Positions 1 to 58,586 of a DNA stretch of 58,586 bases are shown piece after piece (the first letter of the stretch is position 1; the number at the start of each line of letters is the position of its first letter). Below the pieces are notes generated by a model, which had not been told where the DNA came from, did no database searches, and worked only from the letters and a program-made list of their open reading frames with translations. The position numbers were made by a program, and so were the translations under genes. Source of the stretch: an uncultured Candidatus Saccharibacteria bacterium (GTDB lineage Bacteria > Patescibacteriota > Minisyncoccia > Minisyncoccales > JAGGXC01); assembly GCA_964445905.1 (NCBI GenBank), contig CAYUNN010000010.1:1-58586 (forward strand), in the 5' to 3' direction.

Positions 1-236
1 AATTTAATCCCTAATTTTTCAGCAACCTAATGAAGTCATTTTTCATTACAATCAATTTTATGAGAAAGCGCAACTATTTCCTGAAAATAAGTATCTGCTT
101 TTTTATCATAAAAATCAATTGAAGTCTGGGGATTGGAAAAATCGTCTTTGTTAGTAAGATTTGATATTGATTCTTTTAAATCATCTTTCGTAGCAAAAAC
201 TTTTATTAATTTTTGTAAATCTTCACTAGTTAACAT
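1..236 (-). pseudogene. Decayed small coiled-coil hypothetical protein (CPR-type 'ATKDDL...AEKLGIKL'); runs off the window edge
   Basis: The ORF 36..236 stops at TGA, but the same frame continues CTT CAT TAG GTT GCT GAA AAA TTA GGG ATT AAA (*LH*VAEKLGIK). That is two in-frame stops inside a protein-like C-terminus. Confidence 0.6.
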
Positions 237-452
237 GTTTATACTCTTATTGAATATTTATATTTTTACTACAATAAGCAAAACGAAATTTAAAAACTTA
301 ACTTATAAAAGAGTGTGTCAAATTGATTAAATCAGGTTTGGAGTTTTTTAGACAAATAGCCATTATTACTCCTTGCTGCCCCGAACAACAAATAATATCT
401 AAATTTATTTAATTTAAAATAACTGGCTCTCTAGTTAAAAATAATTTTTCAA

Positions 453-1151
453 TTACATTTTTTCATTTTCTAACATTAATTTAAGCAAAAATACCGTATC
501 TTGCTTAAGATCAGACTTAACCCAAGCCTTTTGTTTTTCATCTTTTATCTCGCCCAAACCAGATAGAATACCACGATTAGGCATATTTTCCATAAATTCA
601 ATGCATTTTTCAAGATAATCGGAGAATTTCATCTCCGTTCTCTTCTCCACAATTTCCCTGTTTATCTCCCAGTTGTTTTTTAAGAAAAAATGAATATCAA
701 AAATATCGCGATTAGCAGTTTTACCACGCTCGGTCATAGCCACCAATTTATGAGCAAACATATCTTTGCGCTTCATAACAAGCATTGAGATGCCAAGATA
801 ATTTTTAACCTCGTATTGTGAACCAAAAATCCTCTTGCTAATTTCAACTTTTATATTTTGATCTTCTTCTCTGTAAGAAAGATGAATAAACAAAGTGTGC
901 ATTTTATCTCTTTTATCTTTTATTGTTCCGTATTTATCAACAATATTTTTTACCTTATCAAAAACTTCCTGTTCTTTATTCTCGTCAAGCAAATCAAAAT
1001 CAAGATCAACGGAAAAGCGATCTAAATTATAAAAAAGATATGCGGCTGTGCCACCCTTAAAACCCAAAAGGGGCCCAAGCGAATTATCAGTATAAATATC
1101 TTTTAAAATTCTAATTAAAATATTTTTATGGGCAGCTATATTTAATGTCAT
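453..1151 (-). CDS. AbiEii/AbiGii-family nucleotidyltransferase toxin (type IV TA)
   Basis: Motifs GFKGGTA, RFSVDLDF, HKLVA and RDIFD; ATGA overlap with the upstream antitoxin gene. Confidence 0.9.
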   Translation of the reverse strand: MTLNIAAHKNILIRILKDIYTDNSLGPLLGFKGGTAAYLFYNLDRFSVDLDFDLLDENKEQEVFDKVKNIVDKYGTIKDKRDKMHTLFIHLSYREEDQNIKVEISKRIFGSQYEVKNYLGISMLVMKRKDMFAHKLVAMTERGKTANRDIFDIHFFLKNNWEINREIVEKRTEMKFSDYLEKCIEFMENMPNRGILSGLGEIKDEKQKAWVKSDLKQDTVFLLKLMLENEKM

Positions 1152-1717
1152 ATAGTTTTTTGATAGTTTTTAACTTCTTTTTCCATTCTTTTATTTGAAT
1201 AAATAGGTAAAATCCCCATTATTTTATTCCAATCAAGAGCAGATAAATTATCAAAGTAATAATTTTTGTTTAGATAAACTACGTCCAAGAAAGCTCTCTC
1301 GGGGATAGCAACGAAATAATTATTCTTATCTTCTATACCGGCATTATCAGTCAAAATCGATTCTTTGATTTTCTTATAAGAATAAACTTGTCCATCAACG
1401 GTTATTTCTCTGGTCAGGTATGAGGCAACAAAAATTTGGCCATAGCTTTGAAAAACAACACCAGCTCTACCCAAAACAGTTTCAAAACTGATATATGATG
1501 GAGTGTAAATTTTTGCAGCTAATTCGTTTTTATCATAATTTTTATCTTTTGCATAAAGCCCCTTTCTTATTGGATAAAGCTCACCCCTCTTAACATAATA
1601 ATTTAATCTTCTATTCAACAATATTGAATTTTTATCCTGAGAAGCTAAAAGAATATCTTTAAAAGAAAAGACAGTTTTATTAGAACGCAATATGTTTAAA
1701 ATATCAGTTTTTTCCAT
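1148..1717 (-). CDS. AbiEi-family antitoxin / transcriptional regulator
   Basis: N-terminal wHTH-like 'IRKGLY', plus 'PSYISFETVL' and 'PERAFLDVVY' motifs; coupled to the AbiEii gene. Confidence 0.88.
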   Translation of the reverse strand: MEKTDILNILRSNKTVFSFKDILLASQDKNSILLNRRLNYYVKRGELYPIRKGLYAKDKNYDKNELAAKIYTPSYISFETVLGRAGVVFQSYGQIFVASYLTREITVDGQVYSYKKIKESILTDNAGIEDKNNYFVAIPERAFLDVVYLNKNYYFDNLSALDWNKIMGILPIYSNKRMEKEVKNYQKTI

Positions 1718-1733
1718 AATTTTAATTATTTAT

Positions 1734-1792
1734 AGTCTAAATATTACACTAAGTGTTATATTTAGTTTAAATTATAACAAAAACTGTGTCAA
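1734..1792 (-). promoter_or_regulatory. AbiE promoter (TTGACA-17-TAAACT) overlapping a 17-bp-arm inverted repeat (putative operator)
   Basis: -35 at 1792..1787 and -10 at 1769..1764; inverted repeat AGTCTAAATATTACACT-A-AGTGTTATATTTAGTTT at 1734..1768 (14/17 complementary). Confidence 0.7.
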
Positions 1793-1922
1793 ATTAAAAA
1801 GACGCTAAGAACATTATTCCAATATGTTTCTTTAAGCTACTTAAATCAAAAAACCGCTTTTTCAAGCGGGAATAACAGCCGATAAATTTCTCAAAAAAAA
1901 AGAAACTTTTAAGACATTTTCA

Positions 1923-3095
1923 CTAAAACTTGTCCAAAAAGTAGTCTCTTCGTTTAAAAAAATCTTTTGCCTGGGCAATTACTCTTTTCTCGGCCTCATC
2001 GGGAAGCAAGTCGGCCACTTCTCTAAAATAGGAAGCTACTCTTCCAAAATAAAGGCATCTTAATGCTTCAACAAGTTTGGCATTCTTTTCCGGGTCATAG
2101 CAATAAAGAAAATCATACATTATTTCTATCCACATCTTGGAATTAATGTAGGGTCTTCCTTTTTTCTCCATTTGCTCCAATTTTTTAAAATTACCAGGAG
2201 AAAGGCACTTCTTAAACCAATCTTTATTCAAATCAAATTCATCTATGAACAAGCGATCAAAATGAGAATAATCAGGAATAAGATTTCTCAGCCAAAGAGC
2301 TTTTTTGCTATTCAAAATAGGTGTTTCCTTAATTTCTCTTACTTCTCTAATTCGATCTAGATTATCTTTTAATCCTTCAAATAAAGTCTCTACTACTTGA
2401 ATAAACATAGGACCCAGATTGGGAGTACTGCTTTTATGAACTTTCTTGCCAAGATTAATCTGGCCTATTTTTTCTCCTGATAAAATAGCATTTAAACTCA
2501 TAAAAACATCTATTCCAAACTGATAAGTGTTTTCAGCCCATTTCTTTTCTAGCCAAATATCAACCATTCTTCCTGAAAAAGAAAATTCGCCTCCAATTGG
2601 CTGGCGAATATCTGACCCTAAAAGTCCGTAAAATAAAGGAAAAACAATATTATTTGTTATCGTAGCATCATCCTTTTTCCGACTATAGAAAGGAGCGATA
2701 TAGCCGTATCCGGACTGAATCGGTTCTATCATCTTCTTAACCCAGGTTGGCCTTATGTTTCTTAAATCAGCATCCACTACTAACCCTGCTTTCCCTTCTA
2801 GCTCTCTGAATAGAGAAAAAAGGTTATAAAAATTCAACCCTTTGCCCTTTTCCCCCGGCGACGAACTTGCATAAATCAAGGGAATTTTTGATTTAGTCTT
2901 GAGAAAAGCCTCTCTGGTCCCGTCAGGAGAATAATTGTCAACATTGATTATTACACTTTTTTTATCAGGAAAATACTTGGTCAACCCTTCAGAGACCTGC
3001 TCCGTCACAGATCCTATTGTTCTAACTTCATTATAAGAAGGAACGCCTACTATTATTTCTGCTTTTTTAACTCCTTTAGGATTAAAAACCTCCAT
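1923..3095 (-). CDS. GT-A fold glycosyltransferase, glucosylglycerate/mannosylglycerate synthase-like
   Basis: VGVPSYNE, VDNYSPDGT, GKG, DADL (DxD), IRQPIGGEF, FGIDVF and LYFGRVAS motifs. Confidence 0.8.
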   Translation of the reverse strand: MEVFNPKGVKKAEIIVGVPSYNEVRTIGSVTEQVSEGLTKYFPDKKSVIINVDNYSPDGTREAFLKTKSKIPLIYASSSPGEKGKGLNFYNLFSLFRELEGKAGLVVDADLRNIRPTWVKKMIEPIQSGYGYIAPFYSRKKDDATITNNIVFPLFYGLLGSDIRQPIGGEFSFSGRMVDIWLEKKWAENTYQFGIDVFMSLNAILSGEKIGQINLGKKVHKSSTPNLGPMFIQVVETLFEGLKDNLDRIREVREIKETPILNSKKALWLRNLIPDYSHFDRLFIDEFDLNKDWFKKCLSPGNFKKLEQMEKKGRPYINSKMWIEIMYDFLYCYDPEKNAKLVEALRCLYFGRVASYFREVADLLPDEAEKRVIAQAKDFFKRRDYFLDKF

Positions 3096-3099
3096 AAAA

Positions 3100-3342
3100 T
3101 TACATTCTCATCATTTTTTCAGCTAATAATCTCTGCATTTTTTTAATCGCATCATTAAAGCAATCTTTTAAAACACTTTCTTGTTTTTCTTTTTCTAAAT
3201 CATTATTTAAACTTATCTCCTCTACTTCCATGTTACCGTTAACGATTACCTTGACCCCTTCCTTTTCAGACTCAAACATTTCTTTTTCCAAAGATTTCTT
3301 TAATTCTCTAATTTGCTTCATCTTTTTTAAATCATCAAACAT
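3100..3342 (-). CDS. ybaB: YbaB/EbfC nucleoid-associated protein
   Basis: GVKVIVNGNMEVEEISL...DCFNDAIKK pattern. Confidence 0.85.
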   Translation of the reverse strand: MFDDLKKMKQIRELKKSLEKEMFESEKEGVKVIVNGNMEVEEISLNNDLEKEKQESVLKDCFNDAIKKMQRLLAEKMMRM

Positions 3343-3506
3343 GTTTTTTTATTTTATTTTTTTTAATTAATAAACATAAGGATTGCTCCTTATGCAATTT
3401 CAATTACCCATTCTACTATCTAAGTTATTATTTACAAGTTATTTTTTTAATTATCTTTTTCGCAAAAATTAATCAGGGATCAAGGGACGTAAGTTATCCA
3501 CAACTC

Positions 3507-3833
3507 CTAATTTGCTTTTTCTTTTTCTTCCTGTGGAAAAGAAAAAAGATCAGGCTTCTTAATAATGATCTTGTAAATATTCTCTATAAAGTCACCGCCG
3601 GCATAACCGATAATAAAAGACAGAGCCGGGCTAAAAGATCCCAAAAAAGTAAAACCTAATTCCTTAATGCTTATAGCAGCCAATAAACCAATGATTCCAG
3701 AAAGAATCATCATGCTTAGAAAGTAAGACAACTTAAACTCTACATTTTTATAGGAAAACTGATGCTTAATAAATCCTACAAGGCCTCTTACTGCTCCCCC
3801 GCCAAAACCAGCCATTAAAATAATCAAATACAT
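3507..3833 (-). CDS. Small membrane protein (about 3 TM helices), function unknown
   Basis: Gly-rich hydrophobic segments (GFGGGAVRGLVG, IIGYAGGDFIE). Confidence 0.75.
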   Translation of the reverse strand: MYLIILMAGFGGGAVRGLVGFIKHQFSYKNVEFKLSYFLSMMILSGIIGLLAAISIKELGFTFLGSFSPALSFIIGYAGGDFIENIYKIIIKKPDLFSFPQEEKEKAN

Positions 3834-3839
3834 AATTCT

Positions 3840-5831
3840 TTAAAATAAGATTTCTAAACTATTAATTTCTTCCCAATTATATTCATCGAGAACAATGATC
3901 TTATCGGTCCCTATCACGTAAAGATAATCATTTATATAGATGGCTCTCGTTGCCATAATATCACTTACTGCTCTCTCCAGTCTAAGGAAGCCTTTATCAT
4001 AAGAAAAGATATATCCCCCTTTATTCCCGGGCAAGAAGAAAACTTCATGCTCTCTGTCTAATAAAAACGCATGATGATTATTCAACACATCAGACCAATA
4101 TTCATTCAAAAAATACTTGTCAATTTCTCTTGGATCTTTAGGCGAACTCACATCAAATAGAGATAATTTAACTTGTCCTCCTTCTTTCCCTATTCCCAAA
4201 ATCTTATCTTTTGTTATCGGATGAAGATAAGAAGAATAACCGGGAATTTTCAGCTCTCCCTCCATTTTAGGATTTCTAGGATTAGATAAGTCTAAAACAT
4301 AAAACGGATCAATCTCCCTAAACGTAACCACATATCCCTTGTCCTGAACAAATCTAACAGAATATATTCTTTCTGTTAAGCCAAGATCTTTTACCGAACC
4401 AGTAATATTCAAACTTTTATCAAGAATATAAACATCATTAGCAGAATCGCCCAGCCTGCCAATCATTGACCAGCCATCACCCACAGTAACAGCTACTCTC
4501 AGACTGTTTTCATATTCATCCAGAGAAAATTGATTAAGAAGCTTGCCCGGTACATTACCTGCAGCCACCAAGTCAAAACTATCCAAGTCTATTTTAACTA
4601 TTCCTGTTTTTTCCAGCTCTCTCTTGTTCTCTTTATGATAGTCAACCATCCGATTGTTAATTTCATTCTCAACCCTTAATTTTTTGTCTCCATCTAAAGA
4701 ATTCAAATAATTATTAAAAATAATTCCAAATTCCGTCATTTTCGCTGCGCTGCTAATATCATATTCGCTTAATTTATCTATTCTTTCAATTATCCTGCTT
4801 GGAATTATATCTTGGCATTCTTCCTTGAAAAAACGGGACATAAAACTAATAAAATCTCCGTAGTAGTAATAAGTCAAGTAAATACCTTCGTTTGACATGT
4901 AGACCAATGATTTATCAGAAGAACCAACAAAAGAAAGGTTTTTTTCAATTTCTCCCGTAGCTGGATCAAGAATAAAAGCATTATATGTTACATCAACCGG
5001 AAATGGGTTAACTGGATAATAAACGTCACTACATTTGACTTCAAACGAAACGCCCTCCATTATTAATGGTCTGATCGGACAAGGCTGATAAATATCAATA
5101 TTTGTTTGAGTAATTAAATAAATCTTACCCTTATAAAGCCTTGCTCCCGTTAAAGATGTTCTTGGCTCTAATCCTACTTCCCATTCTTTCTTGGGGGATT
5201 CAGGGTCAGAGACATCATAACCAAAAACATTTTTACCTGAAAAAATCACCAGGCTTTTGTCAGCTAAGAGAAGTTCTCCTCTTTCATTGATTTCAGAATC
5301 AAGATTTAAATCTTCGGGAGGAAAAGCCTTAACAAGATTAATCTTCCCTAGTGAAGGGACAGGTATTCTTTCTAAAATGGGGTAATAATTTCTTGCCGAA
5401 GAAAAATAAATTTCCTTTCCATCTGTTTTAACTATATCTGGTTCGTCTATTCCCTCAACTTGAACATTGGTTTCAGAAACTCTAGTTATCCCAGATTCTT
5501 CCGATGACTTAACAGAACCCGGTAAGGCCAAAGGCATCTCCCCTACGCTCTCGTCTAAAACATCCATTCTAGCTGGAAATCCAGCGCTGTAAGCAAGGTT
5601 TTCGTTTAGATTAGCTTCTTGGAGCCAAGCCTTAAAATCATCCTGAGAAGAAAATTTATTAATTCCCTCTACTTTTTCAGTAACAGAAGAACGTCCGGTT
5701 GTTCTTCTTATTGTTTCAGTAAAAGTTTGAAAATTTAACTTTTCAAATTCAATAAAAATGGAAACGATGATAGCTAGTGATAAAAAAATTAAAATCACTA
5801 TTGCTATTACACTGTCTATATTTCTTTTCAT
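3840..5831 (-). CDS. Membrane-anchored beta-propeller domain protein (Beta_propel-type)
   Basis: N-terminal TM helix; SETNVQVEGIDEPDIVKTDG, LLNQFSLDEY, ERIYSVRF and GELKIPGYSSYLHP signatures. Confidence 0.88.
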   Translation of the reverse strand: MKRNIDSVIAIVILIFLSLAIIVSIFIEFEKLNFQTFTETIRRTTGRSSVTEKVEGINKFSSQDDFKAWLQEANLNENLAYSAGFPARMDVLDESVGEMPLALPGSVKSSEESGITRVSETNVQVEGIDEPDIVKTDGKEIYFSSARNYYPILERIPVPSLGKINLVKAFPPEDLNLDSEINERGELLLADKSLVIFSGKNVFGYDVSDPESPKKEWEVGLEPRTSLTGARLYKGKIYLITQTNIDIYQPCPIRPLIMEGVSFEVKCSDVYYPVNPFPVDVTYNAFILDPATGEIEKNLSFVGSSDKSLVYMSNEGIYLTYYYYGDFISFMSRFFKEECQDIIPSRIIERIDKLSEYDISSAAKMTEFGIIFNNYLNSLDGDKKLRVENEINNRMVDYHKENKRELEKTGIVKIDLDSFDLVAAGNVPGKLLNQFSLDEYENSLRVAVTVGDGWSMIGRLGDSANDVYILDKSLNITGSVKDLGLTERIYSVRFVQDKGYVVTFREIDPFYVLDLSNPRNPKMEGELKIPGYSSYLHPITKDKILGIGKEGGQVKLSLFDVSSPKDPREIDKYFLNEYWSDVLNNHHAFLLDREHEVFFLPGNKGGYIFSYDKGFLRLERAVSDIMATRAIYINDYLYVIGTDKIIVLDEYNWEEINSLEILF

Positions 5832-5833
5832 AT

Positions 5834-6043
5834 TTATTTAATTAAACAATTAATTTTTTGTTCTTTAATAAAATTTTAAATTGACTGGTCATAACTTTTT
5901 TCTCCTCTTTCAGAAAAATAACAACTAGGCAACTCTCTTTTTTCTTGATGATACTTTATGCCTTGACAACAAATTCCCTTTCTTAAACGATCAGGCCATG
6001 TGCAAGGACAATCTTTTAAATTTTCCTCTTCCTTGCACTTCAT
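5834..6043 (-). pseudogene. Cys-rich small protein (DUF6485-like) with a premature stop; not in the ORF track
   Basis: MKCKEEENLKDCPCTWPDRLRKGICCQGIKYHQEKRELPSCYFSERGEKSYDQSI*(TAA 5878..5876)NFIKEQKINCLIK*. The second stop ends at 5834, 2 nt before the next ATG. Confidence 0.65.
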
Positions 6044-6122
6044 AAAATATTTTTTATTTACATTTTTATTTTATCATAAATGACAGTAAAAAAGAAAAAA
6101 AGTTATCCGAAGGCCAGGGGGC

Positions 6123-6150
6123 TTGACAGAGTTTTTAAGAAAAATATAAT
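6123..6150 (+). promoter_or_regulatory. Consensus sigma70 promoter TTGACA-16-TATAAT
   Basis: TTGACA at 6123..6128 and TATAAT at 6145..6150. Confidence 0.85.
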
Positions 6151-6203
6151 TCTGTTAAAGGTCGATAAATTAGAAAATACCTTTTCTTAAAAGAAATAAA
6201 AAC

Positions 6204-6356
6204 ATGGAAAGAGAATTATATAATTTCTTTTCTTTTGACGAGGAAGATATGGAAGAAGATTTTGACGAAGACACGGAAGAAGATTTCAGTTGTGAAGATG
6301 AAGATGAAGACGAAGACGAAGAAGAAGATGACGATGATTTTGACGAAGAAGAATAA
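6204..6356 (+). CDS. 50-aa extremely acidic microprotein (not in the ORF track)
   Basis: MERELYNFFSFDEEDMEEDFDEDTEEDFSCEDEDEDEDEEEDDDDFDEEE*; lies between a consensus promoter and a terminator. Confidence 0.75.
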   Translation: MERELYNFFSFDEEDMEEDFDEDTEEDFSCEDEDEDEDEEEDDDDFDEEE

Positions 6357-6393
6357 ATCATCTATTTGAATTAGCAAATAAAATCTTGAATTT

Positions 6394-6421
6394 AAAAACC
6401 CTGTTATGAGCAGGGTTTTTT
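6394..6421. terminator. Bidirectional intrinsic terminator
   Basis: AAAAACCCTG-TTATGAG-CAGGGTTTTTT between convergent genes. Confidence 0.85.
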
Positions 6422-6454
6422 ATAATGAATTTCGCTATTATTATTGCTTCATCT

Positions 6455-7282
6455 TTAATGAAGCAATATCTCTGCTTCACCTCTCAAGCTTTTCATTTTC
6501 TTTTGAGAAATTATTGTTTTTTTAGAAAAACTTCTAATGTCTATTTCTAATAAATTCCTTGCAAGCATCATTCTCTTTTTGGCAAAGACATTAGCAATAT
6601 CGTCCCCAAGAGAGGGAAGAATGGTAATAGGATAAAGTTTTTCTTCTTCAATTAATGACTCCAGTCCTCTTTTTTTAGGATAACGCCAACCAAGAAGATC
6701 TACTCCCACGCAATTAGAATACTTTATTGCCTTTTCTGTAAATTTAGCATTGGTAATCAATATGCTTTCAACCGAATCATTCTTAAAAAAACCTCCCCTC
6801 TTAATATCTAAAAAGCGAGCATAATTTATAAGAGCCTCGTTTGAATCAACCTTTCCTCCGGGAATATTTCTATACTTACATTCTCCGATAAGAACGCTAT
6901 TTTCTTTTCTGGCTAAAAAATCTACCTCGTAGTTACAGCAATAACCGGGAATTCTTTGATTGAGCTCTATTTTAAATCCTCTTGAAGAAAATATTTCTGC
7001 CACATATTTCTCAAAAGGAAATCCGGTAGGCCCAAGTTTCTTCATCGCTTCTTTTAAAGAAAAACGAAAAGCTGGTTTTAATTCTTCCTTAGACAACAAT
7101 TCCTTTACTCGCTTGTAAATATCGGCTGTTTTAATACCAGGCTTTGCTTCTTTTTTGATCGTCTCGGCAATTTTTTGAGCCAAATTTTCAGACGCTCCCA
7201 CTCTAATTGACGATTCATAAACTTTTTTAAAAGAGAAAGGTTCTTTCTCGCCCTTAAGATTTACCACGTACAAAGAATTCAT
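6455..7282 (-). CDS. ATP-cone domain fused to an Mrr-like PD-(D/E)xK restriction endonuclease domain
   Basis: N-terminal VVNLKGEKEPFSFKKV (ATP cone); GFPFEKYVA, YEVDFLA...GECK and ITNAKFT (Mrr-type nuclease). Confidence 0.85.
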   Translation of the reverse strand: MNSLYVVNLKGEKEPFSFKKVYESSIRVGASENLAQKIAETIKKEAKPGIKTADIYKRVKELLSKEELKPAFRFSLKEAMKKLGPTGFPFEKYVAEIFSSRGFKIELNQRIPGYCCNYEVDFLARKENSVLIGECKYRNIPGGKVDSNEALINYARFLDIKRGGFFKNDSVESILITNAKFTEKAIKYSNCVGVDLLGWRYPKKRGLESLIEEEKLYPITILPSLGDDIANVFAKKRMMLARNLLEIDIRSFSKKTIISQKKMKSLRGEAEILLH

Positions 7283-7503
7283 AAATCAATTATTTCATAA
7301 ATTTTATTCCTCTTTTTAAAACCTTTGATTAACCTTATTCTACTTCTGGAAAGATTAAAATAGTCAGCCAAGACAATAAAAATTTCTTTGTTGGCTCTAC
7401 CCTTTTCTGGTTTTTCTTTAATTGTTATCAGAAACTCGTTCTCTTTTTTCTTAATAATTTCTGTTTTTTTAGAACCGGGGATTACTTTCACTTTAATCAA
7501 CAT
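7279..7503 (-). CDS. DUF167/YggU family protein
   Basis: KVKVIPGSKK, PEKGRANKE and IKGFKKRNK motifs. Confidence 0.88.
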   Translation of the reverse strand: MLIKVKVIPGSKKTEIIKKKENEFLITIKEKPEKGRANKEIFIVLADYFNLSRSRIRLIKGFKKRNKIYEIIDL

Positions 7504-7506
7504 AAA

Positions 7507-8061
7507 TTAAAGATCCAGATTGTCAGAAATGCCTTGCATTGCTTCAAGAGCAATTTTAGCAAATCCTTCTAACCTTAAACCTAAATAATCTTCGCATTTT
7601 GCAATAACTTCCCTGTTAGCTCCCTTAGCAAAAGCTCCTTCCCTATACCTTTTAAGAACTGAATCAACCTTAAGATCAGACAGTTTTTTTGAGGGTAAAA
7701 CAAGAGCAGCTGCCACAATCAAGCCCGTTATGGGGTCGGTAACGAATAAGGCTTTCTCTAATAATGTTTGAGGCTCTATTCCATGCTGATAATTATGAAT
7801 TTTTACTGCAGAAATAATATCTTTATCTATCCCCAGGTCTTCTAACATATCTACTGCAACATAAGAGTGCATATCGGGATCCCTTTTTGTCATTTCGCAA
7901 TCAATGTCATGAAGAAGACCGGTAAGAGCCCATTTCTCTTCATCTTTATCAAAATGGCGAGCAAGAACTCTCATCACTGCCTCAACAGCCAAGCAGTGCT
8001 TTATCAAATTACGGCTAAAAATATTTTGTTTAACTAATGCTAGGGCCTCTTCTCTTTTCAT
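7507..8061 (-). CDS. HDIG/HD-domain phosphohydrolase
   Basis: KHCLAVEAVM, GLLHDID, H...HN and DPITGLI motifs. Confidence 0.88.
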   Translation of the reverse strand: MKREEALALVKQNIFSRNLIKHCLAVEAVMRVLARHFDKDEEKWALTGLLHDIDCEMTKRDPDMHSYVAVDMLEDLGIDKDIISAVKIHNYQHGIEPQTLLEKALFVTDPITGLIVAAALVLPSKKLSDLKVDSVLKRYREGAFAKGANREVIAKCEDYLGLRLEGFAKIALEAMQGISDNLDL

Positions 8062-8066
8062 AATTA

Positions 8067-8564
8067 TTAATTAGAATATTGAAAATAAAAAGAAGTTCCA
8101 TTCCAACCAGGGCTCTCTGTTTCAAAAATTCCAGTTCCTCCTCCAGGGACAGGAGAGGTTATTGATAAGTCTGCTGATTCCCCCTGGTTTTCAAGGTTAG
8201 CATAAACAGCACAATTCTTTCCTTCTTCATCGACAATATAAAAATATTTTGATTCTTCCTCTGTTCCTGTTTTCGGATCCTTTGGAATCTTCGAAAAATA
8301 TTCTTCATACTTTGGATTGTTATCAATCAGCTCTTCAGCTAGAGAAACAAGATCATACTCCCCCGCTCCTTCCTCGGGTAAATAGCAGGAATAAGTTAAC
8401 ATTTTTCCAATCTGAGAAATTTCTGCTTTTCTTTTTGAATCTCTCGCTTTAAATCGAGCACCGGAAAGCGAAATTAGAACAACGCTAGATATAATTCCGA
8501 TAATAGCTATAACAATCAAGAGTTCGACCAGAGTAAAAGCTTTTTGTTTGTTATTTAAAATCAA
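8067..8564 (-). CDS. Type IV pilin / type II secretion pseudopilin
   Basis: Class III signal KAFTLVELLIVIAIIGI; KARDSKRK and PKDP motifs. Confidence 0.88.
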   Translation of the reverse strand: MILNNKQKAFTLVELLIVIAIIGIISSVVLISLSGARFKARDSKRKAEISQIGKMLTYSCYLPEEGAGEYDLVSLAEELIDNNPKYEEYFSKIPKDPKTGTEEESKYFYIVDEEGKNCAVYANLENQGESADLSITSPVPGGGTGIFETESPGWNGTSFYFQYSN

Positions 8565-9226
8565 AGCAATTTAAAATCATTAATAATCAAACCAAAATTA
8601 TAGCCAAGATATTCAGCTGCTATTCTACAATAAACCATTCTATCGGTAAAAATTTCAAAGTATTCCATTACGGGTACAAACTCTGTATCAATTTCCAAAA
8701 TCAAATCTATTCTTTTTTCTTTGCTATTAATTCTTAATTTACTTTTTTGAGTAGCATAATTAACCCGTTCGTGAATATCTGATTTTATCTTTTCTATACC
8801 CCTAGTGATTACCCTGGAACGCCTGACGTCTGACTTGTCTGCAAGAACAGTAATCGCTGAAACCTTATTGGCAAAAGCCAAATCTCCTCTGTCGTGATTA
8901 GCAATTGCCTGCATAATAATAGCCATTTCTCTCGGCTCAAAATTATTATTAAACACTTGATGAAAAAGAAGTGCTCCCATATAGCTATGATGACTTCGAC
9001 TTAAAAAATTACCCATATCATGGCAAAAACTGGCGATAGAAGCCAGTTCTTTTTCTCTTTCGCTTAAGCCAATTGCTTCAGACAACTCTTGAGCTCTCCC
9101 TGTTACAAAGTTTGCATGAATTAATCCATGATCCGTATAAGATAGAGCAGCTAAAGCACTTCTGGTTTGTTCAATAAATTCTAAAACTTGATCATTTTTT
9201 TTAACTTCTTCTAATGTAAAATTCAT
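8561..9226 (-). CDS. HD-domain metal-dependent phosphohydrolase
   Basis: DHGLIH, CHDMGN, NHD and LADKSDV motifs. Confidence 0.88.
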   Translation of the reverse strand: MNFTLEEVKKNDQVLEFIEQTRSALAALSYTDHGLIHANFVTGRAQELSEAIGLSEREKELASIASFCHDMGNFLSRSHHSYMGALLFHQVFNNNFEPREMAIIMQAIANHDRGDLAFANKVSAITVLADKSDVRRSRVITRGIEKIKSDIHERVNYATQKSKLRINSKEKRIDLILEIDTEFVPVMEYFEIFTDRMVYCRIAAEYLGYNFGLIINDFKLL

Positions 9227-9237
9227 TTTAATGATAA

Positions 9238-9519
9238 TTAATATTTTATTCTAAAAGATTCGAATTCCCCTTTATGATCCTGCCAATCTATTTGAACATT
9301 TTTTACCGATGACCAGGCAGATCCTTTTTTCGACCATTCTATTAATTCAACCAAACAATTCTCCTCCCCTTCTGCTACTAGCTCTACTTTGCCATCATTT
9401 AAGTTTCTCACCCAGCCAGTTAGTCCAATTTTCTGAGCTTCTTTTTTAACGCTCGCTCTAAAAAACACTCCCTGTACTTTGCCAGAAATTAACAAATTGA
9501 CTCTTTTTTTATTGTCCAT
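9238..9519 (-). CDS. acyP: Acylphosphatase
   Basis: GKVQGVFFR and LTGWVRN motifs; start moved to ATG 9519, just after the upstream stop. Confidence 0.92.
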   Translation of the reverse strand: MDNKKRVNLLISGKVQGVFFRASVKKEAQKIGLTGWVRNLNDGKVELVAEGEENCLVELIEWSKKGSAWSSVKNVQIDWQDHKGEFESFRIKY

Positions 9520-9523
9520 ATTT

Positions 9524-10228
9524 TTAAAAACCAGAAAATTCACCAATATCAGAAATTGGAATAATAAAAGGTCCTTCCTGGTCAATTCCTTTCATCCCCA
9601 CTAAGCCACCTTCTATGTTAAATAGAGGGCTGCCTGCCAAAATATCTTCGTCGTAAATATCAGTTTTTATCTTGTTTTCTGTTAAGTAGCTTACAATTCC
9701 TTCGCCAACCATGTTTCTTAATTCCAATCCATCAAGGAAAGCACTCAGGAAAAACACTCTTTGTCCAAGCATAATATCATTTTTGTTAATAAAATTAACC
9801 GTTGGCCAATTGCTTCCTTCGGCTTTTAACATAACAAGACCGTCTTTTCTTTTAATAACACTGGCAACCAAATTCCCCTTTTTAGATATCAGAGTAATAT
9901 CAGAGCCCTGAGGAATAACTTCTGACACAGTAAGAATTAGACCATCTGAAGTAATAATAATGCCTGAACCGTTAACGACTTTGCCGTTAATTTTTGCTCT
10001 CGTTCCCACAACAACATTATCTATTTTTTTTATTGCTTCCCGTAGAGCAATATTTTCTTGAATGTAAAATATCTTTTCCTCGTTAATATATATAGGTCTT
10101 TTTTCTAAACCATATTCATAAAAAAGCGGTTTATCTACAAAATAAGGCCATAAAATTTGTTCAGAAAAAATTCCGCCTACTATCCCAGTTACAAATATTC
10201 CTATAATTATAATAATGTTTTTTATCAT
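9524..10228 (-). CDS. Membrane-anchored trypsin-like (HtrA-type) domain, catalytically degenerate, no PDZ
   Basis: NGSGIIITSDGLILT and GSPLFNIEGGLVG resemble HtrA, but the His/Asp/Ser triad positions are substituted. Confidence 0.8.
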   Translation of the reverse strand: MIKNIIIIIGIFVTGIVGGIFSEQILWPYFVDKPLFYEYGLEKRPIYINEEKIFYIQENIALREAIKKIDNVVVGTRAKINGKVVNGSGIIITSDGLILTVSEVIPQGSDITLISKKGNLVASVIKRKDGLVMLKAEGSNWPTVNFINKNDIMLGQRVFFLSAFLDGLELRNMVGEGIVSYLTENKIKTDIYDEDILAGSPLFNIEGGLVGMKGIDQEGPFIIPISDIGEFSGF

Positions 10229-10280
10229 CCGAATAATATAAAGCTTAAAACGTTCTTAATTTTAATATTTTTTACCAAGC

Positions 10281-12971
10281 TTATTTGCCTGCAATAACTT
10301 TTTCTTTATTATTTAATTTCAATAATTCTTTTGGTCCTCTAAAGAATAATTCTTCTTTTTTTGCCCCAATAAAAACTTGGTCGCCTTCTTTGATTTCTCC
10401 TGAAACTATTTTGAAAGCCAATGGATCTAATACTTCCTGTTGGATAACTCTTTTGAGCGGTCTTGCTCCCAGACGAGGATCAAAACCTTTTTGAGCTAGT
10501 AATCTTTTAGCTTCATTAGAAACCTTGAGTTTAAGGTTTTTTCTTTTTAATCTTTCTTTAACTTTTCTAAGCTCGAGAGTAACGATTCTACGGATTTCTT
10601 TTTCTCTTAAGTAATTAAAGATTACAATTTCATCAATTCTATTTATAAATTCAGGGCTGAATTCTTTCTTCAGAGCTTCGGAAACTTTTTCTCTTAACCT
10701 TTCTTGGTTCCCCTTATAGCTATCTTTGCCAAATCCAAGACTGCTCATCTCTTTAATATTTTCAGAACCAGCGTTAGAAGTCATAATTAAAATACAGTTC
10801 TTGAAAGAAGCTGTTCTTCCTTTAGCGTCAGTTAATCTTCCATCCTCTAAAATTTGAAGAAGAATATTAAATACTTCCGGATGAGCTTTTTCAATTTCGT
10901 CTAAAAGAACAACCGAATAAGGTCTTCTTCTTATTTTGTCGGTTAATTGACCTCCGTCATCGTGACCAACATAACCGGGCGGAGAACCAATCATCTTGGA
11001 AATATCATGTTTCTCCATATACTCAGACATGTCTAGCCTGACTAATGCTGACTCGTCGTTAAACAAAAACTCAGCAAGTGCTCTCGCAGTCTCAGTCTTT
11101 CCTACACCGGTAGGACCTAAGAACATAAAAGAACCGAGAGGCTGATCTTCTTCTGAAATACCCGCTCTTGACCTGCGAATTGCAGCAGAAACTGCTTTTA
11201 TTGCTTTTTCCTGGCCAACAACTCTTTTCTCCAAAATGTTCTCCATTCTGGTCAGCTTTTGAGACTCACTCTCCATTAATTTTGTAACCGGAACTCCAGT
11301 CCAGCGAGAAATAACTCCTGCTATATCTTCTTCTGTAACTTCTTGTTTAAGAAGACAGTGCTTTTTTTGAACTTTAATTAATTTTTTCTCGGCAGAATTT
11401 AATTCTTTTTCCAGTTCGGGAATCTTTCCATACTTTATCTCAGCCACTTTCTGAAGATCGGGAATCTGACCCATTTCAAGCTGAGAGAACAAAGAATCTA
11501 TTTTCCCTTTCAGATCTTTAATCTTAGAGATTAATTCTTTTTCTATCCTCCATTTAACTTCTATCTCTTCGGCTCTTTCTTTTAAATCGGCCAGGCTTCT
11601 TTTTATCGCTTTATATCTTCTCTTTGCTTTATTTTCTTTTTCATTTTTCAAAGCTTCTTTCTCAATTTCGAGTTTATTAATTTCTTGTTTTAACTCATCT
11701 AACTCGACTGGATCCGATTCAATCTCCAGTCTCAAGCCAGAAGCAGCCTCGTCCATTAAATCAACGGCTTTGTCAGGAAGAAACCTTCCTGTAATATACC
11801 TACGGGATAATTCTGTTGCAGCTATCAAGGCGGAATCCTTTATCTTCACTCCGTGATGAACTTCATATTTTTCTTTAAGTCCCCTCATTATTGCAATAGT
11901 GTCTTCAACCGAAGGTTCAGAAACATAAATAGGCTGAAACCTTCTTTCTAACGCCCCGTCTCTTTCTATGTATCTTTGATATTCTTTTGATGTCGTTGCT
12001 CCGATTGCTCTTAATTCTCCTTTTGCTAGAGCAGGTTTAAGCAAATTTGACGCATCTACCGCTCCTTCCGCCTTTCCAGCGCCAACGATTGTATGCAGCT
12101 CATCAATAAAAAGAATATAGCTGTCTTTTGCTTTTCTTAATTCTTTTAAGAAAATCTTTATTCTATTTTCAAATTCCCCCCTAAATTTAGTTCCTGCCAC
12201 CAAAGAGCCGATATCCAGAGAAATAAGCTGTTTATTTTTCAAACTTTCAGGGACTGACCCTTTGACTATTCTCTGAGCTAATCCTTCAACTATAGCGGTT
12301 TTTCCTACGCCTGCCTCGCCGATTAAAACAGGGTTATTTTTTGTTCTTCTGGATAATACCTGCATCAGTCTTCTAATCTCGGACTCTCTTCCAATAACTG
12401 GGTCTAATTTTTGAGCTTTGGCTTCTTTGGTTAAATTACGAGCATACTTTTCAATCACCTGATACTTTGATTCGGGATTGGGATCGGTTATCTTCTGATC
12501 CCCTCTTATATTATTAAGGGTTTTCAATATAGAATTATAGTCCAACTTATTAAATTCAATTTCGCTTCCAACCAGGCTAGTTTTAATTAATACTTCTTTT
12601 GCTTTATTCTCTATTTGAATTAAAGCTAATAACAAATGCTCTACTGAAACATATTCATCCCCCATTTTCATTGCTTCTTCTTTCGCCCTGTTCAAAACAT
12701 CTCCCATGTCCTGAGTTAAGTAAAAATGACCGACTCCTTGGGGATTAACTGCTTGAGGAATATTTTTGATAGCCTTTTTTGTCCTTTTTCTTAAGTCATC
12801 AATGTCTGCTCCCATTTCCTGAAGAATAGTGAAAACTATTCCATTTTGCTGAAAAAGCAACGCCAAAAGCAGATGCAAAGCATCGACTTGTTGATGATTC
12901 TCTTTCTGAGCAATAGATCTAGCTTTTAATATTGCCTGTTGAGTTTTATGAGTAAAATTTGAACCGTTCAT
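10281..12971 (-). CDS. clpB: ATP-dependent chaperone ClpB
   Basis: Clp N domain, two AAA+ modules ([16 protein letters not shown]) and a long coiled-coil M domain. Confidence 0.95.
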
Positions 12972-13013
12972 AGCAATTACTTATTAGCAAAATATTTTAT
13001 AAAGTCAACCTTT

Positions 13014-14258
13014 TCATTTTTGTCTTTCAGAAAAAATTAATTGTAAATCAAGTTCTTCTTCTCCTCTTAGAACCCTTAAACTTACCTCATCTCCTGGATC
13101 ATATTTAAATAAAATGTCCGCCAAGGAATTATCTAAAGTAATTTTTTCGTCGTTTATTTCAAGGATTATATCTTCTCCTCTAATTCCAGATTTATCCGCA
13201 GGAGAACCAGGGAAAATTGCTTCTTCAATTTTTTCTCCCTTGCTGTTTCGTCCCACCCATGCTCCGTAATCAACAGGAAGATTATAATCTTCTTTAAGGC
13301 TTTTAGTTACGGGAGTATAATAAACTCCTATAAAAGGATAGGTAATTTTTCCTTCTTCTCTAATTTGTTCGATATCTCTCTTGGCTTTGTTGACCGGAAT
13401 AGCAAAACTAATGTTTTGTGCGTCTAAAGCCGTAGCGGTATTAATTCCAACTACTTCTCCTTTTAAATTAAGCAGAGGACCTCCTGAATTTCCTTTATTG
13501 ATCGCTGCATCTGTTTGAATAACATCATCGATCGTTTCCACTATTCCTCCTCCAGAAGCAGTTACTGTTCGCCCAAGTCCAGAAATTACTCCTACCGAAA
13601 CCGTATTTCTAAATTCACCCAGCGCGTTTCCTATCGCAACAACCGTTTGCCCAATTTTTAGATCGGATGAATCTCCAAGCTTTACAACGGGAAAATTAAC
13701 TTCACTTTCTTTTATTTGCAAGACTGCTAAATCTTGGACTGGATCTTTAGCTAAGACCTGAGCTGGAAATTTTTCTCCGTCATTAGTAAAAATTGTATAC
13801 TCGGCATCTTCATCCATTACAACATGTTTGTTGGTAATAACCATTCCGTCTTCTGAAACAATAAAGCCAGAACCTCCTCCTATTTCTCTTTTTTCAGTTC
13901 CTTTTTGACGATATTGAGGTATTTCAAAGTAAAACTCCCCTCCAAAAGGATTGATATAATATTCTTCGAAAACCGGCATGTCCTTTGTTATAATAATACT
14001 TACAACAGCAGGGGAAGCTCTTTCAACTACTTCAACTACAGCTTGCTCTTGAGGGATTATAGAAGAACGATCAACAATATTTTCTGTTTTTTCGGAATCG
14101 GATAAATCTAAATTTAATCTTGAAAGAATGCTTTTAGCTTCTGAGTAATAATAATTACTTGAAATAATTCCCGCACAAAAACCAAAAAAAGAAGAGAGAA
14201 GGACAATCAAAAGAATGATTATTGAAATTTTTCTTATCTCTTTCATTTTAACTTGCAA
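13014..14258 (-). CDS. htrA: HtrA/DegP-family serine protease with PDZ domain
   Basis: TNKHVV, DLAVL and GNSGGPL triad; C-terminal PDZ; the start may be ATG 14246. Confidence 0.92.
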   Translation of the reverse strand: MQVKMKEIRKISIIILLIVLLSSFFGFCAGIISSNYYYSEAKSILSRLNLDLSDSEKTENIVDRSSIIPQEQAVVEVVERASPAVVSIIITKDMPVFEEYYINPFGGEFYFEIPQYRQKGTEKREIGGGSGFIVSEDGMVITNKHVVMDEDAEYTIFTNDGEKFPAQVLAKDPVQDLAVLQIKESEVNFPVVKLGDSSDLKIGQTVVAIGNALGEFRNTVSVGVISGLGRTVTASGGGIVETIDDVIQTDAAINKGNSGGPLLNLKGEVVGINTATALDAQNISFAIPVNKAKRDIEQIREEGKITYPFIGVYYTPVTKSLKEDYNLPVDYGAWVGRNSKGEKIEEAIFPGSPADKSGIRGEDIILEINDEKITLDNSLADILFKYDPGDEVSLRVLRGEEELDLQLIFSERQK

Positions 14259-14331
14259 ATTAAAAAGTTAATTAATAGCTATTATTATTTTATCAATTTT
14301 GCCCTAAAAATCAATTTCAAAAAAATATCAA

Positions 14332-15333
14332 TTATAGACTCTTAGCTTCATTCCAAATACTAGGCATATCTTTCTCTTCTTTCATCCAGTACCACCATTC
14401 CGCTCCCCAGAGATAAAAATAATCAAACCCAGTTTTTTTTGCAAAATTAATATTATCTCTAAACTGTTCTAAATTCATAGTCTCTCCATGTTCTTCAAAA
14501 GGAAGATCGGGAACTGGCACTCGCCCCCATGGTTCTGCTTGTAATTCTCCACAAATCACTTTTTTGCCAAAAATCTTATCTATAATTTGAGATTTTCGCC
14601 AATAAAAAACAGGTGGAAAAGGGTAATTAACGTACCTATCAAACTCATGAAACCAAACTTTTCTATAAAGACTGATACTTACTATATCTCCTATCCTAGC
14701 CACCTTAAACCAAAACCTATTCGAGCCAGAATCACTAATAACCACAGGACGATTTTTGAAATCAAGCGATTTGACAAGACCGACCTCTTTTCTTAAAAAT
14801 ACTCCCGAAACTTCGTATGATTCTGGACAACCGCCGAACTCAAAAAAGGGTTCGTTTTCAACTTGCCAAGCCCAGATAGAATCGTTTTCTCTATATCTCA
14901 GAATAACTTTCTCAATCATTTCTAAGGTAGATTCTTTTTGTTCTTCTTTATTAAGATTTTCTGCCCATTGGGGAATATGACACTCTGGCCAACGAGGGAC
15001 TTTCCTTCCTAAGACAAGCATCACTCCGACGTCTCTCTTCTCTGCCTCATTTATCTTGAAGTCTAAATCATCAAAATAATACTCACCTTTTTGAGGTTCT
15101 ATCAAATCCCAGTAAGCAATAATTTTTACGTTGGATATTTCTAAATCATCCAACAATGCAAGATAATTCTCTTTCCAATCAAGCCCTAATTCTTCAGAAT
15201 ATTTTTGAGAAAAAGCAACCCCCCATGAAATATCGTCTGCAATTGGCGCCCTCCCGATAAAAAGCCAACAAAAAAATATCAGCACTAAAACTCCAATTAT
15301 TCCAAGAATTAATTTTAATTTCTTTTTAATCAT
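14332..15333 (-). CDS. Membrane-anchored clan GH-A glycoside hydrolase
   Basis: N-terminal TM helix; YWDLIEP, WQVENEP (acid/base), ELQAEPW and YLWG motifs. Confidence 0.8.
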   Translation of the reverse strand: MIKKKLKLILGIIGVLVLIFFCWLFIGRAPIADDISWGVAFSQKYSEELGLDWKENYLALLDDLEISNVKIIAYWDLIEPQKGEYYFDDLDFKINEAEKRDVGVMLVLGRKVPRWPECHIPQWAENLNKEEQKESTLEMIEKVILRYRENDSIWAWQVENEPFFEFGGCPESYEVSGVFLRKEVGLVKSLDFKNRPVVISDSGSNRFWFKVARIGDIVSISLYRKVWFHEFDRYVNYPFPPVFYWRKSQIIDKIFGKKVICGELQAEPWGRVPVPDLPFEEHGETMNLEQFRDNINFAKKTGFDYFYLWGAEWWYWMKEEKDMPSIWNEAKSL

Positions 15334-15337
15334 TTTT

Positions 15338-16324
15338 TTATAATGACAAGAAAAATAATCCTAGCACTATTAACCAAATAGCCAATGTTTTTTGAGCTAT
15401 TACCTTTCTGGATATTTCTTCTTTTAATATATTGGGAAACTTAAAAAATAAAAAGGTAGCAAGGATTATTAAAAATATATATTGAAATCCAGCTAGGGCA
15501 TTAATTATAGGGAGGAATATAACGGGGGCTAAGAATATTGCTCCATTTTGTAAAACATTGGCCAGAGCGGCAGAGCCCTTACACAAAATGAATGGTAAAG
15601 CTATTTTCTTCTTCGCAAAACTTTTTTGCTCGTTAAAAACCTTCATCCTTACTTCGCGGAAAAAAAGAAAACAAAGAGCAGTAAGAAAAGAGCCAACTTT
15701 CATCCAGATAAAACCAGTCCAAAAAGGCAAAAAATTATAGACTATCTTAATAAAAATAAAAGACAAGCCAAAAAGAAAAGAGGCAACCAAACACATTTTC
15801 AAACTCCTAAAAGTATCTGTTTTTTCTTTATGTAAACTCAAAGAAAAACTTCCTAGCATTAGAAATATTAAAGCAAGAATTTTATAGGCATCCATTCCTT
15901 CTTTTTCAAAACCAAGATTGATGGGAATAAAAGTAAAAATATAAATAAAACCCAGGGTAAATAAAGGAATAATTGCTCCAACCATCGGGCCAACCCTTGA
16001 AACTTCAAATTCAATCACGCTCTTGTAATAAAAAAACAAAGACAAGAGAAAAAGAGCGCCAGCGGAGAAACTTAAAATAACTAAAGGAAAGCTTGGAAGA
16101 ACAGCGACTTCGAGAGGGTCAGGAAATATTCTTTGCAAAGGAGTTAAAAAACCAACAGAAATTAAAAATCCAATAGGAATTAAAAGAACAACGGGCAAGG
16201 AAAGAATCCCCGTATAGAAAGAATACATTTTAGGAGAAGGCAAAGATCCTCCTAAAATATATTTGTCCAAAAAAGCTGCTATTGCTAAAAGGATATAACT
16301 TAAAACTGCTAAAGTAAGCCACAT
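15338..16324 (-). CDS. EamA/DMT-like multi-pass membrane transporter
   Basis: About 10 TM helices; AFLDKYIL, EVSRVGP and LKEEIS repeats typical of DMT. Confidence 0.72.
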   Translation of the reverse strand: MWLTLAVLSYILLAIAAFLDKYILGGSLPSPKMYSFYTGILSLPVVLLIPIGFLISVGFLTPLQRIFPDPLEVAVLPSFPLVILSFSAGALFLLSLFFYYKSVIEFEVSRVGPMVGAIIPLFTLGFIYIFTFIPINLGFEKEGMDAYKILALIFLMLGSFSLSLHKEKTDTFRSLKMCLVASFLFGLSFIFIKIVYNFLPFWTGFIWMKVGSFLTALCFLFFREVRMKVFNEQKSFAKKKIALPFILCKGSAALANVLQNGAIFLAPVIFLPIINALAGFQYIFLIILATFLFFKFPNILKEEISRKVIAQKTLAIWLIVLGLFFLSL

Positions 16325-16330
16325 AATAAA

Positions 16331-17509
16331 TTAAATTTCTAAACTATTATTTTTACAAATATTAGCATAAAAAAATGCACTAGAGCGAGGTATTCTTGCC
16401 ATTGTTTCGTAATCAATTTCCACTAGTCCGAATTTTGGTCTAAACCCCTTATCCCACTCCAAGTTATCCATCAAAGACCAGTGAAGATAACCTCTTACGT
16501 CTACCCCTTCCCTTGTTGCCCTATGAATCATTAATAAATGATCTCTGATAAAATTCTCTCTTAATGAATCATTGGCATCGGCTAACCCGTTTTCTGTAAT
16601 ATAAATCGGTTTTTTGAACCTAGCTAAACTCTTCAGAACATGATAAATTCCTTCGGGATAAATTTCCCAGGCCAAATCACTTACTATTTTGTTTTCATTA
16701 TGATCAAGCCAATTACCCGGCTTTGAAAAACTAAATCTAAGTTTTCTGTGAAAATAATAATTCAATCCAATAAAATCTATTTCTTCTTTAATATAATTTA
16801 AAAAATAATCATTCCAAAAACAATCAGCAATTTTTACTAAAAATCTATTTATTTTTTTGTTATCATAAGCTTCAAAAAATATATTACTCTTAGCAATTGA
16901 AACCTTGGCTTTATTATTAAAACTATGAATAATTCTATAAGATTCCTTGTGCGCCTTGCCAAGCCTTTTAAGAACTTTGTATCCTCTTAATAGACTTTTA
17001 TTTTGAGGAGGCCATTCACCCTTAACATAGGAATGACCAGTATAAATCATTGGCTCGTTGAAAGTTATCCAAAAATCAACACACCTTCCTAATTCTTTTG
17101 CAGCTTTTTTTACATAATTTGAAAAATAATCCGGTGATTTAGAATTTAACCAACCTCCTTTTTCCATAAACCAAACAGGAAGAGTCCAATGGTTTAAAGT
17201 AACAAAAGATTTAATCCCTCTTTCTCTTAAGGCCATTAATACTTTTTTATAATGATCTAACTCTTTTTGATCAAATTCTCCTTCTCGAGGCTCTATTCTT
17301 GACCATTCAAGAGAAAAACGAAAAGCATTCTGATTAAGCATTCTTATTAAATCAAAATCATCTTCGTATCTATTATAATGATCGCAAGCTTTTCCTGCTG
17401 GAAAAAAGTGAGACCAATCACAATTGTCTATCCCCCCTTCTGTCTGATAAGAGGAAACAGAAGAACCCCACAAAAAACCTTCTGGAAATTTTAAAACTTT
17501 TTCTTTCAT
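16331..17509 (-). CDS. Glycoside hydrolase family 1 (beta-glucosidase)
   Basis: FPEGFLWG, RFSLEWSRIEP, TFNEP and ITENG catalytic motifs. Confidence 0.95.
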   Translation of the reverse strand: MKEKVLKFPEGFLWGSSVSSYQTEGGIDNCDWSHFFPAGKACDHYNRYEDDFDLIRMLNQNAFRFSLEWSRIEPREGEFDQKELDHYKKVLMALRERGIKSFVTLNHWTLPVWFMEKGGWLNSKSPDYFSNYVKKAAKELGRCVDFWITFNEPMIYTGHSYVKGEWPPQNKSLLRGYKVLKRLGKAHKESYRIIHSFNNKAKVSIAKSNIFFEAYDNKKINRFLVKIADCFWNDYFLNYIKEEIDFIGLNYYFHRKLRFSFSKPGNWLDHNENKIVSDLAWEIYPEGIYHVLKSLARFKKPIYITENGLADANDSLRENFIRDHLLMIHRATREGVDVRGYLHWSLMDNLEWDKGFRPKFGLVEIDYETMARIPRSSAFFYANICKNNSLEI

Positions 17510-17532
17510 TTATTTATAATAACACATTTATG

Positions 17533-19032
17533 CTAATAACTTAAAAAACTAATCTTTTTTCTTTTATTTAATTGCCAAGAAAAATAAAAAAGGAAACAAT
17601 AAAAAATAGCCAGAAGAGACCGAGAAAAAATACTTATTCTCAAAGAAGAAAAAGGAAAATTAGCAAACCAATTAATTACCAAAACAACATAAGTTAAAAA
17701 TAGCCAAGAAAACCAAGAAAGAATCCAACCCCAAAAAGGAAAGAAAAGTCCAATAAAACTAAATAAAAATCCCGTTCCAATTAAAATGGGCAGAACAGGC
17801 AGAACAAGAATATTGGTTAAAAAAGTCACCAAAGAAAATGATCCAAAATTATAAAGCAAAAGAGGAAAAACAAATATCTGAGCAGAAATAGTCATAGAAA
17901 TAATACTGGCAAGATTTAAAAAATTATACTTTAAAAACTTTCTTAGCCAATACTCTAAAGAAGGAGCTAAAAGAATTATTCCCGTCACCGCTAAAAAAGA
18001 AAGTTGGAAACCAACATCGTGCCTCAAAAGAAGAGGATTGAAAGCTAAAATTCCTGCAGCAGTAAAAACAATCGCCCTGAAAGATGAAGATTGTCTTCCT
18101 AGTCTTTGAGCTAAAAGAAAAAATCCTACCATAATTCCTGCCCGAACGGCTGAGGCGGGCATGCCTATCATTAAAATAAAAAAGATTAAAGAGATAATAG
18201 TTAAATAAAAGGAATGTTTTCTATGGAGTCCAACTCCGATTAAAAAACTCATCAAAACAGAGGAAATAATCACTATGTGCATCCCGGAAATCGCGGTTAT
18301 GTGCCTCAGCCCGGAAACACTTAACTTATCTTTAAGCTCATCAGACATTCTCTTTTTATCTCCCAATATAAGAGAGCTCAGAATAGAACTTTGAGGAGGA
18401 GACAAATTATTATGGATTACCTCTCTTAATTTATTTTTAAGAGAGAGAACCTTAGCCAAAAATAAATTACCTTCTTCGCCCGATATCTTTTCCACTTTTG
18501 GCCAGTAAATAACAGAATAAATTCCATCTTTAGCTAGATAGCTTTTGTAATCAAAATCTTCTAAGACAGGAGGATTTTCAAGTTTTCCTTTAATCAAAAG
18601 TCTGTCTCCATAATCATAATCACTATAACGGCCCAGGGTAACAAGAACTTTCCCATCAATCTTTTCTTCAAAAATCTTATCAATCCTTACTTCTAATTTA
18701 ATATTAGCTTCTCTCACGTCTGGCTCGTCCGAAACTACACCTTCTAAAATAACTATTTCTTCTAGATCATTGTAATTATTTAATCCGCTACTTGCTATTT
18801 TTATTTCTTCCTTCTGATAAACAAAGAAACCAGATAAAATAAAAATAAAACAGAAAGCTAAAATAATTATTTCTTCTTTTCCTTTAATCAAATAAAGGAA
18901 AATAAATATAAAAGATAGAATAAAAACAAAAAAGGCCAGCGTAGTTAACTGGTTGAAAGAAAGAAAAGAGCTAATTCCTATCCCGACAATAAAAGAGAAA
19001 CAAAAGAAAAGAAATATTTTAGAAAGGCTCAT
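17533..19032 (-). CDS. comEC: ComEC/Rec2 DNA uptake channel (OB + Competence domains; no beta-lactamase domain)
   Basis: GLRHITAISGMH, SAVRAGIM and GFQLSFLA motifs. Confidence 0.92.
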   Translation of the reverse strand: MSLSKIFLFFCFSFIVGIGISSFLSFNQLTTLAFFVFILSFIFIFLYLIKGKEEIIILAFCFIFILSGFFVYQKEEIKIASSGLNNYNDLEEIVILEGVVSDEPDVREANIKLEVRIDKIFEEKIDGKVLVTLGRYSDYDYGDRLLIKGKLENPPVLEDFDYKSYLAKDGIYSVIYWPKVEKISGEEGNLFLAKVLSLKNKLREVIHNNLSPPQSSILSSLILGDKKRMSDELKDKLSVSGLRHITAISGMHIVIISSVLMSFLIGVGLHRKHSFYLTIISLIFFILMIGMPASAVRAGIMVGFFLLAQRLGRQSSSFRAIVFTAAGILAFNPLLLRHDVGFQLSFLAVTGIILLAPSLEYWLRKFLKYNFLNLASIISMTISAQIFVFPLLLYNFGSFSLVTFLTNILVLPVLPILIGTGFLFSFIGLFFPFWGWILSWFSWLFLTYVVLVINWFANFPFSSLRISIFSRSLLAIFYCFLFYFSWQLNKRKKISFLSY

Positions 19033-19034
19033 TA

Positions 19035-19967
19035 TTAACTTTCAAATCCATTAGCAATTACCACTACTTTTATTTCTCCTTCTTCTAAGCTTTTGTCTCG
19101 AGCAGCTCCAAAAATAATTTTAGCTTGGGAATCAACGCTTTTAGTAATAATTTTAGCTACCGTATTGACTTCAAAAAGAGTAAGATCTTTAGATCCAGCT
19201 ACATTAAATAAAACTCCTTTAGCTCCTTTAATAGAAAAATTAAGTAACGGAGAATTAATAGCTCTCAAAGTAGCAGTAGTTGCCCTCTTGGAACCGGTGG
19301 CTCTGCCAATCCCAAAAATAGCCGGGCCTGAATTCTTCATTATTGACTTAATATCAGCAAAATCAAGGTTAATAATTCCCGGCTTAACGATCAAATCAGA
19401 AATTCCTTGAACTGCTTCTCTTAATACTTCGTCGCAAGCCCAAAAAGCATCTTCTAGCAAAATATCCCTATCCTTCATTCTTAATAATTTATCATTCGGA
19501 ATAACAAGGAGGGTATCTACTCTTTCTTTTAATTTGATTAGTCCTTTCTGAGCAATTCTTTTTCTTTTTCCTCCTTCAAAAGAAAAGGGCTTAGTAACCA
19601 CAGCAATAGTTAAGGCTCCTGCTTTTTTAGCAATTTCTGCTATCACAGGACTAGCTCCCGTTCCAGTTCCTCCTCCAAGGCCACAAGTAATAAAAACCAT
19701 ATCAGAACCTTCTAAAACTTTAGCAATTTCTTCTTGATTTTCTTTTGCTGATTTTTCACCTAACATATAATCCATGCCAGTGCCAAGTCCTTGAGTGGCT
19801 TCTTTCCCTATTTGAATCTTAAGATCGGCTTTAGCTAACTTAATATCTTGCGCATCAGTATTCACAACAACTAAATCTATCCCTGAAATATTACAATTCG
19901 CCATTCTGGTAATAGCATTCGATCCAGATCCTCCTATCCCCACTACTTTTATCTTGGGTCTAATCAT
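19035..19967 (-). CDS. ftsZ: Cell division protein FtsZ (short, no C-terminal tail)
   Basis: [16 protein letters not shown] and INLDFAD motifs; ends VVIANGFES. Confidence 0.95.
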
Positions 19968-19969
19968 TG

Positions 19970-21196
19970 TTATGGAATAAAAATTCTAAAAAATTTTTTA
20001 ATCTTTGAAATTTTTCCTCTTGAATCGGAGAAAAATCCACCTTCTCTATAGCCTTCGTAACTTTCTTTGTCCATTACTAAACCACAAACAGTAGCTAATG
20101 ACGGGTCTTTATCTAAACCAATGAAGCCATTAGGAGTTCCGATTCTACAAGGAAGCTTTAATTCTTTTCTAGCCAAACTTTTAATCTTAGGAATCTTTGC
20201 TCCTCCCCCGACAAGAACAACTCCGGCTGGTAAAAGCTTCTGCCGAGAAATTTTCTTAAGTTCTTTATCGACCTGATCAAATATTTCAGAAACTCTTGCT
20301 TCAATTACGTCGATAAGTATCTTTTCGGAAAAAGACAGGGAATCAGATATTTCTATTTTTTTCTTTTTATACCTCCCTTTTTTACTCTTAATTCTCATGC
20401 AAGCACCAAACTCTCTTTTGATCTTTTCAGCCAGATCAATGTCGCACTTCAGAACAATAGCAATATCTTTTGTTATATTATTTGAACCAATTGGAAAAAC
20501 TGCAACGTGAATTAACCTTTCTTCTTCAAAAACAACTAATCCCGTTGTTTCCGCGCCAATGTCCACCAAGGCAACTCCAAGTTCTTTTTGTTGATTTGTT
20601 AAAACTGATTCTGCTGCAGCAATAGAAGAATATTTTATAGCATCAATTTGAAGATCAGCGTTAACAATAGACCTGTTCAAATTCTGCAAATAAGGAGAAA
20701 GGGCAGATAGTAAAAGAACATCCGCTTCTAACCTAATTCCTTTCATTCCTAAAACCTCCTTAATCCCAGCTTCTCCATCGACTGTAAATTCTTTTGGAAA
20801 GAAATCAATAATCTCTCTGTTTGAAGGAGGATTAATTGCTTGAGCGTTTTGAACGACCCTGTTAACATCTTCCTGGGAAATTTCTTTATCGGCTCGAGAA
20901 ACCACTATCATCCCGCGAGAAGAATTAATATCAATATGCGAACCATTAATATTAGAAATAACGGAACTTATTTCGCAACCGATAGAATTTTCTGCTTCTT
21001 CAACTAGAGAATTAATCTCCTCTGACAACTCATCCGGCTTTACTACTACTCCCCTTCTCATCCCTACTGACGATCTTTTACCAGAAAATAAAACTTCAGA
21101 ATCAGAATCTTTATCTTCTTTTGAAGCAACTAAAATTTTTATTTTGTCGGTTCCTATATCAAGCCCCGTTATAATTTTATTTTTTTTACCAAACAC
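19970..21196 (-). CDS. ftsA: Cell division protein FtsA
   Basis: GLDIGT, VDIGAETT and LVGGGAK motifs; C-terminal amphipathic helix KIKKFFRIF. Confidence 0.95.
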   Translation of the reverse strand: MFGKKNKIITGLDIGTDKIKILVASKEDKDSDSEVLFSGKRSSVGMRRGVVVKPDELSEEINSLVEEAENSIGCEISSVISNINGSHIDINSSRGMIVVSRADKEISQEDVNRVVQNAQAINPPSNREIIDFFPKEFTVDGEAGIKEVLGMKGIRLEADVLLLSALSPYLQNLNRSIVNADLQIDAIKYSSIAAAESVLTNQQKELGVALVDIGAETTGLVVFEEERLIHVAVFPIGSNNITKDIAIVLKCDIDLAEKIKREFGACMRIKSKKGRYKKKKIEISDSLSFSEKILIDVIEARVSEIFDQVDKELKKISRQKLLPAGVVLVGGGAKIPKIKSLARKELKLPCRIGTPNGFIGLDKDPSLATVCGLVMDKESYEGYREGGFFSDSRGKISKIKKFFRIFIP

Positions 21197-21205
21197 AGAT
21201 ATTGA

Positions 21206-21643
21206 TTAATTAATATTTAAAAGATAATGATTTTGTTTATCTTCCATTTTTTTAGCTTCTTCTTCGGAAAGTTCGTGATCGTAACCCAAAACATGTAATA
21301 TTCCATGAATTAAAACTCTTGCTAATTCTTCTTGAAAAACTTTATTCTCTAAGTTTTCGTCTTGCAATGACCGTGAAAACAATTTAAACTTTTTGATGTT
21401 TTTTTTAATTTCTGAAAGACAAATAACTATTTCTCCTGAATTATCATAGATAAAAGACAAAACATCAGTTACTTTATTTTTCTTTCGATATTTTTTATTC
21501 AAATCTCTTATTCTCCCCTGGCCAACTAAAACAATTGACAATTCTATCTCTTCTTTATTCTCGCCTATTAAAACTTTTTTGGCAACTTCTTTTAAGGATT
21601 GCTCGTCAACCTGATTAGTAGTCAAATTATTAATTTCAATCAT
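21206..21643 (-). CDS. ybeY: rRNA maturation RNase YbeY
   Basis: TDVLSF and IHGILHVLGYDH motifs. Confidence 0.95.
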   Translation of the reverse strand: MIEINNLTTNQVDEQSLKEVAKKVLIGENKEEIELSIVLVGQGRIRDLNKKYRKKNKVTDVLSFIYDNSGEIVICLSEIKKNIKKFKLFSRSLQDENLENKVFQEELARVLIHGILHVLGYDHELSEEEAKKMEDKQNHYLLNIN

Positions 21644-21811
21644 TAAAATATTTTAAAAAAGTTTATTAAAAACAGACAAATAATTCCTTTTAAAAACTGT
21701 TCTTGTGTCTTTTGAAAAATTATAGATAAATTAAAACTTATTAAATTATCCTATCAAAAAATCATTATAACAGCAATACTCAGCAGTTTTTAACATGACA
21801 TATTTGACCTA

Positions 21812-21846
21812 ATAAGATAAGATAAAATAAAATAAAATAAGACAAG
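21812..21846 (+). repeat. Seven tandem pentamers (ATAAG/ATAAA/ACAAG) in the pilin promoter region
   Basis: ATAAG ATAAG ATAAA ATAAA ATAAA ATAAG ACAAG, directly after TTGACC (21804..21809). Confidence 0.6.
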
Positions 21847-21857
21847 TATAAAGAGAA

Positions 21858-22700
21858 ATGAAGAATAAAGCTTTTACTCTCATAGAGCTCTTAGTTGTTA
21901 TTGCCATAATTGGTGTTCTTTCTTCTATCGTTTTAGTTAATTTAAGTGGGCAAAGAGAAAAAGCCAGGATTGCCACAGGTTTACGGTTCAGTCAATCTGT
22001 TCACCATGCCCTGGGAGCTTATATTGTTGGTGACTGGAGATTTGACGAAGGAGGAGGAACAACTGCCAAAGACTCTTCCGGTTATGGCAATAATGGAACA
22101 ATCCATGGAGCAAGTTATACGTCTGACACTCCTTCCGGCAAGGGCTATGCCTTAGAATTTAATGGAAGCAATGCTTATATAAGCTTACCCCTCCTGAACA
22201 GCACCAACAAATTTACTTTATCGGTATGGATTTATCCTCGCTCAGCAGCATCAAATCGTCATGTCTTTGCCAACGATTCTGGCACTAATTGGAGAAACAC
22301 CGCTCTTATTTCTTATTGGTACACCAGAATAGAAGGTTCTACTACTCGCGATGATTTGGCAATGCCCTCTCTCTCGGCCAGTGAATGGACCCATCTTGCA
22401 TTTGTATACGATGGCACGAAAGCAACAGATATTAAAAGTATTTATAAGAATGGTGCTTTATCTCAAACAGTCAGCCCAACTAATCATGGCGCGGGTAATA
22501 TTGGCGCAGGAATCGACAGATCACAGCTGGGATATGGTGGAGACGGTATTTACTTTGATGGCCTGATGGACGAAGTCCGTATTTATGCAACAGCGTTAGA
22601 AGCAAACCAAATAAAATCTCAGTATTATGCTGGATTAAATAGACTACTAGTAAAAGGATTAATGAGTAAGCAAGAGTACGAAGAAAAATTAGCTATGTAA
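21858..22700 (+). CDS. Prepilin with a LamG/concanavalin-A-like lectin domain
   Basis: KAFTLIELLVVIAIIG; WRFDEGGGTTAKDSSGYGNNGT, FTLSVWIYP, WTHLAFVYDG and FDGLMDEVRIY motifs. Confidence 0.9.
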   Translation: MKNKAFTLIELLVVIAIIGVLSSIVLVNLSGQREKARIATGLRFSQSVHHALGAYIVGDWRFDEGGGTTAKDSSGYGNNGTIHGASYTSDTPSGKGYALEFNGSNAYISLPLLNSTNKFTLSVWIYPRSAASNRHVFANDSGTNWRNTALISYWYTRIEGSTTRDDLAMPSLSASEWTHLAFVYDGTKATDIKSIYKNGALSQTVSPTNHGAGNIGAGIDRSQLGYGGDGIYFDGLMDEVRIYATALEANQIKSQYYAGLNRLLVKGLMSKQEYEEKLAM

Positions 22701-22727
22701 TAAATTTTAAAGAAATTTTATTTAAAC

Positions 22728-22757
22728 AAAAAGAGTAGCATTGGAAGCTACTTTTTT
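22728..22757. terminator. Bidirectional intrinsic terminator
   Basis: AGTAGC-ATTGGAA-GCTACT flanked by A and T runs, between convergent genes. Confidence 0.7.
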
Positions 22758-22778
22758 CATTAAAATTAATTACCTGAA

Positions 22779-23273
22779 TTAATTTTCTAACAACTCTTTA
22801 ACTATCTTAAAAACTAAACTGCCATCAGCTCTGCCCTTAGTCTTCTGTGTTAATTCTGCCATAACCCTGCCTACGCTCTTTATTTCCGTAATATTATTTT
22901 TTTCAATAATTTCTTTCGCTAAGCTTTTAATTTCTTCTTCTGATAGTTGTTCTGGTAAATATTTTTTTAAAATTTCCGATTCTTTTTCTTCTTTCTCTGC
23001 TAAATTTTCTCTTCCTGCTTTCTTGTAATCAAAAATTGATTCTTTTCTTTTTTTAACCTCAGAAGAAAGAATTTCAATCAATTCTTCTTGATTAAGCTTG
23101 CTTTTCTTAATAATTTCTTCTTCGAGATCTTCTTCTTTAGCTATTTTAAATCTTTTTTCTTTTTCTTTATTTAAAACAGCCGCGCTTAACATTCTTAAAG
23201 TAGAAACTTTAATTTCATTTCTTTCTTTCAATGCTTTTCTCAAATCATTTTCTAGTTCTTCCCTTAAATCCAT
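22779..23273 (-). CDS. GatB/YqeY domain protein
   Basis: STLRML, KKRKESI, YLPEQLS and KGRADG motifs; follows rpsU. Confidence 0.92.
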   Translation of the reverse strand: MDLREELENDLRKALKERNEIKVSTLRMLSAAVLNKEKEKRFKIAKEEDLEEEIIKKSKLNQEELIEILSSEVKKRKESIFDYKKAGRENLAEKEEKESEILKKYLPEQLSEEEIKSLAKEIIEKNNITEIKSVGRVMAELTQKTKGRADGSLVFKIVKELLEN

Positions 23274-23508
23274 ATGTGTTAGTTATTTTTCCTAATTTTC
23301 TCTTCTCCTGATATTCTTTACTTAATTCTTTTTTCTTTAAGGCTTCTTTCTTTTTCAACTGATCGCTCTTGGGTTTAATTCTATATCTTATCTTTCTTGC
23401 TTGTATTAAAACACCACTCTTTTTAACACTTTTAGTAAAGCGCCTGATCAAGCTTTGATTGTTCTCGTTTTGCTGACGATTTACCTCTATTACCATGTTT
23501 CTTTTCAT
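23245..23508 (-). CDS. rpsU: 30S ribosomal protein bS21 (CPR-type)
   Basis: EV..ENNQSLIRRFTKSVKKSGVL pattern; rpsU-yqeY synteny. Confidence 0.8.
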   Translation of the reverse strand: MKRNMVIEVNRQQNENNQSLIRRFTKSVKKSGVLIQARKIRYRIKPKSDQLKKKEALKKKELSKEYQEKRKLGKITNTYGFKGRTRK

Positions 23509-23532
23509 AATTTTACTTAATTAATTTAACGT

Positions 23533-23901
23533 TTAATTTTTTTCTCTGACAGGACCAATATCTTCTCTGAGAGGAGCTCCTCCTAAAAGATGTAAATGAA
23601 TATGCCCAATTTCTTGTCCTCCATGATCGCCGACCCTAAAAAGAAGCTTATACCCATTTTCAGCTATACCAAGATTATCAGCTATTTTCTTCGATGTCAA
23701 AATAATCTTACCCATAAGTTCAATGTCTTCCTCTTTAATGTTATTAATGCTGGCAATATGCTTTTTAGGAATAATTAATACATGAACCGGAGTTAAAGGG
23801 TGAATATCATGAAAAGCAACTATTTCTTTGTCCTCATAGATTAATTCGGTAGAAGTTTCTTTGTTTGAAATTTTACAAAAAAGGCAGTCTTCCATTTTCA
23901 A
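23533..23901 (-). CDS. Histidine triad nucleotide-binding protein
   Basis: DCLFCKI and HIHLHLLGG motifs. Confidence 0.93.
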   Translation of the reverse strand: MKMEDCLFCKISNKETSTELIYEDKEIVAFHDIHPLTPVHVLIIPKKHIASINNIKEEDIELMGKIILTSKKIADNLGIAENGYKLLFRVGDHGGQEIGHIHLHLLGGAPLREDIGPVREKN

Positions 23902-23903
23902 AA

Positions 23904-25247
23904 TTAGATTCTTTTTTTAACTTCTTTTATTATTTTGCTAATTTCTACCGAAGTTTGTTTCCCGCTTTTCATGTCTCTTATCATTATCTCTTTATCAATT
24001 ACTTCTCTTTGCCCAAGAATTAAAGAATATTTAACTCCCCATCTATCCGCAACCCTTAATTGAGATTTAAGAGAATCTTTGTCAAAAGCGGTTAATACGG
24101 GAATCCTTGCTTTTCTAAACTGCTCCATAAGCTTCAGGCTTTCAACTTTAGCTCTTTTTCCTAGCTGAGCTAAGAATATTTTGGGTTTTTTCCCTCGACG
24201 AGGATTAATGTCTTTAATTTTCATTAATTCAACAATCCTTTCTACTCCAGCCGCCATTCCAAAAGCAGGAATATCTTTACCTCCTAAAATCTTAGCTAGA
24301 TCATCGTATCTACCTCCTCCCCCTAAAGCATTTTTAGCTAAAATATTAGAGATATCTTCTCCCTCTATTTTTTTACCTAATTCGTCTTTCGGGAAAGGAA
24401 GACCATCTTCACCGCCAGGGAATATTTCAAAGACAGTTTTAGTATAATAATCCAAACCTCTTACTAAATAAGGGTTAAGATGATAGGGCAAATTCAATTC
24501 GTCTAAAAACTCTAATACTTCTTTAAAGTGACTATGACATTCTTTACAGAGATGATCTATTATCTGGGGTGCAGAATTAACAATGTCCCTGCATCCTTCT
24601 TCTTTGCAATCAAGAATCCTTAAGGGATTTTCCTTGAGTCTTACTTTACAATCTTTGCATAAAGAAGAACTATTGGATCTTAAAAAGTTTTTAAGTAATT
24701 TTTTATAATAAGGACGGCACTGAGAACAGCCGATACTATTTATTTCTATAACTAAATTATCAAGCTTTAATTTTCTTAATATTTCATAAAAGATTTGAAT
24801 AACCTGGACGTCAATTACCGAACTTTTATCTCCTAGGACCTCTACCCCTGTCTGCCAAAACTGACGATATCTTCCCGCTTGAGGCCTTTCGTAGCGAAAA
24901 AAGGGACCAAAATACCAAAGCTTCACTGGCTGAGGAAGAGTCCTCATTCCGTGCTGAATATAAGATCTAACTATCGGAGCTGTTCCTTCTGGCCTTAAAA
25001 CAAGGATATCTTCTCCTTTAGTTTTCAAAGTATACATTTGTTTCGTTATAATATCGGTGCTCTGACCAACACTTTTTGAAAAAAGATCAACATTCTCAAT
25101 AATAGGAGTATCTATTTTTCCAAATCTGTAATATTTAGCTATGCTTTGAACTGCCCTATGAACTTCTCTAAAATATCTCTGTTCTTTAGGAAGAATATCA
25201 TGCATTCCAGAAGGACTTTGAAGTTTACTCTTTTTTTTCTTAGCCAT
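23904..25247 (-). CDS. hisS: Histidine--tRNA ligase
   Basis: LRPEGTA, FRYERPQAGRYRQF, LVRGLDYY and GGGRYD motifs. Confidence 0.97.
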   Translation of the reverse strand: MAKKKKSKLQSPSGMHDILPKEQRYFREVHRAVQSIAKYYRFGKIDTPIIENVDLFSKSVGQSTDIITKQMYTLKTKGEDILVLRPEGTAPIVRSYIQHGMRTLPQPVKLWYFGPFFRYERPQAGRYRQFWQTGVEVLGDKSSVIDVQVIQIFYEILRKLKLDNLVIEINSIGCSQCRPYYKKLLKNFLRSNSSSLCKDCKVRLKENPLRILDCKEEGCRDIVNSAPQIIDHLCKECHSHFKEVLEFLDELNLPYHLNPYLVRGLDYYTKTVFEIFPGGEDGLPFPKDELGKKIEGEDISNILAKNALGGGGRYDDLAKILGGKDIPAFGMAAGVERIVELMKIKDINPRRGKKPKIFLAQLGKRAKVESLKLMEQFRKARIPVLTAFDKDSLKSQLRVADRWGVKYSLILGQREVIDKEIMIRDMKSGKQTSVEISKIIKEVKKRI

Positions 25248-25267
25248 AAGTCAAACTATTTAAAAAA

Positions 25268-25813
25268 TTAATAACCAGGACTGTAAATTTTAGTAAAAGA
25301 ATTGAATGGCCAAGCTCTTAAGTAAACTCTGCCAATAATATTTTCTTCTCTGAGAGGACCAAACTTTCTTGAATCAAAAGAAGCAGACCGATTATCTCCT
25401 AAAACAAAATATTCTCCTTCCTGCAAAGAAATCTCCATATCTCCCGAGGTAATAATGTAATTAGGAAGATATTCTTCCTCGTCTAATATTATAAGCCCAG
25501 CCCCATCATAAATGCTAATTAATCCATTTTCTATTTCTATTGTTTCTCCCGGAAGACCAATAACTCTCTTAATATATTTAGCAAAAGGTGCTACAGGAGA
25601 ATCAAATACAACTACTTCTCCCCTTTTAGGAGAATTAAGTCTATAGGTTATTTCATCTATGATTAAATAGTCACCGTCAGAAAAATTAGGCTCCATCGAC
25701 TCTCCCCTAACAACAAAAGGCTGGAATAAAAAAATTCTAACAGGAATTACTATCAATAATGCGATAATAACTATTTTCAATATTTCAAAAGAAAAAGATA
25801 AAAAACTTTTCAT
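25268..25813 (-). CDS. lepB: Signal peptidase I
   Basis: GESMEP, YIKRVIGLPG and GDNR..S.DSR motifs. Confidence 0.95.
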   Translation of the reverse strand: MKSFLSFSFEILKIVIIALLIVIPVRIFLFQPFVVRGESMEPNFSDGDYLIIDEITYRLNSPKRGEVVVFDSPVAPFAKYIKRVIGLPGETIEIENGLISIYDGAGLIILDEEEYLPNYIITSGDMEISLQEGEYFVLGDNRSASFDSRKFGPLREENIIGRVYLRAWPFNSFTKIYSPGY

Positions 25814-25894
25814 GGTTTTATTATTATAACAATATTTTAAAATTTCACAAGTTATCTCTTTTTGCTCTATTTTTTACTATGATATAATAAGGGA

Positions 25895-26470
25895 ATGATT
25901 TTAGTAATTGGATTAGGCAATCCTGGAGAAAAATATAAAGAAACTAGGCATAATATTGGCTGGATAGCTTTAGATGAATTTAAAAAGAAAAATAATTTTG
26001 GAGAATGGAACGAAAATAAAAAGACAAGGTCAACGATAAGTAAAGGGATTATTAATGAAAAGGAAATATTATTAGCAAAGCCCGTTACTTTTATGAATCT
26101 TTCTGGAGAAGCAATCGTAAAAATAATATCTTATTATAAAATAATCCCAGAAAAAATAATTATTGTTCATGATGATATTGATATTGAAATTGGCAAGATA
26201 AAAATAATAGAAAAAAGAGGAGCAGCTGGTCATAAGGGTGTTCTTTCTATAACCAAAATACTTAAAACAAAAAACTTCATTAGAATAAGAGTTGGGATAA
26301 AACCAAAAGGCAAAAAGCCGTCTAGCGCAGAAAGATTTGTTATTTCTCAATTTAATCAAAAAGAAAGAAAAATCTTAAAAGAAACGGTAGAAAAAACAAT
26401 AAAAGCAATAGAAATAATCTCGGAGGAAGGAATTCAAAAAGCAATGAATATTTTTAATAAAAAAAGCTGA
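25895..26470 (+). CDS. pth: Peptidyl-tRNA hydrolase
   Basis: GLGNPG, TRHNIG, FMNLSG, HDD and GHKG motifs. Confidence 0.96.
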   Translation: MILVIGLGNPGEKYKETRHNIGWIALDEFKKKNNFGEWNENKKTRSTISKGIINEKEILLAKPVTFMNLSGEAIVKIISYYKIIPEKIIIVHDDIDIEIGKIKIIEKRGAAGHKGVLSITKILKTKNFIRIRVGIKPKGKKPSSAERFVISQFNQKERKILKETVEKTIKAIEIISEEGIQKAMNIFNKKS

Positions 26471-26488
26471 AGCAAAAAATTGCTTCAG
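26467..26488. terminator. Hairpin between convergent pth and the small membrane gene
   Basis: CTGAAGCAA-AAAA-TTGCTTCAG. Confidence 0.65.
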
Positions 26489-26496
26489 ATAAAATA

Positions 26497-26703
26497 CTAC
26501 ATCTTTGAATCAGAGTAAATTCCCGCTATTACAAGAATTAAGCCAGAAATAACAAAAGCGACACTAAGAAGAATAAGATACATTCGATCAAACGTCCCAA
26601 ATTTAGCAAAGAGAAGAGCTCCCGAAACAACGAGAATTATGCCGAAATATATCATCGTAATCAACCTTCTGTTATACTTATTCCCTGTTTTCAATACAAT
26701 CAC
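26497..26703 (-). CDS. Small two-TM membrane protein
   Basis: Two hydrophobic helices; strong SD AGGAGGTG, so the real start is probably TTG at 26694. Confidence 0.65.
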   Translation of the reverse strand: MIVLKTGNKYNRRLITMIYFGIILVVSGALLFAKFGTFDRMYLILLSVAFVISGLILVIAGIYSDSKM

Positions 26704-26778
26704 CTCCTTTTTTAAAAGCTTACTAATTAAGCATAATAGAATTTAAAAAAAAGTAAAGAAAAAAAATAGGGAATTTCC

Positions 26779-27435
26779 CTATATATTTTTTAATTTTTTT
26801 TGCGTGTCAAAGAATCTTTTTATAGCAGTATAATATCCTCCTGCTGCAAATAGGATCGTCATCCAACCTAGCAGGGTAAATTTTATTGAACTAATGCCTA
26901 TTTCACTCCACCAAACGGAACTGAGAATGAGTACGATTATCATGATGAATAATCGCCAGACTCTACCAAAACCCCCGTAATTCCGCGACAAGCCCACTGT
27001 TTTTGACAAAGCGCCAAAATTTGAAGTTAAGGACACTCCCCCAACAGCAAGAGCGACTATAGGCCAGTTAATAAACCCCCCAAACCCAACTGCTAAAATT
27101 AAAACCAGGTCAGCAACACGATCCAGGCTATGGTCAAGATAGTCTCCCGACTTACTCTGAACATTTCTTATTCTTGCTAAATTACCATCTAGAGCATCAA
27201 GCAAAGAACTTAGCGCTAGAAATATACCGGCAATAAAGATTATGATTCTAGACTGGTAAAAGCCAGCTAAAAAAATAAAAGCGGCGGTAATAAAAGCAAG
27301 AAGAAGAGAAATTATTGTCAGACCATCAGGAGTAATAAAAGAAGGAATTTTTCTACTAATCTTTTCTAAAATTCTATCACTTTTTTCTCTTGACGACGCA
27401 ATGCTTTCTTTCTTAATTTCTTTCTTTCCAAACAT
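26779..27435 (-). CDS. CDP-alcohol phosphatidyltransferase, archaeal (archaetidyl-phosphate synthase)-like
   Basis: TPDGLT; DALDGNLAR...GDYLDHSLDRVAD (DxxDGxxAR...GxxxDxxxD); RNYGG.GR; C-terminal TAIKRF. Confidence 0.88.
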   Translation of the reverse strand: MFGKKEIKKESIASSREKSDRILEKISRKIPSFITPDGLTIISLLLAFITAAFIFLAGFYQSRIIIFIAGIFLALSSLLDALDGNLARIRNVQSKSGDYLDHSLDRVADLVLILAVGFGGFINWPIVALAVGGVSLTSNFGALSKTVGLSRNYGGFGRVWRLFIMIIVLILSSVWWSEIGISSIKFTLLGWMTILFAAGGYYTAIKRFFDTQKKLKNI

Positions 27436-27467
27436 TTACTTCTCTCCTATCTTTATTTTAAAATAAC

Positions 27468-27608
27468 TTTTTTATTCTTAAAGCTACCTGCGAGCGATTA
27501 GAGCCCTTGAACATAAGTTCAAAAACTCTAAATCTTCTAGCTACTTATTAAGTTAAGGAGGGATTACTTAATTTTTGCTACTCTCAGATAGCTTTAAAAA
27601 CAAAAAAA
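27468..27608 (-). ncRNA. Putative structured cis-regulatory RNA (three-way junction with a C-rich anti-SD loop)
   Basis: Long closing stem plus two hairpins. About 7 G-U pairs exist only on the minus-strand transcript. It lies between a consensus promoter and the SD of the CDP-alcohol transferase gene. Confidence 0.6.
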
Positions 27609-27629
27609 CTTTACTTCAAGCTATTATAT

Positions 27630-27657
27630 ATTATAATTAATTAAATATTTTTGTCAA
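27630..27657 (-). promoter_or_regulatory. Consensus sigma70 promoter TTGACA-16-TATAAT
   Basis: TTGACA at 27657..27652 and TATAAT at 27635..27630. Confidence 0.8.
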
Positions 27658-27739
27658 GGTAAAATATTTTTCTCCACTATTTTGTTTTTGCAAAAATTGC
27701 AATAATCAGTTAAAAAGAAAAAATTAACTTTTTAAAAAA

Positions 27740-29773
27740 ATGGAATTAGTTATAGTCGAATCTCCCATAAAAGCAAAAACGATCCAGAAATTCCTGGGCT
27801 CCAGCTTTAAAGTTCTTTCTTCTTATGGACACGTAAGAGATTTGCCGAAGAATAGATTCGGAGTAGATTTAGAAAGAAACTTTCAGCCTAAATATGTTGT
27901 TCCCCAAAAAGCTAAAAAAGTTGTTAAAGAAATCAAAACAGAATTAAAAAAAAGTGAAAACATAATTCTAGCTACCGATGAAGACCGAGAAGGAGAAGCG
28001 ATAGCATGGCATCTTTATCAAGCCCTAAATTTGAAAGAAGATAATTGTAAAAGAATTGTCTTCCACGAAATTACTGAAAAAGCAATTAAAAGAGCACTAG
28101 AATCTCCGAGAAAAATTAACATTAATTTAGTTGACGCTCAACAAGCGAGAAGAATACTTGATAGAATCGTAGGATATAAATTATCTCCTTTCCTTTGGAA
28201 AAAAATAGTAAAAGGATTATCTGCAGGAAGAGTTCAATCGGTAGCAGTGAGAATAATAGTTGACAGAGAAGAAGAAATTAAAAAATTTGAACCTCAGGAA
28301 TATTGGCAGATTAAAGCTATTCTTAACAAAGAGGAAAAGGATTTTGAATCTCTGCTTTCAAGGAAGAAAAACGAAGAGATACCAAAGCTTGGTATAAAAA
28401 TAAAAGAAGAAGCTGAAAAAATAATAGAAAATTTAGAAGGAGCAGAATATAAAGTAGAAGAAATAAAAAAGAAAGAAATAAAAAGAAATCCTCTTCCTCC
28501 TTTTACTACTAGCACTCTCCAGCAAGAAGGCTGGAAAAGGTTCCGAATGCCAGCAAAATTTACCATGAGACTGGCTCAAAATTTATACGAGAAAGGACTT
28601 ATTACTTATCACCGAACCGACTCTTTGAATCTGTCAGAATCATCTCTTTCTGACGCTAAAAAAATTATTATTAAAAATTATGGGAAAGATTACTGGCCTG
28701 GATTTAAAAGAAAATATAAGGCGAAAGGAAGAGCCCAAGAAGCTCATGAAGCTATTAGACCAACAAATTCCAGTAAAGAACCAGGGAGAATAAAACTAGA
28801 CAGTAATCAATTTAAGATATACAAGCTTATTTGGGAAAGATTTATTGCCTGTCAAATGAGCCAAGCGGAATTTGATGCCACTCAAGTTAAAATTAAGGCA
28901 AAAGAGTATATTTTTAAAACTTCTGGTCAGATTTTAAAATTTGACGGATTCCTTAGGGTCTATTCCCAAAAATTTAAAGAAAGCGAACTGCCAGACTTGA
29001 AAAAAGATGATGTCCTTAAATTGATCAAGTTAGAAAAATCTCAACATTTCACCAAGCCCCCGGCAAGATTTACTGAAGGCTCTTTGATTAAAGAATTAGA
29101 AAAAAACGGGATTGGAAGACCCTCCACTTATGCTCCAGTTATTGCTACTATAAAAGAAAGGAATTATGTAAATAACGACGAGCAAAGAAGATTTTGCCCA
29201 ACTGAAATAGGAATAATGGTTAATGATCTTTTAGTAAAACATTTTCCGCAAATAGTAGATATTAAATTTACAGCAAAAATGGAAAAAGATTTAGACAAAA
29301 TAGCTCAAGGAGAAAAAGAATGGACAAAAATTATAAAGGATTTTTACAATCCATTTGAAAAGAACTTAATTAAAAAACAAAAAGAAGTAGCCAAAAAGGA
29401 AACAGACAAAAAAACAGAACAAAAATGTCCAAAGTGTGGCTCTCCTTTATTAATAAAATTGGGCAGGTTTGGAAAATTTTTTGCTTGTTCTAATTTCCCC
29501 GAATGTAAATTTAGCAAGCCCTTGCCTCCCCCAAAAATAGGAGTGAAGTGTCCTGAATGCAAAGAAGGAGAAATGGTTGAAAGAAAAACTAGAAAGGGAA
29601 AAATATTTTTCGGATGCAATAAATTCCCTGAATGTAAGTTTGCTACTTGGGACAAACCTATTAATAGACTATGTCCCAAATGTAAAAAATTATTAGTAGA
29701 AACAAAAAGCGGGCAGATAAAATGCTCAAGCAAAGAGTGCAATTTTAAAGAAGAAAAAATTGACAAAAGCTAG
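27740..29773 (+). CDS. topA: DNA topoisomerase I
   Basis: IVESP, ATDEDREGE, SAGRVQS, catalytic ITYHRTDS and GIGRPSTY; C-terminal Zn ribbons. Confidence 0.97.
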   Translation: MELVIVESPIKAKTIQKFLGSSFKVLSSYGHVRDLPKNRFGVDLERNFQPKYVVPQKAKKVVKEIKTELKKSENIILATDEDREGEAIAWHLYQALNLKEDNCKRIVFHEITEKAIKRALESPRKININLVDAQQARRILDRIVGYKLSPFLWKKIVKGLSAGRVQSVAVRIIVDREEEIKKFEPQEYWQIKAILNKEEKDFESLLSRKKNEEIPKLGIKIKEEAEKIIENLEGAEYKVEEIKKKEIKRNPLPPFTTSTLQQEGWKRFRMPAKFTMRLAQNLYEKGLITYHRTDSLNLSESSLSDAKKIIIKNYGKDYWPGFKRKYKAKGRAQEAHEAIRPTNSSKEPGRIKLDSNQFKIYKLIWERFIACQMSQAEFDATQVKIKAKEYIFKTSGQILKFDGFLRVYSQKFKESELPDLKKDDVLKLIKLEKSQHFTKPPARFTEGSLIKELEKNGIGRPSTYAPVIATIKERNYVNNDEQRRFCPTEIGIMVNDLLVKHFPQIVDIKFTAKMEKDLDKIAQGEKEWTKIIKDFYNPFEKNLIKKQKEVAKKETDKKTEQKCPKCGSPLLIKLGRFGKFFACSNFPECKFSKPLPPPKIGVKCPECKEGEMVERKTRKGKIFFGCNKFPECKFATWDKPINRLCPKCKKLLVETKSGQIKCSSKECNFKEEKIDKS

Positions 29774-29795
29774 ATACTTGCTAATTTAAATTTAA

Positions 29796-29883
29796 GCCGG
29801 AGTGCTGGAATTGGCAGACAGGGTGGACTCAAAATCCACTGAGGTTACCCCTCGTGTGGGTTCAACTCCCACCTCCGGCACCA
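29796..29883 (+). tRNA. tRNA-Leu (anticodon CAA)
   Basis: GCCGGAG/CTCCGGC acceptor stem, GTGGA-CTCAAAA-TCCAC anticodon arm, long variable arm, GTTCAAC T loop and encoded CCA. Confidence 0.95.
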
Positions 29884-29887
29884 AAGT

Positions 29888-29910
29888 AAAAACCCCTTCC
29901 AAGGGGTTTT
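29888..29910. terminator. Bidirectional intrinsic terminator after tRNA-Leu
   Basis: AAAACCCCTT-CC-AAGGGGTTTT. Confidence 0.85.
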
Positions 29911-29927
29911 ATTAATTGTAAAAAGTT

Positions 29928-30437
29928 TTATTTTTTAGAAAACTTATTAAAAATAATAATTACAATAAAAGCAGATAATAAGCCAACCAAGATTCCACCT
30001 AAAATATCGGAAGGCCAATGAACGCCAGAATATATTCTGCTCACAGCCATAGCAAAAGAGAGACAAAAGAATAATAATCCTATTTTTTTATTATAATAAA
30101 AAACAACCGCTGAAATAGCAAAGAAAAAAGAAGTATGAGCGGAAGGAAAAGAACTAGTGTTAAGACGATCTATCAAGACATTAACATTATTTTCGACAAA
30201 AGGACGCGGTCTTTCCCAAATAATTCTGAATAATTCTGTAATTAATCTAGATAAAAAAGCAGCCGTGAATGCCATTAAAGTCAATCTCCCATATTTTTTA
30301 AAGTTAAAAAATAGAAATAAAAATAACGAAGCAACTAAAATAAAAGGAAGATATTGAGCTAAAAAAATCCCTGCGCCGTCAAAAGACAAGGTTTCTGAAG
30401 TAAAATTATTAATCTTTTCGAATAAAAAAGCATCCAT
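29928..30437 (-). CDS. PAP2-family lipid phosphatase (BcrC-like undecaprenyl-diphosphatase)
   Basis: RPRP, SFPSAH and SRIYSGVHWPSD motifs. Confidence 0.9.
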   Translation of the reverse strand: MDAFLFEKINNFTSETLSFDGAGIFLAQYLPFILVASLFLFLFFNFKKYGRLTLMAFTAAFLSRLITELFRIIWERPRPFVENNVNVLIDRLNTSSFPSAHTSFFFAISAVVFYYNKKIGLLFFCLSFAMAVSRIYSGVHWPSDILGGILVGLLSAFIVIIIFNKFSKK

Positions 30438-31063
30438 TAGTTTTCTTTTCTCTTTAATGCCGAACCAATTCTTAAAACACGAGGTTCAGGCTTAGTTAGG
30501 TCTATCACGGTTGAAGGTTTGTTTATTTCTAAGTCGCCAGCGTCAATAATCAGATCGGGTTGATATTTTTGATTTTTAAATTGATCGACAACCTTATTGA
30601 TTTTAACCGAACTCGGATTGCCAGAAATATTAGCTGAGGTTCCGGTTAATGGTATTTTTAATGCTTCTGAAAGACTATTTATTAAGTCATAATCAGGAAC
30701 TCTAAGACCAATCGTTTCTTCTTTGCCAGAAATCATCAAAGGGAGAGGACATTTTTCTTTTCTTCTCAACACAGCTGTTACTTTCCCAGGCCAAACTTCA
30801 TTTAAAAGAGTTTCTTGAGCTGAACCAATGACAGCATAGTCTTTAGCTGATTCCATGTTTTCAACAAAGATCGAAAGCGCTTTTTCTTTTTGTCTTTTTT
30901 TAATTTTAAAAACTTTTTCTATCGCTTTTTGATTGGTAGCATCAGCTATTAATCCGTAAACTGTATCTGTAGGACAAATTATAACCCTACCTTCTTTGAT
31001 AAGGTCCGAGATTTCTTTAACTAGCTCTTTTAAACTTTTAGAACCATATTTTATAACTCTCAT
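30437..31063 (-). CDS. tsaC: Threonylcarbamoyl-AMP synthase (TsaC/YrdC)
   Basis: PTDTVYGL, KKR, WPG, GTSANISG and PSTVID motifs. Confidence 0.93.
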   Translation of the reverse strand: MRVIKYGSKSLKELVKEISDLIKEGRVIICPTDTVYGLIADATNQKAIEKVFKIKKRQKEKALSIFVENMESAKDYAVIGSAQETLLNEVWPGKVTAVLRRKEKCPLPLMISGKEETIGLRVPDYDLINSLSEALKIPLTGTSANISGNPSSVKINKVVDQFKNQKYQPDLIIDAGDLEINKPSTVIDLTKPEPRVLRIGSALKRKEN

Positions 31064-31111
31064 TTCTTTTAATTAACGCATATTAATATTTACCAATTAA
31101 TCTTGCTTTAG

Positions 31112-32044
31112 TCAAACATTTTTAATTTTAAAATCAACATCATTCTGTCCCCTTGCTTTAGCTGAATAATATTGAGTTAATTGCTTTGCTGTCTTCATTA
31201 TACCATCAGAAAGTCTTTTTTTGCCATAATTTCTAACTAAAGTAACTGGTCCTGAATAATTCTTCATTTCAATCAAAACATCGTTCTTCCGGATAAGACT
31301 ATTTATTCTTTTATTTTCTCTTTCGTCTCTGCCAACAATTATTTTCACCTTCTCCTTCCAAAAATGCCGACCATATTTTAATAATTCAACATCATTTTTA
31401 TTACATTTTGGATAATTAATAAAAAGCCCCATAAGTCTTTCCCCGAATTCAAAATCGGTTAATAAACATCCTCCTGCAGGACTTGGATATTTTTTGATCT
31501 TAAATTTTTCTGCTAACTCTATCTGTTTTTTCCTCTGTCTGCCTGAAATATCAAAAAGATTAATTCTATTAACAAAACCTCTTTTTTCTGGAATAGTTTC
31601 TTCGAGTATTTTTGCCGAGAGAGGACGCAAAAGAAGCCCATTCAAAGAAGATTCTTTTTCAACAACCCGAAGAGATTTTATATTTTGAGACATCGGTCTT
31701 TGACCTAAAACTTCTCCCGTAGCAATAAAGTCAAAATCCTCCTCCTTCATGTATTTTTTTGCCTCTTTAAGCATAAAAATATGACAATCAATGCAAGGAT
31801 TCATAGATTTACCGTACCCATGTTGAGGAGATTTAATTAGTTCTAAGTGTTTTTTTGAAAAATCAATCACCTTTAGATCAATACTGTTTTCTTTTGCTGA
31901 TTTTTTGGCCTGGGCTTCATCAAAGAAACAACTCTTAAAAGTAAGAGCTCTTACTTTTATTCCTTGTTCTTCTAAAATTTTCACCGCCAACATAGAATCT
32001 AGCCCTCCCGAGAATAAAACTAATGCTTTTATTTCTTTACTCAT
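31112..32044 (-). CDS. PP-loop tRNA thiouridylase-like protein (ThiI/MnmA-like, no THUMP domain)
   Basis: FSGGLDS, NPCIDCH, GEVLGQRPMSQ and PAGGCLLT motifs. Confidence 0.85.
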   Translation of the reverse strand: MSKEIKALVLFSGGLDSMLAVKILEEQGIKVRALTFKSCFFDEAQAKKSAKENSIDLKVIDFSKKHLELIKSPQHGYGKSMNPCIDCHIFMLKEAKKYMKEEDFDFIATGEVLGQRPMSQNIKSLRVVEKESSLNGLLLRPLSAKILEETIPEKRGFVNRINLFDISGRQRKKQIELAEKFKIKKYPSPAGGCLLTDFEFGERLMGLFINYPKCNKNDVELLKYGRHFWKEKVKIIVGRDERENKRINSLIRKNDVLIEMKNYSGPVTLVRNYGKKRLSDGIMKTAKQLTQYYSAKARGQNDVDFKIKNV

Positions 32045-32076
32045 AGAATTATTTCAGTCTATCATTTAGAATAAAT

Positions 32077-32104
32077 AAAAAAAGCACTCAAAAAAATGAG
32101 TGCT
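32077..32104 (-). terminator. Intrinsic terminator of the GGGP synthase gene
   Basis: AGCACTCA/TGAGTGCT stem followed by a U-run on the minus strand. Confidence 0.75.
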
Positions 32105-32112
32105 ACAATATT

Positions 32113-32865
32113 TTAATATTCTTTTACCGCTCTAATTATTTTTTCTAGTTGATTGTTTTCCCTTCTTTCAACCACGTTTCCGGTTACAATAATATCTGCT
32201 CCTGCTTTTAATTTCTCTCTGACCATTTCAGGATTTTTTATTCCTCCTCCTACAACTAAGGGAATATCTACATTCGTTTTTATTGTCTTTATCATCTCGT
32301 TAGATATCGGTTTCGGTGCACCAGAGCCCGCTTCAAGATAAAGTAGCTTAGCTCCAAAATATTTTGTATAAAGAGCGTATTGAAGAGCTTTTCGATAATC
32401 ATCTCTTTGTAATAATTCAGCTTTACCTACCTGCCCCGCTTTCATTCCCGGACTTATTATAAGATAACCTGTAGAAATTGGCTCTAATCCCATGGTTTTT
32501 ATGTGCAACGTTCCTTCTACTGCCTCTCTGATTACATATTGAAGATCTTTTGAATTAAGCAGGCTCATAAAAAGAACCCCGTCTGCCAAAACATTTAAAG
32601 CGCTTGCCTCAGAAGGAAACAGAATAATAGGTATCTGTCTTTCTTGAGATTTCCTGACTCTCTTCTTTATTTCCACAATGGTTTCTCCAATTATAGATTT
32701 TTCAATTGGAGACGACCCGCCAATTAAAATAGCATCTGTTCCGGCAGAAAAAGACTCAAAGGCAATCTCGCCTGCAATTTGCGGGAGCTGTTTGTCTGGA
32801 TCAATTAGAGTAAAATGCAGCTTCTCTTCTTTTATTTTCTCTGACAAAAATTTCCAAATTTTCAT
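32113..32865 (-). CDS. Geranylgeranylglyceryl phosphate synthase (GGGPS/PcrB family, group II, archaeal-like)
   Basis: HFTLIDPDKQ, ILIGGS, ILFPS, FMSLLNS, YLEAGSGA, VVGGGIK and AGADIIVTG motifs; SD AGGAGG. Confidence 0.92.
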   Translation of the reverse strand: MKIWKFLSEKIKEEKLHFTLIDPDKQLPQIAGEIAFESFSAGTDAILIGGSSPIEKSIIGETIVEIKKRVRKSQERQIPIILFPSEASALNVLADGVLFMSLLNSKDLQYVIREAVEGTLHIKTMGLEPISTGYLIISPGMKAGQVGKAELLQRDDYRKALQYALYTKYFGAKLLYLEAGSGAPKPISNEMIKTIKTNVDIPLVVGGGIKNPEMVREKLKAGADIIVTGNVVERRENNQLEKIIRAVKEY

Positions 32866-33038
32866 ATTATGCCTCCTATTAAAAAGGTTAAAGCTGTCAT
32901 TATTGAGAAAAAATAATTCAAACTTATTTTCTCGGTAATAAAATCAGCTACGACCGCCGTCCCCTCTACGAAACAATCCGAGGAACAATTTATTTCTATA
33001 AGTGCTTTAATTTTTTCTATCATTTTTTCACCCTTCAT
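32862..33038 (-). CDS. Possible small upstream ORF (53-58 aa) coupled to GGGPS; may instead be a structured leader
   Basis: Open frame from ATG 33038 or 33023 to a TGA overlapping the GGGPS ATG (ATGA); hydrophobic C-terminus. Confidence 0.35.
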   Translation of the reverse strand: MKGEKMIEKIKALIEINCSSDCFVEGTAVVADFITEKISLNYFFSIMTALTFLIGGII

Positions 33039-33079
33039 TTTATTTAATTTAAAAGTGCTAGATTCTTTCTATTCATTAT

Positions 33080-33715
33080 TTAAGGCCTTGTCAAGATTAC
33101 TTCTAATTCTTTTAAATTTCTTATTGAAAAATCAATCTTGTCATTATCTGAATAATCTGTATACCTTCCCTCTCCCCTGTTTATCCTTATCGTAATTATT
33201 TTCGAAAAATCTTCTTTAACTTTTGATAAAATTTCAGGACTATCGTCAATAAAAATTGCTTTTTCTTCTTTTTTTAAAATCCTTGCTAAGCACTCGTTCT
33301 TATTATTCTTTTTTATTATAAATACATCTTTAAAATAATCCTTGATACCTGATTCGTCTATTTTTACTTTAGAAAAGCATCCGTTTTCTCCTCCATAAGA
33401 AATTATATAAAAAGTAAATCTATTCTTAAATTTTTCTAGAAATAACGGAACATCAGAATAAAGAAAATCAGAAGATCTCTTTGTTATTTCGTTTAAATTT
33501 TCTCTCATTTTTTGAATAGAAATATCAGAATTATTCTTAACAATAATTCTAAATTGTTCTTCTGGATCATAAGCCCTTCCTTTTCTTTTTGATTCTTGAA
33601 AACTACTATTAAATAATTTCTCGTTTACTCCAAGAACTTTAAAATCTTTTTTTGTTTCAAGATAAAGCTTTTTAGTAGAATAAAGGGTGTGATCAAAATC
33701 AAAAATTAATTTCAT
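33080..33715 (-). CDS. HAD-superfamily hydrolase
   Basis: IFDFDHTL (motif I), IISYG and FIDDS (motif IV). Confidence 0.88.
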   Translation of the reverse strand: MKLIFDFDHTLYSTKKLYLETKKDFKVLGVNEKLFNSSFQESKRKGRAYDPEEQFRIIVKNNSDISIQKMRENLNEITKRSSDFLYSDVPLFLEKFKNRFTFYIISYGGENGCFSKVKIDESGIKDYFKDVFIIKKNNKNECLARILKKEEKAIFIDDSPEILSKVKEDFSKIITIRINRGEGRYTDYSDNDKIDFSIRNLKELEVILTRP

Positions 33716-33777
33716 AAAATATTATTTAATAATCTATCTTATTTATAGTTTATTGTTATCGACCCTAAAAATCAAAT

Positions 33778-33804
33778 AAAAATACTAGCGGGAAACTAGT
33801 ATTT
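33778..33804 (-). terminator. Intrinsic terminator after the glmU-like gene
   Basis: AAATACTAG/CTAGTATTT stem. Confidence 0.6.
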
Positions 33805-33827
33805 GAAAATAAAATATGCTCTTTTCA

Positions 33828-35081
33828 TTATTTCTTTTTTGCTATGCTTTGAGCCTTAGTATAAAAAATTGTATTGTCTTTTATATTATTTAGCACAATA
33901 GAATGAGGTCCAATTTTACAGCCAGAACCAATCAAAACGCCAGGCATTAAAGAAACGTTGATTCCTATTCTTGTTTCTTTTCCCACTATAACACCTAATT
34001 GGTTTAGCCTGGTATTTATTGCTTTCTCCTTAATAACTGATTTTACCTCTTCTCCGTCAATCCTTACATTAGCAGTAACAGTTCCCGCACCAACCTTACA
34101 TCCCCCGCCAAAAATAGAATCCCCGAAATAGCCAGAATGGGTATGAGTATCTTTTTGAAAAATACACCGAGTCACTTCAGCAAAACCACCAATCAAACAA
34201 CCTTCTTCTATGTTGGAATATTCTCTTATTAAAGCATTATTCCCAACTATGCAATTATCTCCGATATAAGAAGGACCTTTAATCACAGCTCCTTCAAATA
34301 TTTTAACATTTTTTCCTATAAAAACCCTGCCTTTAACCTGAGCTGAATCAAGAATCTTAACCGAACTATGAATGCTCTTTTCTAAAAAATTATCAAACAA
34401 ATAATTTTTCATATTGAATAAGTGCCAAGGATATTTTAAAGAAAAAGTTTTCTTATCAGTTCTTAAAACTCTTACATCTTTTTCTTTAGCATATAACAAT
34501 AACGCTTCTTCAAGAGAATACATGTGAACCGGTACCTTTCTAAGATATCCAAAAAATTCTTCTGGGAGGAAATAAGTCCCTACTACTTTCAAATTAGAGG
34601 GCTCTTTTCCCTTCTCAGGCTTTTCTACCAAATCTAAAACCTTATCTCCTTTTATTTTTAAAATTCCATAAAGCCAGGGATTCTCAGTTTCTCCCGCAAG
34701 CAATATTAATTTATTTTTATCTTTTTTAAATTTATCAATTATTAAATCAATATGTTCTTTAATATCAATTCTTTCTGCGTTAAGAACAAAAAATTGACCT
34801 TTAACAATTTTTTCTGCTTTAAGTATTGCTTCTCCAGTCCCTTTCGGCTCAGACTGAATAACATATTTAATAGGAATCTTGAAATTGTAATTATTTAACT
34901 CCCTTTCAACTTCTTTGCCCGGGCCTTGAACAATGACCACCTCTTTTATCCCTTTTTCTTCTAAACTAGTAATAAGCCAATAAACCAATGGCTTCCCCAT
35001 AATTTTAATAAGGGATTTATGACGTCCATTAATTGGCCAAAATCTTGAAGAAGCTCCTGCTGACAATATTATTGCTTGCAT
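33828..35081 (-). CDS. glmU: Bifunctional sugar-1-phosphate nucleotidylyltransferase/acetyltransferase (archaeal-type GlmU)
   Basis: [28 protein letters not shown] and YPWHL motifs; C-terminal hexapeptide repeats. Confidence 0.85.
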
Positions 35082-35090
35082 AAAAATTAA

Positions 35091-36068
35091 TTAAATTAAA
35101 GATTTTAAAATTTCATTAACTTTCTGATAACTATGTTCTATTATTTTATCATTAATTAGTAAGTTTTTTCCAATAAATTTATTCCCAGGCAAATCTTCGT
35201 CAAACCTCACTGCATCTATTAATTCAGAATGATTCTCTTTGTAATAATTAATGTTTTTTGAATTAGGAAAGTAATTATTAAATATTACATAATCAACAGC
35301 TAAAGACAAGTAATTTTCTATCTCTTTTGTAAAATCTAAAACAGAAAAACCAGACGTCTCTCCTTTTTTTGTCATTAGATTACAAATAAAAACCTTTCTT
35401 GCCTTACTTTCTAATATCGATTCTTTGATTCCATCAGCTAGCAAACAAGGAATTAAAGAAGAATAAAGATCCCCGGGGCCAATAATAATTAAGTCAGCTT
35501 CTTTAATTTCTTTTAAAACGGGAGGAAAAGCTTTTACTTTTGGCTCAACAAAAACTTTTTTTATTTTAAGATTATGGTTATGTTTTTTGGGAACATCAAT
35601 TTCGTCTTCACCTATAATTTTTTCACCATTTTCTAAAACAGCACAAACATTACTTTTCTCAATTGTAACGGGCAAGCATTTGCCTTTTATCTCTAAAAAA
35701 TCATGCAAAACTTCCAACACTTTGCCATAATTATCAAAAGTTCTTTCAAGAGAAGCTATAAAAACATTGCCAAGATTATGTCCTTTATGTCCTCCTTTAA
35801 AAGTTTTTCCTCCAAACCTAAAATTAAAAAGATCTTTTTTCCATTCTGGAGCTTTAGATAAAGCAAGAAGGTGCCTTCTAATATCTCCTGGAGGCAAAAT
35901 ATCAAACTCTTTCCTAAGTTCTCCGCTAGATCCTCCACTATCAAACATAGAAGAAACAAAAACAACCTCAATAGAATTGCTTATTAAATCGGGCAAAACT
36001 GCTTTAGTCAGAGCGTTCCCCCCTCCGAGACAAACTATTTTTTTATTTTTTTTTATACAATTCTTCAT
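35091..36068 (-). CDS. yvcK: YvcK/GlmR (CofD-like) UDP-GlcNAc-binding protein
   Basis: CLGGG, DSGGSSGELR, PPGDIR, HNLGN, GPGDLYSS and NLMTKKGET motifs; start placed at ATG 36068. Confidence 0.9.
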   Translation of the reverse strand: MKNCIKKNKKIVCLGGGNALTKAVLPDLISNSIEVVFVSSMFDSGGSSGELRKEFDILPPGDIRRHLLALSKAPEWKKDLFNFRFGGKTFKGGHKGHNLGNVFIASLERTFDNYGKVLEVLHDFLEIKGKCLPVTIEKSNVCAVLENGEKIIGEDEIDVPKKHNHNLKIKKVFVEPKVKAFPPVLKEIKEADLIIIGPGDLYSSLIPCLLADGIKESILESKARKVFICNLMTKKGETSGFSVLDFTKEIENYLSLAVDYVIFNNYFPNSKNINYYKENHSELIDAVRFDEDLPGNKFIGKNLLINDKIIEHSYQKVNEILKSLI

Positions 36069-36140
36069 TCGTCTATATAATATAATCTTAACTCTTACAG
36101 AATAAGATATCAAATAAAAAAGCTTAGAAATAATTCTAAG

Positions 36141-36641
36141 CTATAATGTTTCTATTGGTTTAATAAATTCTTTTACATAAAAGAACCAGCTGTCTCTTTG
36201 TTCTGCCCAGTCATCATGCTTTTCTCTGTTTGGATCCTTTAGCTTCTCTAGAATTAATTTAGCAACATCTTCGGGACAGTCACATTCTCCAAGAATATTG
36301 CTACTGCTGTCCTGCAATTCCCACTTGTATTTTTTCTTATAACGCTCAACGAAAAGTTTTTCTAGATTGCTAACAGCTTTTTTTATTTTTGCTTCGGTAT
36401 CAGCATACCAGAAGTTTGTTCCTAAAGACAGCTCCAATGTTGTTGCTATCAATCTAGCGTCAGCAGCAGAAATACCATCAATATTTCCACTATACCAATC
36501 AACTATTTCTAGCAATTTCCCCTCTGCGTCTTGATCTACCAGTTTTTGATTACCGGGAAGAGGAATCCCTGTTCTTATTCTCTTCGCTAATTCTGCAATC
36601 TTGCCTCTTATCTTAACATGCATTGATTCTTCTCTATTCAT
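36141..36641 (-). CDS. Hypothetical protein (orphan)
   Basis: 166-aa ORF with an upstream TTGACA and GAGG; no recognisable motif. Confidence 0.7.
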   Translation of the reverse strand: MNREESMHVKIRGKIAELAKRIRTGIPLPGNQKLVDQDAEGKLLEIVDWYSGNIDGISAADARLIATTLELSLGTNFWYADTEAKIKKAVSNLEKLFVERYKKKYKWELQDSSSNILGECDCPEDVAKLILEKLKDPNREKHDDWAEQRDSWFFYVKEFIKPIETL

Positions 36642-36690
36642 TTTTAAAACCTCTAATATTTTTTTAACTTAAACTAGTAATTTGTCAAAT

Positions 36691-36713
36691 AAAAACACCT
36701 CTGTTACAAGGTG
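36691..36713 (-). terminator. Intrinsic terminator after glmS
   Basis: CACCT...AGGTG stem followed by a U-run on the minus strand. Confidence 0.55.
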
Positions 36714-36736
36714 GTATTATCTAATAAGTCTTGAAT

Positions 36737-38548
36737 TTACTCTACCGTAACAGACTTAGCCAAATTTCTTGGCTTATCAATGTCTAAACCAAGCTCCAGC
36801 CCAAGATAAGCGGCAAAAAGATGAAGAGGAATCACAGAAAGAATAGGAGTTAGCATTTCCAACGTTTTAGGAATATAAATTACATCATCAACTATATTTT
36901 TAATTTCTTCGTTTCCTTCTGTGGCAATAGCCAATACTTTAGCATCTCTTGATTTAACCTCCATTATTGCGTTCTTCATTTTATCGTAAACTGAATCAGT
37001 AGGAATGATACAAATCAGAGGAAAATTTTCATCAATCGTAGCTATAGAACCATGCTTCATTTCTCCTCCGGGAATTCCTTCAGCGTGAATCTTCCAAGCA
37101 ATTTCCTTTAATTTCAAAGCACCTTCCAACGCTATAGCCTGATTATATTTCCTTCCTAAGTAATAAAAGTTTTTGAAATTAGAATATTTTTCGGCTAAAT
37201 TTTTAATATGATCGCTTTGATCCAATATTTTTTTAGAAAGATTAGGTATTTTTTCTAATTCAGATAAAATTCTACGCCCGGTGACCAAACTCATTTCTTT
37301 TTTTCTTCCTAAATAAACTGTCAGCAAAGCTAAGATAGAAAGTTGGGAAACAAAAGACTTGGTAGCGGCTACGCCAATTTCTGGTCCTGATCTGGTATAC
37401 ACCCCCGCATCTGTTTCTCTGGTGATAGAAGAGCCAACCACATTAACTAACCCGAGAGTTAAACTCCCCTTTCTTTTTGCTTCTTTAATTGCTTCCAAAG
37501 TATCAGCTGTCTCGCCCGACTGGGAAATAGCTAAAATTGCCGTCTCTTTATCTAAAATAGGTTTTTTGTATCTAAACTCAGAAGAACACTCAACCTTTGT
37601 TGGAATCTCGGCATATTCTTCAAACATATATTCTCCTACCATGGCAGCGAACCTTGCCGTTCCGCAACCAAGCAAAACTAATCTTTTAATCTTATCTAAC
37701 TCATCTGAGGCCTGTTCTAGTCCTCCTAGTCTTGACAACCCATTATCTAAGTCAATTCTGCCTCTTATACTTTCTTGAATAGCTTTGGGCTCTTCAAATA
37801 TTTCTTTTAACATAAAGTGAGAAAAACCTTCTTTATCAGCTTCTTTGATCTCCCAATCAATTTTTTCTATTAATTTTTCCTTTAAAACTAAGTGGTCGTC
37901 AGGAGAAAGAACCGCTACTTCATTATCGTCTAGATTAATTACTTGTCTGGTATGAGAAACCATTGCTGCCGGATCAGAAGCGACAAAATACTCGTTATCA
38001 GAAACACCTATCAATAAGGGAGCACCAAGCTTAGCCAGAACAATCTTGTTCGGATCCCTTTTAGAAATAACCGCCACCCCGTAAGTTCCCTTTACTTCTC
38101 TTAAAGCTTTCCGGACTGCATCTTCCAAATTTCCTTTAAAATTTTCTTCTATTAAATGACAGAGGACTTCTGTGTCGGTATCGGAAGAGAATTTATGATT
38201 TTTAGCTATTAATTTTTCCTTAATTTCTTCGTAGTTTTCAATTATTCCATTATGAACTAAAAAAATATCATCATTGCAATCAGAATGAGGATGAGCATTA
38301 TTTTCTGTTACTCTCCCTGTAGTAGCCCACCTGGTATGGCCTATCCCTATTCTTCCATTAAAACAATTATTAGAAAGCCTATTTTCCCACTCAGAAATTT
38401 TGCCTACTTTTTTTAATAAAAATTGCTCTGAACCATTAAAAACAAAAAAACCAAAGCTATCATAGCCTCGATATTCAAGTCTTTTTAAGCTAGAAGACAA
38501 TATCGGGAGAGCAGGTCTTCTTCCTATATAACCAACGATTCCACACAT
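36737..38548 (-). CDS. glmS: Glutamine--fructose-6-phosphate transaminase
   Basis: MCGIVG, LEYRGYDS, GHTRWAT, SQSGETADT and PRNLAKSVTVE motifs. Confidence 0.98.
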   Translation of the reverse strand: MCGIVGYIGRRPALPILSSSLKRLEYRGYDSFGFFVFNGSEQFLLKKVGKISEWENRLSNNCFNGRIGIGHTRWATTGRVTENNAHPHSDCNDDIFLVHNGIIENYEEIKEKLIAKNHKFSSDTDTEVLCHLIEENFKGNLEDAVRKALREVKGTYGVAVISKRDPNKIVLAKLGAPLLIGVSDNEYFVASDPAAMVSHTRQVINLDDNEVAVLSPDDHLVLKEKLIEKIDWEIKEADKEGFSHFMLKEIFEEPKAIQESIRGRIDLDNGLSRLGGLEQASDELDKIKRLVLLGCGTARFAAMVGEYMFEEYAEIPTKVECSSEFRYKKPILDKETAILAISQSGETADTLEAIKEAKRKGSLTLGLVNVVGSSITRETDAGVYTRSGPEIGVAATKSFVSQLSILALLTVYLGRKKEMSLVTGRRILSELEKIPNLSKKILDQSDHIKNLAEKYSNFKNFYYLGRKYNQAIALEGALKLKEIAWKIHAEGIPGGEMKHGSIATIDENFPLICIIPTDSVYDKMKNAIMEVKSRDAKVLAIATEGNEEIKNIVDDVIYIPKTLEMLTPILSVIPLHLFAAYLGLELGLDIDKPRNLAKSVTVE

Positions 38549-38550
38549 AA

Positions 38551-40947
38551 TTAAATTACAAAATTAATTAGTTTTCCTGGAACAAAAATAACTTTCTTAA
38601 TTTCTTTATCATCAATCCAATTCTGTACTTTTTTCTTTTTTAATGCAAGTTTTTTAGCTTCTTCTTTAGAAATATTTAATTTAATCCTAATTTCATCTCT
38701 TACTTTACCATTAATCTGAACAACTAAAGTAGCAAAATCTTCTTTGATTAATTTAGGATCGTATTTGGGCCAAGATTCCTTTGAAATGCTTTTTTTGTAT
38801 CCGAGCTTACTCCATAATTCTTCTGTAATATGAGGAGCTATTGGAAAGAGTAAAACAAGAAATCTCTTGATTATTTTCTTGTCAATCTTTTCTTTATTTT
38901 CTTGAGCGAAATTAACAAATTCCATAAAAGCAGCGACAGCGGTATTAAATTTCATCTTCTCCATATCCTCATTTATTTTTTTATTCAATTGATGAATTTT
39001 TCTTAAACTTTCTTCGTCGTTTTGATTATTATTTTTACATTCTAAAACTAAATCCCAAGTTTTATTCAAAAATCTATAAACCCCGCTAAGACTTTCCGCA
39101 CTCCAAGATATTGATTGGTCAAAGGGGCCCATAAACATTTCGTAAATTCTTAATGTGTCAGCTCCATATTTTTTAATCACATCATCAGGGTTAACAACGT
39201 TGCCCAGAGATTTAGACATCTTGCGTCCGTCTTCTGCTAAAACTATCCCATGAAGAGTTCTTTTGTTATAAGGCTCTTTCGTAGGAACTTTATTAATGTC
39301 GAAAAGAAATTTATATATAAAGCGAGAGTATAAAAGATGAAGAGTAATGTGTTCCGGGCCTCCATTATACCAATCAACTGGTAACCAATAATCCAATTTA
39401 TCAAAATCAGCTAGATCATTGTCGTTATCTGGATCACAGTATCTCATATAATACCAGTTGGAACCGGCCCAATTAGGCATGGTATCAGTTTCTCTTCTAG
39501 CGTCACCGCCGCATATCGGACACTTAATTTTCGCCCAATCCTTTATTTCTGACAGCGGTGATTCTCCTGTTTCTGTTGGCTGATAATTTTCAACAAAGGG
39601 AAGTTCAACGGGTAAATCTTTTTCTGGCACAGGAACCGCTCCGCATTTATTACAATGAATTATAGGAATAGGCTCTCCCCAATAATGTTGCCTAGAAAAA
39701 ATCCAATCCCTTAATCTATAATTTACCGTTTCTCTACCAAGTTCTTTTTTCTCTAACCATTTAGTAATTTCTATTATGGCTTTTCCAGAATTAAGACTAT
39801 TAAATTCTCCTGAGTTAATTAATTTTCCATAATCAGTATGAGCTTCTTTTAAAACATCTCCTCCTGAAATCACTTCTTTTATTTCTAAATCATATTTTTT
39901 AGCAAAATCATAATCCCTTTTGTCGTGAGCGGGAACTACCATTACCGCTCCCCCACCATAAGTAGCCACCACATAATCTCCTATCCAAATAGGTATTTTC
40001 TTTCCGTTGATTGGATTAATACAATAAGAACCAGAAAACACCCCTTTTTTTTCTTTATCGATTTTTGTTCTCTCAAACTCTGTTTTCTTTTTTGATTTAT
40101 TTATATAAGATTTAACTTCTTTAAATCTATTTTCTTTTGTTACTTTTTCAACTAAATAATGTTCGGGTGCTATTACAAGAGCTGTTACTCCAAATAAAGT
40201 ATCGACACGAGTGGTAAACACTTTAATAATTTCGTCTGTTTTGTCTGTCTTAAAATAAACTTCTGTGCCGCAACTCTTGCCAATCCATTCAATCTGCTGT
40301 TTTTTAATCTCATCTAAATAGTCTAGATCTTTTAAATCACTTATAAGCCTGTCGGCATATTTAGTAATTCTAAGCATCCATTGCTTAATCTCTTTTTGTT
40401 CGACCTTGCACCCACATCTTTCACATTCTCCCTGAATTACTTCTTCGTGGGCTAGACCAATCTTGCAAGAAGGACACCAGTTTATAGGAACCTCTGCTCT
40501 ATAAGCCAATCCTTTTTTAAATAATTGTATAAAAATCCATTGAGTCCATTTATAATAATTAGGATCAGTAGTATTTACTTCTCTTGACCAATCGAAAGAA
40601 AGTCCAAGACTTTTAATTTGATCGCTGTAATGAGAAATATTGCTCTCAACTACTTTGCTAGGATGAACTCCTTTCTTGATAGCATAATTTTCAGCGGGCA
40701 GACCAAAAGCATCCCAGCCGATAGGAAAAAGAACATTGTAGCCCTGCATTCTTCTTTTTCTGGCAATTGAATCCAAGGCAGCATATCCCCTTACATGTCC
40801 GACATGCAACCCTTGACCCGAAGGATAAGGAAATTCAACTAGAATATATTGCTTTTGCTTTTTAGAAGAGTCTTCTGCGCAAAAAAAATTATTTTTTCTC
40901 CAATAATCCTGCCATTTTTTCTCTATTTTTCCTGGCTCATATTTCAT
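38551..40947 (-). CDS. leuS: Leucine--tRNA ligase
   Basis: FPYPSGQGLHVGH, TTRVDT editing domain, DWIFSRQHYWG and KMSKS. Confidence 0.97.
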   Translation of the reverse strand: MKYEPGKIEKKWQDYWRKNNFFCAEDSSKKQKQYILVEFPYPSGQGLHVGHVRGYAALDSIARKRRMQGYNVLFPIGWDAFGLPAENYAIKKGVHPSKVVESNISHYSDQIKSLGLSFDWSREVNTTDPNYYKWTQWIFIQLFKKGLAYRAEVPINWCPSCKIGLAHEEVIQGECERCGCKVEQKEIKQWMLRITKYADRLISDLKDLDYLDEIKKQQIEWIGKSCGTEVYFKTDKTDEIIKVFTTRVDTLFGVTALVIAPEHYLVEKVTKENRFKEVKSYINKSKKKTEFERTKIDKEKKGVFSGSYCINPINGKKIPIWIGDYVVATYGGGAVMVVPAHDKRDYDFAKKYDLEIKEVISGGDVLKEAHTDYGKLINSGEFNSLNSGKAIIEITKWLEKKELGRETVNYRLRDWIFSRQHYWGEPIPIIHCNKCGAVPVPEKDLPVELPFVENYQPTETGESPLSEIKDWAKIKCPICGGDARRETDTMPNWAGSNWYYMRYCDPDNDNDLADFDKLDYWLPVDWYNGGPEHITLHLLYSRFIYKFLFDINKVPTKEPYNKRTLHGIVLAEDGRKMSKSLGNVVNPDDVIKKYGADTLRIYEMFMGPFDQSISWSAESLSGVYRFLNKTWDLVLECKNNNQNDEESLRKIHQLNKKINEDMEKMKFNTAVAAFMEFVNFAQENKEKIDKKIIKRFLVLLFPIAPHITEELWSKLGYKKSISKESWPKYDPKLIKEDFATLVVQINGKVRDEIRIKLNISKEEAKKLALKKKKVQNWIDDKEIKKVIFVPGKLINFVI

Positions 40948-40997
40948 GTTTTTTTATTGTGACACGGATAAAGAAATTTCTCAAGCTATATAAAAAC

Positions 40998-41813
40998 TTA
41001 GATCTGGAATAATCCCCTGGCATTCTCTGTTGTAAATTTTATCACCTCTTCAAAGCTCTTTCTTTTTATTCTAGCTATTTCTTCTATTACATACTTAATA
41101 TATGTGGGATTATTTCTTTTTCCGTCAATGGCAGGAGGAGAAAGATAAGGACAATCAGTTTCAACTAAAATTCTATCTAAGGGAGTTTTTTCAATAACTT
41201 TTTTTAAATTTAATTTAAAAATTATTCCATTAAAGCCGAGATAAAATCCTTTTTTTAAAAAATTTTCTGCTTGAATTTCATTTCCAGTAAAACAATGAAC
41301 TACTCCTCTATTGTCACGATCAACTAATTCTAAAATTTCATCGTGGGCTAACCGGCAATGAATAATTACCGGTAAGTCTAATTTCTTCGCTAAAGACATT
41401 TGCTTTACAAAAACATCTTTCTGTTTTTCTTTAAACTCTTCTTTTTTCTTTTTGTTTTTTGGCTTATACCAATAATCAAGCCCTATCTCTCCAATAGCAA
41501 TAACTTTATCCGATTTAGCTAGCTCCTTATATTTTTCATAATCAAAACTTTCTTCTTTTGTTTTGAAGCTAACTTCTTCTTTGTCTATTTTCAAATTAAC
41601 TAACCCCGTATCTAAATGAATAGGATGAAGTCCAACAGTAGCAAATACTCCCTGTTTATATTTTTGAGCAATATTGATTGCTCTTTGCGATGTTTTGTAC
41701 TGACTACCAACATTAACAACCCAGATGTTACTATCTAGACATTCATTAATTATTTCATCAAAATCATCTCTAAAAGCATTAAAATTAAGATGAGCATGAG
41801 TATCAATTATCAT
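40998..41813 (-). CDS. tatD: TatD-family DNase
   Basis: IDTHAH, GLHP, IGEIGLD, HCR, HCF and ETDCPY motifs; start placed at ATG 41813. Confidence 0.93.
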   Translation of the reverse strand: MIIDTHAHLNFNAFRDDFDEIINECLDSNIWVVNVGSQYKTSQRAINIAQKYKQGVFATVGLHPIHLDTGLVNLKIDKEEVSFKTKEESFDYEKYKELAKSDKVIAIGEIGLDYWYKPKNKKKKEEFKEKQKDVFVKQMSLAKKLDLPVIIHCRLAHDEILELVDRDNRGVVHCFTGNEIQAENFLKKGFYLGFNGIIFKLNLKKVIEKTPLDRILVETDCPYLSPPAIDGKRNNPTYIKYVIEEIARIKRKSFEEVIKFTTENARGLFQI

Positions 41814-41857
41814 ATTTTTATTATATAACATACATTTTAAATTGTTTAAAAAAGAGC

Positions 41858-41880
41858 GGCAGTTCAAAATAAGAACTGCC
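41858..41880. terminator. Hairpin terminator after the orphan gene
   Basis: GGCAGTTC/GAACTGCC stem with flanking A and T tracts. Confidence 0.65.
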
Positions 41881-41909
41881 TGTTTTTTAAAAAAAGAGAA
41901 GTGGTTAGA

Positions 41910-42347
41910 CTATCTAAGTCTTGGTTCGACTACAGCTATAAAAGGAATATCTTCTAGCGGTTCTTTTGTATAGACTAATTGGCTTTTGTCTATGCGATCT
42001 GTTATTTTCACGAAAAGCACCTGGGGTATCTTGTTGAGATTTTTACTTATTTCCTTCTCTGTTCTTCTGTTTGCTGCTCCTGGAGCTTTTATTCCCAAGC
42101 GAATCGTGTATGAAGTTTTTCCTTTTAATTCCATAATTTGATCTGTAGAAAATTTTACTCCCTCACACATCCCTCTTATCGCTTCTAGAATTTTATTCCC
42201 TTCCTCGAATTTAGTTTTGGCTTGCTCGTAAATTACAAACCATTTTTTATAGCTTCTTTCAACTTCTAAAACTACTCTTTGAAGTAGTTCCTCATACGTC
42301 TCCTTATGTTTTTCTTCCACGCTTACGTCGATTACTACATAACACAT
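41910..42347 (-). CDS. Hypothetical protein (orphan)
   Basis: 145-aa ORF with an AGGAG-containing leader and its own terminator. Confidence 0.65.
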   Translation of the reverse strand: MCYVVIDVSVEEKHKETYEELLQRVVLEVERSYKKWFVIYEQAKTKFEEGNKILEAIRGMCEGVKFSTDQIMELKGKTSYTIRLGIKAPGAANRRTEKEISKNLNKIPQVLFVKITDRIDKSQLVYTKEPLEDIPFIAVVEPRLR

Positions 42348-42442
42348 TATGTATCCATCTCCTATCTTTCCTTTTCTCCTCTTTGCATATTATAAAAGGA
42401 GCTATCTACTTTATAACATAAATAAATATTCTTTTCAATGGC

Positions 42443-43987
42443 CTAATCAATTTCTTTGCTTTTCTTCGAGAAAAGATTTTTATCTTTTTTGATCTTTGTC
42501 CCAGAAATCAAGTCAGAAAAATCTTTATTAAAATCTCTTTTAACTTCTTCTTTTGAGTTCAATCCTATCTGCTTAAAGATACTATCTGAAATCGCAGGCA
42601 TAAATGGCAGAATAAGCCAAGAAGACAACCTGATCAGTTCCAGCCACTCGTTAAATTTTGATTTAGCCTTTGAATTCTTGATTTCTTCTTTTGATTTTTC
42701 CCAGGGTTTAAAGCGTTCAATGTCTTCGTCAATTTTTTTAAATAAACTAATAACAATATTGAGAGAACGTTCAAAATGAAGCTCTTCTATATTGAAACTC
42801 CAAGAAGGATAACAATCATCCCAGAACCAATCTTTTAGTTCAGAGACGCTATTGGTTTCTGGAATTTCTCCGTTATAATATTTTTCTACCATTGATAAAA
42901 CTCTGCTTATCGTATTCCCTATTCCATTAGCAAGGTCTGCATTGTATTTTTCAATTAATTTTTCCCACGATATGTCTCCATCCTTACCAAACGGTGTAGC
43001 AAACAATAATAAATATCGGGTGGCATTGGAACCAAACTTTTCTATCATCTCTCCCGGCCAGATAACATTACCAATGGACTTGCTCATTTTTTGTTCATTT
43101 ATAGTAAAATAACCATGGATAAAAATTTTTTTAGGTAATGGGACATCCAAAGCTAATAATAAAGCAGGCCAAATAGTAGCATGGACTCTTAATATATCTT
43201 TAGACATTAACTGCAAATCAGCTGGCCAAAATTCATTCTTAAATTCTAGAGAATCTCCTCTCCAGCCAAGCCCAGTCAGATAATTCAACAATGCATCTAC
43301 CCAGACATAAGCAGTAAATTTCTTGTCAAAAGGCAAAGGAATGCCCCATTTAACATTTTTTCTTGAAATTGAAATATCTTTTAACCCTTGGTCAATGAAA
43401 GAGAGCATTTCATTTTTTCTCTGCTCTGGTCTTATTATAAACTCATCTTTTTCAATTTTTTCACGAAGCTTACTTTCAAAATTTTTAAGCCGAAATAAAT
43501 AACTTTCTTCTTCTATTAATTCTGGTTTTGTTTGGTGGTCAGGGCATTTACCTTCTATGAGATCAGACTCTGCCTTATACTGTTCACAACCAGAACAATA
43601 AAGCCCCTTATATAATCCTTTATAAATAAATCCTTTGTCATATAAAATTTGAAGTGCATTTTGAACTGCCTTCACGTGGTCCTTGTCGGTAGTTCTAATA
43701 AAACGGCCATAAGAAACATCTAAGTCATCCCATGTTTTTTTAAAAAAAGAAGAAACCTCATTGCAAAATTCCTGAGGTTCTTTTTTATTTTTTTTAGCTG
43801 CTTTTTCAATTTTATTCCCGTGCTCATCTGTCCCAGTTAAAAAGAATGAGCTTCTTTTCTTGAATTGATTATAGTAGCGGGTCAAAACATCAGCGGCAAC
43901 AGTAGTATAGGCATGACCTAAATGAGGCTGATCATTAGCATAATAAATAGGAGTAGTTACATAAAATTTTTTATCTTCTTCGTTCAT
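42443..43987 (-). CDS. metG: Methionine--tRNA ligase (short form)
   Basis: TTPIYY..HLGH, GTDEHG, CxxC..CPDH, YVWVDAL and KMSKS motifs. Confidence 0.97.
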   Translation of the reverse strand: MNEEDKKFYVTTPIYYANDQPHLGHAYTTVAADVLTRYYNQFKKRSSFFLTGTDEHGNKIEKAAKKNKKEPQEFCNEVSSFFKKTWDDLDVSYGRFIRTTDKDHVKAVQNALQILYDKGFIYKGLYKGLYCSGCEQYKAESDLIEGKCPDHQTKPELIEEESYLFRLKNFESKLREKIEKDEFIIRPEQRKNEMLSFIDQGLKDISISRKNVKWGIPLPFDKKFTAYVWVDALLNYLTGLGWRGDSLEFKNEFWPADLQLMSKDILRVHATIWPALLLALDVPLPKKIFIHGYFTINEQKMSKSIGNVIWPGEMIEKFGSNATRYLLLFATPFGKDGDISWEKLIEKYNADLANGIGNTISRVLSMVEKYYNGEIPETNSVSELKDWFWDDCYPSWSFNIEELHFERSLNIVISLFKKIDEDIERFKPWEKSKEEIKNSKAKSKFNEWLELIRLSSWLILPFMPAISDSIFKQIGLNSKEEVKRDFNKDFSDLISGTKIKKDKNLFSKKSKEID

Positions 43988-43996
43988 AAGATATCA

Positions 43997-45079
43997 CTAT
44001 TCTAAAATTTCTCTTTCGGGATGATTTGAAAGAAATTCTTCTTTCTTTTCGTTAAAAAAATCTTTTAAAAATTCAAACAAAATAGCTACCAGGGGTACAA
44101 GAAGAACAGCACCTAAAACACCCCAAAGCCTCCCTCCGATAAATAAAGAAATCAAAACAAGAACTGGTGAAATTTTAATTATTTTACTAGTTAGGGCAGG
44201 CATCAAAACAATGTTTTCAATTAACTGAATTAGTCCTAGAGCAACAAATACAAAAATTGCTTTTAGCAGGCTATCCATTGAAACAGCTAGAAAAATAAAG
44301 ATTGTTGCAATAAATGGACCAATTATTGGAATAAAATCAAGGATTCCTGCCACCACCGCAAAAGAAACTGGATAATCTACTTTTAAAAAACTAAGGGCTA
44401 TGTAGGAACTTAATCCAACAAAAACTACCCCGATAATTCTTACCAAAAACCATCCCGTAACTTTCTCTTTAGACCTATCCCAGAGATTAAGCATATATTT
44501 CTCATATTTTTTAGGAAAAATAAGGGACAACCCCTTTTCCATTAATCCTTTTTCTATAGATATAAAAATAGCCAAAGCAATAGTAAAAAAAGTTGCTAAA
44601 ACTCCTCCGAAAAAAGTAGCAAAAAAAGAAAACAAATTCCTGCTCATTTCTTCAATCGGCCTTTGAAAATTACTCATTAATTCCTCTAAGTTTCCGGACA
44701 CTTCCAGCCCTAAGCCTCTGAGGAAAGGAGAAACTCTTTCAAAATAATCTGGGATTTGTTCAGGTAAAACATTAGAAAAATTTTGCACTTCTGTTAAAAA
44801 GAAGGGCAATGCAAGATAAACGGAATAAATTATCATTCCAAAAACAATAAAATAAGCGCAAACAACAGCTATAACTCTTGGAATTTTTTTTCTAACCAAT
44901 AATTTTATAAAAGGTTCAAATAAGATAGAGATTACCAAAGCAAAAATGAGCCAAATTATAATTTCTTTCACTAAAAAAATAAAATAAATCAAAAAAACAG
45001 CAACAAGAATTTTGAATATTGTTCCCCAAGAAATATCTAAAAATTGTTTTCTGCAAGAAGATTCTAATTCTCCGCTCAT
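43997..45079 (-). CDS. AI-2E family transporter
   Basis: FIPIIGP, QLIENIVLMP and GGRLWGVLG motifs. Confidence 0.9.
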   Translation of the reverse strand: MSGELESSCRKQFLDISWGTIFKILVAVFLIYFIFLVKEIIIWLIFALVISILFEPFIKLLVRKKIPRVIAVVCAYFIVFGMIIYSVYLALPFFLTEVQNFSNVLPEQIPDYFERVSPFLRGLGLEVSGNLEELMSNFQRPIEEMSRNLFSFFATFFGGVLATFFTIALAIFISIEKGLMEKGLSLIFPKKYEKYMLNLWDRSKEKVTGWFLVRIIGVVFVGLSSYIALSFLKVDYPVSFAVVAGILDFIPIIGPFIATIFIFLAVSMDSLLKAIFVFVALGLIQLIENIVLMPALTSKIIKISPVLVLISLFIGGRLWGVLGAVLLVPLVAILFEFLKDFFNEKKEEFLSNHPEREILE

Positions 45080-45092
45080 ATTATATGTTTAT

Positions 45093-46358
45093 TTAAATAT
45101 TTAATAACTTTTTAAAAGACGCTTCTTTTTTAAACGGTCCGATCAAAGCAAGATTAAGATTTTCTTTTTTGAAAATTTCTTCTGCCACCTCTTTAAGGTC
45201 ATCCAAGCTTACTTTCTCAAGCTGTTTTAATTTTTTTTCTGGAGTTAAAATTTCACCTTTTAGCAGCTCTTGCACAGAATAAAAAGAAGCTTGATTATCA
45301 GACGATTCAAGAGAGAGATTCAGAGTTCCTTTGAGATAGTCTTTTGCTTTTTGAAGTTCCGATTTGTTAACCCCTCTTTCTCTTATCTTCTTATACTCTT
45401 TTAGAATTAATTCAACAGCTTCTTCTGCTTTTTTATGATCAACCCCAGCTCTTGTTACTAAATAACCCGTATCTGTAGCGCTATCAGATAAAGTTTTAAT
45501 ATAATAAGCTAGCCCCTTTTCTTCTCTTACCGATATAAAAAGTCGAGAACTCATAAATCCTCCAAGAATTGTTGCTAAAACTGTTTGGAACAATCTCTTT
45601 TCGTTAAATAAGCCAAATCCCCTAACTCCAAGACAAAGGTGAGTTTGATCAGTTTTTTTATAATGGATTAAAACTTTAGGTTCTTTTTGTTTTTCCTTAA
45701 CTGACAATTTATCTTTCGGCTTTATCCTTCTAATACCTGCGAAACATTTTTTAACTTTATCAATAGATTCTTTCTCAGATATATTTCCCGCCACGCAAAC
45801 AACTGTATTTTTTGAAGAATAATGATTTTTAACATAATTTAAAAAATCTTTTCTTTCAAAGCCAATAACATTTTTCTTGCTTCCAATAATCGGCCAGCCT
45901 GCCGGCTGATCTCCATAAAGAAGTTTTTCCCAAAGATCTGAGATGTGAGACATGGGAGTATCAAGATACATATTAATTTCTTCAATAATTACCCCCTTTT
46001 CTTTATTAATTTCTTTGCTGACAAATTTAGAATTAATAAATATGTCTGAAACCCAATCTAAGGCTAAGTCAAAATGATTCAAATCAACTTTTGCCCAATA
46101 ACCAGTAATCTCTTTTGAGGTAAAAGCATTAAAAACACCGCCTACTTTATCAAGGGTTTCAACGACTTTAAGAGGAGTGGGTCTTTTTTTCGTTCCTTTA
46201 AAAAACATATGTTCCAAAAAATGAGAGATTCCATTTTCTTCCCGATTTTCATACTTAGATCCCGTTCCGACTAGAACTAAAACATTAACCGCTTTAGTGT
46301 TTTTCATTGGAATAGTAATTATTCTTAACCCGTTTTTTAAAACTGTTTTTTTATACAT
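45093..46358 (-). CDS. M16 family zinc peptidase
   Basis: HFLEH (HxxEH), NAFT and SSRLF motifs. Confidence 0.93.
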   Translation of the reverse strand: MYKKTVLKNGLRIITIPMKNTKAVNVLVLVGTGSKYENREENGISHFLEHMFFKGTKKRPTPLKVVETLDKVGGVFNAFTSKEITGYWAKVDLNHFDLALDWVSDIFINSKFVSKEINKEKGVIIEEINMYLDTPMSHISDLWEKLLYGDQPAGWPIIGSKKNVIGFERKDFLNYVKNHYSSKNTVVCVAGNISEKESIDKVKKCFAGIRRIKPKDKLSVKEKQKEPKVLIHYKKTDQTHLCLGVRGFGLFNEKRLFQTVLATILGGFMSSRLFISVREEKGLAYYIKTLSDSATDTGYLVTRAGVDHKKAEEAVELILKEYKKIRERGVNKSELQKAKDYLKGTLNLSLESSDNQASFYSVQELLKGEILTPEKKLKQLEKVSLDDLKEVAEEIFKKENLNLALIGPFKKEASFKKLLNI

Positions 46359-46743
46359 TTTCGAAATAATCTTTTAAAATATTTTTAACGCAAAAAGCAA
46401 GATTGAGATTGTTAACTTCTTTTTTGGAAAACCAACTAACTTCTTTAACTTCGACTTTATCTGTTTTAATTTCACCCCTTGGATTTCCTATAAAAATCAG
46501 AGTCACTGCATGCCAGTCTTTTTCTAGGATAATCTCGTCGTAATAATTAAAAAACTCGGGTTCAAATTCTAATCCTGTCTCTTCTCGCACCTCTCTCCGA
46601 ACTGCTTTATCTACTCGTTCTCCTTTTTCTACATGCCCACCCGGCAGACACCAATAATTCTTATAGGGCTTTATATTTCTCTTTGTTAATAAAACCTTAT
46701 TTTCTTTTCTTAGAATCGCCCCGCAAGTTATTCTTAATTTCAT
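46351..46743 (-). CDS. NUDIX hydrolase
   Basis: PGGHVEKGE..AVRREVREETGL Nudix box. Confidence 0.92.
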   Translation of the reverse strand: MKLRITCGAILRKENKVLLTKRNIKPYKNYWCLPGGHVEKGERVDKAVRREVREETGLEFEPEFFNYYDEIILEKDWHAVTLIFIGNPRGEIKTDKVEVKEVSWFSKKEVNNLNLAFCVKNILKDYFENV

Positions 46744-46746
46744 TGA

Positions 46747-48075
46747 TTAATTCTTTAAGGTTTTTTTAAAATGGGCTGTTAAACCTTCAATGCTTATTCT
46801 CTTCTGTTCCATGGTATCTCTGTCTCTAACTGTTACATCGTTTTTTTCTAAAGTATCAAAATCAATGGTGACAGCAAACAAGGTACCAATTTCATCCTGT
46901 CTTCGATATCTTTTCCCGATAGACCCAGTTTCGTCATAATAACACTTAAAGTTAGTGTTTAATATGTTAAACACTTCTTTTGCTTTTTTAGTTAATTCTG
47001 GTTTGTTTTTGACTAACGGTAAAACGGCTATCTTAATCGGAGCCAGTTCTTTGTGGAGCCTTAACACTCTCTCAACCTCTTTAATAGACTTGGTGGTTTT
47101 AGTCCGTCCTCCTTCTATTTCAGTATAAGCCTCAACCATAAAAGCCAAAAGTGATCTCCCTAATCCTCCTGACGTTTCAATAATATAGGGAAAATATTCT
47201 TCTTTCTTTTCTTGGTCAAAGTATTTTAAATCTTTACCAGAATATTTAGAATGATTCGAAAGATCCCAGTCTCCCCTATTGTGAACAGCTTCTAACTCTC
47301 CCCAGCCGAAAGGATATCTATACTCAATATCCGCACCCTGCTTAGCATAATGAGGTAAATCATTTTCAGAAATTTCATTAATTCTAAGATTTTCTTTTTT
47401 AAGCCCCATTTTTTGATACCATTCAATTCTTTTCTTTTTCCAATAAGCAAAATATTTTTCTGCTTCGTTCGGATGGCAAAACCATTCCATCTCCATTTGT
47501 TCAAACTCTCTGCTTCTATAAATAAAATTTTTCGGATTAATTTCGTTTCTAAAAGCCTTTCCTACTTGAGCAATGCCAAAGGGAATTTTCAGTCTCATAG
47601 AATTCAGAACATTTTGAAAATTAACATAAATACCCTGAGTAGTCTCTGCTCTAAGATAAGCAGTGGAACTTTTTTCTTCCAAAGCACCAATAAAAGTTTT
47701 CATCATTAAATTAAACTTTCTAGCCTCGGTTATTTCTCCGCCGCACTCCGGACACTTATCATCCTTAATTTCCTCTTTTTTAAACCTTTTATGACAACTT
47801 TTACACTCAACCAATAAATCAGCGAAGCCTTTGCTTAAGTGCCCCGATGCTTCCCATATTTTAGGAGACATTAAAATGGCAGAATCTAATCTTACTATAC
47901 CTTCATGATTATTTAACATCTCTCTCCACCAAGCATCTTTGATATTTTCTTTTAGCTCAGCTCCTAAGGGTCCGTAATCATAACCCGAACCAAATCCTCC
48001 ATAAATCTCAGAAGAGGGGAAAATAAACCCTCTGCTTTTACAAAGTGAGATAATTTTATCCATTGTTTCTTCCAT
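46747..48075 (-). CDS. glyQS: Glycine--tRNA ligase (alpha2 type)
   Basis: YDYGPLG, YLRAETTQG, FRNEI, REFEQME and IGKRYRRQDEIG motifs. Confidence 0.96.
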   Translation of the reverse strand: MEETMDKIISLCKSRGFIFPSSEIYGGFGSGYDYGPLGAELKENIKDAWWREMLNNHEGIVRLDSAILMSPKIWEASGHLSKGFADLLVECKSCHKRFKKEEIKDDKCPECGGEITEARKFNLMMKTFIGALEEKSSTAYLRAETTQGIYVNFQNVLNSMRLKIPFGIAQVGKAFRNEINPKNFIYRSREFEQMEMEWFCHPNEAEKYFAYWKKKRIEWYQKMGLKKENLRINEISENDLPHYAKQGADIEYRYPFGWGELEAVHNRGDWDLSNHSKYSGKDLKYFDQEKKEEYFPYIIETSGGLGRSLLAFMVEAYTEIEGGRTKTTKSIKEVERVLRLHKELAPIKIAVLPLVKNKPELTKKAKEVFNILNTNFKCYYDETGSIGKRYRRQDEIGTLFAVTIDFDTLEKNDVTVRDRDTMEQKRISIEGLTAHFKKTLKN

Positions 48076-48111
48076 CGTTACTATTTTTTAAGAAATAAAA
48101 AATTAATTTAA

Positions 48112-49794
48112 TTATTCAACTATTCCCATCTCTTCAGAAATTGTTTCGTCGTCTGGCAAGGTAGTGTCAATAGAAGGAGCGGTGCTTATCAAGATTTGAT
48201 CCGTCCATTGATCTTCTCCAGAAATTTCAACCTCGCTAATCAACAAAGCTGGTTCCCCTCTTTGAGAAGAAGAAGGCATCAATCTTACCTGGAAAGAAAT
48301 ACTTGGAGCAGAATTAATAACGCCTTCTCCTGGATCCAAATCATTAACATTCCAAATGATCTCTCTCGAACCAGAATCAAAAACAAAATCTTCTTCTTTT
48401 TCTTCTGGAAATATATTTCCAGTCAGTTCTACCTCGTCAGGCAAGAAAGCTCTTACCTTAATATCTTCTACTCTATTGTAATAGTTTTTAACTTGCCAGG
48501 TTATGACATAAGTAGTATATCTTCCTACTTCCGGAGGAATAGGACCAGAATTATCAAAAATTTCATTTTCGAAATAAGCTTTTTGAGAAACTTCTAGTTT
48601 TGAATTAACTTTCGTTTCAAATTCCCTTCTAGCTTCGGAAAGAATGATCTGACTCTTTACTATAGGATTCTTGTCTCTGTCAATATCAGAAATTTTCCAA
48701 TCTTCTTTAAGTTCTACCCAAAACTCAATCTTTCCTTCTTCCTGGCTGTCTAAGAAAGCAAGCTGAGGATTTTTCCTCCAATCAAAAACAATAGAATTAT
48801 TTCCTGTTTCAAAACTGCCCCCGGGAGCTTTAATACTTTCTAGATCAATAATACTCCCTTGAAGCTGAGCAACCATAAATAAATTAGTCAGCGACTCCTG
48901 GCTTAAATTTTTAAATATTATTTCATAATGAAGTAACCCTCCTGCGCTAGCTATATACTCAGGACTGCCATTAATCTGCTGAGTAATATAGATATCGGGT
49001 CTGATAATTTCAACTCCTCTGCTAATCTCTTTAAGCAAAACAAATTCTCCGTCTTTCCAGCTTCCAAGCTCTGCCTTAAATATTTTTTCCTCTCCTAGTT
49101 CGCCTTGAATATTTCCTATCGCTTCAATTCTTCCCCCTTCTGCTCTGTTCAAAAGGCCAATCTCCCATTCATTCTCACCCAAAGCTCCCGGATTTGATTC
49201 TTTAAAATCAAAACCTGAAGGATAACTCATTTTTACTCTTAAACCAGAAAGAGGAAAATCTACGTTAGAAAAATAATTTAATCTTACATTTAAATCTTTC
49301 CCTGGTTCTACCTTTGAAGAAAAATCGAATTGGAAGCTGATAGGAACCTTTTCGATTATTGTTGTAAAGGTGGTTTTAGATTCATACCAGGCATTTAAAT
49401 TCCTGGGTTGATAGCTTATTGCAGCCTTGGCTATTCTAGCCTCATTTTCTTTTCCTAGCAACCTGCATTTAAAGGTAATAGTCCTTTCCTCTCCGGGATA
49501 AATATCCCCTCCTAATTCTTCTTTTCCTATTTCTCGTCTCAGAGGCTCACCCGAATTAATAATTGAATAATCAGGATATTCAAAGATTAATGTCGGATTT
49601 TCTAAGCGAACATCTCCGTTATTTTGATATTTAACGATATATTCTACTTCTTCTCCTAAACTAGTCTCTCTCGGACCTAATATTTCTAATTTAAGAACTT
49701 CTTTAGAATAAATATTTTTTTGGTAATACCAGAATCCTACCAAGCCAAGGATGATAGTTGACAATGTCAAAAATAAAATAAGTTTTTTCTTCAT
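48112..49794 (-). CDS. Membrane-anchored protein with repeated Ig-like (DUF11-like) domains
   Basis: N-terminal TM helix; repeated beta-rich units (YIVKYQN, YEIIFKN, YVITWQVKN). Confidence 0.75.
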   Translation of the reverse strand: MKKKLILFLTLSTIILGLVGFWYYQKNIYSKEVLKLEILGPRETSLGEEVEYIVKYQNNGDVRLENPTLIFEYPDYSIINSGEPLRREIGKEELGGDIYPGEERTITFKCRLLGKENEARIAKAAISYQPRNLNAWYESKTTFTTIIEKVPISFQFDFSSKVEPGKDLNVRLNYFSNVDFPLSGLRVKMSYPSGFDFKESNPGALGENEWEIGLLNRAEGGRIEAIGNIQGELGEEKIFKAELGSWKDGEFVLLKEISRGVEIIRPDIYITQQINGSPEYIASAGGLLHYEIIFKNLSQESLTNLFMVAQLQGSIIDLESIKAPGGSFETGNNSIVFDWRKNPQLAFLDSQEEGKIEFWVELKEDWKISDIDRDKNPIVKSQIILSEARREFETKVNSKLEVSQKAYFENEIFDNSGPIPPEVGRYTTYVITWQVKNYYNRVEDIKVRAFLPDEVELTGNIFPEEKEEDFVFDSGSREIIWNVNDLDPGEGVINSAPSISFQVRLMPSSSQRGEPALLISEVEISGEDQWTDQILISTAPSIDTTLPDDETISEEMGIVE

Positions 49795-49814
49795 AATGTA
49801 TTATTGTATCAAAT

Positions 49815-50546
49815 TTATACTGTTTTTAAAACATCTTTAAAATAAGAAATGTAAGCACCAGAGATTTCTTCTAGGTTTTCTTTGTGTTTTTGATTAATAT
49901 TTAGCCTTTTTAAATCGTCCCACTCTTCTTTCATTAAAAACCTTAAAATTTTTGTTGTTTCAGAATCAATTCTTTTTCCTTCCTTAAGTTCTTTAAAGCA
50001 CTTATCACAAATTATTCCTCCTTGCTCAGAATTAAAATAAAGGTTTTCAGGAATTATTTTTTTCTGACAAAAAGAACAATTATCTAATTCAGGTCGATAT
50101 CCTAAAAAAGATAGAAAATTCCAAAAAAAATAATGATAAGCTAACGAAGAAAATTCAGGAGAAGAAGACTCTTCTAGTCTGTCAAGGGTTTCCAGAACCA
50201 AAAGCCACACTTTTTTCCCTGCTTCATCTCCCCTTATTAAAAAATCTACATTTTCTCCGATCTCTGTAGCTATTTTCAACTTATCTAAATCTTTATTAAT
50301 ATTTACAAATCTCTTTTTCTGAAAAGAATCAGTTAATGTCTTGTAAGTTTTTCCTTGAACAAACTCAATTTCTGACAAAGAAAAAATCTGAACTCCTGAT
50401 CTTAGCTTAGATTTTATTTTTCTGATAGCCTTAGCCAGCACTTTTACCTTACCAAATTCTTTTGTAAGAATAGTTAAGAGTTGATCAGCGTCTCTTCTAT
50501 TTTCTTTTTTTAAAATAATCCCAAGACTTCTATAGTGAACGAACAT
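49815..50546 (-). CDS. recO: DNA repair protein RecO
   Basis: DADQLLTILTKEFGK, AKAIRKIKSKL and a CxxC..CxxC zinc finger. Confidence 0.93.
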   Translation of the reverse strand: MFVHYRSLGIILKKENRRDADQLLTILTKEFGKVKVLAKAIRKIKSKLRSGVQIFSLSEIEFVQGKTYKTLTDSFQKKRFVNINKDLDKLKIATEIGENVDFLIRGDEAGKKVWLLVLETLDRLEESSSPEFSSLAYHYFFWNFLSFLGYRPELDNCSFCQKKIIPENLYFNSEQGGIICDKCFKELKEGKRIDSETTKILRFLMKEEWDDLKRLNINQKHKENLEEISGAYISYFKDVLKTV

Positions 50547-50548
50547 AA

Positions 50549-53500
50549 CTATATTTTTTTAATCGCCAACCACAAATCTTTCTGATCAAATTTTATTTCT
50601 CTTTCGGCAGCAAATGTTAATTTAGACTTTTTGCCAAACTCAAATTTTTCTGCTTCAACTTCCTTTAAAATAAAATCTTTATTCCTTGTTAAAATTTCAT
50701 TTAATTCCTTGTCTCCCGAATAACAAATCAAAATTTTGTGCCTCGGCTTGTAACCTGCTTTTTTTCTCATTGATTTAATATGGCGAAGCACTTCTCTTAT
50801 TATCCCCTCTTCTCTCAATTTTGGAGTAATATTAAGATCTAATTTCATTTCTTCTTTTAAATCATCAAAAATTATTTCTTTAACATTGACCTCTTCTTTA
50901 ATCAGATCAATTAATTCTTTTTGATCCAACTTAAAAGATTTTTTCCTGATAGCCAAAGAAGGAAGAGGTTGTCTCACCTTAATCCCTGATTCAGCTCTTT
51001 TGTTTAGAGCTAATCCAATAATTTTTCTAACATCTTTCATTCTCTTCTCAAGCTCGATATCTATTAAGCCTTCATTAGCTTCAGGATAATCACACAAATG
51101 AACCGATTCTTCTTTTCCTTTATAAGAAGGTAATTCTTGATAAATATATTCGGAGAAGAAAGGAACAAAGGGCGCTAACAATTTAACTAATTCTATTAAG
51201 ACATAATTTAAAATTATCACAGCTTCTTCTTTCTCTTTTTCATTTTTCGGCTTCTGAAATCTTCCTCTGGATCTTCTTATGTACCAATTAGATAAATCGT
51301 CAACGAATTCTTCAAAAAGTCTAGCCGCGCTAACTATTTCATACAACTTCAAATTTTCGTCTATTTTAATTTTTAAACCTTCCAATCTTGAAACTATCCA
51401 TTTATCTAGTAATTTCTCCGGATGAATATCTAGACTAACATCTTTTTTCTCAGAATAAATGGACAGAAATCTAAGACTATTCCAAAAAGTGCCAAAAAAC
51501 TTCCTTGAAAGATCTCCGAGCTCTTTGAAGTCGAATCTTTTAGGCTCCCCAACAGAGTTAATGGTATAGAAATAAAATCTTGCGCAATCCACTCCGAATT
51601 CATCTGCTACCTTTTGGGGATCAACAATAATGCCTTTTGATTTAGACATTTTACGTCCCTTTGCATCTAAAACAATGCCATGAGAAATAACATTCTTATA
51701 AGAGATACCCAAACCAAGTAGAGTTGAAATAGCCAGCAGCGTATAAAACCAGCCCCGGGTTTGATCTACTCCTTCACAAATAAAGTCAGCTGGGAAAAAC
51801 TCATTGTTATTAATTTTTTCTTTATTTTCAAAAGGATAATGGAGCTGAGCATAAGGGACAGAACCAGAGTCGAACCAACAATCAATCACTTCAGGGACTC
51901 TTTCCATTAAAGAATTGCATTCGGAACAAGCAAATTTAATTTCGTCAACATAAGGTCTGTGAAAATTAAGATTTCCTTTTTTATCATAAGGAAACTTCTT
52001 AAATTCAATTTCTCTTATTTCGTCGTTTCTAGGGATAAGGTCCGAATACAAATCAACAATTTCCTTATTGGTTAATCCTTTAACTGCTGATTGCAAAAAC
52101 CAAAGAGGCCCTCCGTGACTTACTATTAAAATATTCTTTCCTTTATATTTGCTTTCTAAATTTTCTATGAAATTAATCACTCTTAATTTTACTTCATTAT
52201 ATGTTTCCCCTTTTTCAGGAGGATTAGTAAACCTATCTTCATTAACAGAATAATTCCTGAGATAATCATTCTTAGATTTTCCATTACATTCTCCAAAATC
52301 AATTTCTCTTAATCTTTTATCGTATTTAACTTTAACTCCAATTTCCTTAGAAACAATTTCTGCTGTTTGCTTTGTTCTCTTAAGATTAGAAGCAAAAACT
52401 AAATCTATTTTCTTATCTTTAAGAAATTTAGCTGAGTTTTCTACCTGCTTTATTCCTTCTAAATCTAATGGACAATTAATGATCTCCGGCCAAGAGCTCA
52501 TTGAATCTTCTTGGCAAACAGAATGACCATGACGCATTAAAAAGTAATGATTTGTGCTAAATTTTTTTGAAATTAGATCTTCTCTAGAACCGACTAATTC
52601 AACTTTATTACAATTAGAACATTTCCAGGCGGGCAAAGGAGTCCCCCAATATCTTTCTCTGGTTAAATTCCAATCCTTAATTTCTTTTAACCATTCCCCA
52701 AACCTTCCTTCTTTTAAATGAGGCGGTATCCAGTTAATCTTTTTATTATTAGCTAATAAATCACTCTTAACTTTCTGCATATTTATAAACCAGCTTTTCT
52801 TGGCATAGTAAATAAGGGGAGAATCACACCTCCAACAAAAAGGATAGTCGTGAATATAATCTTCTTCTTTAAAAATTATGTTCTTCTTTTTTAATTCTTC
52901 AATAATTAAAGGGTCAGCACTTTTTACAAATTTTCCTGCCCATTGCTTTATTTCCTTTTCAAACTTTCCTTCTTCGTTAACTGTTACCAATACGGGCAAT
53001 TCTTCCTGTTTTCCAAGATTCATATCGTCTTCTCCAAAAGCAGGAGCTATATGAACTAATCCTGTTCCCTCTTCCAAGGAAACAAAGTCTGCCCCAACGA
53101 TCTTATAAATATTCTTCTTTCCCTTCGCTAGCTTAATATCAAATAATGGTTTGTATTTTAATCCAATCAGATTTTCTCCTTTAAATCTCTCTACTATCTC
53201 TCCTTCGATCCCCGAGTTTTCTAGTCTTCCTTTGGCTACAATTAAATATTCTTTATTAATTTTTACTTTGTAATAAGTAAAACTAGGATTTATAGCAATA
53301 GCCACATTGGCAGGAAGAGTCCAGGGAGTAGTAGTCCAAACAAGCAGATAAGAATCTTTGAATTTAGCATCTTTTGCTTTTAATTTAAATTTAACATAGA
53401 TGGCCGGCTCTTTGGTTTTTTTATACCCCTGAGCCACTTCATGCGATGAGAGAGAGGTTCCACACCGAGGACAGTAAGGAATAACTTTATAGTCTTCATA

Positions 53501-53992
53501 TAAAAATCCTTTTCCCCAAATTTGCTTAAGAATCCACCAAACAGATTCCATATATTCGGGACTACAAGTAATGTATGGATTATCTAAGTCCAGCCAAAAA
53601 CCTATTCTTTTAGTAAACTCCTCCCATTCACTCTTATAGCTAAAAATATTTTTCTCACATTCTTGGGCAAATCTTTCAATGCCGATTTCTTCAATTTCTT
53701 TTTTACTCTTAACGTTTAATTGCTTTTCTGTTTCCATCTCAGTGGGGAGACCATGCGTATCCCAACCTGCTTTTCTTTCAACATAAAAACCTTTCATTGT
53801 CTTATAACGTAAAATAGCATCTTTAAAAGAACGAGCTAAAAGATGATGTATTCCTGGCTTTCCATTGGCAAAGGGAGGACCTTCGTAAAAAACAAAGCGA
53901 GGCTTTCCTTTTGTCTTCACTAGTGTTTTCTGAAAAATATTATTATCCTTCCAAAACCTTAAAATTTCTTTTTCTTTTTTAGGCAAGTCCAT
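50549..53992 (-). CDS. ileS: Isoleucine--tRNA ligase (type 2) with an inserted histidine-phosphatase domain
   Basis: EGPPFANG, GWDTHGLP, WTTTPWTLP, DQTRGWF and KMSKS; internal RHG...HGG domain. Confidence 0.95.
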   Translation of the reverse strand: MDLPKKEKEILRFWKDNNIFQKTLVKTKGKPRFVFYEGPPFANGKPGIHHLLARSFKDAILRYKTMKGFYVERKAGWDTHGLPTEMETEKQLNVKSKKEIEEIGIERFAQECEKNIFSYKSEWEEFTKRIGFWLDLDNPYITCSPEYMESVWWILKQIWGKGFLYEDYKVIPYCPRCGTSLSSHEVAQGYKKTKEPAIYVKFKLKAKDAKFKDSYLLVWTTTPWTLPANVAIAINPSFTYYKVKINKEYLIVAKGRLENSGIEGEIVERFKGENLIGLKYKPLFDIKLAKGKKNIYKIVGADFVSLEEGTGLVHIAPAFGEDDMNLGKQEELPVLVTVNEEGKFEKEIKQWAGKFVKSADPLIIEELKKKNIIFKEEDYIHDYPFCWRCDSPLIYYAKKSWFINMQKVKSDLLANNKKINWIPPHLKEGRFGEWLKEIKDWNLTRERYWGTPLPAWKCSNCNKVELVGSREDLISKKFSTNHYFLMRHGHSVCQEDSMSSWPEIINCPLDLEGIKQVENSAKFLKDKKIDLVFASNLKRTKQTAEIVSKEIGVKVKYDKRLREIDFGECNGKSKNDYLRNYSVNEDRFTNPPEKGETYNEVKLRVINFIENLESKYKGKNILIVSHGGPLWFLQSAVKGLTNKEIVDLYSDLIPRNDEIREIEFKKFPYDKKGNLNFHRPYVDEIKFACSECNSLMERVPEVIDCWFDSGSVPYAQLHYPFENKEKINNNEFFPADFICEGVDQTRGWFYTLLAISTLLGLGISYKNVISHGIVLDAKGRKMSKSKGIIVDPQKVADEFGVDCARFYFYTINSVGEPKRFDFKELGDLSRKFFGTFWNSLRFLSIYSEKKDVSLDIHPEKLLDKWIVSRLEGLKIKIDENLKLYEIVSAARLFEEFVDDLSNWYIRRSRGRFQKPKNEKEKEEAVIILNYVLIELVKLLAPFVPFFSEYIYQELPSYKGKEESVHLCDYPEANEGLIDIELEKRMKDVRKIIGLALNKRAESGIKVRQPLPSLAIRKKSFKLDQKELIDLIKEEVNVKEIIFDDLKEEMKLDLNITPKLREEGIIREVLRHIKSMRKKAGYKPRHKILICYSGDKELNEILTRNKDFILKEVEAEKFEFGKKSKLTFAAEREIKFDQKDLWLAIKKI

Positions 53993-53996
53993 AATT

Positions 53997-55565
53997 TTAC
54001 ATTTTTGAAGGAGCCGAAACTCCCATCAAATCTAAAGTTTGTTTTATTATTATTTTTGTCGCCGAAGATAGAAATAGCCTTGCTTGTTTCAATTTCTTAT
54101 CATCGCAAAGAATCTTACAGTCTTTATAAAACTTATGAAACGCTTCAGCTACTTCAATGCTATATTGAGGCAAACGCTGAAGCTGATAATCATGAATAAT
54201 GCTTTCAATCACCTCTTGGAATTTAATTAATGTTTTCATTAAATTTATTTCTGATAAATGATTTAAATCGTCCAATTCTATTTCTGTTTTTTCTAATTTA
54301 TTCTTTTCAAAAATACTGCAAATTCTAGCATGAGCATACTGAACATAATAAACTGGGTTCTTGTTAGACTGCTCTTTAGCTAAAGATAAGTCAAATTTTA
54401 AGTGTGAACTTGCAGATCTCTGAAGGAAAAAAAATCTTACTACGTCAGAACCCACTTCATCAAGTAAATCATCCAGAGCGATATAAACCCCCTTTCTTTT
54501 CGACATTTTAAATTCTTTATTGCCTTTTAGAATAGTAACAAACTGCAAAAGCACAAAATCAAGCTTGTCTTTGTGTCCCAGGGCTTCTACCCCCGCTTTT
54601 AGTCCTGGAACGTCACCATGGTGATCAGAGCCCCAGACATTTATTACTTTATCAAACTTCTTATCTTCAAATTTATATCTATGATAAGCTATGTCCCCTG
54701 CTAAATAAGTGGGGGTACCATCTTTTCTGATCAGTACTCTGTCTCTTTCATCTCCAAAATCTTTAGTCTTCAGCCAAGAAGCTCCTTCTTTCTCATAAAT
54801 CAATTTCTTTTTTTTGAAGATATTTATTGTTTCTTCTACCTTCCCAGATTTATATAAATCTTTTTCTGAAAACCATTCGTTATAATTAATTCCCAATCTA
54901 TCGGTGGTTTTTTTAATCATTTCTTTTATTATAATCTCTGCTGCTTTTTCTCCTGCTTTGCAAGGATCTTTTTCTTTTATTTTTTTACTCAAATAATCAA
55001 TATATTCTCCTTTGTATTGAGCCTGATCGTCTTTTAAGACTGAGTGACCAAGATTAATGATTTGCTTACCTTGATCATTAACATAGTAAGCTTTTTCTGT
55101 TTTAAAACCAGCTTTTTTAAAAACATTGGCCAGTGAATCTCCGAAGGGCCCTCCTCTTGCGTTCCCTATTGTTAATGGGCCAGTGGGATTTGCTGAAATA
55201 AATTCTACCTGAATTTTTTTACCTTTAGCTAGTTCAAGCTTGCCAAAATTTTCTTTTTCGCTTAAAATTTCTTTTAACTTTTTCTTAAGATACTTTTCTG
55301 AAAGAAAAAAATTAAAAAACAATCCTTTTAATTCAGTTTTTTTAAAATAATTATTAAAATCTTTATCTTTTTTAATAATATCGAGAACCCTAGAAAGTTT
55401 ATCAAAATCTTTTATACTTTCTTTTTTGCCTTCCCTGTAAGGAATAGCCGTATAATCTCCGTACTTTTTTTGAGGAGGATATTCTATCTTGACGCTTTCG
55501 CAAACAACTCTTTCTCTCTCACAGGCTCTTTTAACTATCTCCTTTATTTTATCTTTTATTTCCAT
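53997..55565 (-). CDS. argS: Arginine--tRNA ligase
   Basis: EFISANPTGPL, YLAGDIAYH, KMSKRKG and YVQYAHAR motifs. Confidence 0.96.
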   Translation of the reverse strand: MEIKDKIKEIVKRACERERVVCESVKIEYPPQKKYGDYTAIPYREGKKESIKDFDKLSRVLDIIKKDKDFNNYFKKTELKGLFFNFFLSEKYLKKKLKEILSEKENFGKLELAKGKKIQVEFISANPTGPLTIGNARGGPFGDSLANVFKKAGFKTEKAYYVNDQGKQIINLGHSVLKDDQAQYKGEYIDYLSKKIKEKDPCKAGEKAAEIIIKEMIKKTTDRLGINYNEWFSEKDLYKSGKVEETINIFKKKKLIYEKEGASWLKTKDFGDERDRVLIRKDGTPTYLAGDIAYHRYKFEDKKFDKVINVWGSDHHGDVPGLKAGVEALGHKDKLDFVLLQFVTILKGNKEFKMSKRKGVYIALDDLLDEVGSDVVRFFFLQRSASSHLKFDLSLAKEQSNKNPVYYVQYAHARICSIFEKNKLEKTEIELDDLNHLSEINLMKTLIKFQEVIESIIHDYQLQRLPQYSIEVAEAFHKFYKDCKILCDDKKLKQARLFLSSATKIIIKQTLDLMGVSAPSKM

Positions 55566-55631
55566 ATTATAATCTTAGTCTATCCTATTTTACTTAAAAT
55601 TTAAAGGGTTTAATGATAAACTATAATATAC

Positions 55632-56087
55632 ATGAAAATCATTGCAAAAAATAAAAAAGCATATTTCGATTATGAAATTCTTGAAACATTTGAAGCGGGT
55701 ATTAAGTTGATAGGGCAGGAAGTTAAATCTATTAAAACAGGCAAAATAAGCTTAAAAGGATCTTACGTAACATTAAAAAGAAAGGGCAACAAAGAAGTCC
55801 CAGAGGTATTTTTAATTGGTTGTACCGTTCCCCCTTATCAACCAAATAATATTTCTTTTGATTACGACCCAAATAAATCACGCAAGCTCTTGCTTAACAA
55901 ATCAGAAATTAAGAATTTAATAGGAAAATCAAAACAAAAAGGGTTGACAATCATCCCCTTGAGGGTTTATACTAGGAAGGGTAAAATCAAGCTAGAAATA
56001 GCTGTGGCTAAAGGAAAAAGGAAGATTGATAAAAGAGAAAAGATTAAAAAAAGAGAAATAGACAAAAGAATAAAAAGAAATCTCTGA
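55632..56087 (+). CDS. smpB: SsrA-binding protein
   Basis: NKKAYFDY, EAGI, EVKS, RKLLL and KGK..DKRE motifs. Confidence 0.96.
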   Translation: MKIIAKNKKAYFDYEILETFEAGIKLIGQEVKSIKTGKISLKGSYVTLKRKGNKEVPEVFLIGCTVPPYQPNNISFDYDPNKSRKLLLNKSEIKNLIGKSKQKGLTIIPLRVYTRKGKIKLEIAVAKGKRKIDKREKIKKREIDKRIKRNL

Positions 56088-56100
56088 AGAGAACAAAAAT

Positions 56101-56451
56101 GGGGATGTTTGCGATTCGACAGAAATTAAATTTCTCGAATAATCAAGCTGAGTACCCTGAAATCTCATAAAACTTTCAGGAAAAGAATAAGTAACAACTT
56201 ATCAGAACAACCAGCTTTAGCAGTTGCCTAAAGCCATCCATTTTAGTGATTCTCGATAACTAAAATAGATGCTATATATCGAGATACAGATAATTGTTCT
56301 TGTCTCAGAATGATTATCTAAATTCATGAGACTAGGAATTCTATATTTTTTACTTGTTTTTCAATGGAATTCCGAAAAACAAAACAAGTTAAGCTTGTAT
56401 AATTATTCAAGAATAAATTTCTGGACGAGGGTTCAATTCCCTCCATCTCCA
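56101..56451 (+). ncRNA. ssrA: tmRNA
   Basis: 5' GGGGATG..GATTCGAC and 3' GACGAGGGTTCAATTCCCTCCATCTCCA; tag frame 56193..56231 NNLSEQPALAVA*; follows smpB. Confidence 0.93.
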
Positions 56452-56475
56452 CAAAAATATTAAAATAAAAAAAGT

Positions 56476-56982
56476 TTGATTAAGAAACCACCAATAAACA
56501 ACGGGATAAAAAGCGCTGAAGTAAGGCTTATTGATGAAAATGGCAAACAAGTTGGAGTAGTTAGTCTTAACAAAGCACTTCAAATCAGCAAAGAGTGCAA
56601 TTTAGATTTAGTACAAATTACTGATAAGGTTGAACCTCCTGTTTGTAAAGTTATGGATTTCGGAAAATACTTATATCGCCAAGAAAAGAAAGAAAACAAA
56701 GGTAGTAGGAAAACAAGCGCTTTGAAAGGATTAAGAATAGGCTTTAACACCTCTTCTCACGACTTAGAAACAAAAGCAAGAACAGCTCAAAGATTTCTAA
56801 AAAAGGGAGATAAGGTAAAAATAGAAATGAAACTAAGAGGAAGAGAAAAAGCTTTAAACAGAATTGCCACGGAAAAAATAAAAGAATTTATTAAAATTAT
56901 AGGCAAAGAATTACCAATAAAGATAGAAAGGGATATCAAAAGGCAACCAAACAACTTAACTGTAATAATTTTTAAAGAATAA
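56476..56982 (+). CDS. infC: Translation initiation factor IF-3
   Basis: VRLIDENG, LDLV, PPVCKVMDFGKY, HDLETK and RGRE motifs; non-AUG start (TTG 56476 or ATT 56479). Confidence 0.95.
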   Translation: MIKKPPINNGIKSAEVRLIDENGKQVGVVSLNKALQISKECNLDLVQITDKVEPPVCKVMDFGKYLYRQEKKENKGSRKTSALKGLRIGFNTSSHDLETKARTAQRFLKKGDKVKIEMKLRGREKALNRIATEKIKEFIKIIGKELPIKIERDIKRQPNNLTVIIFKE

Positions 56983-56988
56983 ATAATT

Positions 56989-57174
56989 ATGAAAACAAGA
57001 AAATCAGTTAAAAAGAGATTTAAAATCACTAAAAAAGGAAAGGTTATGAGGAGAATTGGCGGTCAAGACCATGCTCGAGCAAAAAAAACTGGCGATCAAA
57101 TTAGACACAAAAGAAAATGGGTTGAAGTATCCAAGCCTTTAGCTAAAAGAGTAAAAAAATTAATCAATAAATAG
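56989..57174 (+). CDS. rpmI: 50S ribosomal protein bL35
   Basis: MKTRKSVKKRFKITKKGK; infC-rpmI-rplT synteny. Confidence 0.95.
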   Translation: MKTRKSVKKRFKITKKGKVMRRIGGQDHARAKKTGDQIRHKRKWVEVSKPLAKRVKKLINK

Positions 57175-57175
57175 C

Positions 57176-57520
57176 ATGACAAGAGTAAAAAGAGGAAAAG
57201 CCGCTCATAAAAGAAGAAAAAATATTACTAAGCAAACAAAAGGATTTAGATGGGGAAGAAAATCAAAATATAAAGCAGCAAAAGAAGCTTTAATGCATGC
57301 TTGGACTTATTCTTTTAGAGATAGAAAAGCAAAAAAAAGAGATTTTAGAAAACTCTGGCAAGTTCAAATTTCTGCTGCCTGTAAACAGCATGGCGTTTCG
57401 TATAGTAAGTTCATCGACGGATTAAAAAAGAATAAAATTGAAATAGATAGAAAGATACTGTCACAACTAGCAAAAGAGAAACCAGAAATATTTGAAGAAA
57501 TTGTAAAACAAGTAAAGTAA
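57176..57520 (+). CDS. rplT: 50S ribosomal protein bL20
   Basis: MTRVKRG, RDRKAKKRDFRKLW, SYSKF and DRKILS motifs. Confidence 0.97.
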   Translation: MTRVKRGKAAHKRRKNITKQTKGFRWGRKSKYKAAKEALMHAWTYSFRDRKAKKRDFRKLWQVQISAACKQHGVSYSKFIDGLKKNKIEIDRKILSQLAKEKPEIFEEIVKQVK

Positions 57521-57534
57521 AAATAAATTGTTAT

Positions 57535-57566
57535 AAAAAAAGAGAGCTCAATCAGAGCTCTTTTTT
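57535..57566. terminator. Bidirectional terminator after rplT
   Basis: AGAGCTC-AATCA-GAGCTCT flanked by A and T runs. Confidence 0.75.
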
Positions 57567-57899
57567 AATATTATTATAATATTTGTTTAGTTCTGTCCTT
57601 CGCTGGACCAATTCATTGCTTATTCTTCCCATAGAGCCTCTTATTTTATGGCAAACATTCATAATCTCATTTAATTCACGTTCATTCCTTACTTCTATTT
57701 CCTCGATATCTTTAGCCAACTCCTCTTTCTCTTTCTTTTGCAAATCAGATATTGCTTTTATATTTATTTTCATTTTATTTACAACCTCACCGAAGCTGCA
57801 TTCTCCTATAGTAGTATCTATTTCCTTTTCTATTTTTTTAAGAGCACTATAAACTTCTTTGGTTTCTCTTGATTTTTTTTCATCTCTGCTGTCGCTCAG
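57552..57899 (-). CDS. Hypothetical helical protein; probably longer than annotated (CTG start) or the remnant of a decayed gene
   Basis: The frame of 57552..57773 stays open upstream to a CTG at 57899, preceded by SD AAGGAGGG. Confidence 0.5.
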   Translation of the reverse strand: MSDSRDEKKSRETKEVYSALKKIEKEIDTTIGECSFGEVVNKMKINIKAISDLQKKEKEELAKDIEEIEVRNERELNEIMNVCHKIRGSMGRISNELVQRRTELNKYYNNIKKEL

Positions 57900-58166
57900 T
57901 TTTAACCCTCCTTTATTTCTAAAACCAATATATCTTTATAGCATACTCTTTTTTTCTAGTAAAGATTTTTTCTTTCGTAATCCTTTATTGTAATCTTCTG
58001 TCCCGCCATCAGGCTTAATGATTTCGGAAAAGAGGGTCTTCTAAATTATTATTTTTATTCAAAAAATTACTAACTGCCTCCCAAGCCTTAGAACGTTCAG
58101 ATAATCTTTCTACTTCTTTATACATCACTAACTTTTCTCTCGGAAGGTTTCTAGCTATATTATAAT

Positions 58167-58586
58167 TCACCCTTGCTCATAAATAAAATTGTGCGCTTTT
58201 TTTAAAACTTTTTTAGAATTGTCAAAAGTTAATTTATCTAACGCATCTTCATATTTAAGCCAGGCATGGTCTTCATGCTCATGAGATAGTTTAATCTCTT
58301 CGGTTTTAGTTTCAGCTAAAAAGAATGTAGCTATTTTCATTATGCCATCACCTTTTAATTTAAAGAAAAATTTAATCCATTCTTTAAAGCCTTCAATAAA
58401 TTCTATATTTTTTATCCCTGTTTCTTCTTCGATCTCTCGCCTAGCAGTTTCTTCCAAACTTTCTCCTTTCTCTATCCCTCCTCTTGGAAATTCCCAGTGC
58501 CCCCAACCATATTTGATAATAAGATATTTTATTTCTTTATTTTGACGCCGAAAAACAATAGCTCCAGCTGATTTTTCTATAGGCAT
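58167..58586 (-). CDS. NUDIX hydrolase, asymmetric Ap4A hydrolase-like
   Basis: EKSAGAIVF, HWEFPRG, ARREIEEETG and LSHEH motifs. Confidence 0.9.
   Translation of the reverse strand: MPIEKSAGAIVFRRQNKEIKYLIIKYGWGHWEFPRGGIEKGESLEETARREIEEETGIKNIEFIEGFKEWIKFFFKLKGDGIMKIATFFLAETKTEEIKLSHEHEDHAWLKYEDALDKLTFDNSKKVLKKAHNFIYEQG

Follow-up and report, generated by a model that had tools for sequence, protein, structure and literature searches.

Archaeal-type GGGP synthase (GGGPS) and DGGGP synthase (DGGGPS) genes have been described in FCB-group bacteria (Ca. Cloacimonetes and others), and one Ca. Parcubacteria genome with both was noted in 2021, according to an excerpt of Villanueva et al. 2021 (PMC7852524). 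The available part of a survey of 12 FCB phyla reports orthologues of G1P dehydrogenase (G1PDH) only from Fibrobacteres and Cloacimonetes (Coleman et al. 2019, PMC6431249). The window analyzed here, the whole 58,586-nucleotide stretch of DNA, comes from a tiny, host-dependent-looking bacterium that carries archaeal-type ether-lipid genes, in whose genome the usual bacterial lipid genes were not found and one step of the pathway is broken. With a probability of about 0.6, we read these genes as part of a mosaic set of archaeal origin that the bacterium's family inherited and that would serve to make an archaeal-type glycerophospholipid.

As proposed in a first-pass annotation, the window encodes an intact group II GGGPS of 250 amino acids (32113..32865, minus strand), which matches PF01884 with 179 bits and exceeds the NCBIfam curated cut-offs of both TIGR01769 (227.7 against 161.55) and NF003198 (272.2 against 247). 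The expected motifs are in place (LIDPDKQ at residue 20, FMSLLNS at 99, PGMKAGQVGKA at 139, and YLEAGSGA at 176), as are residues Y134, Y176, E178, and T228 and the GSG and GGGI motifs, and AGGAGG lies 7 nt 5' of the ATG. The closest solved structures are 6nke (205 bits) and 6jo3 (197 bits), compared with 138.5 bits for the bacterial group IIb entry 4jej and about 55 bits for solved PcrB chains; organisms were assigned to these entries from an excerpt of PMC9385802. Those structure scores, together with 58.4 bits against a cut-off of 260 for NF003197, ruled out PcrB.

The second archaeal-type gene (26779..27435, minus strand) encodes a CDP-alcohol phosphotransferase of 218 amino acids that is archaetidylinositol-phosphate-synthase-like, with 55.6 bits to PF01066 and 115.6 bits to its best NCBIfam model, NF040950, under the cut-off of 180. 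Its catalytic motif, D80-x2-DG-x2-AR-x8-G-x3-D-x3-D, is intact at residues 80 to 105, and the RNYGG.GR segment recognized earlier is present as RNYGGFGR at residue 151. A score of 29 against the TIGR00560 cut-off of 109 ruled out PgsA, so neither window protein falls among the bacterial PcrB and PgsA proteins. When a tree of the transferase was built, the seven family sequences formed a single clade (97/91) that joined Thermoplasmatota at 100/98, separate from the CDP-alcohol transferases that the order's other families possess. A crude motif screen of the genome returned no candidate for inositol-phosphate synthase or geranylgeranyl reductase.

Directly 5' of GGGPS lies the remnant of a DGGGPS (UbiA family) gene, 58 codons long (32862..33038, minus strand), in which both the N-terminal and the C-terminal end survive and whose last bases share ATGA with the start of GGGPS. 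It was recognized by alignment to the 274-aa DGGGPS at the equivalent position in a genome of the same genus, G001, with a local alignment score of 73 (shuffles, 29.3 +/- 4.9; 0/300 reached 73), and the DNA 5' of the remnant start likewise aligns with G001. An independent-sample contig (run X3, 1,099 bp) spans 32827-33800 with zero differences. By this alignment, the canonical DGGGPS of the window's genome is shown to be broken, a deletion remnant. Long structured leaders had been claimed for both archaeal-type genes, a claim that held for the transferase (below) but not for GGGPS, where the 214 nt 5' of the gene fold with a z score of -0.58, 56 of 200 shuffles fold equally well, and the supposed leader is, on the same alignment, the DGGGPS remnant. 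DGGGPS sits directly beside GGGPS in G001, G003, and G006 and nearby on the opposite strand in G027, and the relatives' proteins score 250 to 286 bits with NF009521 (cut-off 296) and 162 bits with the solved DGGGPS 6m31. Contig 3 of the window's genome encodes a divergent UbiA prenyltransferase with both Asp-rich motifs, which reaches 45 to 66 bits with DGGGPS-type models, below the NCBIfam curated cut-offs, and a structure search found no solved relative at E <= 0.01. This second UbiA type is common to G000 and G004, the family genomes that have GGGPS, lack an adjacent DGGGPS, and still have a UbiA protein.

Thermoplasmatota are the nearest named relatives of both window proteins (about 50% identity for GGGPS and 42% for the transferase), bearing out the likeness to Thermoplasmata suggested at first pass. 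When species-representative genomes were scanned once for GGGPS, 593 matches were confirmed, and the 80 best of them were all archaeal, mostly from Thermoplasmatota, at 39 to 51% identity; DGGGPS is directly upstream of GGGPS at 12 of 80 archaeal loci, with up to 42% identity, and all 12 are from Thermoplasmatota bar one from an unclassified archaeon. One contig labeled 'Thermoplasmatales' (L106) clusters with bacterial GGGPS sequences. The trail is different for a G1PDH-like protein encoded elsewhere in the genome: it is 58 to 60% identical over its full length to the sole G1PDH homologue of two Aenigmatarchaeota genomes, both of which also have GGGPS, compared with 30 to 37% identity to the G1PDH homologue of 41 other archaeal genomes. 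This divergent clade lies far from canonical archaeal G1PDH, the branches to either side measuring some 1.5 changes per column, and a literature search found no assayed member. An AU test of a single origin for the order's Thermoplasmatota-type GGGPS genes gave p = 0.045, for a group named after the tree had been seen.

Trees and scans support archaeal descent of both window genes. The transfer is old rather than recent, and is inherited within the family, because the GC content of the two genes is ordinary (0.367 and 0.370, compared with a genome mean of 0.329 +/- 0.035), the synteny is family-wide, and GGGPS is present in six of seven family genomes. The proposed transfer from an archaeon therefore stands as descent but not as a recent or private event, the family sharing the genes with a handful of other families in its order.

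The family comprises seven genomes including the window's, and the comparison set was the 34 other-family genomes of the same sample of relatives. GGGPS was found in 6/7 family genomes and exceeded the Pfam cut-off in 3/34 others; the G1PDH-like gene was in 6/7 and 0/34, and a CdsA-like gene in 7/7 and 1/34. The transferase is present throughout the family at 41 to 100% identity, with weak matches only in 8/34 other genomes, and an IdsA-like gene occurs in 7/7 and 13/34, nine of the 13 being without GGGPS. In wider samples, GGGPS occurs in 19 of 401 genomes from the order, clustered in a few families, and in none of 400 further genomes drawn from the rest of the phylum; other families have an IdsA-GGGPS pair, some with HMG-CoA reductase. 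Within the family, G001 is without the G1PDH-like gene, G005 is without GGGPS, and UbiA searches of G002 and G005 found none at all; these three genomes are 94 to 97% complete.

The first-pass annotation was right that G1PDH, DGGGPS, and CarS lie outside the window, but the rest of the pathway is not simply missing, as much of the set is elsewhere in the 568-kb genome. A genome search for egsA/araM, UbiA, carS, and polyprenyl synthase found a G1PDH-like gene (best model NF002022, 139 bits; motifs GGGKAID, PT..S.DG, D..SN, SGSEH, and LHG align with solved G1PDHs), the contig-3 UbiA, and an IdsA-like prenyl-diphosphate synthase (239 bits), but its cytidylyltransferase belongs to the bacterial CdsA type rather than to CarS (family-specific; PF01148, 148 bits). 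E. coli CdsA is reported to be poor on DGGGP in an excerpt of PMC9385802. The G1PDH-like, UbiA, and CdsA-like genes sit on contigs of this genome other than the window's, and their products, like the transferase, score under NCBIfam curated cut-offs. Searches of the same genome did not find the acyltransferase and fatty-acid families PlsC, PlsY, and ketoacyl synthase or, in the suggested check for mevalonate and MEP genes, the isoprenoid-precursor families HMG-CoA reductase, GHMP kinase, and IspH; the seven family genomes, tested for HMG-CoA reductase, yielded no source of isopentenyl diphosphate.

From these identities we infer activities and substrates that would form a pathway to membrane lipids. 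The G1PDH-like enzyme would supply sn-glycerol-1-phosphate, and the IdsA-like synthase would join C5 units taken up from outside into a prenyl diphosphate, although, because UppS is also present, it could serve cell-wall carrier synthesis alone. The window's GGGPS would form the first ether bond and a UbiA-family enzyme the second, after which the family-specific CdsA-like enzyme would activate the product with CTP and the window's transferase would most likely attach inositol phosphate as the polar head group. As the canonical DGGGPS is a remnant, in the window's genome the second bond would come from the contig-3 UbiA or be absent, leaving mono-ether lipids. The donors would have been Thermoplasmatota-like for GGGPS, DGGGPS, and the transferase and Aenigmatarchaeota-like for the G1PDH-like gene.

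It had also been suggested that the two window genes let the bacterium build or re-head archaeal ether lipids from host precursors; re-heading by two genes is too narrow a role for a genome that also has G1PDH-like, prenyl-diphosphate synthase, CdsA-like, and UbiA genes. Broader salvage is possible but unlikely. The bacterium would take isoprenoid lipids, intact or broken down, from an archaeal host, with the CdsA-like enzyme and the transferase re-activating them and swapping head groups, and GGGPS and the G1PDH-like enzyme would put scavenged prenyl chains back onto a new backbone, with no de novo synthesis. The searches that found neither mevalonate/MEP markers nor PlsC, PlsY, and ketoacyl synthase fit such a life, as does the loss of DGGGPS in this genome, and archaeal donors make contact with archaea plausible. 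However, a G1PDH-like gene in six and a chain-elongating IdsA-like synthase in all seven family genomes suggest assembly from small precursors, and no host is known for this bacterium. Salvage also overlaps with the inherited-pathway reading, which already assumes import of C5 units.

Rather improbable, in our judgment, is a minor product outside the membrane, with GGGPS making a prenylglyceryl phosphate as PcrB does, for example to anchor or carry a surface polymer, and the transferase serving an unrelated lipid or glycoconjugate. Bacterial GGGPS-family enzymes without archaeal membranes do exist, PcrB being an example given in excerpts of PMC6431249 and PMC9385802, the loss of DGGGPS could leave a mono-ether product, and housekeeping genes lie in the 4.7 kb that separates the two window genes. 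Against this, the group II enzyme is far from PcrB (about 55 compared with 205 bits), GGGPS is paired with a true DGGGPS in relatives, and searches for PlsC, PlsY, and ketoacyl synthase left the genome with no other recognizable route to a glycerolipid backbone.

The structured leader of the transferase gene (27468..27607, minus strand), identified by folding and covariation, has a long stem that closes the structure and two hairpins, one whose CCCUCC loop never changes and one that varies. It folds with a z score of -6.24 (0/200 shuffles match), and an alignment of 11 sequences (10 distinct) has 50 pairs with 97.4% of cells paired; 16 pairs changed on both sides, a number reached by 0 of 500 shuffles, while slid controls gave 1 to 3. 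The RNA is single copy in the genome, matches no Rfam family at gathering score, and lies directly 5' of the transferase gene in 7/7 family genomes and 5/5 metagenome matches. Just 5' of it is a promoter-like TTGACA-16 nt-TATAAT read from the sequence (27623..27657, minus strand), with both hexamers also upstream in the six relatives. The leader probably controls translation of the transferase. A crude count agrees with the earlier remark that strong Shine-Dalgarno sites set these genes apart from native ones: GGAGG or AGGAG precedes the first start codon of 13/512 called ORFs, two of the 13 being contig-end artifacts, or 49/512, both target genes included, when any start in an ORF's first quarter is allowed. 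This conserved, covarying leader sits poorly with a decaying relic, in which an ancestral pathway is being lost and the leftover genes have no present role, and we consider that very improbable. The DGGGPS remnant, the patchy presence in the family, and a metagenome relative in which the ThiI-like gene directly follows the HAD gene without GGGPS would suit decay, but GGGPS, G1PDH-like, CdsA-like, and transferase genes are intact with their catalytic motifs, unused genes usually get lost from a genome of 568 kb, and the second UbiA type is shared by two genomes.

All four genes named at first pass (GGGPS, transferase, PAP2, and HAD) were called as ORFs where they had been placed, but the two phosphatases, although nearby, have a doubtful part in the set. 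The PAP2 protein (29928..30437, minus strand; PF01569, 75.2 bits) is undecaprenyl-diphosphatase-like, its best NCBIfam model being the undecaprenyl-diphosphate phosphatase NF008813 (76.6 bits, far under the cut-off of 229), and with UppS in the genome it probably recycles the cell-wall carrier. The HAD-superfamily hydrolase (33080..33715, minus strand) has weak Pfam and NCBIfam matches, the Pfam ones under cut-offs, and appears loosely tied to the cluster: it is upstream of DGGGPS-GGGPS in G001 and G003 and absent from this place in G006. Between the archaeal-type genes, 27740..32044 is no gene island but holds ordinary bacterial genes on both strands (topoisomerase I and a tRNA, plus; Sua5/YrdC-family and ThiI-like/NFACT-R proteins, minus), identified by profile matches and by neighbors that recur in relatives. 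A 68-aa hydrophobic ORF 3' of the transferase gene (26497..26703, minus strand), known from the ORF list alone and without a family in a Pfam search, is possibly not a gene. When small-celled bacteria and archaea share a sample, their metagenome-assembled genomes can become mixed, and L106 clusters as described, but a chimeric or misbinned contig with genes foreign to the bacterium is scarcely credible, given a 58.6-kb contig whose GC is even and on which bacterial housekeeping genes flank the archaeal-type ones, the same gene order in four relatives and metagenome contigs, and Logan contigs built independently from other runs that cover the junctions (29269-33800 and 26400-28189).

The closest counterparts are the group IIa GGGPS of Thermoplasmatota (6nke and 6jo3), about 50% identical over the full length to the window's enzyme, with the same Tyr/Tyr/Glu catalytic residues, group II Thr, and phosphate-binding GSG and GGGI motifs. 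Some Thermoplasmatota, like the bacterium's relatives, have DGGGPS directly upstream of GGGPS, and their transferase orthologues also match NF040950 best, at 142 to 161 bits and likewise under the cut-off; archaetidylinositol and bacterial phosphatidylinositol phosphate synthases share this model and the same CDP-alcohol transferase motif. Unlike in Thermoplasmatota, the host here is a reduced bacterium, its genome 568 kb and 96.8% complete, with protein relatives labeled Parcubacteria or Minisyncoccales in public records, a DGGGPS remnant, and no mevalonate markers found. Bacillus offers a likeness in its AraM and PcrB, a heptaprenylglyceryl phosphate synthase of group Ib, since the two pair a bacterial G1P-forming dehydrogenase with a GGGPS-family prenyltransferase, but the window protein belongs to group II. 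The divergent Aenigmatarchaeota (DPANN) clade comes nearest to the family's G1PDH-like enzyme but is itself far from canonical G1PDH. FCB bacteria are expected to retain an ordinary bacterial lipid pathway, in contrast to the window's genome, where its markers were not found. They resemble the window's family in having co-located archaeal-type GGGPS and DGGGPS, but the affinity of the window's GGGPS is with Thermoplasmatota, and whereas most of the 12 FCB phyla surveyed have no G1PDH orthologue, this family has a G1PDH-like gene.

The window encodes a 250-amino-acid protein (32113-32865, minus strand; ORF list and family scores) that, judged by its sequence, is a group II geranylgeranylglyceryl phosphate synthase (GGGPS), the first-ether-bond enzyme, and is predicted to transfer a C20 prenyl group to sn-glycerol-1-phosphate (G1P). 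In profile searches it scored 179.1 with PF01884 (cut-off, 23.9) and passed the cut-offs of TIGR01769 (227.7 versus 161.55) and NF003198 (272.2 versus 247). Residues Y134, Y176, E178, and T228 are all present, as are the phosphate-binding loops GSG at 180-182 and GGGI at 206-209. Excerpts of PMC9385802 attribute G1P stereospecificity and catalysis to a Tyr/Tyr/Glu set (Y134/Y178/E180 in the Methanothermobacter enzyme), count the Thr of group II enzymes and the phosphate-binding motif among conserved GGGPS features, and name the organisms behind the solved entries. Among those structures the protein matched 6nke best (205 bits), followed by 6jo3 (197), the enzymes of Methanothermobacter (169) and Flavobacterium (138.5), PcrB (55), and the group I enzyme of Archaeoglobus (46). 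Identity as PcrB, the group Ib heptaprenylglyceryl phosphate synthase, was rejected on the score of 58.4 against the 260 required by NF003197 and on the 55 bits with solved PcrB chains versus 205 for 6nke.

All four genes that the first-pass annotation had read here from sequence alone were found in the window's ORF list: the GGGPS, a CDP-alcohol phosphotransferase of 218 amino acids (26779-27435, also recognized by PF01066), an undecaprenyl-diphosphatase-like PAP2 phosphatase (29928-30437), and a HAD hydrolase (33080-33715), each on the minus strand. The GGGPS and the transferase lie 4.7 kb apart, separated by genes for topoisomerase I, a tRNA, a Sua5/YrdC-family protein, and a ThiI-like protein, and the stretch is not a gene island. 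The ThiI-like protein (31112-32044, minus strand, 310 amino acids) joins an N-terminal ThiI/PP-loop ATPase-like region to a C-terminal NFACT-R RNA-binding domain and adjoins GGGPS in relatives too, at 62 to 71% identity. Upstream of the HAD gene lie a nucleotidyltransferase with a hexapeptide-repeat domain (33828-35081, minus strand), whose position is kept in relatives at 65 to 80% identity, and a CofD/YvcK-family protein (35091-36113, minus strand; 227 bits). The window's only Rfam matches at gathering score are a tmRNA gene (56101-56454, plus strand, 128.9 bits) and a tRNA gene (29796-29880, plus strand).

The window contig is not chimeric. Checking it by coverage had been suggested at the outset, and contigs built independently from public runs bridge the surroundings of both genes, spanning 26400-28189 and 29269-33800 with one difference; the two best-covering runs possibly represent the source sample. 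A third run comes from a different sample and covers 32827-33800 with zero differences. At 32602, inside GGGPS, the window has G and the contigs of the two best runs have T, a reading from a single contig per run at a depth of about 30. Candidate joints in the run contigs had sides of only 20 to 27 letters and were taken as other organisms or repeats.

The transferase carries the complete motif D80-x2-DG-x2-AR-x8-G-x3-D-x3-D (residues 80 to 105, DALDGNLARIRNVQSKSGDYLDHSLD) and scored 55.6 with PF01066 (cut-off, 22). Its best model by far was NF040950, archaetidylinositol phosphate synthase, at 115.6 bits, under the cut-off of 180; the PIP synthase model gave 48.3. We rejected PgsA for this protein on 29.2 bits versus the 109.1 of TIGR00560 and on 20 bits with the solved PgsA 7drj.

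The first-pass annotation had noted that G1P dehydrogenase, DGGGP synthase, and CarS are not in the window, and candidates for the missing part of the pathway sit on other contigs of the same genome (567,903 bases in 10 contigs, 96.8% complete, with the window as contig 10). Contig 3 carries a gene resembling that of G1P dehydrogenase (G1PDH); its protein passed PF13685 (Fe-ADH_2; 74.4 versus 28), and its best model, NF002022, gave 139 bits, under the cut-off of 413. Its GGGKAID, PTAPSHDG, ICDLLSN, SGSEH, and LHGQ segments align to the corresponding stretches of the solved G1PDH 4rgq; we take Asp/His/His to be the metal ligands of G1PDH (EgsA/AraM). A CdsA-type cytidylyltransferase lies on contig 2 (148 bits with PF01148), and its solved relatives are bacterial CdsA only. 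An identity as CDP-archaeol synthase (CarS) was rejected, as NF003114 gave 38.6 bits versus 148 and a marginal match to PF01864 (22.7 versus 22) was overlain by PF01148. Contig 4 encodes an IdsA-like short-chain prenyl-diphosphate synthase, and contig 3 holds the genome's single full-length UbiA gene. Candidates for most steps of an archaeal-type route are thus present. The IdsA-like enzyme is not specific evidence for a lipid pathway, because UppS, present in the genome, and PAP2 show that the wall needs prenyl units.

Family searches of this genome did not find PlsC, PlsY, ketoacyl synthase, GHMP kinases, HMG-CoA reductase, or IspH, all of which the same searches recovered in named control genomes. 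The genome therefore has no recognizable bacterial glycerolipid route and no recognizable isopentenyl diphosphate route. A crude screen of the 512 called ORFs, looking for an N-terminal dinucleotide-binding motif in ORFs of 280 to 520 amino acids, gave no candidate for inositol-1-phosphate synthase or geranylgeranyl reductase; the 13 ORFs with the motif have N termini that look like FtsZ, Mur ligases, thioredoxin reductase, GAPDH, and similar proteins. To look for lipid genes shared beyond these, the 1,790 ORFs of the archaeal loci were all run by tblastn against the genome; the matches were to housekeeping genes only, and the two that looked promising were a phosphoglucomutase and an ABC ATPase.

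The second-ether-bond enzyme, DGGGP synthase (DGGGPS), has a history that can be read beside GGGPS. A UbiA gene stands directly next to GGGPS in the same-genus genome G001 and in two further relatives (G003 and G006). Outside these, a partial UbiA match abuts GGGPS at a contig end in genome G021, and a UbiA gene lies near GGGPS on the opposite strand in genome G027. The G001, G003, G006, and G027 genes scored 250 to 286 bits with the DGGGPS model NF009521, under the cut-off of 296, and the G001 protein matched the solved DGGGPS 6m31 at 162 bits. In the window only 214 bases occupy this site, and they hold a 58-codon ORF (32862-33038, minus strand) with a stop codon that overlaps the start codon of GGGPS (ATGA). 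The N terminus and C-terminal end of this ORF match both ends of the G001 DGGGPS, with an alignment score of 73 (shuffles, 29.3 ± 4.9; none of 300 reached 73), and the DNA preceding its start likewise aligns with G001; the body of the gene was therefore lost by deletion. The remnant was missed by tblastn with the relatives' DGGGPS and was seen only by translating the spacer and aligning it directly. The structured leader that the first-pass annotation had assigned to GGGPS is this remnant, and the 214 bases fold no better than shuffles (z = -0.58).

The contig 3 UbiA protein has both Asp-rich motifs (NNYFDVEID and DYEED) but reached only 44.8 to 66 bits with DGGGPS-type models, whose cut-offs are 269 to 353. 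It had no relative among solved structures at an E value of 0.01 or less, an ESM Atlas search returned generic UbiA clusters only, and by sequence it is very divergent. Within the family its only orthologue is in G004 (63% identity), where GGGPS likewise has no adjoining DGGGPS. The co-occurrence of this UbiA type with the missing neighbor in both genomes suggests that it may have replaced DGGGPS.

These genes are a family trait and not a recent import. We compared 41 genomes, 7 from the window's family (its own included) and 34 from other families, one genome each. Within the family, the transferase (41 to 100% identity), the CdsA-like gene, and the IdsA-like gene occur in all 7 genomes, and GGGPS and the G1PDH-like gene occur in 6; HMG-CoA reductase occurs in none. 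The counts for the other families were 8 of 34 for the transferase (weak matches only), 1 for CdsA-like, 13 for IdsA-like, 3 for GGGPS above the Pfam cut-off, 0 for G1PDH-like, and 3 for HMG-CoA reductase. Across the order, GGGPS was found in 19 of 401 genomes, concentrated in few families (5/6, 2/2, 6/6, 1/1, and 1/2), and in none of those sampled from seven large families (0/22 in five, 0/19, and 0/15). At an E value of 1e-20 or less, it was found in 0 of 400 other genomes across the phylum. The GC content of the window is even (0.28 to 0.36), and the two genes (0.367 and 0.370) are ordinary against a genome mean of 0.329 ± 0.035. Gene order is kept as well: G001 has nucleotidyltransferase-HAD-DGGGPS-GGGPS-ThiI-like-Sua5, other genomes are similar, and metagenome contigs show identical neighbors around these genes. 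The archaeal transfer proposed at first sight does not hold as a recent event. On one metagenome contig, L205, the HAD and ThiI-like genes are immediate neighbors with neither GGGPS nor DGGGPS between them, yet the contig retains the transferase with its leader RNA; genome G005, which lacks GGGPS, was grouped with it. Either a further stage of loss or another use of the transferase could account for these two.

Descent from archaea, and the likeness to Thermoplasmata remarked on before any search, are borne out by trees that place both GGGPS and the transferase with Thermoplasmatota. Scanning species representatives with the GGGPS pattern AD[AYG][VIL][FL]FM[SMT]L[LM] matched at least 594 stretches, and the best 80 of the matches listed were all archaeal (39 to 51% identity), although this pattern could overlook homologues in bacteria and the matches listed did not include the window's own relatives. 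Of these 80, 51 were labeled Thermoplasmatota, and the others were labeled Methanobacteriota, Aenigmatarchaeota, Hydrothermarchaeota, or Hadarchaeota or were unclassified. A word-based search of 5.8 billion proteins returned two GGGPS matches at 67 to 70% identity, a few at 54 to 56%, and thousands at 48 to 53%; those carrying an organism name were Thermoplasmata, Thermoplasmatales, and Euryarchaeota, apart from a single "Candidatus Parcubacteria bacterium" (48%). A careful tree was built from 60 rows (19 bacterial, with 41 of the 80 archaeal loci covering the clades of a first tree); in it, the family and three further families fall among Thermoplasmatota. A second type, from three other families with IdsA-GGGPS clusters, is sister to Thermococci (95/92, starred), and one more sequence stands apart. 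The order therefore acquired GGGPS at least twice. An AU test of a single origin for the order's Thermoplasmatota-type GGGPS was borderline (P = 0.045), and we draw no conclusion from it because the group was named after the tree had been seen.

The separately acquired second type comprises loci L009, L010, L131 to L133, and L135 to L137; HMG-CoA reductase adjoins it in two genomes, and in both aligned sequences the conserved YLE is changed to FLD or FTD. Locus L106, a 5,760-bp contig titled "uncultured Thermoplasmatales archaeon," has a GGGPS on a long branch inside a clade of bacterial sequences (99/92, starred); it is possibly a misbinned bacterial contig or, alternatively, comes from an archaeon closely related to the donor.

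Of the best 80 archaeal loci, 12 have a DGGGPS gene immediately upstream of GGGPS. Eleven of these belong to Thermoplasmatota (DHVE2, Cuniculiplasma, and a Thermoplasmata clade) and the other to an unclassified archaeon, and identity to the G001 DGGGPS is at most 42%. The unpublished genome G819 is one of the 12 and enters only three counts (the 80 loci, the 12 of 80, and a count of 37 of 44); no conclusion rests on it. For the transferase, a word-based search gave only 7 proteins at an E value of 1e-8 or less and an exhaustive search gave 177 representatives at 1e-10 or less, with named members in two of the ten best clusters, both "Thermoplasmata archaeon." Its best match among 44 archaeal genomes was in Cuniculiplasma (42% identity, E = 1.5e-36), followed by other Thermoplasmatota (1e-15 to 1e-31); Thermococci, Methanoperedens, and Hydrothermarchaeota gave 1e-12 to 1e-18, and other families of the bacterium's own order gave 1e-6 to 1e-10. 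A careful 38-row tree unites the seven sequences of the family in one clade (97/91, starred), which joins 20 Thermoplasmatota rows and one Methanobacteriota-labeled row (100/98, starred).

The G1PDH-like protein points elsewhere. Over its full length it is 58 to 60% identical to the sole G1PDH homologue of two Aenigmatarchaeota genomes, against 30 to 37% for the G1PDH from a further 41 archaeal genomes; 45 were searched, and 2 had no match. Named matches at 48 to 60% were mostly Aenigmarchaeota; one was Parcubacteria and another Minisyncoccales. A quick 69-row tree sets a divergent G1PDH-like clade apart from canonical G1PDH, with long, starred branches between the two, and nests the family inside rows labeled Aenigmatarchaeota, labels that come from metagenome bins. 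Both of those Aenigmatarchaeota genomes (L169 and L170) have as their sole G1PDH homologue a member of the divergent clade common with the bacterial family rather than a canonical G1PDH, and one of the two genes has an internal TAA.

The leader proposed for the transferase is structured, conserved, and covarying. The 225 bases 5' of the gene have a much more stable predicted fold than shuffled sequences (z = -6.24, 0 of 200), occur as a single copy in the genome, and are more conserved than the protein (mean column identity, 73 to 82% versus 41 to 47% outside the genus); TTGACA and TATAAT hexamers precede each copy. An alignment of 11 sequences (10 distinct) has 50 predicted pairs, with 97.4% of cells paired. 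Sixteen pairs changed on both sides, compared to 9.6 ± 1.9 in shuffles (0 of 500 reached 16) and 1 to 3 in slid controls. The fold consists of a 27-pair closing stem, a 7-pair hairpin with an invariant CCCUCC loop, and a variable 14-pair hairpin that holds most of the compensatory changes. Exact matches to the core pattern in a metagenome collection lay directly before a transferase homologue in all five cases. No Rfam 15 family matched at gathering score; at an E value of 1 or less there were a microRNA model and the archaeal sRNA41 (RF02905; 23.9 bits versus a gathering score of 45, E = 0.08), whose likeness spans the CCUCC hairpin and was rejected as under any threshold. The CCCUCC loop is complementary to the downstream Shine-Dalgarno site, which leads us to propose that the leader could act as a translational switch of the transferase. 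As a conserved element, the leader is a candidate for a new cis-acting regulator in the synthesis of lipid head groups. Strong Shine-Dalgarno sites were noted early as setting both archaeal-type genes apart from native ones; both genes indeed have one, and such sites are rare genome-wide, occurring at the first start of 13 of 512 called ORFs (about 2%, two of them artifacts) or, with alternative starts allowed, in 49 of 512 (about 10%).

Taken together, these genes would outline a route in which dihydroxyacetone phosphate (DHAP) is converted to G1P, a prenyl diphosphate is built from imported C5 units, GGGPS forms the first ether bond, a UbiA enzyme forms the second, CTP activates the product, and a head group is transferred. 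This route, read from gene families, is weakest at the second ether bond in the window's own genome, the CdsA-type activator, the source of isopentenyl diphosphate, and the head group. The activator is counted among these points because, in excerpts of PMC9385802, Escherichia coli CdsA is reported to prefer phosphatidic acid to DGGGP. We put at about one in four the chance that this ultra-small family replaced its bacterial membrane-lipid pathway wholly with an archaeal one drawn from at least two donors, Thermoplasmatota and DPANN archaea. If it did, its membranes would consist of G1P-based isoprenoid ethers. The window's own bacterium, its DGGGPS gone, would make mono-ether (lyso-type) lipids or use a new UbiA-type enzyme for the second step, and a new class of structured regulatory RNA would govern head-group attachment.

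The split between bacterial and archaeal membranes is among the deepest in biology. To our knowledge, few natural exceptions to this lipid divide are known (FCB-group bacteria and Bacillus PcrB). The gene set described here spans the way from G1P backbone to head group in a genome where the searches turned up none of the bacterial acyltransferase or fatty-acid markers sought. If the genes work, these would be bacteria whose only self-made glycerolipids are of archaeal type. For this lineage, recognizable by these genes, the question of where ultra-small host-dependent bacteria obtain their membranes becomes testable. The apparent donors also suggest that genes have passed between the two ultra-small prokaryote groups and their neighbors.

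Among the matches listed, literature searches joining Candidate Phyla Radiation (CPR) names with GGGP or DGGGP synthase returned only the texts of Villanueva et al. for both, and a search pairing CPR names with the unabbreviated term "geranylgeranylglyceryl phosphate synthase" listed no paper containing that term. "Geranylgeranylglyceryl" with Patescibacteria led to Woesearchaeota work only, and the partial texts matched for G1P dehydrogenase with Candidate Phyla Radiation held nothing on the subject save those of Villanueva et al. Excerpts of papers on archaea-associated Patescibacteria describe lipid synthesis as lacking. As far as the literature searched goes, the family-wide set including the G1PDH-like gene, its Thermoplasmatota and DPANN affinities, the DGGGPS remnant, and the leader RNA do not appear in print. 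Bacteria with archaeal lipid genes are a kind known before, and this is a case of that kind. In the parts of Coleman et al. (2019; PMC6431249) available, the table of phyla includes Parcubacteria, and all three archaeal genes are given in one genome only for Firmicutes, Actinobacteria, and Fibrobacteres. Villanueva et al. (2021; PMC7852524), likewise in excerpt, report that one Ca. Parcubacteria genome contains close homologues of both GGGPS and DGGGPS, and they link the bacterial genes to the TACK group.

Follow-up and report, generated by a model that had tools for sequence, protein, structure and literature searches.

By computed folding, a structured RNA encoded on the minus strand between topA and a gene for a CDP-alcohol phosphatidyltransferase is real, strand-specific and exceptionally stable, and it can credibly be put forward as a candidate structured leader RNA outside the catalogued families. 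The two genes are divergent (topA at 27740-29773 on the plus strand, the phosphatidyltransferase gene on the minus strand) and are separated by a 304-bp gap within a 58.6-kb stretch of DNA, hereafter the window. One of the three arms of the RNA ends in a loop that, on comparison of the sequences, is a near-copy of the 3' tail of E. coli 16S rRNA. We prefer a function in which this loop would occlude Shine-Dalgarno (SD) sequences of its own locus, a reading to which we assign a probability of roughly one in three.

To our knowledge, the regulatory RNAs of small, uncultured, AT-rich bacteria, such as the one from which the window appears to come, seem little catalogued. Literature searches on noncoding RNAs of candidate-phyla-radiation bacteria and on SD usage in Patescibacteria found nothing relevant, from which we do not claim that such work is absent.

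Fold, strand specificity and locus

An initial annotation of the window had drawn a three-way junction of helices P1, P2 and P3 on the minus-strand transcript, and the computed fold places all three where they had been drawn (Table 1). P1 comprises an inner helix of 28 bp with a single A-G mismatch and an outer extension of 9 bp, for a total of 37 bp. The arms meet almost without linkers (J1/2 and J3/1 have 0 nt and J2/3 has 4 nt). The 64 pairs consist of 40 A-U, 14 G-C and 10 G-U pairs with no A-C oppositions, one A-G mismatch and two small bulges, and the GC content of the element is 29%. In the predicted ensemble, pair probabilities are close to 1 in P1, P2 and P3, and the P2 loop is unpaired with a probability of about 0.8-0.99. 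Modeled as helices, P1 would be about 105 Angstrom long and P2 about 42 Angstrom.

Table 1. Coordinates of the leader element and of neighboring features in the window
Feature	Position	Strand	Description
Whole three-way-junction RNA	27458-27619	-	162 nt, 64 base pairs; computed fold
P1 5' strand, U-rich	27580-27619	-	Outer 9 bp 27619-27611, 2-nt AG bulge, inner 28 bp 27608-27580
P1 3' strand, A-rich	27458-27495	-	Partner of 27619-27580; inner helix 27608-27580 / 27495-27467, outer extension 27619-27611 / 27466-27458
P2 arm	27539-27579	-	3-bp base, 4x5 internal loop, 7-bp stem, 12-nt loop (10 bp total); 27579-27577 / 27541-27539 and 27572-27566 / 27553-27547
P2 apical loop AAUCCCUCCUUA	27554-27565	-	CCUCC at 27561-27557; anti-SD-like
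P3 arm	27496-27534	-	17 bp, one bulged U, tetraloop UUAU (27516-27513); strands 27534-27517 / 27512-27496
Perfect sigma-70-type promoter	27630-27657	-	-35 TTGACA 27657-27652, 16-nt spacer, -10 TATAAT 27635-27630; 12/12 matches
SD AGGAG of the 218-aa gene	27444-27448	-	8 nt ahead of ATG 27435; 10-14 nt past the end of P1
218-aa CDP-alcohol phosphatidyltransferase	26779-27435	-	PF01066, 55.6 bits
Terminator-like hairpin and T-run	26766-26782	-	End of the 218-aa gene
Small ORF	26497-26709	-	68 aa from GTG; 65 aa from TTG at 26694

We used ViennaRNA to compare the folding energy of the region 27441-27623 with that of 200 dinucleotide shuffles. The minus strand has a minimum free energy of -59.5 kcal/mol, whereas its shuffles average -35.0 with an sd of 3.4 (z = -7.28) and not one of the 200 was as stable. 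The plus strand of the same region reaches -35.8 kcal/mol (z = -2.95). Among sliding 170-nt windows on both strands of the 58.6-kb sequence, the element ranks first of 3896 both by raw energy (-59.5, with the runner-up at -51.9) and by z after composition was regressed out (-6.6, with the runner-up at -4.2), and it outranks the tmRNA and tRNA regions of the window. Once composition is adjusted for, second place goes to the 170-nt window at 5071-5240 on the plus strand (-48.3 kcal/mol, z = -4.2), which lies antisense to a beta-propeller gene at 3840-5831.

The bias among the non-Watson-Crick positions, nearly all of which the initial annotation had already described as G-U on this strand and A-C on the other, proved complete among the pairs. 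All 10 of these pairs are G-U on the minus strand and correspond to A-C or C-A on the plus strand, the only mismatch being one A-G. The probability of a 10:0 asymmetry is about 0.001 (one-sided binomial). Because a decaying DNA palindrome should yield G-U and A-C oppositions equally, this asymmetry points to selection acting on the minus-strand RNA.

Read along the minus strand, the gap consists of the promoter (27657-27630), the 162-nt self-complementary block (27619-27458) and an A-rich, unstructured segment of 22 nt that contains AGGAG (27448-27444) and ends at the ATG at 27435. The promoter that had been called consensus matches TTGACA-16-TATAAT at all 12 positions. Perfect matches of this kind occur twice in the window against 0.06 expected, and no set of two or more was seen in any of 100 shuffles. 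Judged from promoter spacing, transcription would be expected to start near 27622, 2-3 nt ahead of the first P1 pair, and we infer from the sequence that the element itself is transcribed. No terminator-like site was found between 27623 and the ATG at 27435. Without a terminator between the fold and the ORF, the element, if transcribed, is the 5' leader of an mRNA.

The minus-strand -10 box (27635-27630) overlaps the -10 box of a promoter-like site on the plus strand (TTTACT-16-TATAAT, 27610-27637, 10/12 matches), which could serve topA. Given the overlapping boxes and this possible role of the plus-strand site, a single polymerase-binding site may be contested between the leader RNA and topA. 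The other perfect promoter of the window (6123-6150 on the plus strand, TTGACA-N16-TATAAT) precedes a 50-aa ORF that is extremely acidic (D/E-rich; ATG at 6204, stop at 6354-6356, plus strand) and is followed by a GC-rich terminator hairpin at about 6395-6422 (plus strand).

A coding role for the element was considered and rejected. Its stop-to-stop frames reach at most 35 aa, and the sole AUG frame read has 18 codons and starts inside P3. The N-termini of orthologues of the 218-aa protein show no extension into the leader.

Searches for related RNAs and comparison with known systems

No family in Rfam 15 matched the element at its gathering threshold, as had been expected in the initial annotation, and the only hits were tmRNA and tRNA elsewhere in the window. 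A permissive scan of 27300-27800 (E up to 10) gave six weak alignments, all far below gathering scores. The best of them was to the archaeal sRNA41 (RF02905; 23.9 bits against a threshold of 45, E = 0.11) and ran through the CCUCCU loop of P2; the others included a miRNA model, likewise among the best, and FourU (14.5 bits against 60, E = 4.4). No riboswitch family matched the element up to E = 10, in agreement with the earlier remark that it did not resemble any recognized riboswitch.

Nor did the element appear in sequence searches. Within the window, blastn with 27401-27680 detected no second copy and no match longer than 19 nt, and a distant blastn search against 50,697 phage and 72,556 plasmid records gave no match. 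The multi-copy MITE that the initial annotation had held out as a contrary outcome was thus not seen in the space searched: one copy is present in the 58.6-kb window, and those phage and plasmid collections gave none further. A protein database search identified five close orthologues of the 218-aa protein at 53-75% identity, three of them at 71-75% and two at 53%. A scan of a genome collection with the orthologue alignment gave 80 loci, mostly archaeal and with protein identities of at most 42%, the nearest relatives there being from Methanosarcinales and Thermoplasmata. The element was absent from these 80 loci (862,359 bases; blastn and nhmmer), in which the best match was 19 nt long (E = 0.11).

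Since the nearest relatives of the downstream gene in the genome collection belong to Methanosarcinales, we also searched for sRNA41 in 10 loci that carry relatives of this gene (nine from Methanosarcinales and one from Falkowbacteria). None contained it, and Rfam returned only nine tRNAs. The sub-threshold score and the absence of sRNA41 from these 10 loci indicate a shared CCUCCU loop motif only rather than homology. The element can also not be read as an archaeal intergenic sRNA, as the window is bacterial (tmRNA/SmpB, topA, signal peptidase I). The sRNA41 of Methanosarcina mazei is described as masking ribosome-binding sites in polycistronic mRNAs (PMC5867862), and the element resembles it, as far as that description goes, in having a hairpin loop with CCUCCU that could act in this way. 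In contrast to the element, sRNA41 is an independent intergenic gene of an archaeon and has neither the 37-bp closing stem nor the position in a leader.

Among bacterial sRNAs, the RsaE/RoxS type of Firmicutes, to which the initial annotation had likened the element, is described as pairing with G-rich SD regions through unpaired motifs rich in C. These sRNAs are about 100 nt long and have their own terminators and several CCCC motifs, whereas the element has one CCCUCC loop, no terminator and a position in a 5' UTR. Membership in this group is not borne out, given the lack of an Rfam hit at E up to 10, the single C-rich loop and the missing terminator before the ORF.

The element is similar to 6S RNA in length (about 165 nt), in its long closing stem and strong promoter and in its presumed co-transcription with a downstream gene, which in E. 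coli takes the form of ssrS-ygfA. However, it lacks a two-sided central bubble, as 0 nt are unpaired on the 3' side of its junction and hairpin P2 occupies the other side, and for this reason, together with the absence of an Rfam 6S hit at E up to 10, we rejected this identity. 5S rRNA, SRP RNA and RNase P were likewise rejected (no Rfam hit; GC content of 29%; topology considered), as were retron and Y RNAs (no Rfam hit; no reverse transcriptase or Ro-type gene among the scanned ORFs of the window).

The P2 loop, SD usage and possible targets

The 12-nt loop of P2 is more than the CUCCU that had been pointed out before. Compared with the annotated rrsA gene of E. coli (NC_000913; the organism's own 16S gene lies outside the window), AAUCCCUCCUUA equals the 16S rRNA 3' end GAUCACCUCCUUA minus one A and with the first base also differing, and eight consecutive loop bases, CCUCCUUA, together with the preceding AUC match the rrsA terminus. 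This likeness, newly noticed here, makes the loop, at the level of sequence, a near-copy of the E. coli 16S tail. In 16S rRNA this sequence is a free tail, whereas in the element it sits in the closed hairpin loop of a leader RNA. CCUCC occurs 19 times on the minus strand of the 58.6-kb window, from which the chance of finding it in a given 12-nt loop is about 0.3% by a post hoc estimate. Hairpins with CCUCC or CUCCU in the loop number 29 in the window and are mostly intragenic, where chance commonly produces them, which counts against an anti-SD role of the loop; none except 27547-27572 was noticed in a 5' leader, and these 29 provide no evidence for a repeated class of such hairpins.

SD sequences are uncommon in the window. 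Of 53 ORFs, 4 have GGAG or GAGG at -17 to -5 relative to their first start codon, and plain A/T-rich sequence lies ahead of most ORF starts. When any in-frame start within the first 40 codons is counted, the number rises to 11 of 53, whereas control tetramers give 2-4 of 53; the starts are mechanical longest-ORF calls, a few of which may be wrong. The phosphatidyltransferase gene belongs to the four SD-led ORFs. Its protein is most similar among NCBIfam models to archaetidylinositol phosphate synthase (NF040950; 115.6 bits against a cut-off of 180).

The next gene downstream, the small ORF of 68 codons, carries an ideal SD of 11 nt, AAGGAGGUGAU (26709-26699), located 8 nt before a TTG that is its fourth codon, and this TTG (26694) is a more probable start for the ORF than the GTG that falls within the SD. 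We read its product as two membrane helices, and it has no match among protein family profiles. It ends in a strong terminator of its own (26488-26467). Because a terminator-like hairpin separates it from the 218-aa gene, the second SD may not share a transcript with the leader.

Another SD-led lipid gene of the window, that of GGGP synthase (32113-32865, minus strand; TIGR01769, 227.7 bits against a cut-off of 161.55), has no structured leader (z = +0.27), a result that weighs against the anti-SD reading of the loop. With a PAP2 phosphatase gene (29928-30437, minus strand) and the archaetidylinositol-phosphate-synthase-like gene, it makes up a set of lipid genes of archaeal type in surroundings that are bacterial (tmRNA/SmpB, topA, signal peptidase I). 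Elsewhere in the window, an isoleucyl-tRNA-synthetase-like protein of 1147 aa (50549-53992, minus strand) has a His_Phos_1 domain at residues 484-646, inside the class I synthetase core, and a gene at 453-1151 (minus strand) encodes an AbiEii-type nucleotidyltransferase, the toxin component of a type IV toxin-antitoxin system. A 189-aa ORF without a family match (1148-1717) lies upstream of the latter with a 4-nt overlap and could be its cognate partner.

We examined how strongly the loop could pair with start regions across the window. Its CUCCU is indeed complementary to the AGGAG of the gene it precedes, forming 5 contiguous bp (-8.2 kcal/mol) that rank sixth among the 53 start regions, and the best partner among them is the neighboring 68-aa ORF (-14.6 kcal/mol). 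Across both strands of the whole window, five non-self sites give more favorable pairing with the loop than -14.6. The best sites in five shuffled windows were at -14.2 to -17.8, and these windows contained 4-12 sites at or below -14. As shuffled sequence reaches similar energies, the complementarity of the loop alone is not significant, and we retain the SD of the neighboring ORF as no more than a weak lead. A second match pointed out in the initial annotation, AAGGAGGG at 57913-57906 on the minus strand, is present in the sequence but does not look like a functional SD, as it lies 22 nt upstream of the nearest ATG, and shuffled sequence produces matches just as strong.

The SD at 27448-27444 is unpaired with a probability of 0.4-0.9, and its partial pairing is with the early coding sequence rather than with the leader. 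The predicted ensemble contains no alternative fold, no sequestration of the SD and no terminator or anti-terminator, which leaves the translational switch that had been proposed unsupported. An intramolecular pseudoknot between loop and SD would also be geometrically strained by the 37-bp rod of P1, from whose base the SD is about 12 nt away. For the two to meet, the model would need P2 to fold back along P1, the weak outer helix of 9 A-U and G-U pairs to open, or both.

Candidate functions of the leader

In our preferred reading, the element would be transcribed as the 5' leader of a message that encodes an archaetidylinositol-phosphate-synthase-like lipid enzyme. Transcription would begin at a very strong promoter about 3 nt upstream of the 162-nt, 64-bp junction. 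The long P1 stem would close both ends, the closed 5' end would protect the leader RNA, and the P2 arm would present a single-stranded copy of the ribosomal anti-SD tail. The loop would then compete with 16S rRNA for the few true SDs at the locus, namely the AGGAG located 10-14 nt past P1 and perhaps also the ideal SD that precedes the neighboring small ORF, and the outcome would be damped translation of a strongly transcribed membrane-protein message. Both the pairing of loop and SD and any regulatory effect of it are predictions of this model.

A doubtful but still tenable alternative is that the element is a structural stabilizer of the 5' end, an RNase III site or both. P1 would then shield the mRNA from decay that depends on its 5' end, or be cut by an RNase specific for double strands, thereby setting the half-life of the message, and the loop would be incidental. 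Leaders of E. coli ompA and B. subtilis aprE are known 5' stabilizers, and the leaders of rnc, pnp and S. aureus cspA are cut by RNase III. Like the element, such leaders have a long, near-perfect duplex at the 5' end of the mRNA ahead of an accessible SD. RNase III needs roughly two helical turns, and P1, with its 28 bp interrupted by one mismatch and its 9-bp extension, is well beyond this. That the stem begins 2-3 nt after the presumed start, that the SD is largely accessible (unpaired probability of 0.4-0.9) and that the pairing of the loop with its targets is no better than chance are all consistent with this alternative. Nevertheless, the known leaders of this kind are single hairpins, in contrast to the three-way junction and anti-SD loop of the element, and a simple hairpin would be enough for either task, yet 64 bp in three arms have been kept with 10 G-U pairs and no A-C opposition. 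An exact 8-nt copy of the terminal CCUCCUUA of 16S rRNA in a 12-nt loop is also hard to call incidental, its pentamer core being rare on the minus strand, and no RNase III gene was found in the window.

It is rather unlikely that the element is released as a stable sRNA that acts in trans, as RsaE/RoxS or sRNA41 do, on the handful of SD-led mRNAs, or that it serves as a 16S-tail decoy for a binding protein. In its favor, the consensus promoter points to abundant transcription, a long helix encloses the two ends of the RNA, the loop matches the E. coli 16S 3' tail but for one missing base, and the best sub-threshold Rfam alignment is to sRNA41 through the CCUCCU loop. A gene for YbeY, of a family of nucleases acting at the 16S 3' end, lies 6 kb away. 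However, the stretch from the fold to the ORF contains neither a terminator nor an obvious 3' end, candidate targets show no enrichment relative to shuffled sequence, and the likeness to sRNA41, which is absent from the 10 scanned loci, is one of loop motif and not of homology. The protein-decoy version draws only on the binding of Era and other factors to the 3' tail of 16S rRNA.

A riboswitch that senses a ligand, or an RNA thermometer, controlling the lipid enzyme is very unlikely. Three-way junctions are a common aptamer architecture, and the placement in the 5' UTR, the richness of P1 in A-U and G-U pairs and the weak FourU alignment (14.5 bits, E = 4.4) would fit such a sensor. The junction is almost fully paired, however, which leaves little room for a binding pocket, and there is neither an expression platform (no terminator, and no sequestration of the SD by the leader) nor a match to a riboswitch family at E up to 10. 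Thermometers of the FourU or ROSE type were rejected because the SD is not base-paired into the leader and the FourU score is far from its threshold of 60, and a fold of -59.5 kcal/mol would not melt at physiological temperatures.

Least probable is a DNA-level inverted repeat that has no role as RNA (a MITE, a palindrome arisen by chance, or a cruciform within the promoter region of the divergent topA), for although the long terminal inverted repeats and the location beside topA in a 304-bp divergent intergenic region with overlapping -10 boxes would suit it, the 10 G-U against no A-C and the strand difference in z (-7.3 against -2.95) are unexpected for a palindrome, the element is single-copy in the window with no match in phages, plasmids or the 80 loci, and a structured 90-nt spacer is unfavorable for a cruciform.

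Occlusion of SDs by the P2 loop would be a mechanism of a familiar kind in an unusual setting, and the same would hold for a processed leader. A broader proposal builds on such occlusion: a scaffold RNA with a near-copy of the 16S tail might serve as a surrogate or competing anti-SD that gates the few strong-SD genes of a bacterium largely past SD initiation, genes that include archaeal-type membrane-lipid genes possibly acquired horizontally. An RNA of this sort, embedded in a leader, would be of an uncatalogued kind, and we consider the proposal quite improbable as it stands.

One locus thus joins the strongest fold of 58.6 kb, one of two perfect promoters, a loop resembling the ribosomal tail and two of the rare SD-led genes, one of them for a lipid head-group enzyme of archaeal type. 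Without conservation, the element would be a well-documented structured leader specific to one lineage. With it, the element would represent a new RNA family and would open a direct way to study how bacteria with few SDs handle the SD-dependent genes left to them and how a bacterial host controls lipid genes of archaeal type.
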